This document shows, one piece after another, positions 1 through 39,124 of a DNA stretch of 39,124 nucleotides. The notes beneath the pieces are model-generated. The model searched no databases. It was not told the DNA's origin and saw only the letters and a list, made by a program, of their open reading frames with translations. Source of the DNA: a virus; the IMG/VR virus record IMGVR_UViG_3300021399_000040; one strand, written 5' to 3'. How positions within the stretch are numbered: position 1 is the first letter of the stretch; each line of letters opens with the position of its first letter. Position numbers and translations under genes: made by a program.

Positions 1-127
1 GCTGTACGAAGGAATGAAATCCGGCTGGAACTATGTGAAGTCCTTCATGAAGACAAAGAAGGGCGTCCTGTTCCCGGAAGAGGTCGGCGGATCCGCGACG
101 ACATACTTCAAGTCGGCCTTCTACGGT
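1..127. repeat. Terminal direct duplication (copy 1), identical to 38998-39124
   Basis: Read directly: gctgtacgaaggaatgaaatccggctgg...tcggccttctacggt occurs at both window ends. This is consistent with assembly overlap of a circular or terminally redundant molecule. Confidence 0.97.
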
Positions 128-295
128 ACCGGCTCCGCCGGGGTTCGCTGCCCGTGGCGGTTCGCGGCCTTGTACAACGGGGCGAATGCCGGGCTGGCGT
201 GCGAGACTGGCAGCTACGCGCCCGGTAACGCGTACTGGTACAGCCGTCCGCGGCTTTGTGGAGCGGGTAAAAAGCGGGGTGAATGGACGTCGTAA
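1..295 (+). CDS. 3' end of the DGR target gene (tail/receptor-binding protein), with a C-terminal C-type-lectin-like variable region. It continues from 37583-39124.
   Basis: The frame is continuous with the open ORF that runs off the window end (39011 = 14 + 38997, same phase). The C-terminus reads ...GVRCPWRFAALYNGANAGLACETGSYAPGNAYWYSRPRLCGAG..., and the stop TAA is at 293-295. The track ORF 14..295 is only the part after an internal Met. Confidence 0.9.
   Translation, partial: LYEGMKSGWNYVKSFMKTKKGVLFPEEVGGSATTYFKSAFYGTGSAGVRCPWRFAALYNGANAGLACETGSYAPGNAYWYSRPRLCGAGKKRGEWTS
113..256 (+). repeat. DGR variable repeat (VR) at the 3' end of the target gene
   Basis: Hand alignment to 358-501 (offset 245) gives 133/144 identical bases. 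The 11 differences are at VR 122, 167, 168, 173, 207, 213, 215, 218, 233, 239 and 253. Every one lies opposite an A in the other copy. Confidence 0.93.
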
Positions 296-303
296 GACGT
301 CCA
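284..303 (+). promoter_or_regulatory. Stem-loop just downstream of VR (8-bp stem, GTAA tetraloop); candidate DGR target-recognition hairpin
   Basis: The sequence tggacgtc-gtaa-gacgtcca is read directly, and the stop codon TAA sits in the loop. A second 5-bp hairpin, agggg-gaagt-cccct, lies at 305-319. Bordetella-phage DGR homing needs a GC-rich hairpin with a 4-nt loop 3' of VR. Confidence 0.5.
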
Positions 304-357
304 GAGGGGGAAGTCCCCTGATGTAACTATAGACAATCAGGGTATGCAGGCGCGGGA

Positions 358-501
358 TCGGCCTTCAACGGTACCGGCTCCGCCGGGGTTCGCTGCCCGT
401 GGCGGTTCGCGAACTTGAACAACGGGGCGAATGCCGGGCTGGCGTGCGAGAATGGCAACAACACGCCCGGTAACGCGAACTGGAACAGCCGTCCGCGACT
501 T
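358..501 (+). repeat. DGR template repeat (TR)
   Basis: This is the non-coding copy of VR. It contains 27 adenines, 11 of which are substituted in VR, while none of the 117 non-A positions differ. In the VR frame it reads SAFNGTGSAGVRCPWRFANLNNGANAGLACENGNNTPGNANWNSRPRL, which is rich in AAC/AAT codons. Confidence 0.93.
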
Positions 502-692
502 ATTTTCATGAAGGCAGGCGAAAGTCTGCTGATGTGCGCCTGCATATCCGTGCGCAAGCAAAAATCAGTAAAACCGGAATCTTCGAAAGGGGAACACGCA
601 GCTGTGGGCTGCGCGTGCGGCAAGTAGTAACAAGGCCGGATCTGCTTTAAGGTCAGACCGCAACCGAACGCCGCTTCACAAAATAAAGAATT
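502..692 (+). ncRNA. TR-RT spacer, probably the 3' part of the DGR template RNA
   Basis: This is about 190 nt with no convincing ORF, lying between TR and the RT start. Local stems are visible, for example gcaggcg(513-519)/cgcctgc(537-543) and cgcagc/gctgcg near 597-613. In the Bordetella DGR the spacer RNA primes cDNA synthesis. The function here is inferred from position only. Confidence 0.45.
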
Positions 693-2081
693 ATGCACAC
701 GAAGAGATACAGGAAGCTGTCCCTGAAGCTATGCGAAGAAGCAGTCGAAGAATGTTTCAAAAGCAAATGGAAGCGCCGCGACATTCTGGTATTCATCGAG
801 AAGTACGCCGGAATCGGAAGGACGGAAATCCTGATCGACGATCTGTCCGGATCCAGACGTGTGAAGGAAGAAGCGATCCATTCGATCGGGCTGATGCTGT
901 ACGGCGTCGTGGAAGATCTGGTCGAATACGGGATCGAACCGGACGACATGGAGCCGCCGACGATCCGCCAGCGTCCGGACGGCATGACAGGGAAGACGCG
1001 GGACATCGCACTGCTGTCCATCCTGCATCAGCTGATCGGACACGTCGAAAAGCTGATGATTGAACCGCTGATCAACGCGCGGCTTCTGCCGACGCAGCAC
1101 GCCAGCATTCCGGGACGCGGTCAGACGCTGCTGAAGGATCAGGCGCACAGATACCTTCTGAAGGAGACGGTCGGCGTCAGGTACATCCAGAAGACGGACG
1201 TCGTCCACGCATACGCGACGCTGAAGTATCAGGTCTGCGTGGACATCCTGAAGAAGGAGATCCCGAAAGCGAAGGCCGCGATCGTCCTGCTGGAATATCT
1301 GGGACGGATCGCACCGGACGGGCATCTGATCATCGGCGGGTACATCGACGCCTGGCTGTTCAATTTCACGATGTCCTACGCGATCCGCGACCTGTACGCA
1401 CAGGGAACCACACGGCGCGGGAAGAAGATCCCGTATGTGATCCGCGTCGTCACCTTCATGGATGACTTCGCGCTGATGTCCGGATCCGTCAAAGGACTGA
1501 AGCGGGCGACGAAGCGCCTGGACAAATACTTCCGGAAGGAAATGGGAATCGAACTGAAGACGACATCCGGAATCAGTAAGATCCTGACGGTCGAAGAAGA
1601 GAAGCGACGACGGAGCCTTCCGGGAAAAGCGCAGCGTGGCGTCCCGATGCTGGACATGGCGGGATACAGGATCAGCAGGACGCACATCACGATCCGCAGG
1701 CGCGTCTTCCGGAGGGCACGAAGGCAGCTGATCAGAGGATACAGAGAGCTGAAGAAAACGGGAACACTGCGGCGGGATCGTGCACAGAAAATCATATCGT
1801 ACAACAGCTACGTGAAGCAGACGGATTCGCACGGGCTGAAGGAAAAGTACCACGTGGAAGAACTGATCAAGATGGCTGAACAGGTTCAGGGATTCTATCA
1901 GCGGCTGGATCAGCAGAAAAGAAAGGAGTGGCTGCATGTATTACAAGAGCGACGCGGCAGAGAAGCCGCAGAAGGTGACGCTGGAACATCTGCCGGGCGG
2001 GAAGATCTTCGTCCGTCTTGCGGACAATATCCAGCCGTACAAACAGGAGGATCAGCCGGATCGGACGATGTACCGTTTTGA
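693..2081 (+). CDS. DGR-associated reverse transcriptase (divergent)
   Basis: RT palm motifs are readable: ...SIPGRGQ..., KTDVVHAYATLK, IIGGYIDAWLFNF and VVTFMDDFALM (the YxDD-type catalytic motif). It sits immediately downstream of TR. No Shine-Dalgarno sequence lies before the ATG, unlike neighbouring genes. The last ~48 codons overlap the next gene and look low-complexity. Confidence 0.88.
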   Translation: MHTKRYRKLSLKLCEEAVEECFKSKWKRRDILVFIEKYAGIGRTEILIDDLSGSRRVKEEAIHSIGLMLYGVVEDLVEYGIEPDDMEPPTIRQRPDGMTGKTRDIALLSILHQLIGHVEKLMIEPLINARLLPTQHASIPGRGQTLLKDQAHRYLLKETVGVRYIQKTDVVHAYATLKYQVCVDILKKEIPKAKAAIVLLEYLGRIAPDGHLIIGGYIDAWLFNFTMSYAIRDLYAQGTTRRGKKIPYVIRVVTFMDDFALMSGSVKGLKRATKRLDKYFRKEMGIELKTTSGISKILTVEEEKRRRSLPGKAQRGVPMLDMAGYRISRTHITIRRRVFRRARRQLIRGYRELKKTGTLRRDRAQKIISYNSYVKQTDSHGLKEKYHVEELIKMAEQVQGFYQRLDQQKRKEWLHVLQERRGREAAEGDAGTSAGREDLRPSCGQYPAVQTGGSAGSDDVPF

Positions 2082-2319
2082 CGAAGTCCAGTTCTTCATG
2101 CCGGACGGCAAGGCCGCGACGGCGCAGGAGATCGAAGAGGACTTCGCGACATGGTGGCAGTACGGGATGGATGATGTGCATCCGGATCCGGATCCGCCAG
2201 CGCCTGAAGAAGAAGCGATGACACGGGCGCAGCTGACGAAGATCGTCAGCGAACAGAAAGAGCAGATCGCCATGCTGGAAGATTGCATCTTGGAGATGTC
2301 GGAAGTGGTATACGAATGA
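1936..2319 (+). CDS. Hypothetical protein, XkdW-like by position (between the tail fibre and the lysis genes)
   Basis: An RBS aaaggag lies about 8 nt upstream. The C-terminus is an acidic coiled coil ...QLTKIVSEQKEQIAMLEDCILEMSEVVYE. The gene overlaps the RT ORF by 146 nt. Confidence 0.6.
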   Translation: MYYKSDAAEKPQKVTLEHLPGGKIFVRLADNIQPYKQEDQPDRTMYRFDEVQFFMPDGKAATAQEIEEDFATWWQYGMDDVHPDPDPPAPEEEAMTRAQLTKIVSEQKEQIAMLEDCILEMSEVVYE

Positions 2320-2378
2320 TCGGGGAGATCATCCGGCGGGCGTTATTGCAAATACTTTACGGAAAGGAGGGCGACACG

Positions 2379-2516
2379 ATGATGGCTATGCTGTGGGCAC
2401 AGAAGATCATTCTGGGAAAGAAGACCTATGCACAGGTTCCGCGTCTGCTGAAAGACCAGGTCAAGGAAATCCTGATCGAAAGCGGAATGGAAGAACTGAT
2501 CATTGATGAAGAGTGA
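2379..2516 (+). CDS. Small XkdX/CD1375-like protein (45 aa) typical of Firmicutes phage lysis regions
   Basis: An internal ATG is preceded by the RBS gaaaggaggg (2362-2371). The product is MMAMLWAQKIILGKKTYAQVPRLLKDQVKEILIESGMEELIIDEE. I trimmed the track ORF 2283..2516 to this start. Confidence 0.6.
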   Translation: MMAMLWAQKIILGKKTYAQVPRLLKDQVKEILIESGMEELIIDEE

Positions 2517-2764
2517 AGAAAGGACGGGGACGCATGAACGAATCGAGGGACGCGCCACCGTGGGAAGGTGGATCCGGCGGCCTGCTGGAAGTCGTCGACA
2601 TGATGTGCACAGTCACGGAGACGATGGCGCAGATCATCCGGAAACAAGCTGAAATGATAGAGCGGACGAAAATGGAAGAAGCTGTCCGGGAAGAACTGCG
2701 CGCAGCGCGGGAGGACGCGGACAGGCAGCTGGACAGAATAGAATACAAACTAAGGAGGTTATGA
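2513..2764 (+). CDS. Hypothetical small coiled-coil protein (start uncertain: 2513, 2534 or 2600)
   Basis: The ORF is in the coding strand series. The C-terminal half is a charged helix, ...QIIRKQAEMIERTKMEEAVREELRAAREDADRQLDRIEYKLRRL. Confidence 0.45.
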   Translation: MKKGRGRMNESRDAPPWEGGSGGLLEVVDMMCTVTETMAQIIRKQAEMIERTKMEEAVREELRAAREDADRQLDRIEYKLRRL

Positions 2765-2768
2765 CGGA

Positions 2769-3098
2769 ATGACACCACAGTGGGCTACGGTTCTACTTTC
2801 TGTTCTGGCGCTTGCATTTTCGATCTACAGCGGAATCCGCGCGAACGGGAAAACGGATCGCAAGGATGCGGAGGAAGCAGGAAAGCAGGAATCCGCCGTC
2901 ATGATGAAACTGGAAGTCGTTCAGAACACACTGCTGGAAGTGAAGCAGGACATCAAGTCGCAGAAACTTGAAATGGAGAAGATGAACGAACGGACTATCA
3001 GGAACGAAGAAAGCCTGAAATCCCTGCACAAACGTGTGGACAGGATGGAAGCACTTCTTCAGCTGTCGCCGGATGCGGTGACACACGAAACACACTAA
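2769..3098 (+). CDS. Membrane protein with an N-terminal TM helix and a coiled coil (XhlA-like lysis-associated protein by position)
   Basis: An RBS aaggagg lies at 2752-2758. A TM segment WATVLLSVLALAFSIYSGI is followed by heptad-rich sequence. The gene is located directly upstream of the holin. Confidence 0.65.
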   Translation: MTPQWATVLLSVLALAFSIYSGIRANGKTDRKDAEEAGKQESAVMMKLEVVQNTLLEVKQDIKSQKLEMEKMNERTIRNEESLKSLHKRVDRMEALLQLSPDAVTHETH

Positions 3099-3162
3099 AC
3101 AAAGAATCGAGCGCGGAAGGGCGCGAAGGCGTCCTTCCGTATGCCAGGAAGGAGAAAACAAC

Positions 3163-3414
3163 ATGATCAACTGGAAAGTGAGAATCAAGAATAAAGTGTT
3201 CTGGCTGGCGATCATCCCTGCCGTTCTGACGCTGATCAAGGCGATCGCGGCGCTGTTCGGCTTCCAGATCGAGACGGAAGCAGTCGGCACGCAGCTGATC
3301 CAGATCGTCGAAGCAGTCTTCGCTGTGCTGGTCATCCTGGGCGTGACCGTGGATCCCACAACGAAGGGCGTGTCAGATTCTGACCGGGCGATGCTTTACG
3401 ACGAACCGAACTAA
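3163..3414 (+). CDS. Holin, phi LC3 / Phage_holin_1 type
   Basis: The product begins MINWKVRIKNKVFWLAIIPAVLTLIKAIAALFGF, has a second TM segment, and carries the conserved VDPTTKGVSDSDRAMLYDEP tail. It lies immediately upstream of the endolysin. Confidence 0.9.
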   Translation: MINWKVRIKNKVFWLAIIPAVLTLIKAIAALFGFQIETEAVGTQLIQIVEAVFAVLVILGVTVDPTTKGVSDSDRAMLYDEPN

Positions 3415-3432
3415 GGAAGGAGGGAAGCAGGC

Positions 3433-4890
3433 ATGAAGAAGACAGAGTTCATCGAGCGGATCGCGGGATATGTCGAGAAGTACGCCTACGTGTACGGGAT
3501 CATGGTACATTCACCGATCATCGCGCAGGCGATCCTTGAATCCGGATGGGGCGAATCGAAACTTGCTTCCCTGTATCATAACTATTTCGGACTGAAGTGC
3601 GGAACAAGGTGGACAGGGAAGTCGGTAAACATGAAGACCAGCGAAGAGTACACGCCGGGCGTGCACACGCAGATCCGCGACAACTTCCGCGTGTATGACA
3701 GCATGGAAGAGGGCGTGCGCGGATACTTCGAATTCATTCAGCTGGACAGATACAGGAATCTGCGCGGCGTCACGGATCCGCAGCAGTACCTGGAAAACAT
3801 CAAGGCCGACGGCTATGCGACATCCAGCACGTACGTCGACAATCTGATGAAGCTGGTCAGGCAGTACAACCTGACACAGTACGACAAAAACGCAGGAAAG
3901 GAAGATGTCAAAGTGGGATATTCAAGACAGAAAGTCGCCGATCAGGCGGAAGCATGGGTCGGCCTGAAGGAATCGGACGGATCCTTCAAGGCGATCATCG
4001 ACATTTACAATAGCAAAGAACCGTTCCCGCGCGGGACGAAGATGCTGTATTCGTGGCCGTGGTGCGCGGCTACATGGTCGGCGATCGCGAAGAAGCTGGG
4101 ATACACGGCAGTGATGCCCGTCGAAATCAGCTGCTATTACATCATCGAAGAAGCGAAGAAGATGGGATGCTGGCAGGAAGCGGACGACTACGTTCCGAAC
4201 ATCGGCGACGCTGTGCTGTATGACTGGTCTGATTCCGGATCTGGCGACAACAAGGCCGCGCCGGATCACATCGGAACCGTGACCTATGCGAACAGATCCG
4301 CCGGGTACTTCGTCGTCACTGAAGGAAACTATTCCAACAGCGTGAAGAAGCGCACGATCGACATCAACGGAAGATTCATCCGCGGATTCATCACGCCGCA
4401 CTATACAGACAATACAGTGAAGGCGGAAAGCGATCAGCGCAAGGCCGGAAAGAGCGTCGACACGATCGCCCGCGAAGTCATCACTGGACTGTGGGGCAAC
4501 GGATCCGACAGAGTGGCGAACCTGAAGGCGAAGGGCTACGATCCGGCAGCAGTGCAGAAGAGGGTGAACGAGATCCTGAACGGAACGACCGCGAAGAAGC
4601 AGGAACAGGCAGCACCGACATCCGGAAAGAAGGAAGTCACATCCACGTGCTACGCGCGCGGGAAGGACGCCAGACTGTCCGGGGCATATACGGCGACGGC
4701 GGATCTGTACTGCCGAAACGATGCCGGAACAAACAAGAAGGCACTGTGCTGTATGCCCGCAGGAACGAAGGTTCACTGCTATGGATACTACAGCACGGCG
4801 AACGGCGTGAAGTGGCTGTACATTCAGTTCGAACTGAATGGCGTGACATATACAGGATTCAGTTCTTCCGCATACCTGAAGAAGGTGTGA
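3433..4890 (+). CDS. Multidomain endolysin: GH73 glucosaminidase, CHAP, CW_7 and SH3b
   Basis: The GH73 motif is AQAILESGWGESKLA...NYFGLK. The CHAP Cys/His residues are in WPWCAATWS...PDHIGTV...EGNYS. The Cpl-7/CW_7 repeat is IAREVITGLWGNGSDRVANLKAKGYDPAAVQKRVNEIL. The C-terminus is SH3-like. Confidence 0.93.
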   Translation: MKKTEFIERIAGYVEKYAYVYGIMVHSPIIAQAILESGWGESKLASLYHNYFGLKCGTRWTGKSVNMKTSEEYTPGVHTQIRDNFRVYDSMEEGVRGYFEFIQLDRYRNLRGVTDPQQYLENIKADGYATSSTYVDNLMKLVRQYNLTQYDKNAGKEDVKVGYSRQKVADQAEAWVGLKESDGSFKAIIDIYNSKEPFPRGTKMLYSWPWCAATWSAIAKKLGYTAVMPVEISCYYIIEEAKKMGCWQEADDYVPNIGDAVLYDWSDSGSGDNKAAPDHIGTVTYANRSAGYFVVTEGNYSNSVKKRTIDINGRFIRGFITPHYTDNTVKAESDQRKAGKSVDTIAREVITGLWGNGSDRVANLKAKGYDPAAVQKRVNEILNGTTAKKQEQAAPTSGKKEVTSTCYARGKDARLSGAYTATADLYCRNDAGTNKKALCCMPAGTKVHCYGYYSTANGVKWLYIQFELNGVTYTGFSSSAYLKKV

Positions 4891-4918
4891 TCAGGAAGAA
4901 CGGGAAGGAGATGATCGA

Positions 4919-5374
4919 ATGTATTATGCAGGAAAAGACTTCGAGAGCGCGAAGGAGTACAAGACGCTGGAAGGCGCGAAGAAGGCAGCAGACAAGAACG
5001 GCCTGAACGTGTATGATGAAGATGCTGCACAGATCTATCCGGAACCTGTCGCGGATCCGGAAGAGGATCAGCAGCAGGAGGAGCAGGCGGCAGCGGCAGA
5101 CGAAGCCGTGCAGGAGCAGGAGGGCGACCAGCAGCAGGAGCAGGCCGAAGTGAAGGAAGAGGACGTGAAGGGAACGATCCGCCGCGTCTTCGACGGGAAG
5201 CTGCGTCTGCGCCGCGAACCTTCCTTCGATGACAGCGCGATCTGCGGCGTGACGGCCTTCGATGTGAAGAAGGCTGTGAAGAAGTTCACCACGCCGGACG
5301 GCGTCCTGTACCAGACAGCGGACGGATACTTCGTCAGCGGCAGGCCGGGCGACGTGGAGTTCATCCCGGAATAA
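4919..5374 (+). CDS. Hypothetical protein with an acidic Q/E-rich linker (post-lysis moron position)
   Basis: An RBS gggaaggag precedes the start. The ORF is the last + strand gene before the lysogeny module and has no recognisable domain. Confidence 0.6.
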   Translation: MYYAGKDFESAKEYKTLEGAKKAADKNGLNVYDEDAAQIYPEPVADPEEDQQQEEQAAAADEAVQEQEGDQQQEQAEVKEEDVKGTIRRVFDGKLRLRREPSFDDSAICGVTAFDVKKAVKKFTTPDGVLYQTADGYFVSGRPGDVEFIPE

Positions 5375-5428
5375 GAAAAAAGATGTACCTAATTCGGCGT
5401 CACCTTCGGGCAACGCTGAATTAGGTGC
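5372..5428 (-). terminator. Long imperfect hairpin with a UUCG-type loop; intrinsic terminator for the integrase gene, possibly bidirectional
   Basis: The arms are 5385-5404 and 5409-5428, forming a ~20-bp stem with 2 G-U pairs and a 2-nt mismatch. On the minus strand the stem is followed by atcttttttctt. It lies between convergent genes. Confidence 0.6.
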
Positions 5429-5435
5429 ATCATTA

Positions 5436-6842
5436 TCATAAAAAAATAATGTCGGCGATGCTGCCGTCTTCACGAATGCGTATGGTGTCCACGAAGGACT
5501 TCCAGAACGCATTTTTTTCTTGCACGGAAAAGTCACTGTACACATCTTCCCATGGCTGCGACAGGAATTTCTTCAGTTCGCTGACGTCCTTCCGGGGATG
5601 ATCGGCAGCGGTCAGCGCTTCCTGAAGCTGGGCGTTCAGCTGATCGTATTCGGATTTGTACAGATCGCGGTCGATCAGATCGTCCATGAACAGGTCGTAC
5701 AGCTTCTTCAGCTTCGTCCGGATCCGGGCGGCATCAGCTGCCGGATTCCTACCGCGACTGCCGCCGTCTTCCACATCATAGTCCGCGATGTATGCGGAGA
5801 GGGACGGGCGGACAAGAGCCAGGACGCGATCTTCAAGGACTTCTTCCATCCACGACTTGTTATTCGTGCAGCTGTGGTTCATGTTCCACGCTGTGCATCT
5901 GTACCGCGGCTTCCGGGTAATGGATCCATCCTTCCGGCGACGGCCTGTCGTATATCCTGCGATAGAGCGACCGCAGACGTCACAGGTCAAAAGACCGCTG
6001 AAGATAAACTGCGTACCGCTTCGGCGCTGGCGCACGTTTTTCTTGATCAGCGTCTGGATGTGGTCGAAGCGATCCGGATCTATCAGAGGATCGCAGAACT
6101 GCGGATCGTCGCGGTACATTCCCTTGTACAGGGGATTCTTCAGCATCCGGATGAAGCTGCTGTACGAATAGATGCAGCTGTACCGTTCCTGTAGAGCGAA
6201 AAGGGACTTCCGGACGGATCCGGTCACTTCCAGCATGTCGAAGGCATCCAGCGCGAACTGCTTCCATTCCGGATCGGGAACGACATGTTTTTCGGCGTCG
6301 AGCATCAGGCCGCGCGGGACGGATCCGGTCACGAAGGACTTGTTCTTCAGCTTGAACGCGAACACGTCCTTGATGCGGTCGCTGTCACGATCACATTCAT
6401 CTTGCGCCACGGACAGGCGGATATTGATGTGCAGCCTGCCGTTCGTCGTGGTCGTGTCGTATGATTCCGTCACGGCCTTCCATTGGACGCCGTTCGCTTC
6501 CAGAACTTCCTGTATTTTGTGATAGTCGCCGATATTCCTGAACCAGCGATCCAGCTTCGTGAAAAGGATCACGTCGAAGTCATGCCGCCGGACGCCGTCA
6601 AGGAGCCGGACGAATTCCTTCCGGTTCGTGTATTTCTTCCGGGCGGTCAGTGCTTCGTCGATGAATGTGTCGATCAGGACGCAGTGATTCCGGGCGATGA
6701 AGTCGTCCAGTATTTCGTTCTGTGCTTCCAGCGTGTCGCCGTGAAGAACCTGATCGTCGTGGCTGCACCGGATGTATTTGACGACGCGGACGCCGTACAG
6801 TTCCGGGGCTGACTGTGTCATATACATCAGATCACCTTCCAT
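5436..6842 (-). CDS. int: Large serine recombinase (phage integrase)
   Basis: The N-terminal resolvase domain reads VVKYIRCSHDDQ...FTKLDRWFRN...RLSVAQDE. A recombinase domain follows, then a Cys-rich zinc ribbon (CDVCGRSIAG...YRCTAWNMNHSC) and a C-terminal coiled coil. The likely start is the Met at 6821, with RBS ggaaggtga at 6839-6831. Confidence 0.93.
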   Translation of the reverse strand: MEGDLMYMTQSAPELYGVRVVKYIRCSHDDQVLHGDTLEAQNEILDDFIARNHCVLIDTFIDEALTARKKYTNRKEFVRLLDGVRRHDFDVILFTKLDRWFRNIGDYHKIQEVLEANGVQWKAVTESYDTTTTNGRLHINIRLSVAQDECDRDSDRIKDVFAFKLKNKSFVTGSVPRGLMLDAEKHVVPDPEWKQFALDAFDMLEVTGSVRKSLFALQERYSCIYSYSSFIRMLKNPLYKGMYRDDPQFCDPLIDPDRFDHIQTLIKKNVRQRRSGTQFIFSGLLTCDVCGRSIAGYTTGRRRKDGSITRKPRYRCTAWNMNHSCTNNKSWMEEVLEDRVLALVRPSLSAYIADYDVEDGGSRGRNPAADAARIRTKLKKLYDLFMDDLIDRDLYKSEYDQLNAQLQEALTAADHPRKDVSELKKFLSQPWEDVYSDFSVQEKNAFWKSFVDTIRIREDGSIADIIFL

Positions 6843-6952
6843 TCCTAAAAAAGAGTATAAAAAAGAAACCTATGCAGTCGCACGGTTCCGTGATAGAATG
6901 AGAGGTGCGAAGCCTATTTCTACCACGAAGCGGTGCGGATAGGGAAATCAGG

Positions 6953-6989
6953 GGATCAGCTGCGGGAACAGCTGATCCTTTTATTTTTT
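6953..6989 (+). terminator. Rho-independent terminator oriented for + strand transcription
   Basis: The stem-loop ggatcagctg-cgggaa-cagctgatcc is followed by ttttatttttt. On the minus strand the stem has no T-run after it. Confidence 0.6.
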
Positions 6990-6998
6990 GCTTTACGG

Positions 6999-7337
6999 TC
7001 AGCGATCGGACAGCAGCTTCGAAATCCTGTCAAGCTGACGAATGATGATGAAGTTCTGTTCAAGGATCGCGCGCTGGTAATACATCTGATTCTTCTGGAT
7101 GTCGCGATCGTTGCCGCCGCCGAACGAAAGACCTAATTCCATCAGGCCGGTTCCGCGCAGTTCGCCGACAATGTTCCGCACGGACTGGATGTCTTCAGGA
7201 TCCTGAAGACCTGTAAGGCCGTACTTCTGAAGAAGTGCGAAGTCTTTTTCGGCCTGCTTCTGTTCAGCTTCGGCGATCTTCCGCGCCTTCTTTTCTTCTT
7301 TGCTTTCTTTACTTTCAAATAATGCCATAGTGTCCAT
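6999..7337 (-). CDS. Hypothetical protein in the lysogeny module (candidate lysogen-expressed accessory gene)
   Basis: This minus-strand ORF lies directly downstream of the repressor. The probable start is the Met at 7328, with RBS ggaagga at 7344-7338. The N-terminus is a K/E-rich helix and the C-terminus reads ...YYQRAILEQNFIIIRQLDRISKLL. Confidence 0.7.
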   Translation of the reverse strand: MDTMALFESKESKEEKKARKIAEAEQKQAEKDFALLQKYGLTGLQDPEDIQSVRNIVGELRGTGLMELGLSFGGGNDRDIQKNQMYYQRAILEQNFIIIRQLDRISKLLSDR

Positions 7338-7344
7338 CCTTCCA

Positions 7345-7372
7345 GCCCGTCATCTTGACGGGCTTATTTTTA
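7345..7372 (+). terminator. 8-bp hairpin gcccgtca-tct-tgacgggc with a T-run on the + strand side
   Basis: Read directly between the repressor stop (7370) and the next minus-strand gene. The T-tract ttattttta follows the stem on the + strand only. The minus-strand genes are therefore probably co-transcribed. Confidence 0.45.
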
Positions 7373-7849
7373 TGCCATATTTTCGGCAGGCGTGTCGGAA
7401 GCTGATGATTCGTCCGCCTGACTTGCTTCAAGTTCCAGTTCCTGCCGGTACGATTCGACTTCTGCATCGATCTTCGACTGCGTGTCGTCGACTTCGGAGA
7501 TCTGCCCGCAGATCTTCCGGATGTAAGTCTTCAGAACATTTCGGGACGCTTCGTCCATCTTCAGATATTCCTGAAGCATGATCCGATCGAAGTCATCCAG
7601 ATCGTACTGTTCACACAGTTCATCGACGACTGTCTGCGGCACATCCGAAAACATTTCGCCGATGCCGTTCTTCAGATATTCATAGTTCACTTTGTATTCG
7701 CGGCAGATCGCGCGGATCAGCTGATCCGTCAGCTGGTTCTGTCCTTTTTCAAGTCTGGAAATCCCGCTGTCGGTGATTCCTAATCGTGCAGCGAATTCTT
7801 TTTGCGTAAGGCGAAGAGCCTTCCGAATGTCTTTTAATCTGCTGTTCAT
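7370..7849 (-). CDS. XRE-family helix-turn-helix repressor (CI-like), without an S24 peptidase domain
   Basis: The N-terminal HTH reads MNSRLKDIRKALRLTQKEFAARLGITDSGISRLEKGQNQ. The gene is divergent from the early operon. The C-terminal part is helical and acidic, with no Ser/Lys autocleavage motif visible. Confidence 0.9.
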   Translation of the reverse strand: MNSRLKDIRKALRLTQKEFAARLGITDSGISRLEKGQNQLTDQLIRAICREYKVNYEYLKNGIGEMFSDVPQTVVDELCEQYDLDDFDRIMLQEYLKMDEASRNVLKTYIRKICGQISEVDDTQSKIDAEVESYRQELELEASQADESSASDTPAENMA

Positions 7850-7965
7850 GCGCCGTTCCTCCTTCCTGAATTATATCCTACATTAAAAAATTGATTCAGT
7901 CAAGTTTTATATGCTGAAGTGGTTGACAAACTTGATTCAATCAAGTATTATATTGACAGGATCAA
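7850..7965. promoter_or_regulatory. Divergent promoter/operator region of the genetic switch
   Basis: The + strand promoter has TTGACA (7923-7928), a 17-nt spacer and TATTAT (7946-7951). A perfect 7-1-7 palindrome cttgattcaatcaag (7931-7945) fills the spacer. A related site ttgattcagtcaag lies at 7891-7904, and half-sites atcaagt/gattcag recur at 7961-7981. Confidence 0.65.
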
Positions 7966-8004
7966 GTGAAAATTCGATTCAGGAAAGGAAAGGACGGTGA
8001 TCAG

Positions 8005-8289
8005 ATGACAGTTCTGGACGGGCAGCAGGAACCGCAGGAGATGGAAGACCGTGACCGAATCGACATAGCAAAGAATCGCTGCGCGATCGTGTTCGAATCG
8101 ATGCAGCTGACGGCGGAAGAGATCGCACAGGTCACGGAAGAGATCTTCGAATCGGTGTCGGTGCTGGTCGATGACAACGAAGACGAAGAAGAGGATGACG
8201 GAGCACCGGACAGCCTGACGGTGATGGAACATGTCGTGATGGCACTGGCAGTCATCGCGCTGGCGATGGTGATCGTCACACTGGCATGA
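8005..8289 (+). CDS. First early gene: very acidic protein with a C-terminal hydrophobic anchor
   Basis: An in-frame ATG at 8005 follows the RBS aaaggacgg; the track ORF starts at 7966. The sequence includes ...DDNEDEEEDDGAPD... followed by VVMALAVIALAMVIVTLA. No HTH is visible. Confidence 0.6.
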   Translation: MTVLDGQQEPQEMEDRDRIDIAKNRCAIVFESMQLTAEEIAQVTEEIFESVSVLVDDNEDEEEDDGAPDSLTVMEHVVMALAVIALAMVIVTLA

Positions 8290-8471
8290 AGAAAGGAGTG
8301 AAGACAATGTTGGCAGCAGAGAAGACCAGAGAAGTCGAGCGGCAGCAGGCGGACGTGAAGGAATTCGTGGAACTGCTGAAGAAGCTGACCGCCGAAGAGA
8401 AAAGAGAGGTCAAAGGAATCATGATCGGAATGCAGATCATGCGCGATCAGCTGAAAGTGAAGACTGCATGA
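8286..8471 (+). CDS. Hypothetical small charged helical protein (likely start 8307)
   Basis: The RBS gaaaggag lies at 8291-8298. The product begins MLAAEKTREVERQQADVKEFVELLKKLTAEEKREVKG... Confidence 0.55.
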   Translation: MKKGVKTMLAAEKTREVERQQADVKEFVELLKKLTAEEKREVKGIMIGMQIMRDQLKVKTA

Positions 8472-8520
8472 CGATCGACACGGCCTGCGTCGGCAGCGGC
8501 GCAGGCTGAATCATGAAAGG

Positions 8521-8898
8521 ATGGACGAAATGAAAGGCAAATGGAAAGTATCACATAACTATGCAGGCGGCGAAATGCTGATTCAGGTCTACAGACAGCT
8601 GGATGTCACGGAACCGGATCACGCAGGAAACAGAGAGTATCAGCCGGGATTCTTCGAAACGGATGAAGAAGCGCAGGCGCTGGCGGACAGCCTGAACACG
8701 AAGCACTGGAAGATCAGCTATTCGATGATGTACAGGAACGGCAGCGTGCAGGAAGCAGAAGCGACGATCGCGGCAGACACGATCGACCAGGCGCTGAAGA
8801 TGGCGCAGCTGAACATCACGAAACCGATGCTTCAGACGGGCGCATATGAAGACATCGTGATCTGGGATGTCGCGATCATGGAAGACGACGTGTTCTGA
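8521..8898 (+). CDS. Hypothetical protein (likely start 8530)
   Basis: The RBS gaaagga is directly upstream. The product begins MKGKWKVSHNYAGGEMLIQVYRQLDVTEPDHAGNREY... The fold is not recognised. Confidence 0.65.
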   Translation: MDEMKGKWKVSHNYAGGEMLIQVYRQLDVTEPDHAGNREYQPGFFETDEEAQALADSLNTKHWKISYSMMYRNGSVQEAEATIAADTIDQALKMAQLNITKPMLQTGAYEDIVIWDVAIMEDDVF

Positions 8899-8911
8899 AG
8901 GAGGGACGGGC

Positions 8912-9145
8912 ATGAATGCAGCAAGGCGGAAGAGACTGGCGGAAGCGGTCGACATGATCGCATCCGCGAAAGAGATCATCGAAGAGGTCAAGGAAGAGGA
9001 ACAGGAAGCCTTCGACAATATGCCGGAATCGCTTCAGGGATCTGAACGCGGCGAAGAGATGGAAGGATTCATCGGAGATCTGGAAAACGCAGCGGATGAC
9101 CTGGACAACATCAGCGACGTGATCGCAGAGATCGCGGAAGTATAA
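8912..9145 (+). CDS. Hypothetical small acidic protein
   Basis: An internal ATG follows the RBS gaaggaggg (8898-8906). The product is MNAARRKRLAEAVDMIASAKEIIEEVKEEEQEAFDNMPESLQGSERGEEMEGFIGDLENAADDLDNISDVIAEIAEV. Confidence 0.65.
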   Translation: MNAARRKRLAEAVDMIASAKEIIEEVKEEEQEAFDNMPESLQGSERGEEMEGFIGDLENAADDLDNISDVIAEIAEV

Positions 9146-9165
9146 GGACGAAAGGACGGACGAAG

Positions 9166-9705
9166 ATGGCAAAGGAAATCAATCCATATAAGGGATACAA
9201 GGACGGGACGACAGCGTTCCACGTGGCAAGCCGCGAAGAAGCGTGGCAGAAGGCAATCGAGATCTTCCCGACGGATTACAAAAAGGACGAATTGGCATCC
9301 GAACGGGCAGGCTATCCGATCTACAGAAGCACGGCGACGGATGCGGGAATCACGGACTGGATCAGCGATCTGGGGGTGCGTCTGGAACTGAACCTGAAGA
9401 ACGGGACGAAGTCGCTGAACATCTGGATCACGCCGCCGACGCCGAAGATCACAGCGGTCAGACAGTGGAGCATGGAAGACATCGTGCAGATGTGCATCGA
9501 AAACAACTTCTACACGCAAGGCGACGCACGTGCATATTCCCGGATGCTTCAGCGGGTGGAGGTAATGGAGCCGACACTGGAAAACATCTACGCCGTGGCG
9601 GTCGACATTCTGGATCACACGGATGAAAACGAAGACCAGACGATCACGAACATCATGTGCATCATAGAAAACACCGTCGTCCGGACGACGTTCGACATCG
9701 AGTAA
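9166..9705 (+). CDS. Hypothetical protein
   Basis: The ORF has normal-looking composition and continues the operon on the same strand. The upstream RBS-like sequence is aaggacggacgaag. Confidence 0.65.
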   Translation: MAKEINPYKGYKDGTTAFHVASREEAWQKAIEIFPTDYKKDELASERAGYPIYRSTATDAGITDWISDLGVRLELNLKNGTKSLNIWITPPTPKITAVRQWSMEDIVQMCIENNFYTQGDARAYSRMLQRVEVMEPTLENIYAVAVDILDHTDENEDQTITNIMCIIENTVVRTTFDIE

Positions 9706-9719
9706 AGGAGGGGCAGGAC

Positions 9720-10064
9720 ATGAGCGACGCGAAAATCAAAGTCATCATCAAACGTCCCGACGAAAAGGCCGGGCACGTCACGAACATCAGCGCCAGTCTG
9801 AAGAACCTTCAGAAGACTGTGGAAGGAAACATCGAAACGGTCGTAGTCGGAGAAAATCCGAAAGTGATCATGATCTGCAACGAAGAAGGGAAGATCCAGA
9901 AACTTCAGAAGAACTTCCGGATGGGCGGCGAAATATTCTTCGACATCATCCGGGGGACGGTGATCATCTGCGGAGAATCAGAAGACGGTGAAGACTTCGC
10001 AGACGTTCCGATCGACTTCGAGACATGGAAGCGATACCTGAAAGCCTGGGGAAATGAGATTTAA
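9720..10064 (+). CDS. DUF3846-like protein
   Basis: An internal ATG follows the RBS aaaggagggg. The pattern ...NIETVVVGENPKVIMICNEEGKIQKLQKNFRMGGEIFFDIIRGTVIICG... resembles the DUF3846 family, which is common in phage and ICE early regions. This is recognition by eye. Confidence 0.6.
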   Translation: MSDAKIKVIIKRPDEKAGHVTNISASLKNLQKTVEGNIETVVVGENPKVIMICNEEGKIQKLQKNFRMGGEIFFDIIRGTVIICGESEDGEDFADVPIDFETWKRYLKAWGNEI

Positions 10065-10081
10065 GGAAAGGAGCGGGACGC

Positions 10082-10390
10082 ATGGGATTCTTACAGGAAA
10101 AGCACGGGATCATGATGCTGGGACGCACGCCGGAAGGAACCTGTCCGATGTGCGCCGTGAAGCACGATCCGCGGATGCCGCACAACAGGGACAGCCTGAC
10201 GTATCAGTACAAGTTCTACGACCAGCACGGACGATTCCCTTCGTGGGCGGATGCGATGGAACACTGTGATCCGGAAGTGAAAGAAGCATGGACGCAGGCA
10301 CTGGAAGCGAAGGGCGTGAAGGTGCAGCAGAATCCGGAAGTGGACACGCTGGACATCCAGATCAGTCCGGAAGGCGGTGAAGCGTCATGA
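10082..10390 (+). CDS. Hypothetical protein (Cys/His-containing)
   Basis: The RBS is aaaggagcggg. The sequence includes ...GTCPMCAVKHDPRMPHNRDSLTYQYKFYDQHGRFPSWADAMEHC... Confidence 0.65.
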   Translation: MGFLQEKHGIMMLGRTPEGTCPMCAVKHDPRMPHNRDSLTYQYKFYDQHGRFPSWADAMEHCDPEVKEAWTQALEAKGVKVQQNPEVDTLDIQISPEGGEAS

Positions 10391-10611
10391 AGAAGGCGAC
10401 CACATTCGAAGATCTGGTGATCGCAGCGGAGCGGACGACAAGAAAGGCAGCGGCGATCGATGCCGCGAAGAAGGCCATGTCCGGGATCGCGTGGGCGGAA
10501 CCGGATGTCATCAAGGCCGTGGTGCTGCTGGACAAGGCGAAGGTCGATCTGGAAGCGCAGATCGGAATGCTACAGGACAGCATGATGGCAGAGAAAGGCG
10601 GCGCGACATGA
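10387..10611 (+). CDS. Hypothetical small helical protein
   Basis: The start overlaps the upstream stop (atga), which suggests translational coupling. Confidence 0.55.
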   Translation: MKKATTFEDLVIAAERTTRKAAAIDAAKKAMSGIAWAEPDVIKAVVLLDKAKVDLEAQIGMLQDSMMAEKGGAT

Positions 10612-10934
10612 AGTTCTACCATGCGACGCCGTGGGAGAGCGCCAGGCAGATCCAGAAGGACGGGAAGATCAAAGCGTCATGGGACGGCGGCGTGTACCTG
10701 TGCAAGGATCCCGCCGACAGCTGCAAGTTCATGATCATCAGATTCGTGCAGCGGGTCGCCGTGTTCGAAGTAGATCTTCCGGAAGAGAGCGTGCAGGAAT
10801 CATACGACCACAGCGAAGAGTTCTTCGGCTGCAAGGCATACATACACGAAGGAGACATCGAACTGACGGGATGCGAAGACGTGAGATACTACGACTTCAC
10901 ATCGATCTGGAAAGGAGAGGATGACGAAGAATGA
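10608..10934 (+). CDS. Hypothetical protein (108 aa) beginning MKFYHATPWESARQIQKDG...GGVYLC...
   Basis: An in-frame ATG overlaps the upstream stop (atga). The upstream part of track ORF 10377..10934 looks out of frame, being Arg/Gly-rich. Confidence 0.6.
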   Translation: MKFYHATPWESARQIQKDGKIKASWDGGVYLCKDPADSCKFMIIRFVQRVAVFEVDLPEESVQESYDHSEEFFGCKAYIHEGDIELTGCEDVRYYDFTSIWKGEDDEE

Positions 10935-11134
10935 TGACAAGAGGAAAGGCCGTCGCGATCTTCGAACGGATCGGAAGCTTCAAGCTACAGGACGATACGA
11001 CGGATCAGGAGAAGATCGAAGCGATTGAAACAGTTTTAAGCATGGAAACATTCAACGGCATCACGAAGATGAACATGGTTCGGGTCATGATCTGGATGCT
11101 GATGAAGATCACGGGAAAGGAGGATGACGGATGA
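10931..11134 (+). CDS. Hypothetical small protein
   Basis: The start is coupled to the upstream stop (atgatga). The product begins MMTRGKAVAIFERIGSFKLQDDTTDQEKIEAIETVLSMETFNGITKMNMVRVMIWMLMKITG... Confidence 0.55.
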   Translation: MMTRGKAVAIFERIGSFKLQDDTTDQEKIEAIETVLSMETFNGITKMNMVRVMIWMLMKITGKEDDG

Positions 11135-11265
11135 AAGAGAGAAGAGACGCACCGGATCCGATGAAGGCATTCAGAGCGATCGCGCTGATCATCACGCAGC
11201 GCGGCGAAGCACAGGTGAAGCTGAAGGCCGTCAGATCTATCCAGCAGGAGAAGAAAGCAGGGTAA
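11131..11265 (+). CDS. Small ORF (44 aa) missing from the supplied track
   Basis: The RBS aaaggagg lies at 11117-11124, 6 nt before the ATG. The product is MKERRDAPDPMKAFRAIALIITQRGEAQVKLKAVRSIQQEKKAG. The start overlaps the upstream stop. Confidence 0.45.
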   Translation: MKERRDAPDPMKAFRAIALIITQRGEAQVKLKAVRSIQQEKKAG

Positions 11266-11271
11266 AAGGAA

Positions 11272-11338
11272 AAGCCTTCAGGAAGCGGACAAGGCATCCT
11301 GAAGGCTTCATGTTGGGCTTCTTCCGGGCATCCGGAAG
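11272..11338 (+). promoter_or_regulatory. Two tandem stem-loops upstream of rep (terminator and/or candidate double-strand origin)
   Basis: Hairpin 1 is aagccttcagga (11272-11283) / tcctgaaggctt (11297-11308) with a 13-nt loop. Hairpin 2 is cttccgg (11321-11327) - gcat - ccggaag (11332-11338). No T-run follows either. Confidence 0.4.
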
Positions 11339-11496
11339 CCGCTTCACGCACCACATTCATGATAGCGGAAAATGCCCGAAAAGTCAATGAAAACGCGGGA
11401 CGGACGGCAGTCCGGAAGCGTCCTTGTAATGGATACTAACAAGTCAACGAATCCATATATACAAGGGATCAGAGAGAGGGGAAGGGCATCCGCACC

Positions 11497-12513
11497 ATGA
11501 GAAAGAGAAGGAAGAAGGCCGTCATCGAATACGACTATGAAGCGGCCTATAACAAAGCGCTGGAAGATCTGGAAGAAGATCAGGTGCAAAGGATCCTTCA
11601 GGGCAGCAGGAAGGCGACAGTGTACGCCACGAAGGAGATCCGGGCAGGCGATCAGCTGGAAGTGGAGATCTATCCGGAGTTCGTCAGAGGGCAGCAGGCA
11701 GAGATCCCGCCGACAGCTGCACAGAAGGAGAAGCACCGAAAAGCACAGTGGAACCTGAACGAGAAGAACAGCAGGAAGCAGTGCGAAAGAGTGATCAACG
11801 CGAACTTCGGGGACAGGGACATATGGGCGACGTTCACCTACACGGACGCAGACATGCCCGCCACGATGGAAGAAGCACTGAAGAACATGCAGAACTACAT
11901 CAGGCGCTTGAACTACCAGAGGAAGAAGCGCGGCCTGAAGAACGCCAGGTACGTCTACACCACGGAGGGGACGCAGGAAGGAAGATTCCACCATCACATT
12001 GTCATGGATGGGGACATCGACATGGACACTGTGGAAGAACTGTGGATAAAGGGAAGGCGGAATCAGGTGCGCCGCCTGGACAAGGATGAAGACGGCCTGA
12101 CGGGGATGGCGAAGTACATCACGAAGGAGAAGAAGAAGAAGTCACAGAAGAAGTGGACACCGTCGAAGGGTCTGAAGAAGCCGGAAGAAAAGGTGAATCA
12201 CTATAAGTTCAAGGCGAAGGACGTCCGGGAAATGGCAGCGGACAGCAGCTGCATCCGGGACAAGATGACGCGCTGGTATGGACAGCAGGGATACACATTC
12301 GCGAAGGCCGAAGTCAGATACAACGACGTGAACGGCAGATTCTACATCAACGCAAGGCTGCACAGACAGCCGGAAAGGACAGGGAAATGGAAAACAGGAC
12401 GGAAGAACAGAGCAGGAGGACGGGGCGGAGGATCCCGCACGGCAAGGCAGAGGAAGCGAGAAGAAGACGGCAGCGCAGGCGGATCATCCGGAAAGCGAAG
12501 CAGATCGCGCTGA
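11497..12513 (+). CDS. HUH-superfamily rolling-circle replication initiator (Rep)
   Basis: The three Rep motifs appear in order: WATFTYTD (motif I), GRFHHHIVMDG (HUH, motif II) and GMAKYITKEKK (catalytic Tyr, YxxK, motif III). The Arg/Gly-rich tail overlaps the next gene. Confidence 0.8.
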   Translation: MRKRRKKAVIEYDYEAAYNKALEDLEEDQVQRILQGSRKATVYATKEIRAGDQLEVEIYPEFVRGQQAEIPPTAAQKEKHRKAQWNLNEKNSRKQCERVINANFGDRDIWATFTYTDADMPATMEEALKNMQNYIRRLNYQRKKRGLKNARYVYTTEGTQEGRFHHHIVMDGDIDMDTVEELWIKGRRNQVRRLDKDEDGLTGMAKYITKEKKKKSQKKWTPSKGLKKPEEKVNHYKFKAKDVREMAADSSCIRDKMTRWYGQQGYTFAKAEVRYNDVNGRFYINARLHRQPERTGKWKTGRKNRAGGRGGGSRTARQRKREEDGSAGGSSGKRSRSR

Positions 12514-13283
12514 TCGTGGCGGCGCTGGCAGTCTTCGTCCTGATCGCGTTCGGTCTGGTGAAGGGAGTGATGGCGATCGCGTGCACAGTATTCGGAGAGC
12601 CGAAGGACGTGTCCGTCGCGGAAGCAGCACCGGAACCGGAAGAAAGCCAGGAAGCAGAGACGCAGCCGGTGGAGATCATGACGCCTGAAGAGGTCGACGC
12701 GAACCAGATGGCGAAGTACGGCTGCAAGATCTACGGATCCTACGGATACCCGTGGAACCGGATGTCGCAGGACTGGGACAACATCGAAGGGTTCTACTAT
12801 CACGACATATCGACAGCGGCGAAGCAGGCCGGGGGCGAATTCCCGGTCATCGCGCAGATCTACACATACATCGTCTGCCGGGATGCGGGCGTGGACTATG
12901 AAACAGTCTTCGCGCTGATCGAGAAGGAAAGCGGCTGCGTGTGGGATGCGATCGGAGATTCCGGGGAATCGGTCGGGCTGATGCAGATCAATGAAAGATG
13001 GCATCGGGACAGGATGCGGAAAGAGCGATGCACGGATCTGATGAATCCATACATGAACATCCGCGTCGGCGTCAGCTATCTGGCGGAACTGTATGAAGTG
13101 ACGGGGAACGTCACCGACATGCTGACGGCCTACAACTACGGCCTGCAAGGCGCACGTGAAAACATGTGGTGCCGTGGCATCCACGACTATCCATACAACG
13201 AAGAAATCATGCAGCGCGCGGCAGAACTGAAAGCAGAGACGGCAGCGGCGCGAAAGCAGTGGGAAGAGAGGAACAAGGAATGA
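12387..13283 (+). CDS. Membrane-anchored lytic transglycosylase (SLT domain)
   Basis: A basic N-terminus is followed by the TM segment IALIVAALAVFVLIAFGLV. The SLT motifs are ALIEKESGCVWD...GLMQINERWH...NIRVGVSYLAEL...AYNYG. Confidence 0.8.
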   Translation: MENRTEEQSRRTGRRIPHGKAEEARRRRQRRRIIRKAKQIALIVAALAVFVLIAFGLVKGVMAIACTVFGEPKDVSVAEAAPEPEESQEAETQPVEIMTPEEVDANQMAKYGCKIYGSYGYPWNRMSQDWDNIEGFYYHDISTAAKQAGGEFPVIAQIYTYIVCRDAGVDYETVFALIEKESGCVWDAIGDSGESVGLMQINERWHRDRMRKERCTDLMNPYMNIRVGVSYLAELYEVTGNVTDMLTAYNYGLQGARENMWCRGIHDYPYNEEIMQRAAELKAETAAARKQWEERNKE

Positions 13284-13735
13284 ATCTGAAGTATGCACTG
13301 CGGTCAGAGGATACGGAACAGATCGCGGTGATCACCTGGGCGCAGTGGAACATGCAGAGGTATCCGGAACTGGAACTTCTGCACCACGTGCCGAACGGCG
13401 GCAGCAGGAACAAGGCCGAAGCCGTGAAACTGAAGCAGATGGGAGTGAAGGCGGGCGTGCCGGATCTTCATCTGCCGGTACCGAAGGCGGGATTCTGCGG
13501 GCTGTACATCGAAATGAAGTACGGCAGCGGGAGGATACAGGACACACAGAAGGAATTCATGAGAGCGGCAGCGGCACGCGGGAACTACTGCGTCGTGTGC
13601 TACGGAGCGGAAGCGGCGGTGAAAGTGCTGGAAGACTATCTGAAGCTGAAACCGATCAACACGGGACTGGGCGAAAACATCCCGCGTGTGCCGAACCTGT
13701 CGATCGTGAAGGAAGGGAAGGTGAAAGAATTATGA
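13280..13735 (+). CDS. VRR-NUC domain nuclease
   Basis: An in-frame ATG overlaps the upstream stop. The motif region reads EQIAVITWAQ...LLHHVPNGGSRNKAEAVKLKQMGVKAGVPDLHLP...GLYIEMKYGSGRIQDTQKEF (the D...ExK motif). Confidence 0.8.
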   Translation: MNLKYALRSEDTEQIAVITWAQWNMQRYPELELLHHVPNGGSRNKAEAVKLKQMGVKAGVPDLHLPVPKAGFCGLYIEMKYGSGRIQDTQKEFMRAAAARGNYCVVCYGAEAAVKVLEDYLKLKPINTGLGENIPRVPNLSIVKEGKVKEL

Positions 13736-14040
13736 CGGTAGGTGAATTTTGCGAAGTGCTGCACAATCCGGATCGCGTCCGGATCTTCCGGAAGGAAGGA
13801 GAAGAAAAGGTGCTGATCTTCGACGGATGGGCGGCATCCATAAAGCAGGACGCGGGGAAAGCGCGGATCAGGCAGCAGGATCTGGAAAGGAACGTCGTCG
13901 ACTTCAGGGCGACGCCGGAGATCACGCACAAGGACTACAAGAAGCGCGGCCTGATGCCGCCGATGGATCCGGACATGACGCCGATGTACAGCTTCAGCGA
14001 TCTACAGATGCGGCTGTACTACGACATATTCGCAGGATAA
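13732..14040 (+). CDS. Hypothetical protein
   Basis: An in-frame ATG overlaps the upstream stop (ttatga). The product begins MTVGEFCEVLHNPDRVRIFRKEGEEKVLIFDGW... The upstream part of the track ORF is Arg/Gly-rich and out-of-frame-like. Confidence 0.6.
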   Translation: MTVGEFCEVLHNPDRVRIFRKEGEEKVLIFDGWAASIKQDAGKARIRQQDLERNVVDFRATPEITHKDYKKRGLMPPMDPDMTPMYSFSDLQMRLYYDIFAG

Positions 14041-14060
14041 CGAAGGAGGGCACACGCACC

Positions 14061-14858
14061 ATGATGAAGATCATATCAGTGATGAACCAGAAAGGCGGGA
14101 TCGGGAAGACCATGACGGCGGCATCGATCGCGTACATTCTGGGAGAGGAAAGGCAGCGGCGCGTCCTGTGCGTCGACGCGGATCAGCAGGGGAACCTGTC
14201 CATGCTGTACGACAGCTTCGATCCGGAAGGCGCAGGGATGCCGGAACTGCTGGAAAGACACAGAAGCACGGGCGGATCATACAGCACGGCGGATCTGATC
14301 AGGACGACACCGTACGAACACATCGACATCATCCCGGCGAACGGATACCTGATGCGCACGAACATGAATCTGCTGCTGAAGGAGAGGGACGACCAGATCG
14401 CCAGGTTCACGGCGGCGATGCTGGAAGTGAACGGCGCATACGACTATTGCATCGTGGACTGCGGCCTGCTGATGGACATGACCGTGACGAACGTCCTGAT
14501 CGCGTCGGATCTGGTGATCATCCCGGCAAAGGTCGGAGGATTCGAGATCGAGGGCATCGGAAACACGATCGAACAGATCGAAGATCTTCGACGCCTGAAT
14601 GCCGGGATCCGGACGAAGGTGCTGATGACCATGCGCCAGAAGAATCAGACATCGCTTCAGGTCGAAGAATGGCTGAAGACCGTATCCGGGTATGAGTGCT
14701 TCAGCACATCCGTCAGACGGTCGATCGTGGCGGAGAAGGCAACGGTCGCACGCCTGCCGCTGCCGAAGTTTTCAAAAGGCTGCATCGTGACGAAGGACTA
14801 TCAGGCCGTGACGCAGGAACTGATCGAAGACATGGAAGGCGGCGCGGCACATGACTGA
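14061..14858 (+). CDS. parA: ParA/Soj-family partition ATPase
   Basis: The RBS is gaaggaggg. The deviant Walker A reads MMKIISVMNQKGGIGKTMTAA, followed by VLCVDADQQGN and IIPA motifs. Confidence 0.88.
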   Translation: MMKIISVMNQKGGIGKTMTAASIAYILGEERQRRVLCVDADQQGNLSMLYDSFDPEGAGMPELLERHRSTGGSYSTADLIRTTPYEHIDIIPANGYLMRTNMNLLLKERDDQIARFTAAMLEVNGAYDYCIVDCGLLMDMTVTNVLIASDLVIIPAKVGGFEIEGIGNTIEQIEDLRRLNAGIRTKVLMTMRQKNQTSLQVEEWLKTVSGYECFSTSVRRSIVAEKATVARLPLPKFSKGCIVTKDYQAVTQELIEDMEGGAAHD

Positions 14859-15132
14859 AAAAGAGATCTGCGGATCATACCGCAGGGCAGACAACAAGAT
14901 GACACAGATCAAGATCCTGTCGGAACTGACGCTGAAGAGTGAATACGAAATCATGTCGATCGTCGTCCGGAACGGATACGAACTGCCGCCGAAGATCGTG
15001 ACCAGACTGACGAAACGCCTGGACACGCTGGACAGCAGGATCTGGAACGACGAACAGGAATATAAAGAGATTTACAGGGCGCTGACTGGCGCCCGGAAGG
15101 AGGAAAAGAGATGCAGCAGGAAGACAATGTGA
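14851..15132 (+). CDS. Hypothetical small protein between parA and the ParB-like gene
   Basis: The start overlaps the parA end. The product begins MTEKEICGSYRRADNKMTQIKILSELTLKSEYEIMSIVVRNGYELP... It may be a small DNA-binding protein. Confidence 0.55.
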   Translation: MTEKEICGSYRRADNKMTQIKILSELTLKSEYEIMSIVVRNGYELPPKIVTRLTKRLDTLDSRIWNDEQEYKEIYRALTGARKEEKRCSRKTM

Positions 15133-15416
15133 TCAGACTGAACGCGAAGGATGTCCTGAAGCTGTCGAAGACGGACTTCATCGTGAAGTACGGAGACGGG
15201 ACACAGCACGAAGTGAACGAAGGGATTCTGATCGAAGCGAATCCCGACAATTCCGTCACGTTCCACAACGGGACGGACAGACCGGAAGTCCTGTTCGCGG
15301 CGACGTTCGCGCTGTTCGAAGCGATCAGCAGATTCGGGCTGACGGAAAGCTATGACAGGTACTTCGCGGAAGAGATGCGGCAGAGAGGGCAGGAACCGAA
15401 GAAGGAGGGCGAATAA
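15111..15416 (+). CDS. Hypothetical protein
   Basis: The RBS is ggaaggaggaaaagag. The composition is coherent, and the stop abuts the next start. Confidence 0.6.
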   Translation: MQQEDNVIRLNAKDVLKLSKTDFIVKYGDGTQHEVNEGILIEANPDNSVTFHNGTDRPEVLFAATFALFEAISRFGLTESYDRYFAEEMRQRGQEPKKEGE

Positions 15417-17087
15417 ATGGCGGCAGGATGGAGCGTGCTGGACGCACTGAACAAGAACAGCAAGGCAGCGGTCGACGATAAGCCGACAGCAAGGTTCCGG
15501 ACGCGGGACATCAGCATCCGGAAGATGTACAGCAACGAAAAGAACTTCTACAGCATGACCGACATCGAGAAGCTGGCGCAGGACATCCTGACGTGCGGCC
15601 TGCTGGAAAACATGACGGTCACATATGCGCCGTGCGAGAAGGGCGAATACAGGATCATAGCAGGCGAAAGGCGCTGGCGGGCGCTGACGATGCTGTGCAA
15701 TCTGGGATACAAGGAATTCGAAGTCGCCACGTGCCAGATCAAGAATCCGGCAGAGGAACACGAAGAGACGGTGCAGCTGATCATGGCGAACGCATACCGC
15801 GATAAGACCGTGATGGACGTCCTGGAAGAGGAAAAGCAGCTGAAGGCCGCGCTTCAGTACATGAAGGACAACGGTCTGACGCTTCAGGGCTACAAGCTGG
15901 ATTCCGGAAGGCTGCGGGATGTGATCGCGTCCATCATGAACATGACCGGGACGAAGATCGCGCAGATCGAGAGCATCAACAACCGACTGATCCCGGAATT
16001 CACGCAGGAACTGAAAGAAGGACGCCTGACGTTCAGCGCGGCCTATGAGATCAGCGGCATGGACGAAGACCGGCAGCGGGACATGCTGGAACGCTACAAG
16101 GAGACGGGAAGCCTGACATGGAAGGACGTCAAGGAAGCGAAGGCAGCGGCAGCGGATGAAGAGAAGGAAGAGATTCCGGGACAGATGAACTATCCGGAAG
16201 ACTTCGAAGAAGAGGATGACGCGGATCAGCAGGAAGCGGATCGCTTCGCACATGATCAGGATCCTGCGGACGAAGAGATCTTCGCTGCATGGCAGGATGT
16301 GACGGGCAGAGGGACAAGGCTGAAGATCACAGACCAGACCACGAAGGACGGCCTGATCGAACAGCTGAAGGAATACTTCGGCAGATCTTACAGCGGATTC
16401 AGCGCGAACACGGATCCGGTGACATTTATCAACTGTTCCCCGAATGGGATCAAACTGGAAGTGAAGATCGAAGGACGATTCGTGCAGCGGAAGATGATCA
16501 GCTGGACGGCATTCGTGAACAAGGTGATCGAAGCGGGACTGTTCACGCCGATGAAGGAAGTGGACGCGCATCCGGAAGCGAAGGAAAGCATCTGCTACGC
16601 CTGCGACAATTACGAAGCCTGCCTGAAGAAGCAGACGAACGTCATGAAGTGCGACAGCTTCGTCGACCGCAGAGAAGCCAGGAAGACGGATGAAGAGCGA
16701 TACAGCGAAGAGCAGGACAGGATCGACAGAGAGACGAAGAAGAAGCTGGAAGCGATGCAGGAGGATCAGCAGGGGCAGCGGGAGCAGGACGACAGGCCGC
16801 AAAGGTACATCCGCGTGTCTGCTGACATGTATCACGCGATCGAGACACAGCAGATCCCGTACATGATCGTCATGAAGGACGCGCAGGGCTACAGAGAGGG
16901 CGACAGGCTGATGATCCTTGCGATGAAGGACGGAAAGGCCACAGGCGACAGGATGAAGGCCGTCGTGACATGCGTGGACGACGACACGACGTCCGGCGGA
17001 ATCTGCGAAGGATACGCCGTGATCGGCGTCATGGACATCTACGACGCGGAATCGCTGGGACTGATTGATCTGGAGGACGAAGACTGA
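15417..17087 (+). CDS. ParB/Srx N-terminal-domain protein fused to a Cys-cluster segment and a C-terminal DUF3850 (ASCH/PUA-like) domain
   Basis: The ParB box reads YRIIAGERRWRALTML. An acidic linker follows, then CYACDNYEACLKKQTNVMKCDSF. The C-terminus ...YHAIETQQIPYMIVMKDAQGYREGDRLMILAM...TGDRMKAVVTCV...EGYAVIGV matches the DUF3850 pattern by eye. Confidence 0.8.
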   Translation: MAAGWSVLDALNKNSKAAVDDKPTARFRTRDISIRKMYSNEKNFYSMTDIEKLAQDILTCGLLENMTVTYAPCEKGEYRIIAGERRWRALTMLCNLGYKEFEVATCQIKNPAEEHEETVQLIMANAYRDKTVMDVLEEEKQLKAALQYMKDNGLTLQGYKLDSGRLRDVIASIMNMTGTKIAQIESINNRLIPEFTQELKEGRLTFSAAYEISGMDEDRQRDMLERYKETGSLTWKDVKEAKAAAADEEKEEIPGQMNYPEDFEEEDDADQQEADRFAHDQDPADEEIFAAWQDVTGRGTRLKITDQTTKDGLIEQLKEYFGRSYSGFSANTDPVTFINCSPNGIKLEVKIEGRFVQRKMISWTAFVNKVIEAGLFTPMKEVDAHPEAKESICYACDNYEACLKKQTNVMKCDSFVDRREARKTDEERYSEEQDRIDRETKKKLEAMQEDQQGQREQDDRPQRYIRVSADMYHAIETQQIPYMIVMKDAQGYREGDRLMILAMKDGKATGDRMKAVVTCVDDDTTSGGICEGYAVIGVMDIYDAESLGLIDLEDED

Positions 17088-17467
17088 TGGCAAGCAAAGA
17101 AAAGTTCGTGGAACCGATGAAGAAATCATACAGCGTGAAGAAGCTGCTGAACGGCGACAGCCTTCAGGAAGCGCTGCACGGCATCCGGAACATCCAGACG
17201 ATGCTGTGGGAGACGATGCCGGATGAACACTATGCACAGGTCGAAAGACTCTTCGACGTGGCGATCGCGTCGATGATGGCGCACCTGATCGGTGTTCCGG
17301 TAGAAGAACCGCAGATAGAAGAGCACACGGAAGAGGGCGACGGCGAAGGAAAGCCGCCGCCGGAATCCGGATTCGATCGGCAGGAACTGCCGTATGACGC
17401 ATTCGGAGATTACAGCATGTTCAGGAAAGGAGGGAAAGAACGTGGAAGGGATGACACTGACGGATGA
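17087..17467 (+). CDS. Hypothetical protein
   Basis: The start overlaps the upstream stop (tgatg). The N-terminal two-thirds look genuine, while the tail overlaps the next gene. Confidence 0.55.
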   Translation: MASKEKFVEPMKKSYSVKKLLNGDSLQEALHGIRNIQTMLWETMPDEHYAQVERLFDVAIASMMAHLIGVPVEEPQIEEHTEEGDGEGKPPPESGFDRQELPYDAFGDYSMFRKGGKERGRDDTDG

Positions 17468-17825
17468 CCGCGTGATCTGCGACAGCTGCGGACAGCAGAC
17501 GGACATCGAACTGTGGACACGGCAGATCGCAAAGGACAGAAACGGTTATGACGTCACAGAACAGTATTTTGAATGCAAAAACTGCGGGAAGCACTACACC
17601 GTCGGCGTGTACGACAGACAGATGCGGCTGGACATCCAGAAGCGAAGGCAGATACAGGCGCAGATCCGACTGCACAGGCAGATCGGCAGCAGGCCGGGCA
17701 CGATCCAGCACTTCATCCGGAAGGAAGAGAACCTGAAGGACAAGATGCTGCGCAGATCGCAGGAACTGAAGGAACGGTACAGGGAGGAATGCGGAAATGG
17801 CACTGACAATTCTGACAATCATTAA
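17442..17825 (+). CDS. Zinc-ribbon protein with a basic coiled-coil tail (start GTG 17442 or ATG 17451)
   Basis: The RBS aggaaaggaggg lies at 17423-17434. Two CxxC pairs are present: CDSCGQQ...CKNCGKH. Confidence 0.6.
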   Translation: MEGMTLTDDRVICDSCGQQTDIELWTRQIAKDRNGYDVTEQYFECKNCGKHYTVGVYDRQMRLDIQKRRQIQAQIRLHRQIGSRPGTIQHFIRKEENLKDKMLRRSQELKERYREECGNGTDNSDNH

Positions 17826-17943
17826 ATATGCGCTGATCATCATCGCGTCGATCGTCGGGCTGACGGTCATGGCGATCATGACGGCCATGATGGGATTATA
17901 TTTGATTCTTGTATGGGCGTCCTGGAACGACGAATACGAATAA
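17797..17943 (+). CDS. Small hydrophobic membrane peptide (48 aa) missing from the supplied track
   Basis: The RBS agggagga lies at 17781-17788. The product is MALTILTIIKYALIIIASIVGLTVMAIMTAMMGLYLILVWASWNDEYE. Confidence 0.5.
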   Translation: MALTILTIIKYALIIIASIVGLTVMAIMTAMMGLYLILVWASWNDEYE

Positions 17944-17975
17944 GCGGGATCAAGCAGGAAGGAGACGGATAGAAC

Positions 17976-18440
17976 ATGAACAAAGTCATTTTGATGGGAC
18001 GCCTGACGCGCGATCCCGAAATCAGGTGGACACAGGGACAGGATCAGATGTGCATCGCCCGTTTTACACTGGCGGTCGACAGAAGGCAGAGAAGGCAGGA
18101 CGGGCAGCAGGCCGCAGACTTCCCTTCGTGCACGGCCTTCGGCAAAAGCGCCGAATTCTGCGAAAAGTACCTGAAGAAGGGAACGAAGGTCGTCATCGCG
18201 GGACGCCTTCAGACGGGATCCTACACGAACCGCGACGGGGCGAAGGTATACACGACAGACGTGATCTGTGAAGACATCGAGTTCGCAGAAAGCAAGTCGC
18301 AGGACGGCAGCGGGAACCAGCAGGCAGCGGCAGGCGGTCAGAATGCAGGATATGAGCCGCGGCAGCAGGAAATGGCGACGGATGCGGATGGCTTCATGAA
18401 CATTCCCGACGGGATCGATGAAGAACTGCCTTTTTCGTGA
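17976..18440 (+). CDS. ssb: Single-stranded DNA-binding protein
   Basis: The OB-fold N-terminus reads MNKVILMGRLTRDPEIRWT...FTLAVDR...KGTKVVIAGRLQTGSYTNRDG. A Gln/Gly-rich linker follows, and the acidic tip is DEELPFS. Confidence 0.92.
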   Translation: MNKVILMGRLTRDPEIRWTQGQDQMCIARFTLAVDRRQRRQDGQQAADFPSCTAFGKSAEFCEKYLKKGTKVVIAGRLQTGSYTNRDGAKVYTTDVICEDIEFAESKSQDGSGNQQAAAGGQNAGYEPRQQEMATDADGFMNIPDGIDEELPFS

Positions 18441-18463
18441 TCAGGATGAAAGAAGGTGATGAC

Positions 18464-19231
18464 ATGAAGATCTGGAAGGCGATCAGGACGGCAGCGGCGC
18501 GATTCTTCGGCATCCGGCAGCGGGAGCAGGAGCGGGAAAGCGAAAAACAGCAGCAGGACGACGCACAGAACGGCGCACAGAGCGGCGAAAGCGTGCAGAC
18601 GGGTATTTCATCACAGGAAGCAGAAAAGGCCGTCACAGAGGACACAGGGCGGCAGGAAGAGGGCGAAAAAGCGCTTCCGGCAGTGGGCGGACAAGGCGCA
18701 CAGGACATCCGGAAGATGATCTTCGAAAAACAGGAATATGAAGAGCGGATCCGGCAGATCGCAGACATGACAGGCGCAGATCCGGATCTGATCAAAAGCC
18801 GCATCGAAGAATATGCGAAGATGAAGGAGAAGACGCCGCTGGAAGCCGCGAATGAAGTGAAGGCTGCGCTTCATCTGCGGGACGCATACGTCGAAGCGGC
18901 GAAGGCTGCGAACGAAATGATGCAGGAACTGGCGCGGCGCCTGGGTGAAGCATTCGACCAGCTGGGCGACATCGTGAAGGACATGGCGGAAGATCTGGAC
19001 AGGATCATGCAGCAGGCGCGTGAAACGCTGATGACAAGCGAGAAGCGCAAGGAAGAAATCCGGGCATGGCGCAGATACTACGAAGCCAGGGCGAAAGCAT
19101 CGAACAACTACAGGCGGATGCACGGCCTGCCGATGGTAAGAAGGCCGCGCCGCAGATATGGAAGAAGATCAAAGCCGCCTGACGGCAGCGGCAGAGGGAC
19201 GGAAGAACGAAACTATACAAACGGGGAGTGA
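18464..19231 (+). CDS. Hypothetical protein (helical, charged)
   Basis: An in-frame ATG follows the RBS-like sequence gaaagaaggtga; the track ORF starts at 18437. No domain is recognised. Confidence 0.55.
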   Translation: MKIWKAIRTAAARFFGIRQREQERESEKQQQDDAQNGAQSGESVQTGISSQEAEKAVTEDTGRQEEGEKALPAVGGQGAQDIRKMIFEKQEYEERIRQIADMTGADPDLIKSRIEEYAKMKEKTPLEAANEVKAALHLRDAYVEAAKAANEMMQELARRLGEAFDQLGDIVKDMAEDLDRIMQQARETLMTSEKRKEEIRAWRRYYEARAKASNNYRRMHGLPMVRRPRRRYGRRSKPPDGSGRGTEERNYTNGE

Positions 19232-19238
19232 TGACCGA

Positions 19239-19721
19239 ATGCAGCAGGAAGACAAAGAAGTGGAGATCCGGAAGATCGTGCAGGACACGATGGAAGCCGA
19301 AAGGAAGATCCAGCGGAACAGGATCCTGTATAATACGCGGATCCTGATGGAACAGTACATCGAGATGCGAAGGCATGTCGAGAATGCTATATCCGAAGTC
19401 GAAGAGATGGACGCGACAGAATTCGAATCACTGATGCAGGAGAACACGCACCTTGAAAGCGTGCGGCGGACAAAGCTGAAGACGGCGATGATGATCGCGA
19501 ACATCGACAGAGCGATGGAGGAACTGCGGCAGGAGTATGAAGACAACCGGACGCTGTACAAGTACGAAGCCTTCCGGCTGCACTATATCGACGGGAAATC
19601 ATTCGAAGAAGTGGCAGAGATCCAGAACTGCGGAAAGAACACGCCGTCGCGCTGGTCGAAGGAACTGATCAGGAAGATGTCGGTGAAGCTGTTCGGGATC
19701 GAAGGCATCGAAAAGTGGTGA
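19239..19721 (+). CDS. Late-gene transcriptional regulator, sigma-70 region-4-like (ArpU/RinA-type by position and C-terminal HTH)
   Basis: An in-frame ATG is preceded by acggggag. The C-terminus reads YKYEAFRLHYIDGKSFEEVAEIQNCGKNTPSRWSKELIRKMSVKLFG. It is the last gene before the HNH/terminase block. Confidence 0.65.
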   Translation: MQQEDKEVEIRKIVQDTMEAERKIQRNRILYNTRILMEQYIEMRRHVENAISEVEEMDATEFESLMQENTHLESVRRTKLKTAMMIANIDRAMEELRQEYEDNRTLYKYEAFRLHYIDGKSFEEVAEIQNCGKNTPSRWSKELIRKMSVKLFGIEGIEKW

Positions 19722-19840
19722 AGGATTAAAACTGTTTCACATGAAACGAAATAATTCCCGGTCAAAATGTTGGGGAAAAGCTGGGGTTTTAATGGTGGGA
19801 CAGACGAAGTAAAATGGTAGCGTGGAAAGTTGCAAGAGGG

Positions 19841-19876
19841 AAGCAGCTGCGGACGAATTCGCAGCTGCTTTTTTCT
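19841..19876 (+). terminator. Strong rho-independent terminator
   Basis: The stem-loop aagcagctgcg-gacgaatt-cgcagctgctt is followed by ttttttc. Confidence 0.8.
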
Positions 19877-19964
19877 GTGCCATTTTCGTCCATCCACAGC
19901 GGCACGCACTGTCATCCGGAAGGGTGGCAGCGGCGTGTTCGTGTTCAGGAAAGAAGGTGAAAGA

Positions 19965-20432
19965 ATGCTGTGGCATAAATGCAGATGCGGCGCGCTGATC
20001 CCGCAGGGGATCCAGAGATGCCCGGACTGTGAAGCAGGCAGCAGCAGGCAGATGTCGCGGCACATGGAATACAACCTGTACAGGCGGGACAAGAAGACGG
20101 CGCAGTTCTACATAAGCAAGGAATGGCGCGGCCTTCGGGCGTTCGTGATCAGCAAGTACGACGGGCTGGATCTGTACGCCTTCTATGTCCAGAAGAAGAT
20201 CGCGACGGCTGACATGGTGCATCACATCGTGGAGGTCGAAGAGGACTGGAACAGACGGCTGGATCCGACGAACCTGTTCCCATTATCGAATCAGAATCAC
20301 GGCATTATATCCGCACTGTACGACAAGGACGAAGACACAAAAAAAGAGACGCAGGCACAGCTGCGGGACATTCTCCGGACGTATTGGGAAGGGCATGGGG
20401 GGATCGAAAAAGTTTTCAGTAATCCCTATTAG
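19965..20432 (+). CDS. HNH endonuclease (terminase-associated)
   Basis: The RBS is gaaggtga. The zinc ribbon reads CRCGALIPQGIQRCPDC, and the HNH core reads ADMVHHIVEVEEDW...LFPLSNQNH. The gene is adjacent to terS/terL, as in HK97-like cos phages. Confidence 0.85.
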   Translation: MLWHKCRCGALIPQGIQRCPDCEAGSSRQMSRHMEYNLYRRDKKTAQFYISKEWRGLRAFVISKYDGLDLYAFYVQKKIATADMVHHIVEVEEDWNRRLDPTNLFPLSNQNHGIISALYDKDEDTKKETQAQLRDILRTYWEGHGGIEKVFSNPY

Positions 20433-20555
20433 TCGCGCCCATCCTATTCCGTGGAGAAAACTCCCCACGAAAAAACCAAAATACACGGCCTGCGGGCTGA
20501 TGTGGTCATAATCTGACACATATCCGCAAGGAATGCAGCGGGAAAGGAGGTCGAA

Positions 20556-21080
20556 ATGTCAGGACAACGACAGCCGATTTCGCTGATTCAGGCGAAGGGA
20601 AAGAAACATCTGACGAAAGCAGAGATCGCGGAAAGGCAGCGGACGGAAGTGAAAGCGCCCGCCGACAAGGTCACGGCGCCGTCATACCTGACGCCGACGC
20701 AGAAGAAAGCCTTCCGGAAGACGGTGAAGGAGCTGCGCGCGATCGACCTGATTTCGAATCTGGACGTGGACGCGCTGGCACGATTGGTCATCGCACAGGA
20801 GAAGTACAAAGAGATCACGCAGCAGATCGCACAGCTGCCGCTGATGGTGGACATGCCGATCGAGACGAAGGAGAAGGACGAAGACGGGCGTCCGATCTAT
20901 CAGACGATCAAAGTGGTGAACAGCCAGGTCGAGCGTCTGGCGATCATACAGGACAGGTACTTCAGACAGTGCAGGCAAGGCGCGGCGGACTTCGGGCTGA
21001 CCGTGTCTTCCAGATGCAGACTGATCGTTCCGAAAGCGCCGGAAGCGCCGAAGGGAAACAAATTTGACAAGTTCGCATAA
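20556..21080 (+). CDS. terS: Terminase small subunit, P27 family
   Basis: The RBS is gaaaggagg. Characteristic sequence includes ...LTPTQKKAFRKTVKELRAIDLISNLDVDALARLV... and ...AADFGLTVSSRCRL... Confidence 0.85.
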   Translation: MSGQRQPISLIQAKGKKHLTKAEIAERQRTEVKAPADKVTAPSYLTPTQKKAFRKTVKELRAIDLISNLDVDALARLVIAQEKYKEITQQIAQLPLMVDMPIETKEKDEDGRPIYQTIKVVNSQVERLAIIQDRYFRQCRQGAADFGLTVSSRCRLIVPKAPEAPKGNKFDKFA

Positions 21081-21098
21081 TGCGGACGGGACGCAGTA

Positions 21099-22841
21099 AT
21101 GCAGGACAGGACAACACAGTACGCTGCGGACGTCCTTGCGGGAAAGATAACAGCCGGGGAAATGGTGAAGCTGGCCTGCAAGCGCCACATGGAAGATCTG
21201 GAAGCATCGAAGGCCGCGCCGTACAGGTACTACTTCGACGTCGAACAGGCCGAAAGGATCATCGACTTCGCTGAAACGCTGACGATCGCAGAGGGCGAAG
21301 AACAGGATCAGGTGCAGGCGTATCCGTTCCAGTGCTTCATTCTGGGATCACTGAACGGATGGAGAACGAAAGCAGGCAGCCACAGGCGCTTCAGAACGTC
21401 ATACGTGCAGCTGGGACGTCAGAACGGTAAATCCTTCCTGAACGGCATTCTGGCGGCATACTACGGCAATTTCGACCGCTACAGATACGGGCAGATCTAC
21501 TGCACGGCGACGAAAAAAGATCAGGCACTGATCGTCTTCAATGAGATCGTGAAGTTCATCAGATCGGATCCGGATCTGGAAGACTGCTTCGACATACACG
21601 AACACAATTCGACAATCGACTGCCGGAACACATACAGCAAGATCAAGGCGCTGTCGGGCGACACGAAGTCGATCGACGGATTCCGTCCGTATCTGGGAAT
21701 CGTGGACGAATACCACGCCCACAAAGACGACCAGATGTACAAGCTGCTGGAAGGCGGCATCAAGAAGATGAAGTCGGCGCTGATCAGCGTCATCACCACA
21801 GCGGGCTTCGACCTGAAGTCGCCGTGCTTCGCGCTGTATGAATACTGTGTGAAGGTGCTGAAGGGCGTCACGAAGAACGATTCGCAGTTCATCTACATCG
21901 CGCAGATGGATGAAGGCGACGACATGTGGACGCCGAAGAACTGGATCAAGGCGAATCCGATTCTGGAATATGATCCGGAAGCACTGGAAAACATGGTTCC
22001 GATCGCAGAGACGGCGAAGGAGATGGGCGGATCTTCGCTTCGTGACTTCATCGTCAAGCAGCTGAACATGTGGATCCAGTGGACGAACGACGTCTACATC
22101 AAGGACATCGAACTGTGGAAGGCCGGGAAGACGGACAAGACGATCCAGAACCTGAAGGGGCAGAAATGCTATGTCGGCCTTGACCTGTCATCCGGCGGCG
22201 ATCTGACGTCGATCGCGTTTGTGTTCACATCGATCAGGGACGGCGTCCGGAAGTATTACGTCCACGTGCACAGCTTCATCCCGAAGCGCCGCGTGGAAGA
22301 ACACATCCGCACGGATCGCGTGCCGTATGATCTATGGATCCAGCAGGGACTGATCACCGTCACGGAGACGATGGGCGGCGTGAAGACCGACTACAAGTAC
22401 ATCCTGTCGTACCTTCAGACAGTCGTGAAGGCGCTGAATCTGGACGTTCAGTTCATTTGTTACGATCCGCACAACGCGTCCGCATTCCTGACGGATCTGG
22501 ATGCGCTGGGATACGACAGCGTGGCGATCACGCAGTCGGCGAAGGCACTGAACGATGCGACAGTGGACTTCCGGCTTGAAATCGAATCCGGAAACGTCGA
22601 GCACGACGGGAACGAGATGACGACGTGGTCGATCGCGAACGCGAAGACAGTTTCGAACAGCTTCGGGGAAATCAAGATCGACAAGGAATACCAGACGGAA
22701 AGGATCGATCCGGTCGACGCGATCATCGACGCCTGGACGATGGCGATGAAGGGAGAAGTGAAGCCGGATGTGAATGAAAGTGTGGAAATGTGGCTGAAGA
22801 TGTACGAATCAAGCAGAGCAAGAAAAACGGAAAGGGGGTGA
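21099..22841 (+). CDS. terL: Terminase large subunit (Terminase_1 type)
   Basis: The Walker A motif is LGRQNGKS and the Walker B motif is LGIVDEYH. The C-terminus is a nuclease-domain-like region. The protein is 580 aa and lies directly after terS. Confidence 0.92.
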   Translation: MQDRTTQYAADVLAGKITAGEMVKLACKRHMEDLEASKAAPYRYYFDVEQAERIIDFAETLTIAEGEEQDQVQAYPFQCFILGSLNGWRTKAGSHRRFRTSYVQLGRQNGKSFLNGILAAYYGNFDRYRYGQIYCTATKKDQALIVFNEIVKFIRSDPDLEDCFDIHEHNSTIDCRNTYSKIKALSGDTKSIDGFRPYLGIVDEYHAHKDDQMYKLLEGGIKKMKSALISVITTAGFDLKSPCFALYEYCVKVLKGVTKNDSQFIYIAQMDEGDDMWTPKNWIKANPILEYDPEALENMVPIAETAKEMGGSSLRDFIVKQLNMWIQWTNDVYIKDIELWKAGKTDKTIQNLKGQKCYVGLDLSSGGDLTSIAFVFTSIRDGVRKYYVHVHSFIPKRRVEEHIRTDRVPYDLWIQQGLITVTETMGGVKTDYKYILSYLQTVVKALNLDVQFICYDPHNASAFLTDLDALGYDSVAITQSAKALNDATVDFRLEIESGNVEHDGNEMTTWSIANAKTVSNSFGEIKIDKEYQTERIDPVDAIIDAWTMAMKGEVKPDVNESVEMWLKMYESSRARKTERG

Positions 22842-22847
22842 TGAAGA

Positions 22848-24320
22848 TTGAAATGGTGGCAGAAGATCAGGAACTGGTTCAAGAAGACATTCCTGAACCA
22901 GACGATCGAATCGCCGGACATGGCGGAAGAATCCTTCCTTGAATGGCTGGGAATCAAGAAGAAGAACCGGAACGGCGCACTGTCGGAAGTCACATACTTC
23001 ACGTGTCTGAAGATGATGTCGGAAACCGTCGCGAAACTTCCGTGGAAATACTACCAGAAGACAGCGAACGGCATCGCCGAACCGGAACTGAATGACGTGG
23101 CGAAGCTGCTGAAATACAGGCCGAATCCGTTCATGACGCCGACAGCCTTCTGGAATGCGGTCGAGATGAACAGGAATCACTTCGGGAACGCCTACGTGTA
23201 CGTCAGATCGAAGTTCAGCCGGAAGCGATACGGCGGCGAATACAAGGTGCTGGATCTGTGGGTCATGCCGTCGAACTGCGTGCAGATCGTCGTGGACGAT
23301 GCCGGATACTTCGGCGGAGCCGGGAAGATCTGGTACGTGTACAGCGATAAGTACAGCGGGCAGCAGTACGTCTTCGGAACCGACGAAGTCCTTCACTTCA
23401 AGACTTCGCATTCCCTTGACGGCATCACAGGACTTCCGGTGCAGGAGATCCTGCGGCAGACCGTCGAAGGCGCAGCGGCATCACAGGACTTCCTGAACAA
23501 TCTATACGCGAACGGCCTGACCGCGAAGGCGACGCTGGAATACACCGGCGACCTGAACGAGGGAGCGAAGCGGAAGCTGATCCAGGCATTCGAGACATAC
23601 GGAGCCGGGACGAAGAACACCGGGCGGATCCTGCCGATCCCGCAGGGGATGAAGCTGACGCCGCTGGACATCAAACTGTCAGACAGTCAGTTCATCGAAC
23701 TGAAGAAATATTCGGCGCTTCAGATCGCGGCTGCATTCGGCATCAAACCGAACCAGATAAACGACTACGAAAAGAGCAGCTACAGCAATTCAGAAATGCA
23801 GCAGCTGTCCTTCTACGTGGACACGATGCTGTTCGTGCTGAAGCAGTACGAAGAGGAAGTCAACTGGAAACTGCTGACCGACGTGGAACGCTACGAAGAA
23901 GGCAAATACTACAAGCTGAACGAAAAAGCGATCCTGCGGACGGACAGCGAAACACAGATGAAGATCATGGCGCAGGCGATCCAGAACGGCATCGAGAAAC
24001 CGAACGAATGCCGTCGGAAGCTGGATCTTCAGGATGCAGAGGGCGGCGACCAGCTGATCGTGAACGGGAACTTCGTTCCGCTGGCAGACGTCGGCATCCA
24101 GTACGCGCAAAACCAACCACAGCAGAACGCACAGCAGACGCGGCAGCGGCCTGTGCATAATGCAGCGCAGGAAGGCGGGACTGTTCCATCAGCAGGACAG
24201 CCGGGCGGCGCGGATCCGGAAGACACAGCCGAAACAGATCCGGAACAGAAAATAAAGCAGGAAGGAGGGAAAGACGATGGTGAACAAATACCGATTCACG
24301 CGGAAGAATCCGAAGACTAA
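22848..24320 (+). CDS. Portal protein, HK97 family (TTG start)
   Basis: The RBS aaaggggg lies at 22831-22838. Characteristic sequence includes ...YRPNPFMTPTAFWNAVEMNRNHFGNAYVYV... and ...LPIPQGMKLTPLD... Confidence 0.9.
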   Translation: MKWWQKIRNWFKKTFLNQTIESPDMAEESFLEWLGIKKKNRNGALSEVTYFTCLKMMSETVAKLPWKYYQKTANGIAEPELNDVAKLLKYRPNPFMTPTAFWNAVEMNRNHFGNAYVYVRSKFSRKRYGGEYKVLDLWVMPSNCVQIVVDDAGYFGGAGKIWYVYSDKYSGQQYVFGTDEVLHFKTSHSLDGITGLPVQEILRQTVEGAAASQDFLNNLYANGLTAKATLEYTGDLNEGAKRKLIQAFETYGAGTKNTGRILPIPQGMKLTPLDIKLSDSQFIELKKYSALQIAAAFGIKPNQINDYEKSSYSNSEMQQLSFYVDTMLFVLKQYEEEVNWKLLTDVERYEEGKYYKLNEKAILRTDSETQMKIMAQAIQNGIEKPNECRRKLDLQDAEGGDQLIVNGNFVPLADVGIQYAQNQPQQNAQQTRQRPVHNAAQEGGTVPSAGQPGGADPEDTAETDPEQKIKQEGGKDDGEQIPIHAEESED

Positions 24321-25032
24321 GAAGATCGAGAACACGGGGTACATGGAGATCAGGAACGCGGCAGCGGGTGCGGAACTGTACATCTACGGCGACATCGTGT
24401 CGTCTTCGTGGGATGTATGGAGTGCGGACGACACATGCCCGCAGGACATCGCAGACTTCATGAACCAGATCGATCAGAACGCAGATCTGACCGTCTACAT
24501 CAATTCGGGCGGCGGTGACGTGTTCGCAGGAATCGCGATCCACAGCATCCTGTCCCGTCATACGGGGCACATCAAGGGCGTCGTCGACGGACTGGCGGCA
24601 TCGATCGCATCGGTGATCCTGATGGCCTGCGACGAAATCGTGATGTCTACGGGCGCGCAGATCATGATTCACAAGCCGTCAGTCTTCGCCTACGGAAACG
24701 CGGACGATCTGACAGCACTGATCGCGGAACTGGACAAGTGCCAGCAGAGCATCACGGACATCTACATGCAGCACGCGAAGGAAGGCGTGTCAGAATCTGA
24801 CATCACCGAAAAGATCAACGCGGAAACATGGATGTCTGCAACGGACGCGCAGGAAGTCTTCGACATCGAAATCGATGAACGGCCTGCTATGGCTGCGTGC
24901 GTCAGCTGGATGATGGACAGCTGGAAGAACGCGCCGAAGAACATCCGGACAGAGCGTCCGGAAGATGTCGAGAACAGGGAAGCTGAAGAAGAAGCTGACC
25001 TGATCGCAGAAATGGAACTGATGGGAATCTAA
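24277..25032 (+). CDS. ClpP-family (S14) prohead protease
   Basis: The catalytic-region sequence reads ...TVYINSGGGDVFAGIAIHSIL...GLAASIASVILMACD...MIHKP... The RBS is ggaaggaggg. Confidence 0.9.
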   Translation: MVNKYRFTRKNPKTKKIENTGYMEIRNAAAGAELYIYGDIVSSSWDVWSADDTCPQDIADFMNQIDQNADLTVYINSGGGDVFAGIAIHSILSRHTGHIKGVVDGLAASIASVILMACDEIVMSTGAQIMIHKPSVFAYGNADDLTALIAELDKCQQSITDIYMQHAKEGVSESDITEKINAETWMSATDAQEVFDIEIDERPAMAACVSWMMDSWKNAPKNIRTERPEDVENREAEEEADLIAEMELMGI

Positions 25033-25053
25033 ATCAAAGGAGGATCTAAACAC

Positions 25054-26271
25054 ATGAGCAAAGAAGCAAGAGCACTTCTGAAGAAGATCAACGACATGAA
25101 GAACGCGATCCGCGGCCTTCAGGGTCAGGGCAAGACGCAGGAGATGAAGGACAAGATGGATCAGCTGCGCGAGATGCAGCAGGAGTTCGACATCATGATG
25201 GAGATGGACGAAGACGAGATCGACGACATCGACGACGCCGTCAAGGGCGGCAAGGCGAAGGGAATCGAAGGCGGAGCGGCAGCAGGCGCGAAGAAGTACG
25301 CGAAGGCCGACATCGCCCGCGCGTTCGTCAACCGTATCGTGTGCGGCCTGCGCAAGCGCCAGATGACAAAAGAGGATCAGGAGATCATGGACGCCATGAC
25401 CGAAGCTGATCCGAACGAGGACGGCGAATCAGACGGCGGCTTCACTGTGCCGCAGGACATCCAGACCGACATCCGCGAACTTCGCAGGACTGAAAACGAT
25501 CTGGAAATGTACGTCAACGTCGAGAACGTCACCACACTGTCCGGATCCCGCGTGATCGAGATCGACGCAGACAGCACACCGTGGCCTGACGTGGATGAAG
25601 GCGAAGAGTTCACCGAACAGGAGACGCCGAAGTTCAAGCAGATCAAATACAAGGTCGCAAAGAAGGGCGGCATCCTGAAGACCACGCGCGAACTGCTTCA
25701 GGACACTGCTGCGAACATCCTGGCATACCTGAACAAGTGGATCGCCAGAAAGTCCAGGGCGACCAGAAACGCCGCCATCCTTGCGAAGCTGAACGAGATC
25801 ACGACCGGGAAGGCCGTGGCGATCACCGGCGTGGACGACCTGAAGGACGTCTTCAACGTGAAGCTGGATGCAGCGATCGCGCCGACTTCCATCGTGCTGA
25901 CCAATCAGGACGGCTTCAACTATCTGGACAAGCTGAAGGACGAAAAGAAGGACTACATCATCCAGCCGGACGTCACCGACAAGACAAAGCGCCTTCTGTT
26001 CGGCGTGTATCCGATTCACGTCGTCAGCAACAAGACACTGAAGTCCGTGACTTCCGGATCTAACGCGAAGTATCCGCTGTTCATGGGCGATCTGAAAGAA
26101 GCCGTGACACTGTTCGACCGCGAGAAGATCACCGTGGAACTTTCCACAGAAGCCGGTGATCTGTGGGCGAAAGACCTGACCGGAATCAAAGTCCGCGACC
26201 GCTTCGACGTGCAGGCCGTGGACGAAGCTGCTGTCATCAAGGGCGAGATCACCGAAGCGATCGGCGGCTGA
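25054..26271 (+). CDS. Major capsid protein, HK97 family, with an N-terminal scaffold-like coiled coil
   Basis: The RBS is aaaggagg. The N-terminus is a charged helix, followed by GGFTVPQDIQTDIRELRR... The position after the protease fits. Confidence 0.9.
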   Translation: MSKEARALLKKINDMKNAIRGLQGQGKTQEMKDKMDQLREMQQEFDIMMEMDEDEIDDIDDAVKGGKAKGIEGGAAAGAKKYAKADIARAFVNRIVCGLRKRQMTKEDQEIMDAMTEADPNEDGESDGGFTVPQDIQTDIRELRRTENDLEMYVNVENVTTLSGSRVIEIDADSTPWPDVDEGEEFTEQETPKFKQIKYKVAKKGGILKTTRELLQDTAANILAYLNKWIARKSRATRNAAILAKLNEITTGKAVAITGVDDLKDVFNVKLDAAIAPTSIVLTNQDGFNYLDKLKDEKKDYIIQPDVTDKTKRLLFGVYPIHVVSNKTLKSVTSGSNAKYPLFMGDLKEAVTLFDREKITVELSTEAGDLWAKDLTGIKVRDRFDVQAVDEAAVIKGEITEAIGG

Positions 26272-26312
26272 TCGGATCCGGATGCAGATCATGAAGAAAG
26301 GAGCGGGAAAAG

Positions 26313-26576
26313 ATGACGCTGACTGAAGTGAAGCAGTACATCCGCGTCGACTACACAGACGACGATGAACTGATCGAACTGATGCTGAACGCGACGCTGG
26401 ACGAAATGAAGGAACTGATTCCTTCCTTCGATCCGGACAACATCACGAACCGCCAGAAGATCCTGATCTGCGCCTACATCAAGGAGATGTACGACAACAG
26501 AGGGAACACGACGGCGCAGCCGGAGAAGATCAGGTACGCCGTCAGATCCCTTCTGCTGAAGGAAATGTTGAGGTGA
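26313..26576 (+). CDS. Head-tail connector (gp6-like)
   Basis: The product begins MTLTEVKQYIRVDYTDDDELIELMLNATLDEMKELI..., the typical N-terminus of this family. Confidence 0.8.
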   Translation: MTLTEVKQYIRVDYTDDDELIELMLNATLDEMKELIPSFDPDNITNRQKILICAYIKEMYDNRGNTTAQPEKIRYAVRSLLLKEMLR

Positions 26577-26580
26577 TGGG

Positions 26581-26904
26581 ATGGCAGCGGCACGGATCGA
26601 GATCTACAGGAAGAACTACAGCATCGTGTCCGGGCGGCGCGTGGAAGAAGAACCGACACTGCATCATAAAGCATGGTGCGAGATAGGGAACCTTTACGGA
26701 TCCGAACTGTACGGAGCGCTGGACATCCGCCTGGAAAACACGATCATCTTCGAAGTGCGGTACTGCAAAGCCATAAAAGCGATGCAGCAGCATCTGAAGG
26801 ACTACTACATCAAGTTCGAAGGCGAAGTATATGACATCTTCGCGTCGGACTTCAGGAGGAACGAACGGCAGTATGTGCAGCTGAAAGCAAACAGAAGGGA
26901 CTGA
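26581..26904 (+). CDS. Head-closure / head-tail adaptor protein
   Basis: Size, position and the pattern ...HKAWCEIGNLYGSELYGA...IFEVRY... resemble HK97 gp9/SPP1 gp16-type head closure proteins. Confidence 0.7.
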   Translation: MAAARIEIYRKNYSIVSGRRVEEEPTLHHKAWCEIGNLYGSELYGALDIRLENTIIFEVRYCKAIKAMQQHLKDYYIKFEGEVYDIFASDFRRNERQYVQLKANRRD

Positions 26905-26910
26905 TGCGCG

Positions 26911-27342
26911 ATGAAGATCACGTTCAACATGGAGGGCTTCGACCGCCTGCGGACACAGGTGGAAACACTGTCGTCAGACAGCGAGATCGCCGCCTTGAAC
27001 AAACGGATCTATCAGCGCAGCGCGGACGTCACGGAACCGCGAATGAAGGCGCATATGCCGCGATCAGCGGACAATTCGAAGTCAGGCCGGAACGGGTACA
27101 GACCGCCGGGACATGCGGCTGACAACATCCCGAAGAAAGCCACGTCACGGAAAGGCGAAGTCGGGTGGAAGCTGGACGGCGATGCGCAGAACTGGTTCTA
27201 CATGAAGTTCGTGGAATGGGGCACGTCAAAGATGCCCGCGCGCGACTTCATCGAAAACACGATGCACGAATCGGAATCGGACTACAACCAGATCGCGGAA
27301 GAAGAGTTCCAGCGGGCGCTGAACGAAAAGCTGGGAGGATGA
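26911..27342 (+). CDS. HK97 gp10-family tail component
   Basis: The signature reads ...NWFYMKFVEWGTSKMPARDFIENT... Confidence 0.8.
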   Translation: MKITFNMEGFDRLRTQVETLSSDSEIAALNKRIYQRSADVTEPRMKAHMPRSADNSKSGRNGYRPPGHAADNIPKKATSRKGEVGWKLDGDAQNWFYMKFVEWGTSKMPARDFIENTMHESESDYNQIAEEEFQRALNEKLGG

Positions 27343-27346
27343 ACGA

Positions 27347-27706
27347 ATGGACGTCATCAAAACGGCAGCGGATGCGTTGAAGCCTTTATCAGACGAAGGG
27401 ATCACCGTTCAGCAGGGATGGTACGATGCCAGCCTGAAGAAGCTGCACATCACGCTGTGGAAATTAAGAGACTACGCCGCCGCGCATTCGGATGATGACT
27501 GCGACGTAGAAGCCGCGACGATACAGGTCAATATCTGGTCGACAGCTGATCAGCAGGATCTGGTGAAGCGGGTGAAGAAACTGATGAAGGCGAACGGATT
27601 CGAGTTCACGGAAGGGAACGACACCGGGGAACCGGACACGGGCGTCTTCATGAATGCGATGCGCTTCTTCTATCAGGAGGAAGCCGAAGAAGAAACGGAG
27701 GAATAA
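27347..27706 (+). CDS. Tail completion/terminator-like protein (by position)
   Basis: This 119-aa ORF lies between the gp10-like gene and the major tail gene. No motif is recognised. Confidence 0.55.
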   Translation: MDVIKTAADALKPLSDEGITVQQGWYDASLKKLHITLWKLRDYAAAHSDDDCDVEAATIQVNIWSTADQQDLVKRVKKLMKANGFEFTEGNDTGEPDTGVFMNAMRFFYQEEAEEETEE

Positions 27707-27710
27707 AAGA

Positions 27711-28322
27711 ATGGCAGACACACAGACCATCGTCAGAAGCAGAACGAAGTCCTTCCGTGACATCCACGTCGCACACGTGACGAAGAACACGGAAACAGAG
27801 TACGCGGCAGACACGCCGACAAAGCTGGCGCGCGCGATCACCGGGAAGATCAGCGACAAATTCGAATCCGAAAAGATCTATTCGGACGACAGCGTCGAGG
27901 ATACAAACATGACGTACACCGGGACGGAAGTTGAATTCGAAGTGAACGCGCTGGCGCCGCAGGACAAGTCCCGCGTTTTCGGTCATCTGTACAAGAACGG
28001 ATACCTTGTGAAGAACAAGAACGACAAGGCGCCGGAAGTCGCGGTCGGATGGCGTGCGAAGAAGCTGAACGGCAAATACGAATTCTGCTGGATGTACGCC
28101 GGGCGCTTCGATCAGGGGATGGAAGACAACTACGAAACCGAAGGAGCAAGCCCCAAAACACAGACGGCGACGCTGAAGGGCAACTTCTACGAGCGTCAGA
28201 TGGATGGGAACTACAAGATCGAGGTCGACGAAGGGAACCTTCTGGAAGCGGATACAAGCGCGGCAGCGGCGATCAAGAAATGGTTCGAAACCGTACAGGA
28301 ACTTCCGACATCCGGCAACTGA
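27711..28322 (+). CDS. Major tail protein (phi13-family-like)
   Basis: An in-frame ATG follows the RBS acggaggaa. The product begins MADTQTIVRSRTKSFRDIHVAHVTKNTE... and includes ...EVEFEVNALAPQDKSRVFGH... The position upstream of the chaperones and the tape measure fits. Confidence 0.8.
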   Translation: MADTQTIVRSRTKSFRDIHVAHVTKNTETEYAADTPTKLARAITGKISDKFESEKIYSDDSVEDTNMTYTGTEVEFEVNALAPQDKSRVFGHLYKNGYLVKNKNDKAPEVAVGWRAKKLNGKYEFCWMYAGRFDQGMEDNYETEGASPKTQTATLKGNFYERQMDGNYKIEVDEGNLLEADTSAAAAIKKWFETVQELPTSGN

Positions 28323-28357
28323 TAACTAATAACTGATCATTTTAAGGAGGGACGAAA

Positions 28358-28702
28358 ATGGCAGCAACCAACACAGTGAAGAAAAGAAAGATCATCATCG
28401 GCGGGAAGGAATACCAGATGCCGCAGAAGATGACGACGCTGGCGTACATGCGCTACATCAAGCTGCGCGACGAGATCATGGAGACGGAGAAACAGCAGCG
28501 GCTGTACAACTACAATCAGTTCGTCGAGATGATGGACGTGATCGTGGAGATGTACGGCGACCAGTTCACACGCGACGAACTGATCAGTGAACTGTCACCG
28601 GAAGACATCATCATGGAATTCGCGATGATGGACGTCAGCGTCGCCGCGAACGTCGACACGAAGGTGGAGAAGTTCAAGGAAAATTTTACAAGTGGCGAGT
28701 GA
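28358..28702 (+). CDS. Tail assembly chaperone (gpG-like)
   Basis: The RBS is taaggaggg. This 114-aa ORF lies immediately upstream of the tape measure region, and a slippery heptamer sits near its end. Confidence 0.75.
   Translation: MAATNTVKKRKIIIGGKEYQMPQKMTTLAYMRYIKLRDEIMETEKQQRLYNYNQFVEMMDVIVEMYGDQFTRDELISELSPEDIIMEFAMMDVSVAANVDTKVEKFKENFTSGE
28681..28687 (+). promoter_or_regulatory. Candidate -1 programmed ribosomal frameshift heptamer A_AAT_TTT
   Basis: In the gpG-like frame the codons read gaA AAT TTT aca. The -1 frame is open from 28591 and is the frame of ORF 28699..29223. Confidence 0.55.
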
Positions 28703-29223
28703 TGCCGGAAATGACGCTGCCGTACGGAGAGGATGAACGGATCTGTGCGGCAGTGTCTGTTCGACAGTACAGGCGGTACACGGAGATCATGGAACAGAAC
28801 GTCACCGAATCGATCGAAGACGCGGTCGAAGCGAATGCGCGGATCCTGTCGGAGATCTTCGGAGTGCCGATGACGCAGATCAGGAAGATGGACGCGGAAG
28901 ACGTCATGACAGCGGCGAAGCAAGTGCACTTCGTCATGCAGGACGTCATCACGCAGAAGTTCCTTGATCTGAATCCGGAGCATCCGGAAGCGGTCGAGAA
29001 GGAAGCATCAGCGTTTGACGAATATGACGAAGAAAACGGATACAACGACGACGGAGCACAGGAAGAAAGAAACTTCTGGCAGATCTGCCGGGAGAATGTC
29101 GACCGGGTCGTGAAGCTGTGCATCCGGCTGATGAAGAATTCATATCAGGACTGCATGGAAGCGGACATCATGAGCCTGCTTGATTATGTGGCATTTGAGA
29201 TCCGGACACTGAAAGAAAACTAA
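28699..29223 (+). CDS. Tail assembly chaperone extension (gpT-like), possibly made as a G-T fusion by a -1 frameshift
   Basis: The ORF is in the -1 frame relative to 28358..28702 and overlaps its stop. The position before the tape measure is conserved in long-tailed phages. Confidence 0.7.
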   Translation: MMPEMTLPYGEDERICAAVSVRQYRRYTEIMEQNVTESIEDAVEANARILSEIFGVPMTQIRKMDAEDVMTAAKQVHFVMQDVITQKFLDLNPEHPEAVEKEASAFDEYDEENGYNDDGAQEERNFWQICRENVDRVVKLCIRLMKNSYQDCMEADIMSLLDYVAFEIRTLKEN

Positions 29224-29241
29224 GGGAAGGAGCGGGACAGC

Positions 29242-32200
29242 GTGGCAGACGTAAAGATTAACATACAGGCCGAAACACAACAGTTTCAGGCTGCTATGCG
29301 GCAGTGTTCCGCAGAAATGAAACAGCTGTCGTCAGAATACAGTCTTGCGGCTGCACAGGCGAAGCTGTCCGGATCCGCACAGGACGGCCTTCGGGCGAAG
29401 GTCACAGAACTGACTGGCAAAGTAGGACTTCAGAAAGACATCGTCGAAAAGAACGAAGCACAGCACGCAAAGCTGAAGCAGGCGCTGGAACAGCAGAAAT
29501 CGACGCACGACACGCTGAAGACGAAGGTCGAAGCGGCGAAGAAGGCGTACGAAGCAAGCGCGAAGGCCACAGGCGAAGATTCTGAAGAGACGAAGAAGCT
29601 GAAGGCAGAGTACGAAAAGCTACAGTCACAGCTTGGAAACACAGAAAGAAGCATCCAGAAGACAGAAACAGCGATCACGAAGCAGGAAGGCGCGGTCACA
29701 TCATCGAAGGCGAAGCTGGCAGAACTGGAAGTGCAGCTGCGGAACGTGAACGCGGAACTGGCACGGGCGCCGTTCGATGCCTACGCAGAGAAGGCGAACA
29801 AGATCGGCGGAACGATCACGAAGGTCGGCGAAGCGATCATGCCTGCATCGATGGCGACGGTCGGGCTGGGAACGGCAGCAGTGAAGACTGCCGCGAACTT
29901 CGACACTTCGATGTCACAGGTTCAGGCGACGATGGGTCTGACGAAGGATTCCACGTCGAAGCTGAACGGCGAAACGGTCAACACGATGGACGCGCTGTCG
30001 AAGCTGGCGCGGACGATGGGAAAGGACACAAAGTTTTCCGCCAGTGAAGCAGCGGACGCGATCAACATCCTTGCGATGGCAGGCATGGACACGGATGACA
30101 TCTATTCCGCGCTGCCTGCGACGCTGAATCTGGCAGCGGCTGGCAACATCGGCATCGCGCAGGCCGCAGACTATGCGACGGGCATCATGTCCGGCTTCGG
30201 CATGGAGACGAAGGACGCTTCGAAGGTCGCGGACGTTCTGGCGGTCACGGCATCCAGTGCGAAGGGGTCCGTGTCTGACTTCGGCGCAGGACTTGCACAG
30301 GCAGCAGGCCAGGCATCCATCACAGGCCAGTCATTCGAAGACACAGCGACAGCGCTGGGAATTCTGGGAAATCATAATATATCCGCAGCTGAAGGCGGAA
30401 ACATGCTTCAGCGTGTCCTGAAGAACCTGTATCAGCCGACATCGACGGCGAAGGACGCACTGGATGCGCTGGGTGTGTCCGCCTACGATTCAGAGGGCAA
30501 GGCAAGGCCGCTTCAGGACGTTCTGACAGATCTGCGGGGCAAGCTGGGCGAACTGTCCGAAGAGGACTACAACAGCGTCATGGGGCAGATCTTCGACACG
30601 GCTTCACTGCGTGGCGCGAACTTCCTGATCCAGGATTCCGGGGAAGCGTTCGATAATCTGCGCGCGAAGATCGGCGGCGCATCCGGCGCGGCGGAAAAGA
30701 TGGCAGAGGTGCAGCAGGACAACCTACAGGGACAGCTGACCATCCTGAAGTCACAGCTGGAAGAACTGGCGATCAGCTTCGGCGAACTGCTGATGCCGAA
30801 GATCCGCGAAGTCGTCGGCAAGATTCAGGACTTCGTGGACAAGCTGAACAACATGGACGAAGGGCAGAAGCAGGCGATCATCCGGATCGGTCTGGTCGTG
30901 GCGGCAGCAGGGCCTTTACTGGTCGCGCTGGGAAAAATGATCATATTCACGGGTCAGGTGTCCACGCAGATCGGAAACATGGTCGAGTGGTACACGAAAG
31001 CGGGCGGCGCATCCGGGATACTTGCGAAGGCACAGACCGGACTGTCGTCGGCGTTCAGCTTCCTGACATCGCCGATCGGAATCGTGATCGGCGTCATCGC
31101 CGTGCTGGTGGCGGCATTCATCCATCTGTGGAGGACGAACGAAGACTTCCGGAACGCGGTCATCGCGATCTGGGAGCGGATCAAAGGCGCCTTCCAGGAA
31201 TTCGTCGGCGGCATACAGGAAAGACTGTCGGCGATGGGAATCAGCTTCCAGTCGATCACGCAGACGATCAGTGCCATCTGGGACGGCTTCTGCAACCTGT
31301 TAGCGCCGGTATTCGAAGCAGCCTTCGGAATCATAGCGACGGTACTGGAAACAGCCTTCGGCGTCATCACGGGGCTGCTGGACGTGTTCATCGGCGCGTA
31401 TAACGGCAACTGGACACAACTGTGGACAGGCGTGCAGGAGATCTTCGGCGCGGTCTGGGAAGGCATCAAGGGCGTCTTCAGCGGTGTTCTGGCGGCGCTT
31501 CAGGGCGTCGCAGACGTCTTCCTGGGATGGTTCGGGACTTCGTGGACAGAACTGTGGACGAACGTGCAGGGCTTCTTCGAAGGCGTCTGGAACGGCATCA
31601 GCACGTTCTTCACGACGATCTGGACAACAATCAGCACGACCGTCACGACATTCTGCACGACCGTCTGGACGACGATCAGCACAATCTTCACGACGGTCGC
31701 GGAAACAGTTTCGACGATCTGGGAAGGAATCAAAAGCGTCATTCAGGTCGCGATCATGTTCATCGTGGAACTGATCAACGCGGCCTTCCAGCTGATCACG
31801 GTTCCGTTCAGGTTCATCTGGGAGAACTGCAAAGAGACGATCACGGCAGCGTGGGAAGCGATCAAGACAACAGTGTCGACCGCACTGAACTTCGTGAAGG
31901 ACAACATCATCACGCCGGTCATGACGGCGATCAAGACCGTGATCGATACAGTGTGGAACGGCATCAAGACCGTGATCACGACCGTCATGAACGGCATCAA
32001 GACCGTGATCACGACCGTCTGGAATGCGATCAAGACAGCCACATCGACCGTCTGGAACGCGATCAAGACAGCCGTCACGACCGCAGTGAACGCGATCAAG
32101 ACAGCGGTCACGCCGATCTTCAACGCGATAAAGACCACGATCACGTCCGTGTGGAACGGAGTGAAGAGCGCGACGACATCCGCATGGAATGCGATCAAGT

Positions 32201-32778
32201 CGGGCGTGACGTCCGCCGTGAATGCGGTGAAGTCGAAAGTCCAGTCCGCCATGAACAGCATCAAGTCCGTGATGTCGTCGGCATGGAACAGCATGAAGGG
32301 CGCGGCGTCTTCCGGATGGAACGCCATCAAGTCGGCGATCGAAAGGCCGATCAATGCGGCGAAGCAGGCTGTGGCGAATGCGATCAGCGCCATGCGGTCG
32401 AAGTTTAACTTCCATTGGAGCCTGCCGCATCTGGCACTGCCGCATCCGTATATATCCGGACACTTCAGTCTGAATCCGCCGTCAGTCCCGCACTTCGGGA
32501 TCAGCTGGTATAAATCCGGCGGTATCATGACACGCCCGACAGTATTCGGAGCATCCGGGAACACACTGCTGGCAGGCGGCGAAGCGGGAGCGGAAGCGAT
32601 CCTGCCGCTGAAAGCGTTCTATGATCGCCTGGGCGACATGCTGGACAAGAAGCTGGACGCACTGACAGGCGGAACGGTCGTGTATGTATACGTCACGATG
32701 GACGGCGATGTCGTCGCGGAAAGAGTATACACACGCGTCGAAAATGAATTCGTAAACAAAATACAGCGGAAGAGATAA
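29242..32778 (+). CDS. Tape measure protein
   Basis: A GTG start follows the RBS ggaaggag. The 1178-aa protein has an N-terminal coiled coil, a TP901-type core (...NFDTSMSQVQATMGLT...AADAINILAMAGMD...), TM-like segments and periodic Trp-containing repeats. Confidence 0.92.
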   Translation: MADVKINIQAETQQFQAAMRQCSAEMKQLSSEYSLAAAQAKLSGSAQDGLRAKVTELTGKVGLQKDIVEKNEAQHAKLKQALEQQKSTHDTLKTKVEAAKKAYEASAKATGEDSEETKKLKAEYEKLQSQLGNTERSIQKTETAITKQEGAVTSSKAKLAELEVQLRNVNAELARAPFDAYAEKANKIGGTITKVGEAIMPASMATVGLGTAAVKTAANFDTSMSQVQATMGLTKDSTSKLNGETVNTMDALSKLARTMGKDTKFSASEAADAINILAMAGMDTDDIYSALPATLNLAAAGNIGIAQAADYATGIMSGFGMETKDASKVADVLAVTASSAKGSVSDFGAGLAQAAGQASITGQSFEDTATALGILGNHNISAAEGGNMLQRVLKNLYQPTSTAKDALDALGVSAYDSEGKARPLQDVLTDLRGKLGELSEEDYNSVMGQIFDTASLRGANFLIQDSGEAFDNLRAKIGGASGAAEKMAEVQQDNLQGQLTILKSQLEELAISFGELLMPKIREVVGKIQDFVDKLNNMDEGQKQAIIRIGLVVAAAGPLLVALGKMIIFTGQVSTQIGNMVEWYTKAGGASGILAKAQTGLSSAFSFLTSPIGIVIGVIAVLVAAFIHLWRTNEDFRNAVIAIWERIKGAFQEFVGGIQERLSAMGISFQSITQTISAIWDGFCNLLAPVFEAAFGIIATVLETAFGVITGLLDVFIGAYNGNWTQLWTGVQEIFGAVWEGIKGVFSGVLAALQGVADVFLGWFGTSWTELWTNVQGFFEGVWNGISTFFTTIWTTISTTVTTFCTTVWTTISTIFTTVAETVSTIWEGIKSVIQVAIMFIVELINAAFQLITVPFRFIWENCKETITAAWEAIKTTVSTALNFVKDNIITPVMTAIKTVIDTVWNGIKTVITTVMNGIKTVITTVWNAIKTATSTVWNAIKTAVTTAVNAIKTAVTPIFNAIKTTITSVWNGVKSATTSAWNAIKSGVTSAVNAVKSKVQSAMNSIKSVMSSAWNSMKGAASSGWNAIKSAIERPINAAKQAVANAISAMRSKFNFHWSLPHLALPHPYISGHFSLNPPSVPHFGISWYKSGGIMTRPTVFGASGNTLLAGGEAGAEAILPLKAFYDRLGDMLDKKLDALTGGTVVYVYVTMDGDVVAERVYTRVENEFVNKIQRKR
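31948..32343 (+). repeat. 12 tandem 33-nt (11-aa) repeats within the tape measure gene
   Basis: Read from the translation: TVWNGIKTVIT TVMNGIKTVIT TVWNAIKTATS TVWNAIKTAVT TAVNAIKTAVT PIFNAIKTTIT SVWNGVKSATT SAWNAIKSGVT SAVNAVKSKVQ SAMNSIKSVMS SAWNSMKGAAS SGWNAIKSAIE. Confidence 0.85.
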
Positions 32779-32791
32779 GGAGGGATGAAAC

Positions 32792-33490
32792 ATGATCGTG
32801 AACGGCGTGGACGTCAGGGAATACGGCGCGAAGCTGCTGACGGTCGAGGAACAGCCGCCGAAGATCAGCGTCCAGAAGGAAATGATCCAGCGGGCGCTGC
32901 TTCCGACGGAGTACGAAACAGACATCCCGCTGGGATCCCTGAAGCTGACGATCTACTTCCGCGCAAGGAACCGGGCAGAACTTCAGCGGACTGTATCAAG
33001 ATTCATGATGCAGTTCCGCAAGTCTGCCGTCCTGGAAGAGATCAGAGGATACAAAGGGAAGTACAAAGCATATCTGACAGACGACAGTCTGACGAAGACG
33101 CTGGATCTGTCGAAGAAGATTCTGGAACTGTCGATCGACGGGTATTTCTTCGATGACGATCTGGAAATAACATTCGACGGGAAGACGTCCGGACAGATCT
33201 TCGTGGAAAGCAGCAAGGACGCGCCGTGCATCATGGCGATCACAGCGAAGCAGCAGCTGACGGACTACACGATCACATTGAACGGCGAAGCCTACACCGT
33301 CGAGACACTGGCAGCAGGAAAGACGCTGATCGTCGACGGCAGGAGCGGGACGGCAACGATCGACGGGAAGAACGCCTTCGATCAGGTGTCGTTCTGGCAG
33401 TTCCCGCGCCTGGCAGCGGGCGAAAACGATCTGACGTTTTCTCCCGGATCTGCGAAGGTGATGCTGACGTACACACCGATGTGGATGTAA
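32792..33490 (+). CDS. Distal tail protein (Dit-like)
   Basis: The RBS is aaggaggg. The 232-aa ORF lies directly after the tape measure. The N-terminus MIVNGVDVREYGAKLL... is typical of siphovirus tail-family proteins. Confidence 0.75.
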   Translation: MIVNGVDVREYGAKLLTVEEQPPKISVQKEMIQRALLPTEYETDIPLGSLKLTIYFRARNRAELQRTVSRFMMQFRKSAVLEEIRGYKGKYKAYLTDDSLTKTLDLSKKILELSIDGYFFDDDLEITFDGKTSGQIFVESSKDAPCIMAITAKQQLTDYTITLNGEAYTVETLAAGKTLIVDGRSGTATIDGKNAFDQVSFWQFPRLAAGENDLTFSPGSAKVMLTYTPMWM

Positions 33491-33503
33491 GGAGGGCAGC
33501 AGG

Positions 33504-35243
33504 ATGATCCAGATATACGACGCGCTGCACAAGCGGATCGCGGCGATCGACATGATGGACGATCTGAAGATCGAAAAGACGCTGTCGTCCGGGGACAAGG
33601 AACTGTCGTTTTCGTATCCGAAGAACGGTGCGGCGATCGCGGCGCTGGCAGCGGAAAACTACATCCGGACAAAGGAAGACGAATACGTCCTGAAGGAGAT
33701 CGAGACAGGGGCGACGAAGAACAAGTATGTCGCGAAGCTGAACATCGAGGAACTGGAACAGCAGGAATTCACATATGGATTCGCATCAGAGACACAGACG
33801 GCGCGCGCCTGCCTTGAATTCGCATTCGAGGGAACCGGCTGGACGGTCGGCACGTGCACGATCACAAAGCGCCGGACGGTCGACATCGAAGACGCGTGCA
33901 CGGCGTGGGATGTCCTTCAGGACGTCCTGAAGACGTACATGTGCGAATGCAGCATAGACAGCATCCGGAAGGTGATCCATCTATATGAGCACATAGGAAC
34001 GGATCGCGGCGCCTACTTCATGGAGGGGCTGAACCTTCGGAAGCTGACAGTGAAGTCGAACACGTACGACTTCTACACGCGGATCTATCCGATCGGCAAG
34101 GACGGGATCACACCGGAAATCATGATCGGCGTTCCGTACCTGGACAACCATCAGTACACAGATAAGATCGTGCCGAAGATCTGGAAAGATGAACGGTACA
34201 CTATCACGGAAAATCTGATCGAGGACGCGCGGGCGAAGCTGGAAACAGCGTCCAGACCGTACACGGCCTACACTGCCGACGTCGCGGATCTGGCGGCACA
34301 GTCTGAAGAATACAGCCTGCTGGACTACGACATCGGCGACACGGTGTGGATCGTATCGAAGACGGAGAACACGCGGGCAAAGCAGCGGATCGTGAAGATG
34401 ACGGAATATCCGAAGGATCCGCAGAAGAACACTTGCGAACTGTCCAGCGTCGTGAAGACATTCGAACAGATCCAGACGGAGACACAGGAAAAGACACTGT
34501 CGGATGCCGTGTCCGTGTCTGAATCGAGGACGAAGCGGATCCTGCGGGGCGGGTACTGGACGACCGAAGAAGTCCAGGCGGCGATCACATCTTCGGAAGA
34601 AAAGATCGCGACATCCGTCCAGGCGATCCGGACAGAATCGCGGGATATGGCATCGGCGGCAGAGGAAGCCGCGAAGCTATACACAGACGATGCCAACAAC
34701 AAGACCGTGGAGCAGATGACGAACGAATATCAGACCATGATCGAACAGACATCCATCGACTTGAACATTTCGATCCGGTCGATGGAAGAGACGGTCACAG
34801 CGCAGGGCGAAGATCTGGAATCGTTCAAACAGGAGAACGAAACATACTTCCATTACACAGACGACGGCCTTGAAATCGGCAAGAAGCAGGACGGCGGCGT
34901 GATGCCGTTTTCCACAATGTTGTCGAACACGCGTCTTGAATTCAGGCAGGACGGATCACCGGTCGCATACATCCAGTACGACAAGCTGCACATCCTGAAC
35001 GTCGAAGCTGTCAGGCGATGGTCTGTCGGAGCGGCAGAGGATGGCGGATACTTCGACTTCATATCGACACAGTACGGGATGGGCGTCAAATGGAGGGAAG
35101 CGCAGGAAGAAGAACCGGCGACGGCGAACACGCTGCGCCTGCAAACGAAGATCAGGAAGGCAGCGGCACGACCGGCTGTATATCAGCAGCTGATCGATGA
35201 CAGCGGCGTCTTCCGGATGGAGGTGGCAGCAGATGGCAAATAA
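33504..35243 (+). CDS. Tail-associated protein (Tal / prophage tail endopeptidase-family N-terminal domain) with a coiled-coil C-terminus
   Basis: The RBS is aaggaggg. The product begins MIQIYDALHKRIAAID...KELSFSYPKNG...YIRTKEDEYVLKEIE... and includes ...YTRIYPIGKDGIT..., which resembles Prophage_tail family proteins. Confidence 0.75.
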   Translation: MIQIYDALHKRIAAIDMMDDLKIEKTLSSGDKELSFSYPKNGAAIAALAAENYIRTKEDEYVLKEIETGATKNKYVAKLNIEELEQQEFTYGFASETQTARACLEFAFEGTGWTVGTCTITKRRTVDIEDACTAWDVLQDVLKTYMCECSIDSIRKVIHLYEHIGTDRGAYFMEGLNLRKLTVKSNTYDFYTRIYPIGKDGITPEIMIGVPYLDNHQYTDKIVPKIWKDERYTITENLIEDARAKLETASRPYTAYTADVADLAAQSEEYSLLDYDIGDTVWIVSKTENTRAKQRIVKMTEYPKDPQKNTCELSSVVKTFEQIQTETQEKTLSDAVSVSESRTKRILRGGYWTTEEVQAAITSSEEKIATSVQAIRTESRDMASAAEEAAKLYTDDANNKTVEQMTNEYQTMIEQTSIDLNISIRSMEETVTAQGEDLESFKQENETYFHYTDDGLEIGKKQDGGVMPFSTMLSNTRLEFRQDGSPVAYIQYDKLHILNVEAVRRWSVGAAEDGGYFDFISTQYGMGVKWREAQEEEPATANTLRLQTKIRKAAARPAVYQQLIDDSGVFRMEVAADGK

Positions 35244-36744
35244 AACATTCGGCATACCGATCACGGCGAATACGGCACTTCAGAAGCCTGCGACGGCATA
35301 CGGGAGCGTATCAGGCGACGTCACGACGATCACGTCGGTCAGCATATCAGTCAGTGATAACGAGTGGATTTTAGGCTGCCTGGTCGAAGATTTCCCGAAG
35401 GTGACGATCATCGACGGGAAACAGTACAGATGGACGATAAAGACGAAGAAAAAGAGCATCGCCGGGAACGAATATGTCGCAGCGGCCACACTGAACATCG
35501 GGACAAAGCTGGTAATTAACAAACCATTCTTCACGATAAAGTACGGAACGAATCCTGTTTCGGAACCGTCTGAATGTGTCCGGTCATTCTATGATCTGGG
35601 ACGCCTGACATATTACGAATGGGATCCGGGTGCGTCAGACATCGAGATCACAGGAAACGAATCAGTCCCGCTGAACGTAGAAAGCGGCGACGATTCCATA
35701 TCGATTAAACTGACGACGGATGCGACATACAGGTTCACGTGGACGCTAAAGAATAAGACATACAGCAACACGAAGAAACTGGCCGCGAAGGCGACGCGGA
35801 TCACGAACAGCTACAAGATCCCGAAGCTGTGGAACGAAGAACTTCCGTCGTCAACATACGGGTGGATGGATCTGAAGATCGAAAGCATCTTCGGGACACA
35901 GGTATATCAGACTATCACGAAACAGATCAAAGTGACAGTTCCGGATGACTGCGTGCCGGTGATCAATTCGGTCACGGTCGCAGACAAGGCCGGGCGCGTC
36001 CCGGCATCGTGGAACATGTTCGTGGAAGAACAGTCGAACGTCGGCCTGTCCGCCGTGAGCGTGACGCCGTCATACGGATCCGCGATCGTATCTGTCACGA
36101 TGGAAGTGGACGACAAGACATACACGGGCACGCCGACGTCACTTCCGACGTCGAAGATCTTCGATACATACGGAGTGAAGACGATCACAGTCACGGTCAA
36201 GGATCAGAGAGGAAGGACAGCAGAGAAGTCCGCCCGGATCACGGTCGTCGAATATGATCCGCCGACGCTGTCGGTCGATTCGATGCGCTGCGGATCTGAC
36301 GGATCCATCGAGAACGAAGGCGTCTATTTTCTGGCGATGACCGACACGACATACAGCACGTGCAACGGGAAGAACAGTCTGACGCTGACAGTGGCCTACA
36401 AGCTGACAAGCAACTGGACATACGGAACGCCGAAGACGATCAGTCCGGGCGAAGGGCAGACGGCGGTCTGCGGCGGAGATCTGGACACGGAATTTTCCTA
36501 CGATGTGAAGTATGTCCTGAAAGACCAGTTCAACACTGTGACAGTGATCGACTTCGTGTCGACGGCGGTCTATCTGATGCACTTCCTGCACGGAGGGCGC
36601 GGCGTGGCCTTCGGGTCGAAAGCGACGCGCGAAAACTATGCGGACTTCGCATTCAATGCGATCTTCCGGGGGACGTGCGAATTTGAGAAGCCGAACGGGG
36701 AGACAGTCACGATCGCGCAGATCATAGAAAAATTAGGACTGTAG
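35233..36744 (+). CDS. Tail/baseplate structural protein (fibre-associated)
   Basis: An in-frame ATG follows the RBS ggaggtg and overlaps the upstream stop. The protein is beta-rich and Thr/Ser/Val-rich. The C-terminus reads ...LHGGRGVAFGSKATRENYADFAFNAIF... Confidence 0.65.
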   Translation: MANKTFGIPITANTALQKPATAYGSVSGDVTTITSVSISVSDNEWILGCLVEDFPKVTIIDGKQYRWTIKTKKKSIAGNEYVAAATLNIGTKLVINKPFFTIKYGTNPVSEPSECVRSFYDLGRLTYYEWDPGASDIEITGNESVPLNVESGDDSISIKLTTDATYRFTWTLKNKTYSNTKKLAAKATRITNSYKIPKLWNEELPSSTYGWMDLKIESIFGTQVYQTITKQIKVTVPDDCVPVINSVTVADKAGRVPASWNMFVEEQSNVGLSAVSVTPSYGSAIVSVTMEVDDKTYTGTPTSLPTSKIFDTYGVKTITVTVKDQRGRTAEKSARITVVEYDPPTLSVDSMRCGSDGSIENEGVYFLAMTDTTYSTCNGKNSLTLTVAYKLTSNWTYGTPKTISPGEGQTAVCGGDLDTEFSYDVKYVLKDQFNTVTVIDFVSTAVYLMHFLHGGRGVAFGSKATRENYADFAFNAIFRGTCEFEKPNGETVTIAQIIEKLGL

Positions 36745-36760
36745 AAAGGAGGATGCAGAC

Positions 36761-37567
36761 ATGAGCCTGAACAGGGTCATCAAAAGACTGAAGATCGAGA
36801 TGTCAGGATCTACGAAGCAGTATCAGGTATCGGCGAAGCAGCACGACAGGGCGACACGGTACGTCGAAATTCAGCTGCTGAATCAGGGCGCAGACTATGA
36901 GATCCCGCCCGGATCGAACGTCACGGCCTACATCAAGAAGCCGGATCTGAAGCGGGCATATTCGCCGTGCACGTTTTCCGGGTCTGTCGTCACGATGGAA
37001 CTGACGTCGCAGACACTGGCGGCAGCGGGGACGGCACTGGCAGAAATCGAAGTGAAGTCCGGGGACATGACCGAAGTCATCACGTCCTGCACATTCGAAA
37101 TCGAGATCGAACCGTGCGTCAAGGACGAAGACGCCATCATATCCGGCGATGAAATGTCACTGTTCGACGCGACCATGAAGGCATACGCGGAAGCGGAAGC
37201 CGCCCGCGTGACCGCAGAGAACGCCAGAAAGACGGCAGAGAACAGGCGCGTCAGCGCAGAGACAGGCCGCGCAAATGCGGAGAACGCCCGCGTGACCGCA
37301 GAGAACGCCCGCGTCGAAGCAGAGAACGCCCGCGTCGAAGCAGAGAACGCCCGCGTGACCGCAGAGAACGGACGCGTCACAGCAGAGAACGCGCGGCAGG
37401 AGAACGCGACGATCGTCCTGAATAAGGCGAATGAAGCCGTGGAGATCGCAAGCCAGATCAATGAAGCGTCGTACATCTACGACAGCGACAACGATGTGAA
37501 ATATGCGTATGCGATCTACGCGCAGCGGGGCGTCCCGCACATGTCACTGACAAAGATCACAGCATAA
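36761..37567 (+). CDS. BppU-N-like baseplate/fibre protein with a heptad-repeat coiled coil
   Basis: The RBS is gaaaggagg. The N-terminus ...QYQVSAKQHDRATRYVEIQLLNQGADYEIP...VTAYIKKPD... resembles the BppU N-domain. About 10 AENARVx heptads follow. Confidence 0.7.
   Translation: MSLNRVIKRLKIEMSGSTKQYQVSAKQHDRATRYVEIQLLNQGADYEIPPGSNVTAYIKKPDLKRAYSPCTFSGSVVTMELTSQTLAAAGTALAEIEVKSGDMTEVITSCTFEIEIEPCVKDEDAIISGDEMSLFDATMKAYAEAEAARVTAENARKTAENRRVSAETGRANAENARVTAENARVEAENARVEAENARVTAENGRVTAENARQENATIVLNKANEAVEIASQINEASYIYDSDNDVKYAYAIYAQRGVPHMSLTKITA
37195..37402 (+). repeat. Tandem 21-nt (heptad) repeats, about 10 units, in the fibre gene
   Basis: The unit gcagagaacgcccgcgtgacc and its variants give the translation EAARVT AENARKT AENRRVS AETGRAN AENARVT AENARVE AENARVE AENARVT AENGRVT AENARQE. 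Confidence 0.85.
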
Positions 37568-37582
37568 AGGAGGAACAAGAAA

Positions 37583-39124
37583 ATGGCAGACATGGATCTG
37601 ATTTTCCCTTCGTGGACACAGCACGAACGGATCGCTGCCGCACTGGAATCGATCGCGCTGAACGGCGGGTCATCCGATGCGGCTGTCCTTGACGCGGCGT
37701 GCAAAAGCGTCCTGGACGGAACGAACACCACGCGCGTGTTCTGGGAATTCTATCCGCGCGCAGCAGCAGCAGGAGAGACAAGCAAATACAAGATCCTTGA
37801 AAGATTCGCAAAGGCAGCGGCGCAGGCGTGGAACAGCAAGACGTACACGCTGCGAAGCTATGATGCAGCAGTATCCGGAAACACGGCGATGACGCCGATG
37901 GATGATCTGGCAGGAAAGAACGCTGCGCAGCTGTGCACAGCATCCGACGCAGCGGTCGAGGATTGGGCGGACGAAGATCCGATGACATGGTACATCCGGG
38001 CGAATGCGATGTCCCTGGAAGATGGAACCATGAACATCACATACTTCGAAGGCGAAGACGGATTCGACATCACAGGCGAAGACGCGCCCGTCTGGACGTT
38101 CGCGCTGGCGCTGTGGATCAAGGAATGGAACGACGGGTCGTTCAATTTCATCAGCTTCCGGACGACCAAAGGCGCGGGATTCTATCCGGACGCCGGGGAT
38201 GTCGCACCGGACGGAACGAAGCGGGCGCTGACATGGCATCCTTCATTCCCCGGCGGACTGAACAGCAGCGGCGCGCTGACATCCGGCGCAGGCATCAGGC
38301 CGTACAACTTCGCCAGCGCGACCGCAGGCATCACAGCAGCGCGCAAGATGACGATCTACGAAGGACTGTGGAATGACTGCGATACAAGATGGATCCTGCG
38401 GATGTGGCAGCTGCGGCACTTCGATCTGGAAAACAGCAACATCGCGAACGGCTGCATCAGCTACGACAGACAGTACCAGGTGGCGAAGGCAGAAGAAAAT
38501 GTGAAGCGCGTGATCCTGTCGACGACGCAGGCCGCGAACCTGATCGTCGGTTCGACCGTGTCGATCGGCGACATGGGATCGTCCACGAACAAGGACAGAG
38601 GACAGGCGCACATGCGGAACATTCTGGATCTGGTCAAGATCAGTTCCATCGAAACCGTCACGATCGACGGCGACGAACTGGCAGCGGTCGGCATCGAGAC
38701 GGAAAGCGCATTCACCACGACAGCGACGACATATATTTCGACGATGCCGTGGCATTCCGGCGCGACGGAACTTCTTCCGGGAAGGAAGGACGGATGCCCG
38801 CACGGTCTGACGAATGGAACGTCGCCGCTTCGTGTGGCTGGCGTGGAAGTCCTGGACGGCGCATATGCGGTCGGCCTGGATCCGCTTTATACCGTCACGG
38901 CGAACGCTGTGTCTGATTGGGATTATTCGATCTACGAATGCCGCGACAGTCAGAATCTGGCGGGATCCGTGACATCGAACTACGAAGACACTGGCCTGCT
39001 GTACGAAGGAATGAAATCCGGCTGGAACTATGTGAAGTCCTTCATGAAGACAAAGAAGGGCGTCCTGTTCCCGGAAGAGGTCGGCGGATCCGCGACGACA
39101 TACTTCAAGTCGGCCTTCTACGGT
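37583..39124 (+). CDS. DGR target protein, 5' part (tail fibre / receptor-binding protein). It runs off the window end and continues at 1-295, giving about 569 aa in total.
   Basis: The RBS aaaggagga lies at 37567-37575 and the ATG at 37583. The frame stays open to the last base of the window, so the ORF is absent from the supplied track. It is in phase with the 14..295 ORF across the 127-bp overlap and is the last gene of the tail module. Confidence 0.88.
   Translation, partial: MADMDLIFPSWTQHERIAAALESIALNGGSSDAAVLDAACKSVLDGTNTTRVFWEFYPRAAAAGETSKYKILERFAKAAAQAWNSKTYTLRSYDAAVSGNTAMTPMDDLAGKNAAQLCTASDAAVEDWADEDPMTWYIRANAMSLEDGTMNITYFEGEDGFDITGEDAPVWTFALALWIKEWNDGSFNFISFRTTKGAGFYPDAGDVAPDGTKRALTWHPSFPGGLNSSGALTSGAGIRPYNFASATAGITAARKMTIYEGLWNDCDTRWILRMWQLRHFDLENSNIANGCISYDRQYQVAKAEENVKRVILSTTQAANLIVGSTVSIGDMGSSTNKDRGQAHMRNILDLVKISSIETVTIDGDELAAVGIETESAFTTTATTYISTMPWHSGATELLPGRKDGCPHGLTNGTSPLRVAGVEVLDGAYAVGLDPLYTVTANAVSDWDYSIYECRDSQNLAGSVTSNYEDTGLLYEGMKSGWNYVKSFMKTKKGVLFPEEVGGSATTYFKSAFYG
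38998..39124. repeat. Terminal direct duplication (copy 2), identical to 1-127
   Basis: Same 127 bases as the window start. Position 38998 corresponds to position 1. Confidence 0.97.

Follow-up and report, generated by a model that had tools for sequence, protein, structure and literature searches.

Evidence for an Avd-less diversity-generating retroelement at the end of the tail module of a temperate siphovirus of gut Clostridia

The window, i.e., the whole 39,124-nucleotide stretch of viral DNA that was analyzed, begins and ends with the same 127 nt (38998-39124 repeats 1-127), and it holds the complete, circular, 38,997-bp genome of a temperate siphovirus of gut Clostridia. A target gene carrying the repeat VR, a second repeat TR, a structured spacer, a reverse transcriptase (RT) gene and a small ORF, orf127, follow one another on the same strand (Table 1), and the neighbors of this cassette are tail and lysis genes. 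The circularity of the genome was overlooked in an earlier, sequence-only reading of this DNA, and the target gene spans both window ends. When the ORF was rebuilt across the ends, the whole target protein was 569 aa in length, and gene calls on the near-identical contig L095 include this 569-aa gene as well. The tail module ends with the target, which has tape-measure, Dit, Prophage_tail, DUF859 and BppU_N genes upstream and holin and lysin genes downstream. Pfam and NCBIfam searches with the target gave no matches, and the protein matched phrog_17147 at 6e-134. The sequence-only reading had described the product as a phage tail protein; this description is supported by the gene position and by weak homology to phrog_5302 ('tail protein', 1e-14), and the target is presumably a receptor-binding protein.

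Table 1. Positions of the target gene, repeats, RNA elements and ORFs of the cassette in the window
Feature	Position	Strand	Remarks
Target gene, 5' part	37583..38997	+	ATG at 37583, AAGGAGG ahead; wraps to window position 1
Target gene, 3' part	1..295	+	TAA 293-295; VR-bearing C-terminal domain and conserved tail GAGKKRGEW
VR	113..256	+	diversified positions between 122 and 242
IMH-like VR 3' end	243..256	+	GCCGTCCGCGGCTT; G+C-rich, no variable site
Conserved stretch, VR to hairpin	257..283	+	..GGGTAAAAAGCGGGGTGAAT; coding
Hairpin/cruciform after VR	284..303	.	stem 284-291 with 296-303; loop GTAA 292-295
Second hairpin	305..319	+	AGGGG-GAAGT-CCCCT, stem invariant; conserved in 24/24 loci
H1, 5' strand	340..353	+	GGGTATGCAGGCGC; 4 nt upstream of TR; pairs with 536-549
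TR	358..501	+	27 adenines
Structured spacer RNA, TR to RT gene	502..692	+	covariation, 25 sequences
Spacer stem-loop	~513-529	+	predicted in 25/25 sequences, unrelated sequence each time
H1, 3' strand	536-549	+	pairs with 340-353
H2	551-560	+	tetraloop GCAA
Single-stranded A-run	561-566	+	invariant AAAATC
H3	580-593	+	
H4	594-616	+	
H5 to H7	617-674	+	invariant AGTAGTA (623-629) and AACCGAA (662-668)
DGR reverse transcriptase	693..2081	+	462 aa; FMDD residues 255-258; motif 4 IIGGYLDAWLFN
orf127	1936..2319	+	small acidic protein; overlaps RT 3' end by 146 nt

VR occupies codons 506-553 of the 569-codon target and lies in a C-terminal domain whose family comprises 406 representative clusters (50% identity) with varied N-terminal parts. 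No Pfam domain was found in the ten family members tested, the profile of the family detected no relative by sequence in the PDB, and relaxing the Pfam search of the VR domain to E 10 still gave no match. When the last 274 aa of the target were modeled with AlphaFold, pLDDT was 58.9 overall and below 50 over VR.

A repeat search returned a single pair of direct repeats of 144 nt, VR and TR, with starts 245 nt apart and 92% identity. Compared base by base, the copies are identical at 133/144 positions, and each of the 11 mismatches is an A in the downstream copy (TR); 16 of the 27 TR adenines are unchanged, and 0/117 non-A positions differ. Were the 11 mismatches placed at random among the 144 positions, all would fall on the 27 adenines with a probability of C(27,11)/C(144,11) = 1.4e-9. 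Ten of the changes alter the first or second base of an AAC, AAT or ACG codon, and one is a silent CGA to CGG change. These results reproduce what the sequence-only reading had reported from an alignment by hand: the copy length and identity were exact on recomputation, all 11 coordinates were as listed, the coding effect and both translations matched, and the exact alignment found no mismatch at a non-A template position. The 101-nt gap between VR and TR is non-coding and contains no ORF; TR itself is not within any protein-conserved ORF, and its flanks are conserved as RNA structure. Pooling 46 distinct TR/VR pairs from the RT family gave 714 mismatches, 692 of them at TR adenines, although adenine accounts for only 18.9% of TR bases. 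An adenine-specific TR/VR pair at the same position is also present in 30/33 more distant loci (RT 40-65% identical), and prophages of two cultured Lachnospiraceae isolates have 16 and 19 adenine-only mismatches.

The mismatch TR498/VR253 has a different origin from that which had been assigned to it. The VR base at this position is G in 10/10 VRs sharing the TR, and more distant relatives likewise keep their corresponding 3' differences unchanged; because G is found in every VR sharing the TR, TR498/VR253 is a fixed difference between TR and VR and not a product of mutagenesis. This position is an IMH/IMH*-type marker and not a diversified site. The coordinates given for it in the sequence-only reading are therefore correct, but its reading as one of 11 diversified positions is not, since it is fixed in every relative. 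The adjacent segment, 243-252 (TR 488-497), is A-free and G+C-rich. Across the RT family the VR end GGCTT is near-invariant (nearly all of 24 loci), while the TRs end in GACTT, GAATT, GGATT, GGCTC or GGCCT, with one or two fixed differences from the VR end in most lineages. By analogy with the DGR of BPP-1, 243-256 would be the IMH.

The sequence downstream of VR is also conserved. The stretch from VR to the first hairpin is conserved down to its nucleotide sequence, third codon positions included, with many invariant columns among 24 loci (RT identity 40-100%), and it probably has a cis-acting role. The hairpin itself lies 28 nt after VR, has a stem of 7-8 bp and carries the target stop codon inside its loop. 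These features fit the stem, loop-length and distance ranges published for phage DGR hairpins (stems of 7-10 bp, 4-nt loops, 4-34 bp from VR), but the loop departs from the published 5'-GRNA consensus (PMC3240598). Compensatory changes were found in 6/7 pairs of its main helix. For both hairpins together, 94.2% of cells were paired, compared to 81% in shuffled alignments and 39-60% with a slid partner, and 0/500 shuffles were as high. The second hairpin is beyond the covariation test on its own because its stem hardly varies; it was not called by the terminator scan, and it may be the transcript end or part of the target signal.

The RT ORF starts 191 nt after TR and encodes the catalytic FMDD, in agreement with the earlier claim of an FMDD ORF about 190 nt downstream of TR, and the RT ends in a disordered tail of ~37 residues that overlaps the next ORF. 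Pfam RVT_1 scored 23.6 bits on the RT, under the 29.6 cut-off, an NCBIfam search with the RT gave no match, and the protein matched phrog_1423 'reverse transcriptase' at 2e-35. A 30-sequence family profile searched against the PDB matched the BPP-1 DGR RT (8ub7_A) at E 6.7e-7, whereas group II intron RT chains were matched at 0.011-0.047. The AlphaFold model of the RT (pLDDT 83.9) had 8ub7_A as its best Foldseek PDB match (E 4.5e-14, target TM 0.78); high-probability matches to other RT classes (group II intron, G2L4, DRT9 and retron RTs), with which the model shares palm, fingers, thumb and an N-terminal extension, had target TM values of ~0.45-0.64, with G2L4 and group II RTs at about 0.55. 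Thus the RT stands apart from the RTs of group II introns and retrons, and its nearest PDB match by both profile and fold would place it in the DGR clade.

The RT nevertheless departs from the typical DGR signature. Motif 4 is I214-G-G-Y-L-D-A220, invariant in 30 family members, which retains the IG of [I/V/L]GxxxSQ but has DA in place of SQ; in the HMMER alignment with 8ub7, whose register is one residue off, AW stands opposite SQ, and SQ is absent either way. The [I/V/L]GxxxSQ motif is found in ~90% of DGR RTs and is typical but not obligatory, and the exceptions published for 15/155 elements are SP, SH, NQ, PA, AQ and VQ, with DA not among them (PMC3521204). The RT family varies adenine-specifically despite being without SQ.

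The RNA around TR was assessed by covariation in 25 sequences. Its 41 pairs in 7 helices were 94.3% paired, compared to 71% in shuffled and 34-50% in slid alignments, with compensatory change in 37/41 pairs, and 0/500 shuffles reached the observed values. The 14-bp helix H1, which joins the upstream flank of TR to the spacer, showed compensatory changes in 12/14 pairs and 98% of cells paired. No Rfam match for the spacer RNA was found in the whole window at the gathering threshold or in 1-2400 at E up to 1, and a scan for a sigma-70-like promoter ahead of TR found none. By layout, H1, H2 and the A-run are similar to, and may be the equivalent of, the 'cPRT Stop' of BPP-1, in which a duplex of the TR upstream flank with the spacer (avd:Sp) is likewise followed by a short (2-bp) tetraloop stem-loop and then by A-minor adenosines (bioRxiv 10.1101/2023.10.23.563531). 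Stop duplexes averaging 13 bp have been predicted in 207 other DGRs in a survey that covered Avd-containing DGRs only (bioRxiv 10.1101/2023.10.23.563531), and no RNA structure for Avd-less DGRs was reported in the literature searched.

The accessory genes of DGRs include avd, present in 74% of DGRs, and HRDC. The ORFs flanking the cassette gave no Pfam or NCBIfam match to Avd or HRDC, and the precomputed Pfam calls for the flanking 10 kb on both sides were free of Avd-like families. The layout of target, TR and RT without Avd holds throughout 65 IMG/VR loci of the RT family and in prophages of several genera, and the element belongs to the little-studied Avd-less group of DGRs. A different explanation is that this is a canonical Avd-dependent DGR supplied with Avd in trans from the host chromosome or another prophage, i.e., that the cassette is incomplete and not Avd-independent. 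Avd is essential in BPP-1 (PMC5758913; bioRxiv 10.1101/2023.10.23.563531), the stem-loop just after TR in 25/25 sequences has the position of the Avd-binding stem-loop of BPP-1 and 207 DGRs, and the search for avd here covered the phage genome. However, with a layout that is Avd-less family-wide, reliance on an unlinked gene of the host could hardly persist across the hosts of the family, and a genome-wide avd profile search in Avd-less DGRs by Wu et al. found none (PMC5758913); together with the Pfam calls around the cassette, these observations make a supply of Avd in trans improbable. In the Avd-less DGR proposed here, the job of Avd is presumably done by the larger RT (462 vs 328 aa), the RNA, orf127 or a host factor.

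Of these, orf127 is a candidate cassette component. Gene callers report only its 83-aa form, with a start at 2068, and the N-terminal extension of the longer form is conserved as protein in distant loci. A homolog of orf127 follows the RT in 27/32 loci, compared to only 2-15/32 in which other neighboring genes are kept, and at one locus (L089) the homolog lies between the target gene and TR. No Pfam, NCBIfam or PHROG family gave a function for orf127.

The activity of the element was assessed among close relatives. All close relatives share the same TR (100% identity), and 10 distinct VRs go with it, each close-relative VR differing from TR at 10-17 adenine sites. Each of the 26 TR adenines that precede 498 is changed in one or more of the 10 VRs, and all lie at the first or second codon position. 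The VR heterogeneity that the sequence-only reading had proposed as a check is thus plentiful, against an invariant TR. Contig L096 and the window are identical over 13,716 nt outside VR, yet 12 positions of the 144-nt VR differ; for contig L003 the corresponding counts are 9 differences in 9,178 nt outside VR and 14 within it. Although past and present activity are indistinguishable from one genome alone, and the cassette could in principle be a once-functional fossil whose VR/TR differences are frozen past events, this is very improbable given such different VRs on contigs that are otherwise identical or nearly so, an intact RT ORF with catalytic FMDD conserved across the family, and RNA helices, hairpin and TR that are kept up by compensatory change. 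Judged from these sequences, the DGR is recently active.

The weakest alternative, an ordinary tandem segment duplication beside an unrelated RT (group II intron, retron or defence) with a bias due to chance or selection, could draw on the subthreshold RVT_1 score, the missing SQ and the high-probability Foldseek matches to other RT classes, but it is refuted by the recurrence of a pattern of 1.4e-9 chance in 46 independent pairs, and the DGR RT as best match by profile and fold, the location of TR outside protein-conserved ORFs between flanks conserved as RNA structure, and the lack of group II intron or retron RNA leave it with a negligible probability. A group II intron was rejected as a candidate in its own right, with no Rfam intron RNA (window at the gathering threshold; 1-2400 at E up to 1) and RTs that score worse than the DGR RT, as was a retron, with no Rfam retron RNA in the window, Foldseek ranks of retron RTs well under that of the DGR RT, and tail and lysis genes as neighbors. 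Unlike group II intron, retron and defence systems, the locus has no intron, msr/msd or defence ncRNA, and its template repeat would be copied into a host gene.

Taken together, these data support, with a probability of roughly 0.96, a DGR of a temperate gut-Clostridia siphovirus that diversifies the C-terminal ~45 residues of the last tail-module protein, which is presumably receptor-binding. The sequence-only reading of the locus as a DGR thereby stands after exact alignment, RT classification and comparison of VRs; it was incomplete regarding the absence of Avd, the fixed eleventh mismatch and the wrap of the target gene. Finding a DGR here is no surprise, as gut phages carry these well-known elements very commonly.

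The prototype for comparison is the BPP-1 DGR (mtd-avd-TR-brt; PMC3240598, bioRxiv 10.1101/2023.10.23.563531, PDB 8ub7), the RT of which is the closest solved structure to the RT described here. Both elements have VR at the 3' end of the gene for a tail receptor-binding protein (presumed here), TR upstream of the RT on the same strand, adenine-only mismatches at AAY-type codons, a G+C-rich VR end with fixed differences from the TR end (IMH vs IMH*), a G+C-rich hairpin after VR with a 4-nt loop and, within it, the stop codon, and a stem-loop just downstream of TR. Dissimilar from BPP-1, the present element has a short non-coding gap and no avd between target and TR, an RT with ~17% identity in structural alignment and with IGxxxDA in place of IGxxxSQ, a hairpin with GTAA and not GAAA as its loop that lies farther from VR (28 vs 4 nt), a longer spacer (191 nt vs ~140) with extra helices, a conserved acidic ORF overlapping the RT end, and a Gram-positive host. 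A parallel in layout is the Avd-less 'Architecture A1' of Wu et al. 2018, i.e., target-TR-RT without an accessory gene; Architecture A overall accounts for 29% of 372 DGRs (PMC5758913). As in Architecture A1/'Lineage 3' (PMC5758913), target(VR), TR and RT follow in this order on the same strand, genes for avd, HRDC and MSL are lacking, there is a single target gene next to the RT cassette, the element is phage-associated, and non-A substitutions number 0 or 1 per pair. Lineage 3a has an accessory protein, CH1, that resembles orf127 in being acidic; CH1, however, is 160-169 aa long and comes from Bacteroides elements.

The mechanism can be outlined by analogy with BPP-1, from which we infer the cDNA, the priming site and the transcript ends. 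A transcript from ~340 to the RT gene would fold such that H1 brackets TR; H1, the GNRA-capped H2 and the A-run would act as a 'cPRT Stop', and the stem-loop just downstream of TR would occupy the position of the Avd-binding stem-loop. The RT would prime within the spacer, and the cDNA would start inside the A-free segment 488-497, which would account for A498 never being transferred. The RT would then copy TR toward its 5' end, misincorporating opposite adenines, and the cDNA would replace VR, the target being marked by the G+C-rich VR end (GGCTT, where TR has GACTT), by the 27 conserved nt after it and by the hairpin.

A broader proposal is that the RT family represents a DGR lineage that is self-contained, independent of Avd and widespread in gut Lachnospiraceae/Oscillospiraceae prophages. 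In this lineage the larger RT with IGxxxDA, a lineage-specific RNA (stop duplex, stem-loop and A-run) and the RT-overlapping orf127 would replace Avd, and the fold of the variable domain would be new to DGRs; as a whole, this proposal is tentative and rather doubtful.

As a DGR of the Avd-less class, the locus is clean and compact, and it is apparently active. No description of the mechanism of this class was found in the literature searched, and the locus raises the question of how a DGR RT primes, stops and mutagenizes without Avd. That question is testable here: the 39-kb phage genome is complete, the RNA around TR is backed by covariation, and a candidate partner protein is at hand. In addition, related prophages occur in human-gut bacteria that have been isolated in culture, and the cultured hosts include Fusicatenibacter faecihominis CLA-AA-H277 and Hominifimenecus microfluidus CLA-AA-H215. 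Furthermore, the conserved RT motif departs from a signature that is thought to be related to adenine mutagenesis. Lastly, the DGR flags the unannotated 406-cluster family of tail-protein C-terminal domains as likely hypervariable receptor-binding modules.

A repeat search of the window recovered a 144-nt direct repeat (spacing 245, 92% identity), the upstream copy being the variable repeat (VR) and the downstream copy the template repeat (TR). When the two were compared position by position, 133 of 144 positions were identical, and each of the 11 mismatches was at an A of the downstream copy, which holds 27 adenines; no non-A position of TR differs from VR. The chance of 11 random mismatches all falling on adenines is 1.4e-9. 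Ten of the mismatches lie at codon position 1 or 2 of AAC, AAT and ACG codons, and one is silent (CGA to CGG). Furthermore, a reverse transcriptase (RT) ORF carrying FMDD starts 191 nt past TR. The repeat, the 11 mismatch coordinates and the adenine-only pattern described in the sequence-only reading were thus all reproduced base by base, and the RT ORF that it had put about 190 nt after TR was found. The features of the element and of the phage that carries it are collected in the table.

Features of the retroelement and of the surrounding phage genome
Feature	Position	Strand	Description
Terminal identity	1-127 and 38998-39124		first and last 127 nt identical
Target gene	start 37583, across the junction, stop 293-295		569 aa; start behind AAGGAGG, stop TAA; VR = codons 506-553
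VR	113-256		variable repeat
Tract after VR	257-283		27 nt; target tail GAGKKRGEW
Post-VR hairpin	284-291 with 296-303		loop GTAA; stop codon in loop
Second hairpin			GGGG/CCCC, invariant; directly after post-VR hairpin
Helix H1	340-353 with 536-549		14 bp; just upstream of TR with spacer
TR	358-501		template repeat
Spacer	502-692		TR to RT
Helix H2	551-560		directly after H1; 3-bp stem, GNRA-type tetraloop
A-run			single-stranded, after the 551-560 stem; includes invariant AAAATC
Spacer downstream of A-run			further helices; invariant motifs AGTAGTA and AACCGAA
RT	693-2081		462 aa; FMDD
orf127	1936-2319	+	127 aa, acidic; 146-nt overlap with RT 3' end
Large serine recombinase	5436-6842	-	
Rep (REP_ORF2-G2P), ParA-/ParB-like genes	11497-12513, 13749-14858, 15417-17087	+	
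SLT-domain lytic transglycosylase ORF	12387-13283	+	overlaps Rep ORF end by ~125 nt
Head/packaging genes			small and large terminase, portal, ClpP-type protease, HK97-type capsid
Tail genes			tape measure, Dit, Prophage_tail, DUF859 tail protein, BppU_N protein; then target gene
Genes past the retroelement			small ORFs, holin, glucosaminidase/CW_7 lysin
Lysogeny/replication genes			serine recombinase, HTH repressor, ParA- and ParB-like genes, Rep protein

Related IMG/VR loci were collected by a scan with the RT (29 loci) and a scan with the family alignment (65 loci), and an exact-protein look-up added 16 contigs with the exact RT. TR was 100% identical to that of the window in every close relative, and each VR carried 10-17 differences from TR. 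Ten distinct VRs with adenine-only differences were obtained, and none of the 26 adenines upstream of position 498 is unchanged in all ten. Counted from colinear alignments only, with VR-to-TR cross-alignments excluded, the related contig L096 showed no differences from the window over 13,716 aligned positions outside VR and 12 of 144 inside it; a second relative, L003, showed 9 differences in 9,178 nt outside and 14 inside. Of 33 distant loci (RT 40-65% identical), 30 have an adenine-specific TR/VR pair of their own, 130-151 nt long and at the corresponding position. TR adenines, 18.9% of TR bases, account for 692 of the 714 mismatches pooled over 46 distinct pairs. A fixed TR beside a varying VR is the population signature of mutagenic homing, and the pattern across relatives argues for recent activity of the element.

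Two further sequences are worth noting. Compared with its own TR, the VR of the closely related locus L009 (3421-3564) lacks 3 nt in frame and carries 14 adenine-site changes. In the predicted protein P0269, from an 801-nt ENA contig, the region upstream of VR is fused to TR-encoded Asn-rich sequence and runs on into the spacer (..NWNSRPRIYVFMKAGENLL..); a collapse of the VR/TR repeat during assembly is the probable cause, a true VR-TR recombinant being less likely.

The RT is poorly covered by general family models. Pfam RVT_1 scored 23.6 bits, under its threshold of 29.6, an NCBIfam search returned no match, and of the 337 homologues found nearly all are unnamed; PHROG 1423 ('reverse transcriptase') matched at 2e-35. 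A phmmer search of the single RT against the PDB found no match, and 8ub7, the structure of the RT from Bordetella phage BPP-1, was reached by the family profile only: a 30-member profile matched 8ub7_A at 6.7e-7 and group II intron RT chains at 0.011-0.047. The AlphaFold model of the RT (pLDDT 83.9) likewise gave 8ub7_A as its best Foldseek match (E 4.5e-14, TM 0.78 on target), followed by G2L4 and group II RTs at ~0.55. The 8ub7 entry is titled 'Diversity-generating retroelement (DGR) ribonucleoprotein reverse transcriptase', and on these profile and fold matches the RT groups with the DGR RT. The sequence-only reading had named the class of the RT as a check on its DGR assignment; the nearest structure proved to be a DGR RT, ahead of group II intron RTs.

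The RT nevertheless differs from that of BPP-1, which is 328 aa compared to 462 aa here, and from the published DGR RT signature in motif 4, [I/V/L]GxxxSQ (PMC7826257). Motif 4 of the window RT is IIGGYLDAWLFN, invariant in the family, with IG kept and DA in place of SQ; the HMMER alignment to 8ub7 is one register off, and SQ is missing in both registers. The SQ signature is found in ~90% of DGR RTs, the exceptions being SP, SH, NQ, PA, AQ and VQ (PMC3521204). In BPP-1 RT, Q187 touches the incoming nucleotide (bioRxiv 10.1101/2023.10.23.563531), and a Q187P mutant has an unaltered misincorporation frequency at adenines (PMC7826257), consistent with the existence of a natural clade in which this Gln is missing and variation is still adenine-specific. 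RTs ~23% identical to that of the window are also present in the cultured rumen Butyrivibrio phages Arawn, Idris and Closwp03 (GenBank).

The identity of the first and last 127 nt means that the assembly is circular and 38,997 bp long, and the first 15 nt of VR lie within the duplicated stretch. The genome (G+C 55.5%) is that of a complete temperate siphovirus, with relatives that are prophages in Hominifimenecus microfluidus, Fusicatenibacter faecihominis and an Oscillospiraceae MAG; human faecal viromes also carry relatives. By its recombinase, Rep and ParA-/ParB-like genes, the phage is equipped to integrate and possibly to be maintained in a plasmid-like manner. The replication region is an unusual site for the SLT-domain lytic transglycosylase encoded there. 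It should also be noted that the related loci L008 and L010, whose RTs are 98% and 93% identical to the window RT, are one IMG/VR contig (IMGVR_UViG_3300031853_000021, 78,688 bp) with two diverged phage copies ~39 kb apart; their VRs are identical to each other and share one difference from TR that is not at an adenine (C to G), and the double copy may reflect two strains joined during assembly, or else a tandem double lysogen.

Taken together, the window, a temperate phage of gut Clostridia, carries a genuine, recently active DGR whose target is the last protein of the tail module. The DGR reading made from the sequence alone is borne out by an invariant TR and heterogeneous VRs among related genomes, and by an RT nearest to a DGR RT.

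The C-terminal domain of the target matched nothing in Pfam even at E up to 10, NCBIfam gave nothing usable with the target protein, and PDB searches with the target, with this domain and with a 22-sequence profile of distant relatives found no relative. The best PDB matches in these searches, a Rieske protein (E 0.95) and a tail tubular protein (E 0.09), were taken as chance. When 1.84 billion representatives were searched by profile, the domain turned up in 406 clusters, C-terminal in proteins as long as 1,160 aa; ten of these clusters were run against Pfam and showed no domain at all. The predicted structure of the last 274 aa of the target is unreliable over VR and too poor for a fold search there.

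The end of VR carries sequence that would act in cis. VR253 is G in 10 of 10 VRs compared to A at TR498, so that this mismatch is not diversification. In distant relatives the VR end GGCTT is nearly invariant and TR ends in GACTT, GAATT, GGATT, GGCTC or GGCCT, differences that explain most of the rare non-A mismatches; by analogy, the two ends would stand in the relationship of IMH (VR end) and IMH* (TR end) in BPP-1. The last TR position observed to vary is 487, and 488-497 is A-free; transfer must therefore start inside 488-497. The tract after VR is near-invariant in nucleotides, third and synonymous codon positions included, in loci with RTs down to 40% identity, which suggests a cis-acting DNA or RNA role besides coding. 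In the hairpin that follows, 6 of 7 main pairs show compensatory changes, and for this and the second hairpin jointly 94.2% of cells are paired, compared to 81% in shuffled and 39-60% in slid alignments (0 of 500 shuffles as high). Guo et al. showed such a hairpin to be needed for BPP-1 homing, and in other phage DGRs the stems are 7-10 bp with 4-nt loops, 4-34 bp from VR (PMC3240598); the GTAA loop of the window, however, does not match the GRNA consensus of those hairpins (PMC3240598).

For the RNA, 25 loci were aligned over the region that begins 40 nt before TR and ends at the RT start, and the alignment was folded and then tested. The RNA around TR forms 41 pairs in 7 helices, with 94.3% of cells paired compared to 71% in shuffled and 34-50% in slid alignments, and compensatory changes are present in 37 of 41 pairs; 0 of 500 shuffles reach any of these measures. 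Between TR and the 3' strand of H1, every sequence has a stem-loop, made of unrelated sequence and ending 2-6 nt before H1. In BPP-1, cryo-EM revealed an Avd-binding stem-loop just 3' of TR, Avd being the usual DGR helper protein; the duplex of upstream flank and spacer is 11 bp there (mean 13 bp in 207 other DGRs), and a 'cPRT Stop' consists of the duplex, a 2-bp tetraloop stem-loop and A-minor adenosines (bioRxiv 10.1101/2023.10.23.563531). That RNA survey comprised Avd-containing DGRs only, and the same layout of stem-loop, duplex, tetraloop stem-loop and adenosines appears mirrored in the Avd-less lineage of the window, a likeness of arrangement, not homology. To place a priming adenosine and a template:primer duplex, the TR 3' end was compared by eye with the spacer linker (532-535) and with the stem before it, and no complementarity was kept across relatives. 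Rfam had no match for this RNA or elsewhere in the window. In 1-2400, a promoter scan found no sigma-70-like promoter, and a terminator scan found three terminator-like sites, all on the minus strand and in a number within chance.

Avd or HRDC families were matched by none of the ORFs around the cassette (Pfam, NCBIfam), nor do precomputed Pfam annotations of the near-identical contig L095 show them within 10 kb to either side, and the 101-nt gap between VR and TR holds no ORF. DGRs are well known as a kind, and Avd-less cassettes are already a recognised architecture: Architecture A, without accessory genes, makes up 29% of DGRs, and Lineage 3 is without avd (Wu et al., PMC5758913), a genome-wide profile search for avd elsewhere having found none (PMC5758913). 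Wu et al. aside, a full-text literature search returned no paper on Avd-independent DGRs.

A small ORF after the RT, orf127, was reported by gene callers only in an 83-aa form from 2068 (calculated pI ~4.1). The 127-aa form comes with a Shine-Dalgarno sequence, and distant loci preserve its 44 additional residues at the protein level; the overlap encodes the unconserved, disordered tail of the RT, where a recurring ending 'DVPF*' is the other frame of the conserved orf127 'MYRFDE'. A frameshift or sequencing error as the cause of the overlap was ruled out, both frames being open in relatives. In 27 of 32 loci the RT is followed by an orf127 homologue, other neighbours being retained in only 2-15 of 32, and in the related locus L089 the homologue occupies the place classical for avd, between the target gene and TR; Avd, however, has a pI of 9.5, in contrast to the acidic orf127. 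Family databases held no informative family for orf127, a single-protein IMG/VR scan, meant to find it beyond RT-bearing phages, returned close relatives only, and among GenBank phages it occurs in MT836832 only, a record with the same RT. orf127 may act as an accessory protein specific to this lineage, or it could be a linked tail-fibre chaperone. The element offers a small model system for mutagenic homing independent of Avd: its RNA is supported by covariation, its active-site signature is a variant one, and orf127 is a candidate partner of the RT.

Follow-up and report, generated by a model that had tools for sequence, protein, structure and literature searches.

A phage DGR without a recognisable accessory gene and with an altered reverse transcriptase motif

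DGRs typically, though not universally, carry an accessory gene (avd or HRDC) next to the template repeat (TR) and the reverse transcriptase (RT). The locus described here raises the question of how a DGR operates when no such gene can be recognised beside it and when its RT departs from the signature motif of the class. The window, by which we mean the whole 39,124-nt stretch that was analysed, is a complete circular phage genome of about 39 kb from IMG/VR, its positions 1-127 being identical to 38998-39124. Because the contig is circular, the target gene wraps past the end of the window, and joining its two parts yields a whole protein of 569 aa. This protein, which matches phrog_17147 and the tail protein phrog_5302 and is encoded downstream of tail genes, is a tail or receptor-binding protein with the variable repeat (VR) at its C-terminal end. 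The cassette then runs from the target gene with VR through TR and a 191-nt spacer to the RT, all on one strand (Table 1), which confirms the layout given in a preliminary description of this DNA (target stop at 295, TR at 358-501, a spacer of ~190 nt, RT). The RT-TR lineage to which the cassette belongs is large and is spread over temperate phages of gut Clostridia (Lachnospiraceae, Oscillospiraceae, Faecalibacterium); its loci L001 and L002, for example, come from Hominifimenecus microfluidus CLA-AA-H215 and Fusicatenibacter faecihominis CLA-AA-H277.

Table 1. Features of the DGR locus and its surroundings, in window coordinates
Feature	Position	Strand	Remarks
Target gene, 5' part	37583..38997	+	ORF reconstruction on the circularised sequence; continues at position 1
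Target gene, 3' part with VR	1..295	+	stop codon 293-295
VR (variable repeat)	113..256	+	144-nt repeat; 11 differences from TR, all at TR adenines
Hairpin just after VR	285..302	+	GGACGTC-GTAA-GACGTCC; stop codon in loop
Second hairpin	305..319	+	AGGGG-GAAGT-CCCCT; conserved in relatives; without U-run in the window
TR-flanking RNA duplex, upstream arm	340..354	+	pairs with 535-549
TR (template repeat)	358..501	+	144-nt repeat; 27 adenines
Spacer RNA, TR to RT	502..692	+	conserved, structured
Hairpin directly 3' of TR	513..530	+	7-bp stem, GAAA loop; MFE fold
TR-flanking RNA duplex, downstream arm	535..549	+	pairs with 340-354
Spacer 3' domain	597..674	+	hairpin 597-613; helix 617-621/670-674 enclosing AGUAGUA, inner hairpin and AACCGAA
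ORFs within 296-692	415-627, 534-650, 327-698	+, +, -	overlap TR or spacer; no family match
DGR RT, 462 aa	693..2081	+	ordered residues 1 to ~424; 425-462 disordered tail in the frame overlapping the next gene
Small acidic protein, 127 aa, pI 4.3	1936..2319	+	conserved neighbour of the DGR lineage

The element is a real DGR and is active in nature. Every mismatch between VR and TR falls on a TR adenine (11/11), the pattern of a DGR repeat pair, and differences restricted to adenines are likewise seen in 19 of 24 related genome loci, with 9-20 per locus. Diversification is also visible within the population. Nine genomes at 97-99% identity vary at 27 columns of VR, 26 of which lie at TR adenines. 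Across 296-800, only 6 columns vary among these genomes.

No recognisable accessory gene was found, as the preliminary description had stated. Down to E ~3e-3, neither Avd (PF05635) nor HRDC was matched in a Pfam scan that covered 41 small ORFs from across the genome together with RT residues 1-100, and neither was detected when the PDB was searched by profile and by sequence with the product of 1936-2319 and with the RT N-terminus. The ORFs within 296-692 were considered as hidden accessory genes and rejected, since they match no family and the region covaries as RNA; beyond the TR part, their conservation is limited to close relatives, which bears out the earlier impression that these frames overlapping TR are spurious. 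In most relatives with a detected VR/TR pair, the VR-TR gap is only about 100-150 nt and therefore offers no space for a gene, the exceptions being L007 and L024, in which a homologue of the 127-aa protein (ORF127) lies between the repeats. To call the missing gene unusual was an overstatement, as 29% of catalogued DGRs, grouped as Architecture A, are without one (Wu et al. 2018, PMC5758913). The same study describes an avd-less Lineage 3 and, in a profile search, detected no avd at other sites of avd-less DGR genomes (PMC5758913). By its layout, the element corresponds to what Wu et al. 2018 name Architecture A1 (TR-RT, no accessory gene; PMC5758913), and it shares with that architecture and with Lineage 3 a target, a TR and an RT encoded on the same strand, an association with phage, a single target and almost purely A-to-N substitution. 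DGRs without Avd were thus already known, and what differs here is an RT with an altered signature motif; the text of Wu et al. 2018 (PMC5758913) makes no mention of an SQ-less motif.

By its predicted structure, the RT is of the DGR type. It scores 23.6 bits against Pfam RVT_1, under the cut-off of 29.6, and matches the reverse transcriptase family phrog_1423 at 2e-35. Bordetella bRT is the top match by sequence and by structure alike: 8ub7_A is both the best PDB sequence match (E 3e-05) and the best Foldseek match of the AF2 model (pLDDT 87.7), at E 1.9e-13 and a TM of 0.82 normalised to the target (bRT), with 18% identity in the structural alignment. Its helical N-terminal extension is slightly enlarged, its thumb is very basic, and there is an additional helix at the C-terminus.

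Its motif reads HLIIGGYIDAWLFNF and has no SQ. Where DGR RTs show [I/V/L]GxxxSQ, the window RT has IGGYIDA, which retains I and G but has D in place of S (D219) and A in place of Q (A220). Family alignments of 30 and 71 sequences show little or no variation at the motif residues. Because an outgroup RT that is 25% identical (L202) carries IGSYLSQ at the homologous position, the register between IGxxxSQ and IGxxxDA is fixed; the lack of SQ pointed out earlier is consequently a replacement of these residues and not a displacement. IGxxxDA is the substitute for IGxxxSQ in one sub-clade and leaves adenine mutagenesis intact. In bRT, the Q187P change does not alter the frequency of adenine misincorporation, whereas I181 does matter (PMC7826257); the window RT retains this isoleucine.

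Other features of the RT that had been singled out as atypical were present, each within a narrower scope. About 100 residues lie ahead of the first conserved RT block, in line with the ~95 reported before, against ~70 in bRT, so that the N-terminus is unusual only by ~30 residues; DGR RTs span about 300 to 500 aa in length. In the AF2 model, residues 1-85 form four short helices with a pI of 5.7, as compared with the basic four-helix bundle of ~120-130 aa that characterises Avd. With four short helices and no PDB sequence match for this domain, the proposal that the accessory function is fused to the RT finds no support. The 20 nt ahead of the RT start, gcttcacaaaataaagaatt, contain no GGAGG-like SD, unlike those of most window genes, and this absence is restricted to the sub-clade of the window, GGAGG being present in more distant relatives.

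The RT stop codon (2079-2081) and the start of the next ORF (1936) do overlap by 146 nt as described, and the long tail that produces the overlap is again a trait of one sub-clade. This tail, the last ~38 residues of the RT, is predicted to be disordered, is poorly conserved and varies in length. A sequencing frameshift in 1900-2081, which had been suggested as something to look for, was rejected because independent assemblies yield the same product of 462-463 aa. A 98%-identical RT protein of 462 aa represents 493 member sequences, and many relatives have 463 aa. Among relatives, the junction between the two genes ranges from a small gap through an overlap of 4 nt up to about 146 nt, and this variation makes a conserved RT-ORF fusion through frameshifting unlikely.

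The RNA elements of a DGR are present around TR. The duplex flanking TR comprises 15 pairs, with 90% of cells paired and 10 pairs compensatory in 11 loci, and 0/500 shuffles matched the observed score, for arms that were picked by eye. The spacer matches nothing in Rfam; aligned across 25 diverse loci, it contains the invariant motifs AAAATCA..ACCG, AGTAGTA, CTG..AAGG and AACCGAA, and 15 of its 21 predicted pairs show compensatory changes. Its 3' domain is recovered as an RNAalifold consensus with covariation, and the hairpin directly 3' of TR is found at the equivalent place in most relatives, with differing sequences. This arrangement matches in position that of Avd-containing DGRs, in which a duplex flanks TR and an Avd-binding stem-loop follows directly after it (Handa et al., 10.1101/2023.10.23.563531). 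On the + strand, no promoter or terminator was called around TR, and no terminator in 1-2600. Most of the 12 relatives checked have a hairpin in the position of the one just after VR, each with its own stem sequence. Guo et al. reportedly described in 2011 a hairpin flanking VR in BPP-1, and BPP-1 and the window both have, just downstream of VR, a short hairpin whose loop is 4 nt long; by this analogy, the window hairpin is probably the DNA element by which the target site is marked.

The BPP-1 DGR (mtd-avd-TR-brt; 8ub7 and related RT-Avd-RNA structures) and the window have in common adenine-specific transfer from TR to VR at the 3' end of a tail gene, a structured spacer RNA between TR and RT, the TR-flanking duplex and the hairpin 3' of TR. 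The window differs in the absence of avd, in an RT with ~420 ordered residues versus 328 and IGxxxDA versus IGxxxSQ, and in a spacer whose sequence and fold are unrelated in detail to those of BPP-1. We propose that the TR-spacer RNA would be transcribed together with the late tail and lysis genes, and that the 15-bp duplex would bring the flanks of TR together, with the spacer contributing the hairpin after TR and the conserved 3' domain. The RT would bind this RNA, copy TR and misincorporate opposite adenines, presumably with priming as in BPP-1, and the cDNA would then take the place of VR, just upstream of the conserved hairpin. We infer that RT and RNA would suffice without a protein cofactor. 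The element is a minimal-layout active DGR, and more likely than not its lineage performs adenine-specific mutagenic homing without Avd or HRDC. Among the three explanations offered in the preliminary description, the one in which this lineage dispenses with the accessory function fits best.

The adjacent gene at 1936-2319 had been put forward as another possible source of that function, and its synteny is indeed striking. A homologue adjoins the RT or the target in 24/24 RT-seeded, 34/34 ORF-seeded and 60/60 informative target-seeded loci, and the RT adjoins the homologue in 33/34 of the ORF-seeded viral loci. Among the target-seeded loci, the RT is present in 54/60 as against 60/60 for the homologue; the other 6 have no RT and a nearly fixed VR and keep the homologue, and an independent locus (L160) keeps it with no RT as well. 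The family is intact and under apparent constraint in these two independent RT-less lineages (the L113 group and L160), which were examined within about 4.3-6 kb on each side of the target. An exact-pattern scan of viral contigs for the RT motif, using a pattern that is non-exhaustive, returned 43 loci, none of them on the RT-less contigs.

The family comprises at least 431 clusters at 50% identity, mostly of 100-146 aa and with a pI of 4.25 +/- 0.2, and one member carries a fused CBM_5_12 carbohydrate-binding domain. The product of 1936-2319 has no match in Pfam, PHROG or the PDB, and its AF2 model (pLDDT 80.8) predicts a beta-sheet with helices and a disordered acidic linker, in place of the basic four-helix bundle of Avd. 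The gene that follows it is CD1375/XkdX-like. An xkdV-W-X gene order, which we take to be that of PBSX-type tail regions, suggested 1936-2319 as an XkdW-like protein; this assignment was unsupported, as 20 family members gave no match in Pfam at E <= 1 and Foldseek against the PDB returned nothing better than E 0.35. By description, the family is comparable to CH1, a set of small, acidic, motif-less proteins of 160-169 aa and pI 4.7 that Wu et al. 2018 (PMC5758913) describe next to Bacteroides DGRs lacking avd. Both are small, acidic (pI 4.7 versus 4.25-4.3) and linked to DGRs, whereas the proteins of the 1936-2319 family are shorter, belong to Clostridia phages and occur also where no RT was found.

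Could the missing Avd and the altered motif simply be signs of degeneration in a decaying or inactive DGR? Such decay occurs among relatives, as the RT gene is broken into two or three ORFs in L017, L022, L031-L033, L064 and L067 and is wholly lost in some lineages. For the window, this reading is refuted by the population-level variation of VR, in which near-identical genomes diverge massively and almost only at TR-adenine positions; the RT of the window is moreover intact and the motif invariant across the family alignments, and the probability of degeneration here is close to negligible. Homing without Avd, which we prefer, has difficulties of its own. Avd proteins are poorly conserved, and for that reason a very divergent helper of phage or host origin could escape sequence profiles; and the hairpin right after TR occupies the place at which Avd binds in BPP-1, and one may ask what binds there. 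The same poor conservation and the same hairpin, positionally like the Avd-binding stem-loop of other DGRs, speak for an Avd-like function that is supplied in trans by a divergent phage protein or a host protein, or is built into the N-terminal helices of the RT, where residues 11-79 form a conserved four-helix domain. A supply in trans is at odds with the lack of an Avd/HRDC match among the small ORFs of the complete genome and with the result of Wu et al. 2018, who found no avd at any other site in genomes that carry an avd-less DGR, and a built-in function with an N-terminal domain of pI 5.7 that matched nothing in the PDB and exceeds by only ~30 residues that of bRT, an enzyme that itself requires Avd. 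We consider both forms of this explanation quite improbable.

A stronger case can be made for the product of 1936-2319 as the missing accessory factor, representing a new acidic, non-Avd family comparable to Avd or CH1. Besides the adjacency to the RT in RT-seeded and ORF-seeded loci, the remote members P0147, P0152, P0289, P0304 and P0306 all have an RT immediately upstream, the gene usually overlaps the stop codon of the RT, and in L007, L024 and L051 it stands between VR and TR, the canonical position of avd. It is also retained in the outgroup with an SQ-type RT, and the pI of the family is near that reported for CH1. The gene is nevertheless tied more tightly to the target than the RT is, stays intact in the two lineages in which VR is nearly fixed and no RT lies within the examined range, and is located upstream of the target in L052. 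Its product is acidic and not basic and forms no four-helix bundle, and the CBM_5_12 module of one member is typical of exposed virion proteins. Weakened by its persistence without an RT, its acidity and its lack of likeness to Avd, a role as accessory factor is possible, if doubtful. That the family is a new DGR component which replaces Avd, or which couples the RT-RNA complex to the tail protein, appears rather unlikely; were it so, the lineage would be a third mechanistic type of DGR beside the Avd and HRDC types. The protein is more probably a partner of the diversified tail protein, acting during assembly or within the virion, than a cofactor of the RT.

To our knowledge, the biochemistry and structures of DGRs available so far all come from the Avd-dependent Bordetella system. 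Under our preferred reading, in which homing proceeds without Avd or HRDC, the present lineage may be a natural model in which to test how a DGR functions when Avd is missing. It is compact, common in gut metagenomes and clearly active in nature, and it retains RNA elements that in other DGRs bind Avd or cooperate with it. Adenine mutagenesis in nature does not require the SQ residues of the DGR RT signature, and screens that use the curated threshold of Pfam RVT_1 or the SQ motif would miss elements of this kind. If RT and RNA do suffice, a DGR reduced to these two parts would be an attractive basis for engineering targeted mutagenesis.

A comparable layout is found in cultured phages. The Butyrivibrio phages Arawn, Idris and Closwp03 (INPHARED H5-H8) have, like the window, a tail protein with VR followed by TR and RT, upstream of lysis genes and with no avd. 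Their target protein is not detectably related to that of the window, and their RT, of ~330-380 aa, carries the canonical LGNYTSQ and is 23% identical to the window RT. As in the window, the differences between VR and TR are confined to adenines (9/9), and an ORF overlapping the end of the RT weakly matches the 1936-2319 family (E 6e-06 in a small search).

The window carries an active diversity-generating retroelement (DGR) that lacks Avd, belongs to a widespread gut-phage lineage and has a variant reverse transcriptase (RT) signature. Bases 1-127 are identical to bases 38998-39124 (127 bp), so the record is a circular assembly and a complete phage genome of ~38,997 bp. Its gene content, which includes terminase, portal, capsid, tail, tape measure, Dit, holin and endolysin genes and, on the minus strand, a lysogeny module, is consistent with a complete temperate siphovirus-type phage. 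The DGR target gene is preceded by tail and baseplate genes, and its PHROG match is a tail protein. Its variable repeat (VR) differs from the template repeat (TR) at 11 positions, all 11 at TR adenines. Beyond gene 1936-2319, the order continues with a CD1375/XkdX-like peptide, small ORFs, holin and endolysin. Upstream of the target, the protein encoded at 36761-37567 has tandem AENARV-type repeats and matches to PHROG tail-fibre families. The preliminary description had listed a missing accessory gene, an RT motif without SQ, an extended RT N-terminus, a weak RT translation signal and a low-complexity RT tail overlapping the next gene, and each item is correct as located.

Features of the DGR and its surroundings in the window
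Feature	Position	Description
Target gene	37583, across the junction, to stop at 293-295	569 aa
VR	113-256	144-nt repeat
Post-VR hairpin	285-302	Stop codon within GTAA loop
TR-flanking duplex	340-354 paired with 535-549	15 bp; arms just 5′ of TR and ~35 nt 3′ of TR
TR	358-501	144-nt repeat
GAAA-capped hairpin	513-530	Directly 3′ of TR
Spacer between TR and RT		191 nt
RT	693-2081	
Small ORF	1936-2319	127 aa; next after RT
CD1375-like/XkdX-like peptide	2379-2516	45 aa; Pfam PF23792, 29.7 bits

Activity of the DGR in this phage is evident from a comparison of the window with eight IMG/VR contigs (97.4-99.2% identical across 1.8 kb). Among these nine genomes, 26 of the 27 variable VR columns fall at TR adenines and 26 of the 27 TR adenines correspond to variable positions, with only 6 variable columns in the 505 nt of TR, spacer and RT start. 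As VR variation is focused on TR adenines, neither the missing Avd nor the changed RT motif marks a decaying element in this phage. Near the 3′ ends of the repeats, position 253 is G in all nine VRs, with A at position 498 in the TR. This sole VR/TR difference constant across the nine genomes may, by analogy, be a fixed directional mark comparable to IMH/IMH* of BPP-1. In some related loci (L017, L022, L031-L033, L064, L067) the RT frame is split into two or three pieces, which could reflect recent decay or some recoding; the break is identical in three independent contigs (L031-L033), and VR/TR differences are still A-only in L017 and L022.

Because the whole genome lies in the window, the search for an accessory protein was exhaustive for this phage. 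Pfam searches of forty small ORFs and RT residues 1-100 returned neither PF05635 (Avd) nor HRDC down to E ~3e-3, with the small ORFs matching the expected phage set (holin, SSB, small terminase, Dit, connectors, HTH), and NCBIfam gave no matches for the RT or its neighbours. Among PDB sequences, no Avd chain was matched, even at E <= 10, by the RT N-terminus or by a 1936-2319 family profile. The VR-TR gap in related loci is ~100-150 nt, which makes the classical avd slot too small for a gene, L007 and L024 excepted. In the survey of Wu et al. (2018, PMC5758913), avd is present in 74% of 372 DGRs, and Architecture A, without an accessory gene, makes up 29% of DGRs, with no avd found elsewhere in those genomes by profile search. 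Lineage 3 in that survey is without avd, probably phage-associated, and has single targets and few non-A changes. By these traits, the DGR described here falls in a known category. Three features appear undescribed in the literature consulted: an RT family whose motif consistently lacks SQ, a small acidic protein conserved next door, and Avd-type RNA elements kept without Avd.

Among the candidates scored, the RT family forms at least 337 clusters (90% identity), and several of these hold hundreds to thousands of member sequences each; it is found in prophages of Lachnospiraceae, Oscillospiraceae, Faecalibacterium and uncultured Clostridia in human and animal guts. Pfam RVT_1 scores 23.6 bits on the RT, under the gathering threshold of 29.6; the top PDB match of the family profile is the Bordetella DGR RT (8ub7_A, E 3e-05). 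The same structure is the top Foldseek match (E 1.9e-13, TM 0.82 normalised to the Bordetella phage BPP-1 enzyme, bRT) of an AlphaFold model with pLDDT 87.7 and pTM 0.81, followed by group II intron RTs, G2L4 and DRT9. The stretch HLIIGGYxDAWLFN hardly varies, if at all, in alignments of 30 and 71 sequences. Its register is settled by an outgroup locus, L202 (MT835485), whose RT is 25% identical to that of the window and reads CIGSYLSQYLANYY, giving a change from IGxxxSQ to IGxxxDA. The outgroup has the same N-terminal RT signature, target family and downstream small ORF, so IGxxxDA arose inside a lineage already lacking avd. L202 (2561-4462) and Butyrivibrio phage Closwp03 (L201, 2854-4785) share with the window the target, TR, RT and overlapping small ORF without avd, but retain the canonical SQ motif and are more distant phages. 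Likewise, cultured phages of the Butyrivibrio Arawn group have the same avd-less order but a canonical LGNYTSQ. In bRT, I181, the first residue of the motif, promotes adenine misincorporation, and misincorporation is as frequent as before when the final residue is substituted (Q187P; Handa et al. 2020, PMC7826257), results that are consistent with activity of this DGR.

The remaining peculiarities of the RT are spread over its length, DGR RTs being ~300-500 aa long (Wu et al. 2018, PMC5758913). Four short helices (residues 11-79) are modelled in its conserved, mildly acidic N-terminus (pI 5.7), which is just ~30 residues longer than that of bRT, since family position 99 aligns to bRT residue 72 in the profile alignment. 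The rest of the extra length is modelled as inserted fingers/palm helices and a long C-terminal helix (388-422), and the thumb region is very basic (pI ~11). The tail (425-462; pLDDT <50) is poorly conserved, differs in length among relatives, and overlaps in another frame the coding of the well-conserved N-terminal domain of 1936-2319; we read it as a by-product of that overlap. An RT start without a Shine-Dalgarno sequence is common to the closest sub-clade, and farther relatives have GGAGG. In its place at 672-692 is an A-rich leader, CACAAAATAAAGAATT, conserved in the sub-clade, which may keep RT translation deliberately low or regulated.

The spacer is conserved among loci with RTs just ~40% identical, with invariant single-stranded motifs and covarying stems; RNAalifold predicts 21 pairs, 15 with compensatory changes, and Rfam gave no matches. 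For the TR-flanking duplex, whose arms were delimited by eye, 90% of cells are paired across 11 loci and 10 of the 15 pairs show compensatory changes; none of 500 shuffles reached the observed covariation, and slid registers were 30-59% paired. At the place of the GAAA-capped hairpin, most relatives have a hairpin of different sequence. By position, these elements correspond to the 'cPRT Stop' duplex and 'Avd-binding' stem-loop of BPP-1, both predicted in 207 of 278 Avd-containing DGRs (Handa et al., preprint 10.1101/2023.10.23.563531). What stands out most is that both persist where there is no Avd. The interest of this DGR lies mainly in its being an amenable system in which to study mutagenic homing that does not depend on Avd. 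The stem of the post-VR hairpin also covaries among relatives, and a second conserved hairpin lies 3′ of it.

The preliminary description had proposed that the accessory function might be fused to the RT, supplied by a protein such as that of 1936-2319, or dispensed with; its observation is confirmed, and this interpretation is supported in part only. The 1936-2319 family (at least 431 representatives at 50% identity, nearly all ~100-140 aa) is acidic (pI 4.25 +/- 0.2), and has no matches in Pfam, PHROG or NCBIfam. The model (pLDDT 80.8) places a four-stranded sheet and two helices in residues 1-80 (pLDDT ~90), followed by an acidic linker that is disordered and then by a helix at the C-terminus. 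Foldseek found no PDB match (best E 0.35) and, in BFVD, only uncharacterised metagenomic siphovirus proteins. The product is not Avd-like. In its acidity the family resembles the CH1 proteins of Wu et al.

Synteny was scored with HMMs built in this analysis. A homologue adjoins the RT in all 24 RT-seeded genome loci, the RT adjoins a homologue in 33 of 34 ORF-seeded viral loci, and remote family members checked one by one show the same adjacency. The usual place is immediately 3′ of the RT, with an overlap of the RT stop codon. Exceptions are L007, L024 and L051, with the homologue placed between VR and TR, and L052, where it is upstream of the target. Among informative target-seeded loci, the small gene is present in 60/60 and the RT in 54/60. 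The six RT-less loci are a single phage lineage (94-98% identical) with the order target, small ORF, XkdX-like peptide and endolysin, no TR, and a VR-equivalent nearly fixed across five contigs from different samples. L160 is a second independent case: here a target homologue of 987 aa precedes the small ORF, then come a CD1375-like peptide and a holin, and the genes called within 6 kb include no RT. One family member directly downstream of an RT (P0289; L068 1919-2584) has a C-terminal CBM_5_12 carbohydrate-binding module. Taken as a whole, the synteny and this member make a function linked to the tail protein, for example in assembly or as a virion partner, more probable than one as an RT cofactor.

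The target relatives in L113, L115-L118, L121 (about 4500-6600) and L160 (2997-6348) combine a nearly fixed VR-equivalent with the post-VR hairpin and small acidic ORF, with no TR or RT nearby, and look like natural 'DGR-lost' derivatives. The pairing of a 1936-2319 homologue with a CD1375-like/XkdX-like peptide recurs in many relatives, with or without RT. The Butyrivibrio phage small ORF is annotated as 43 aa only; the open frame is 115 aa.
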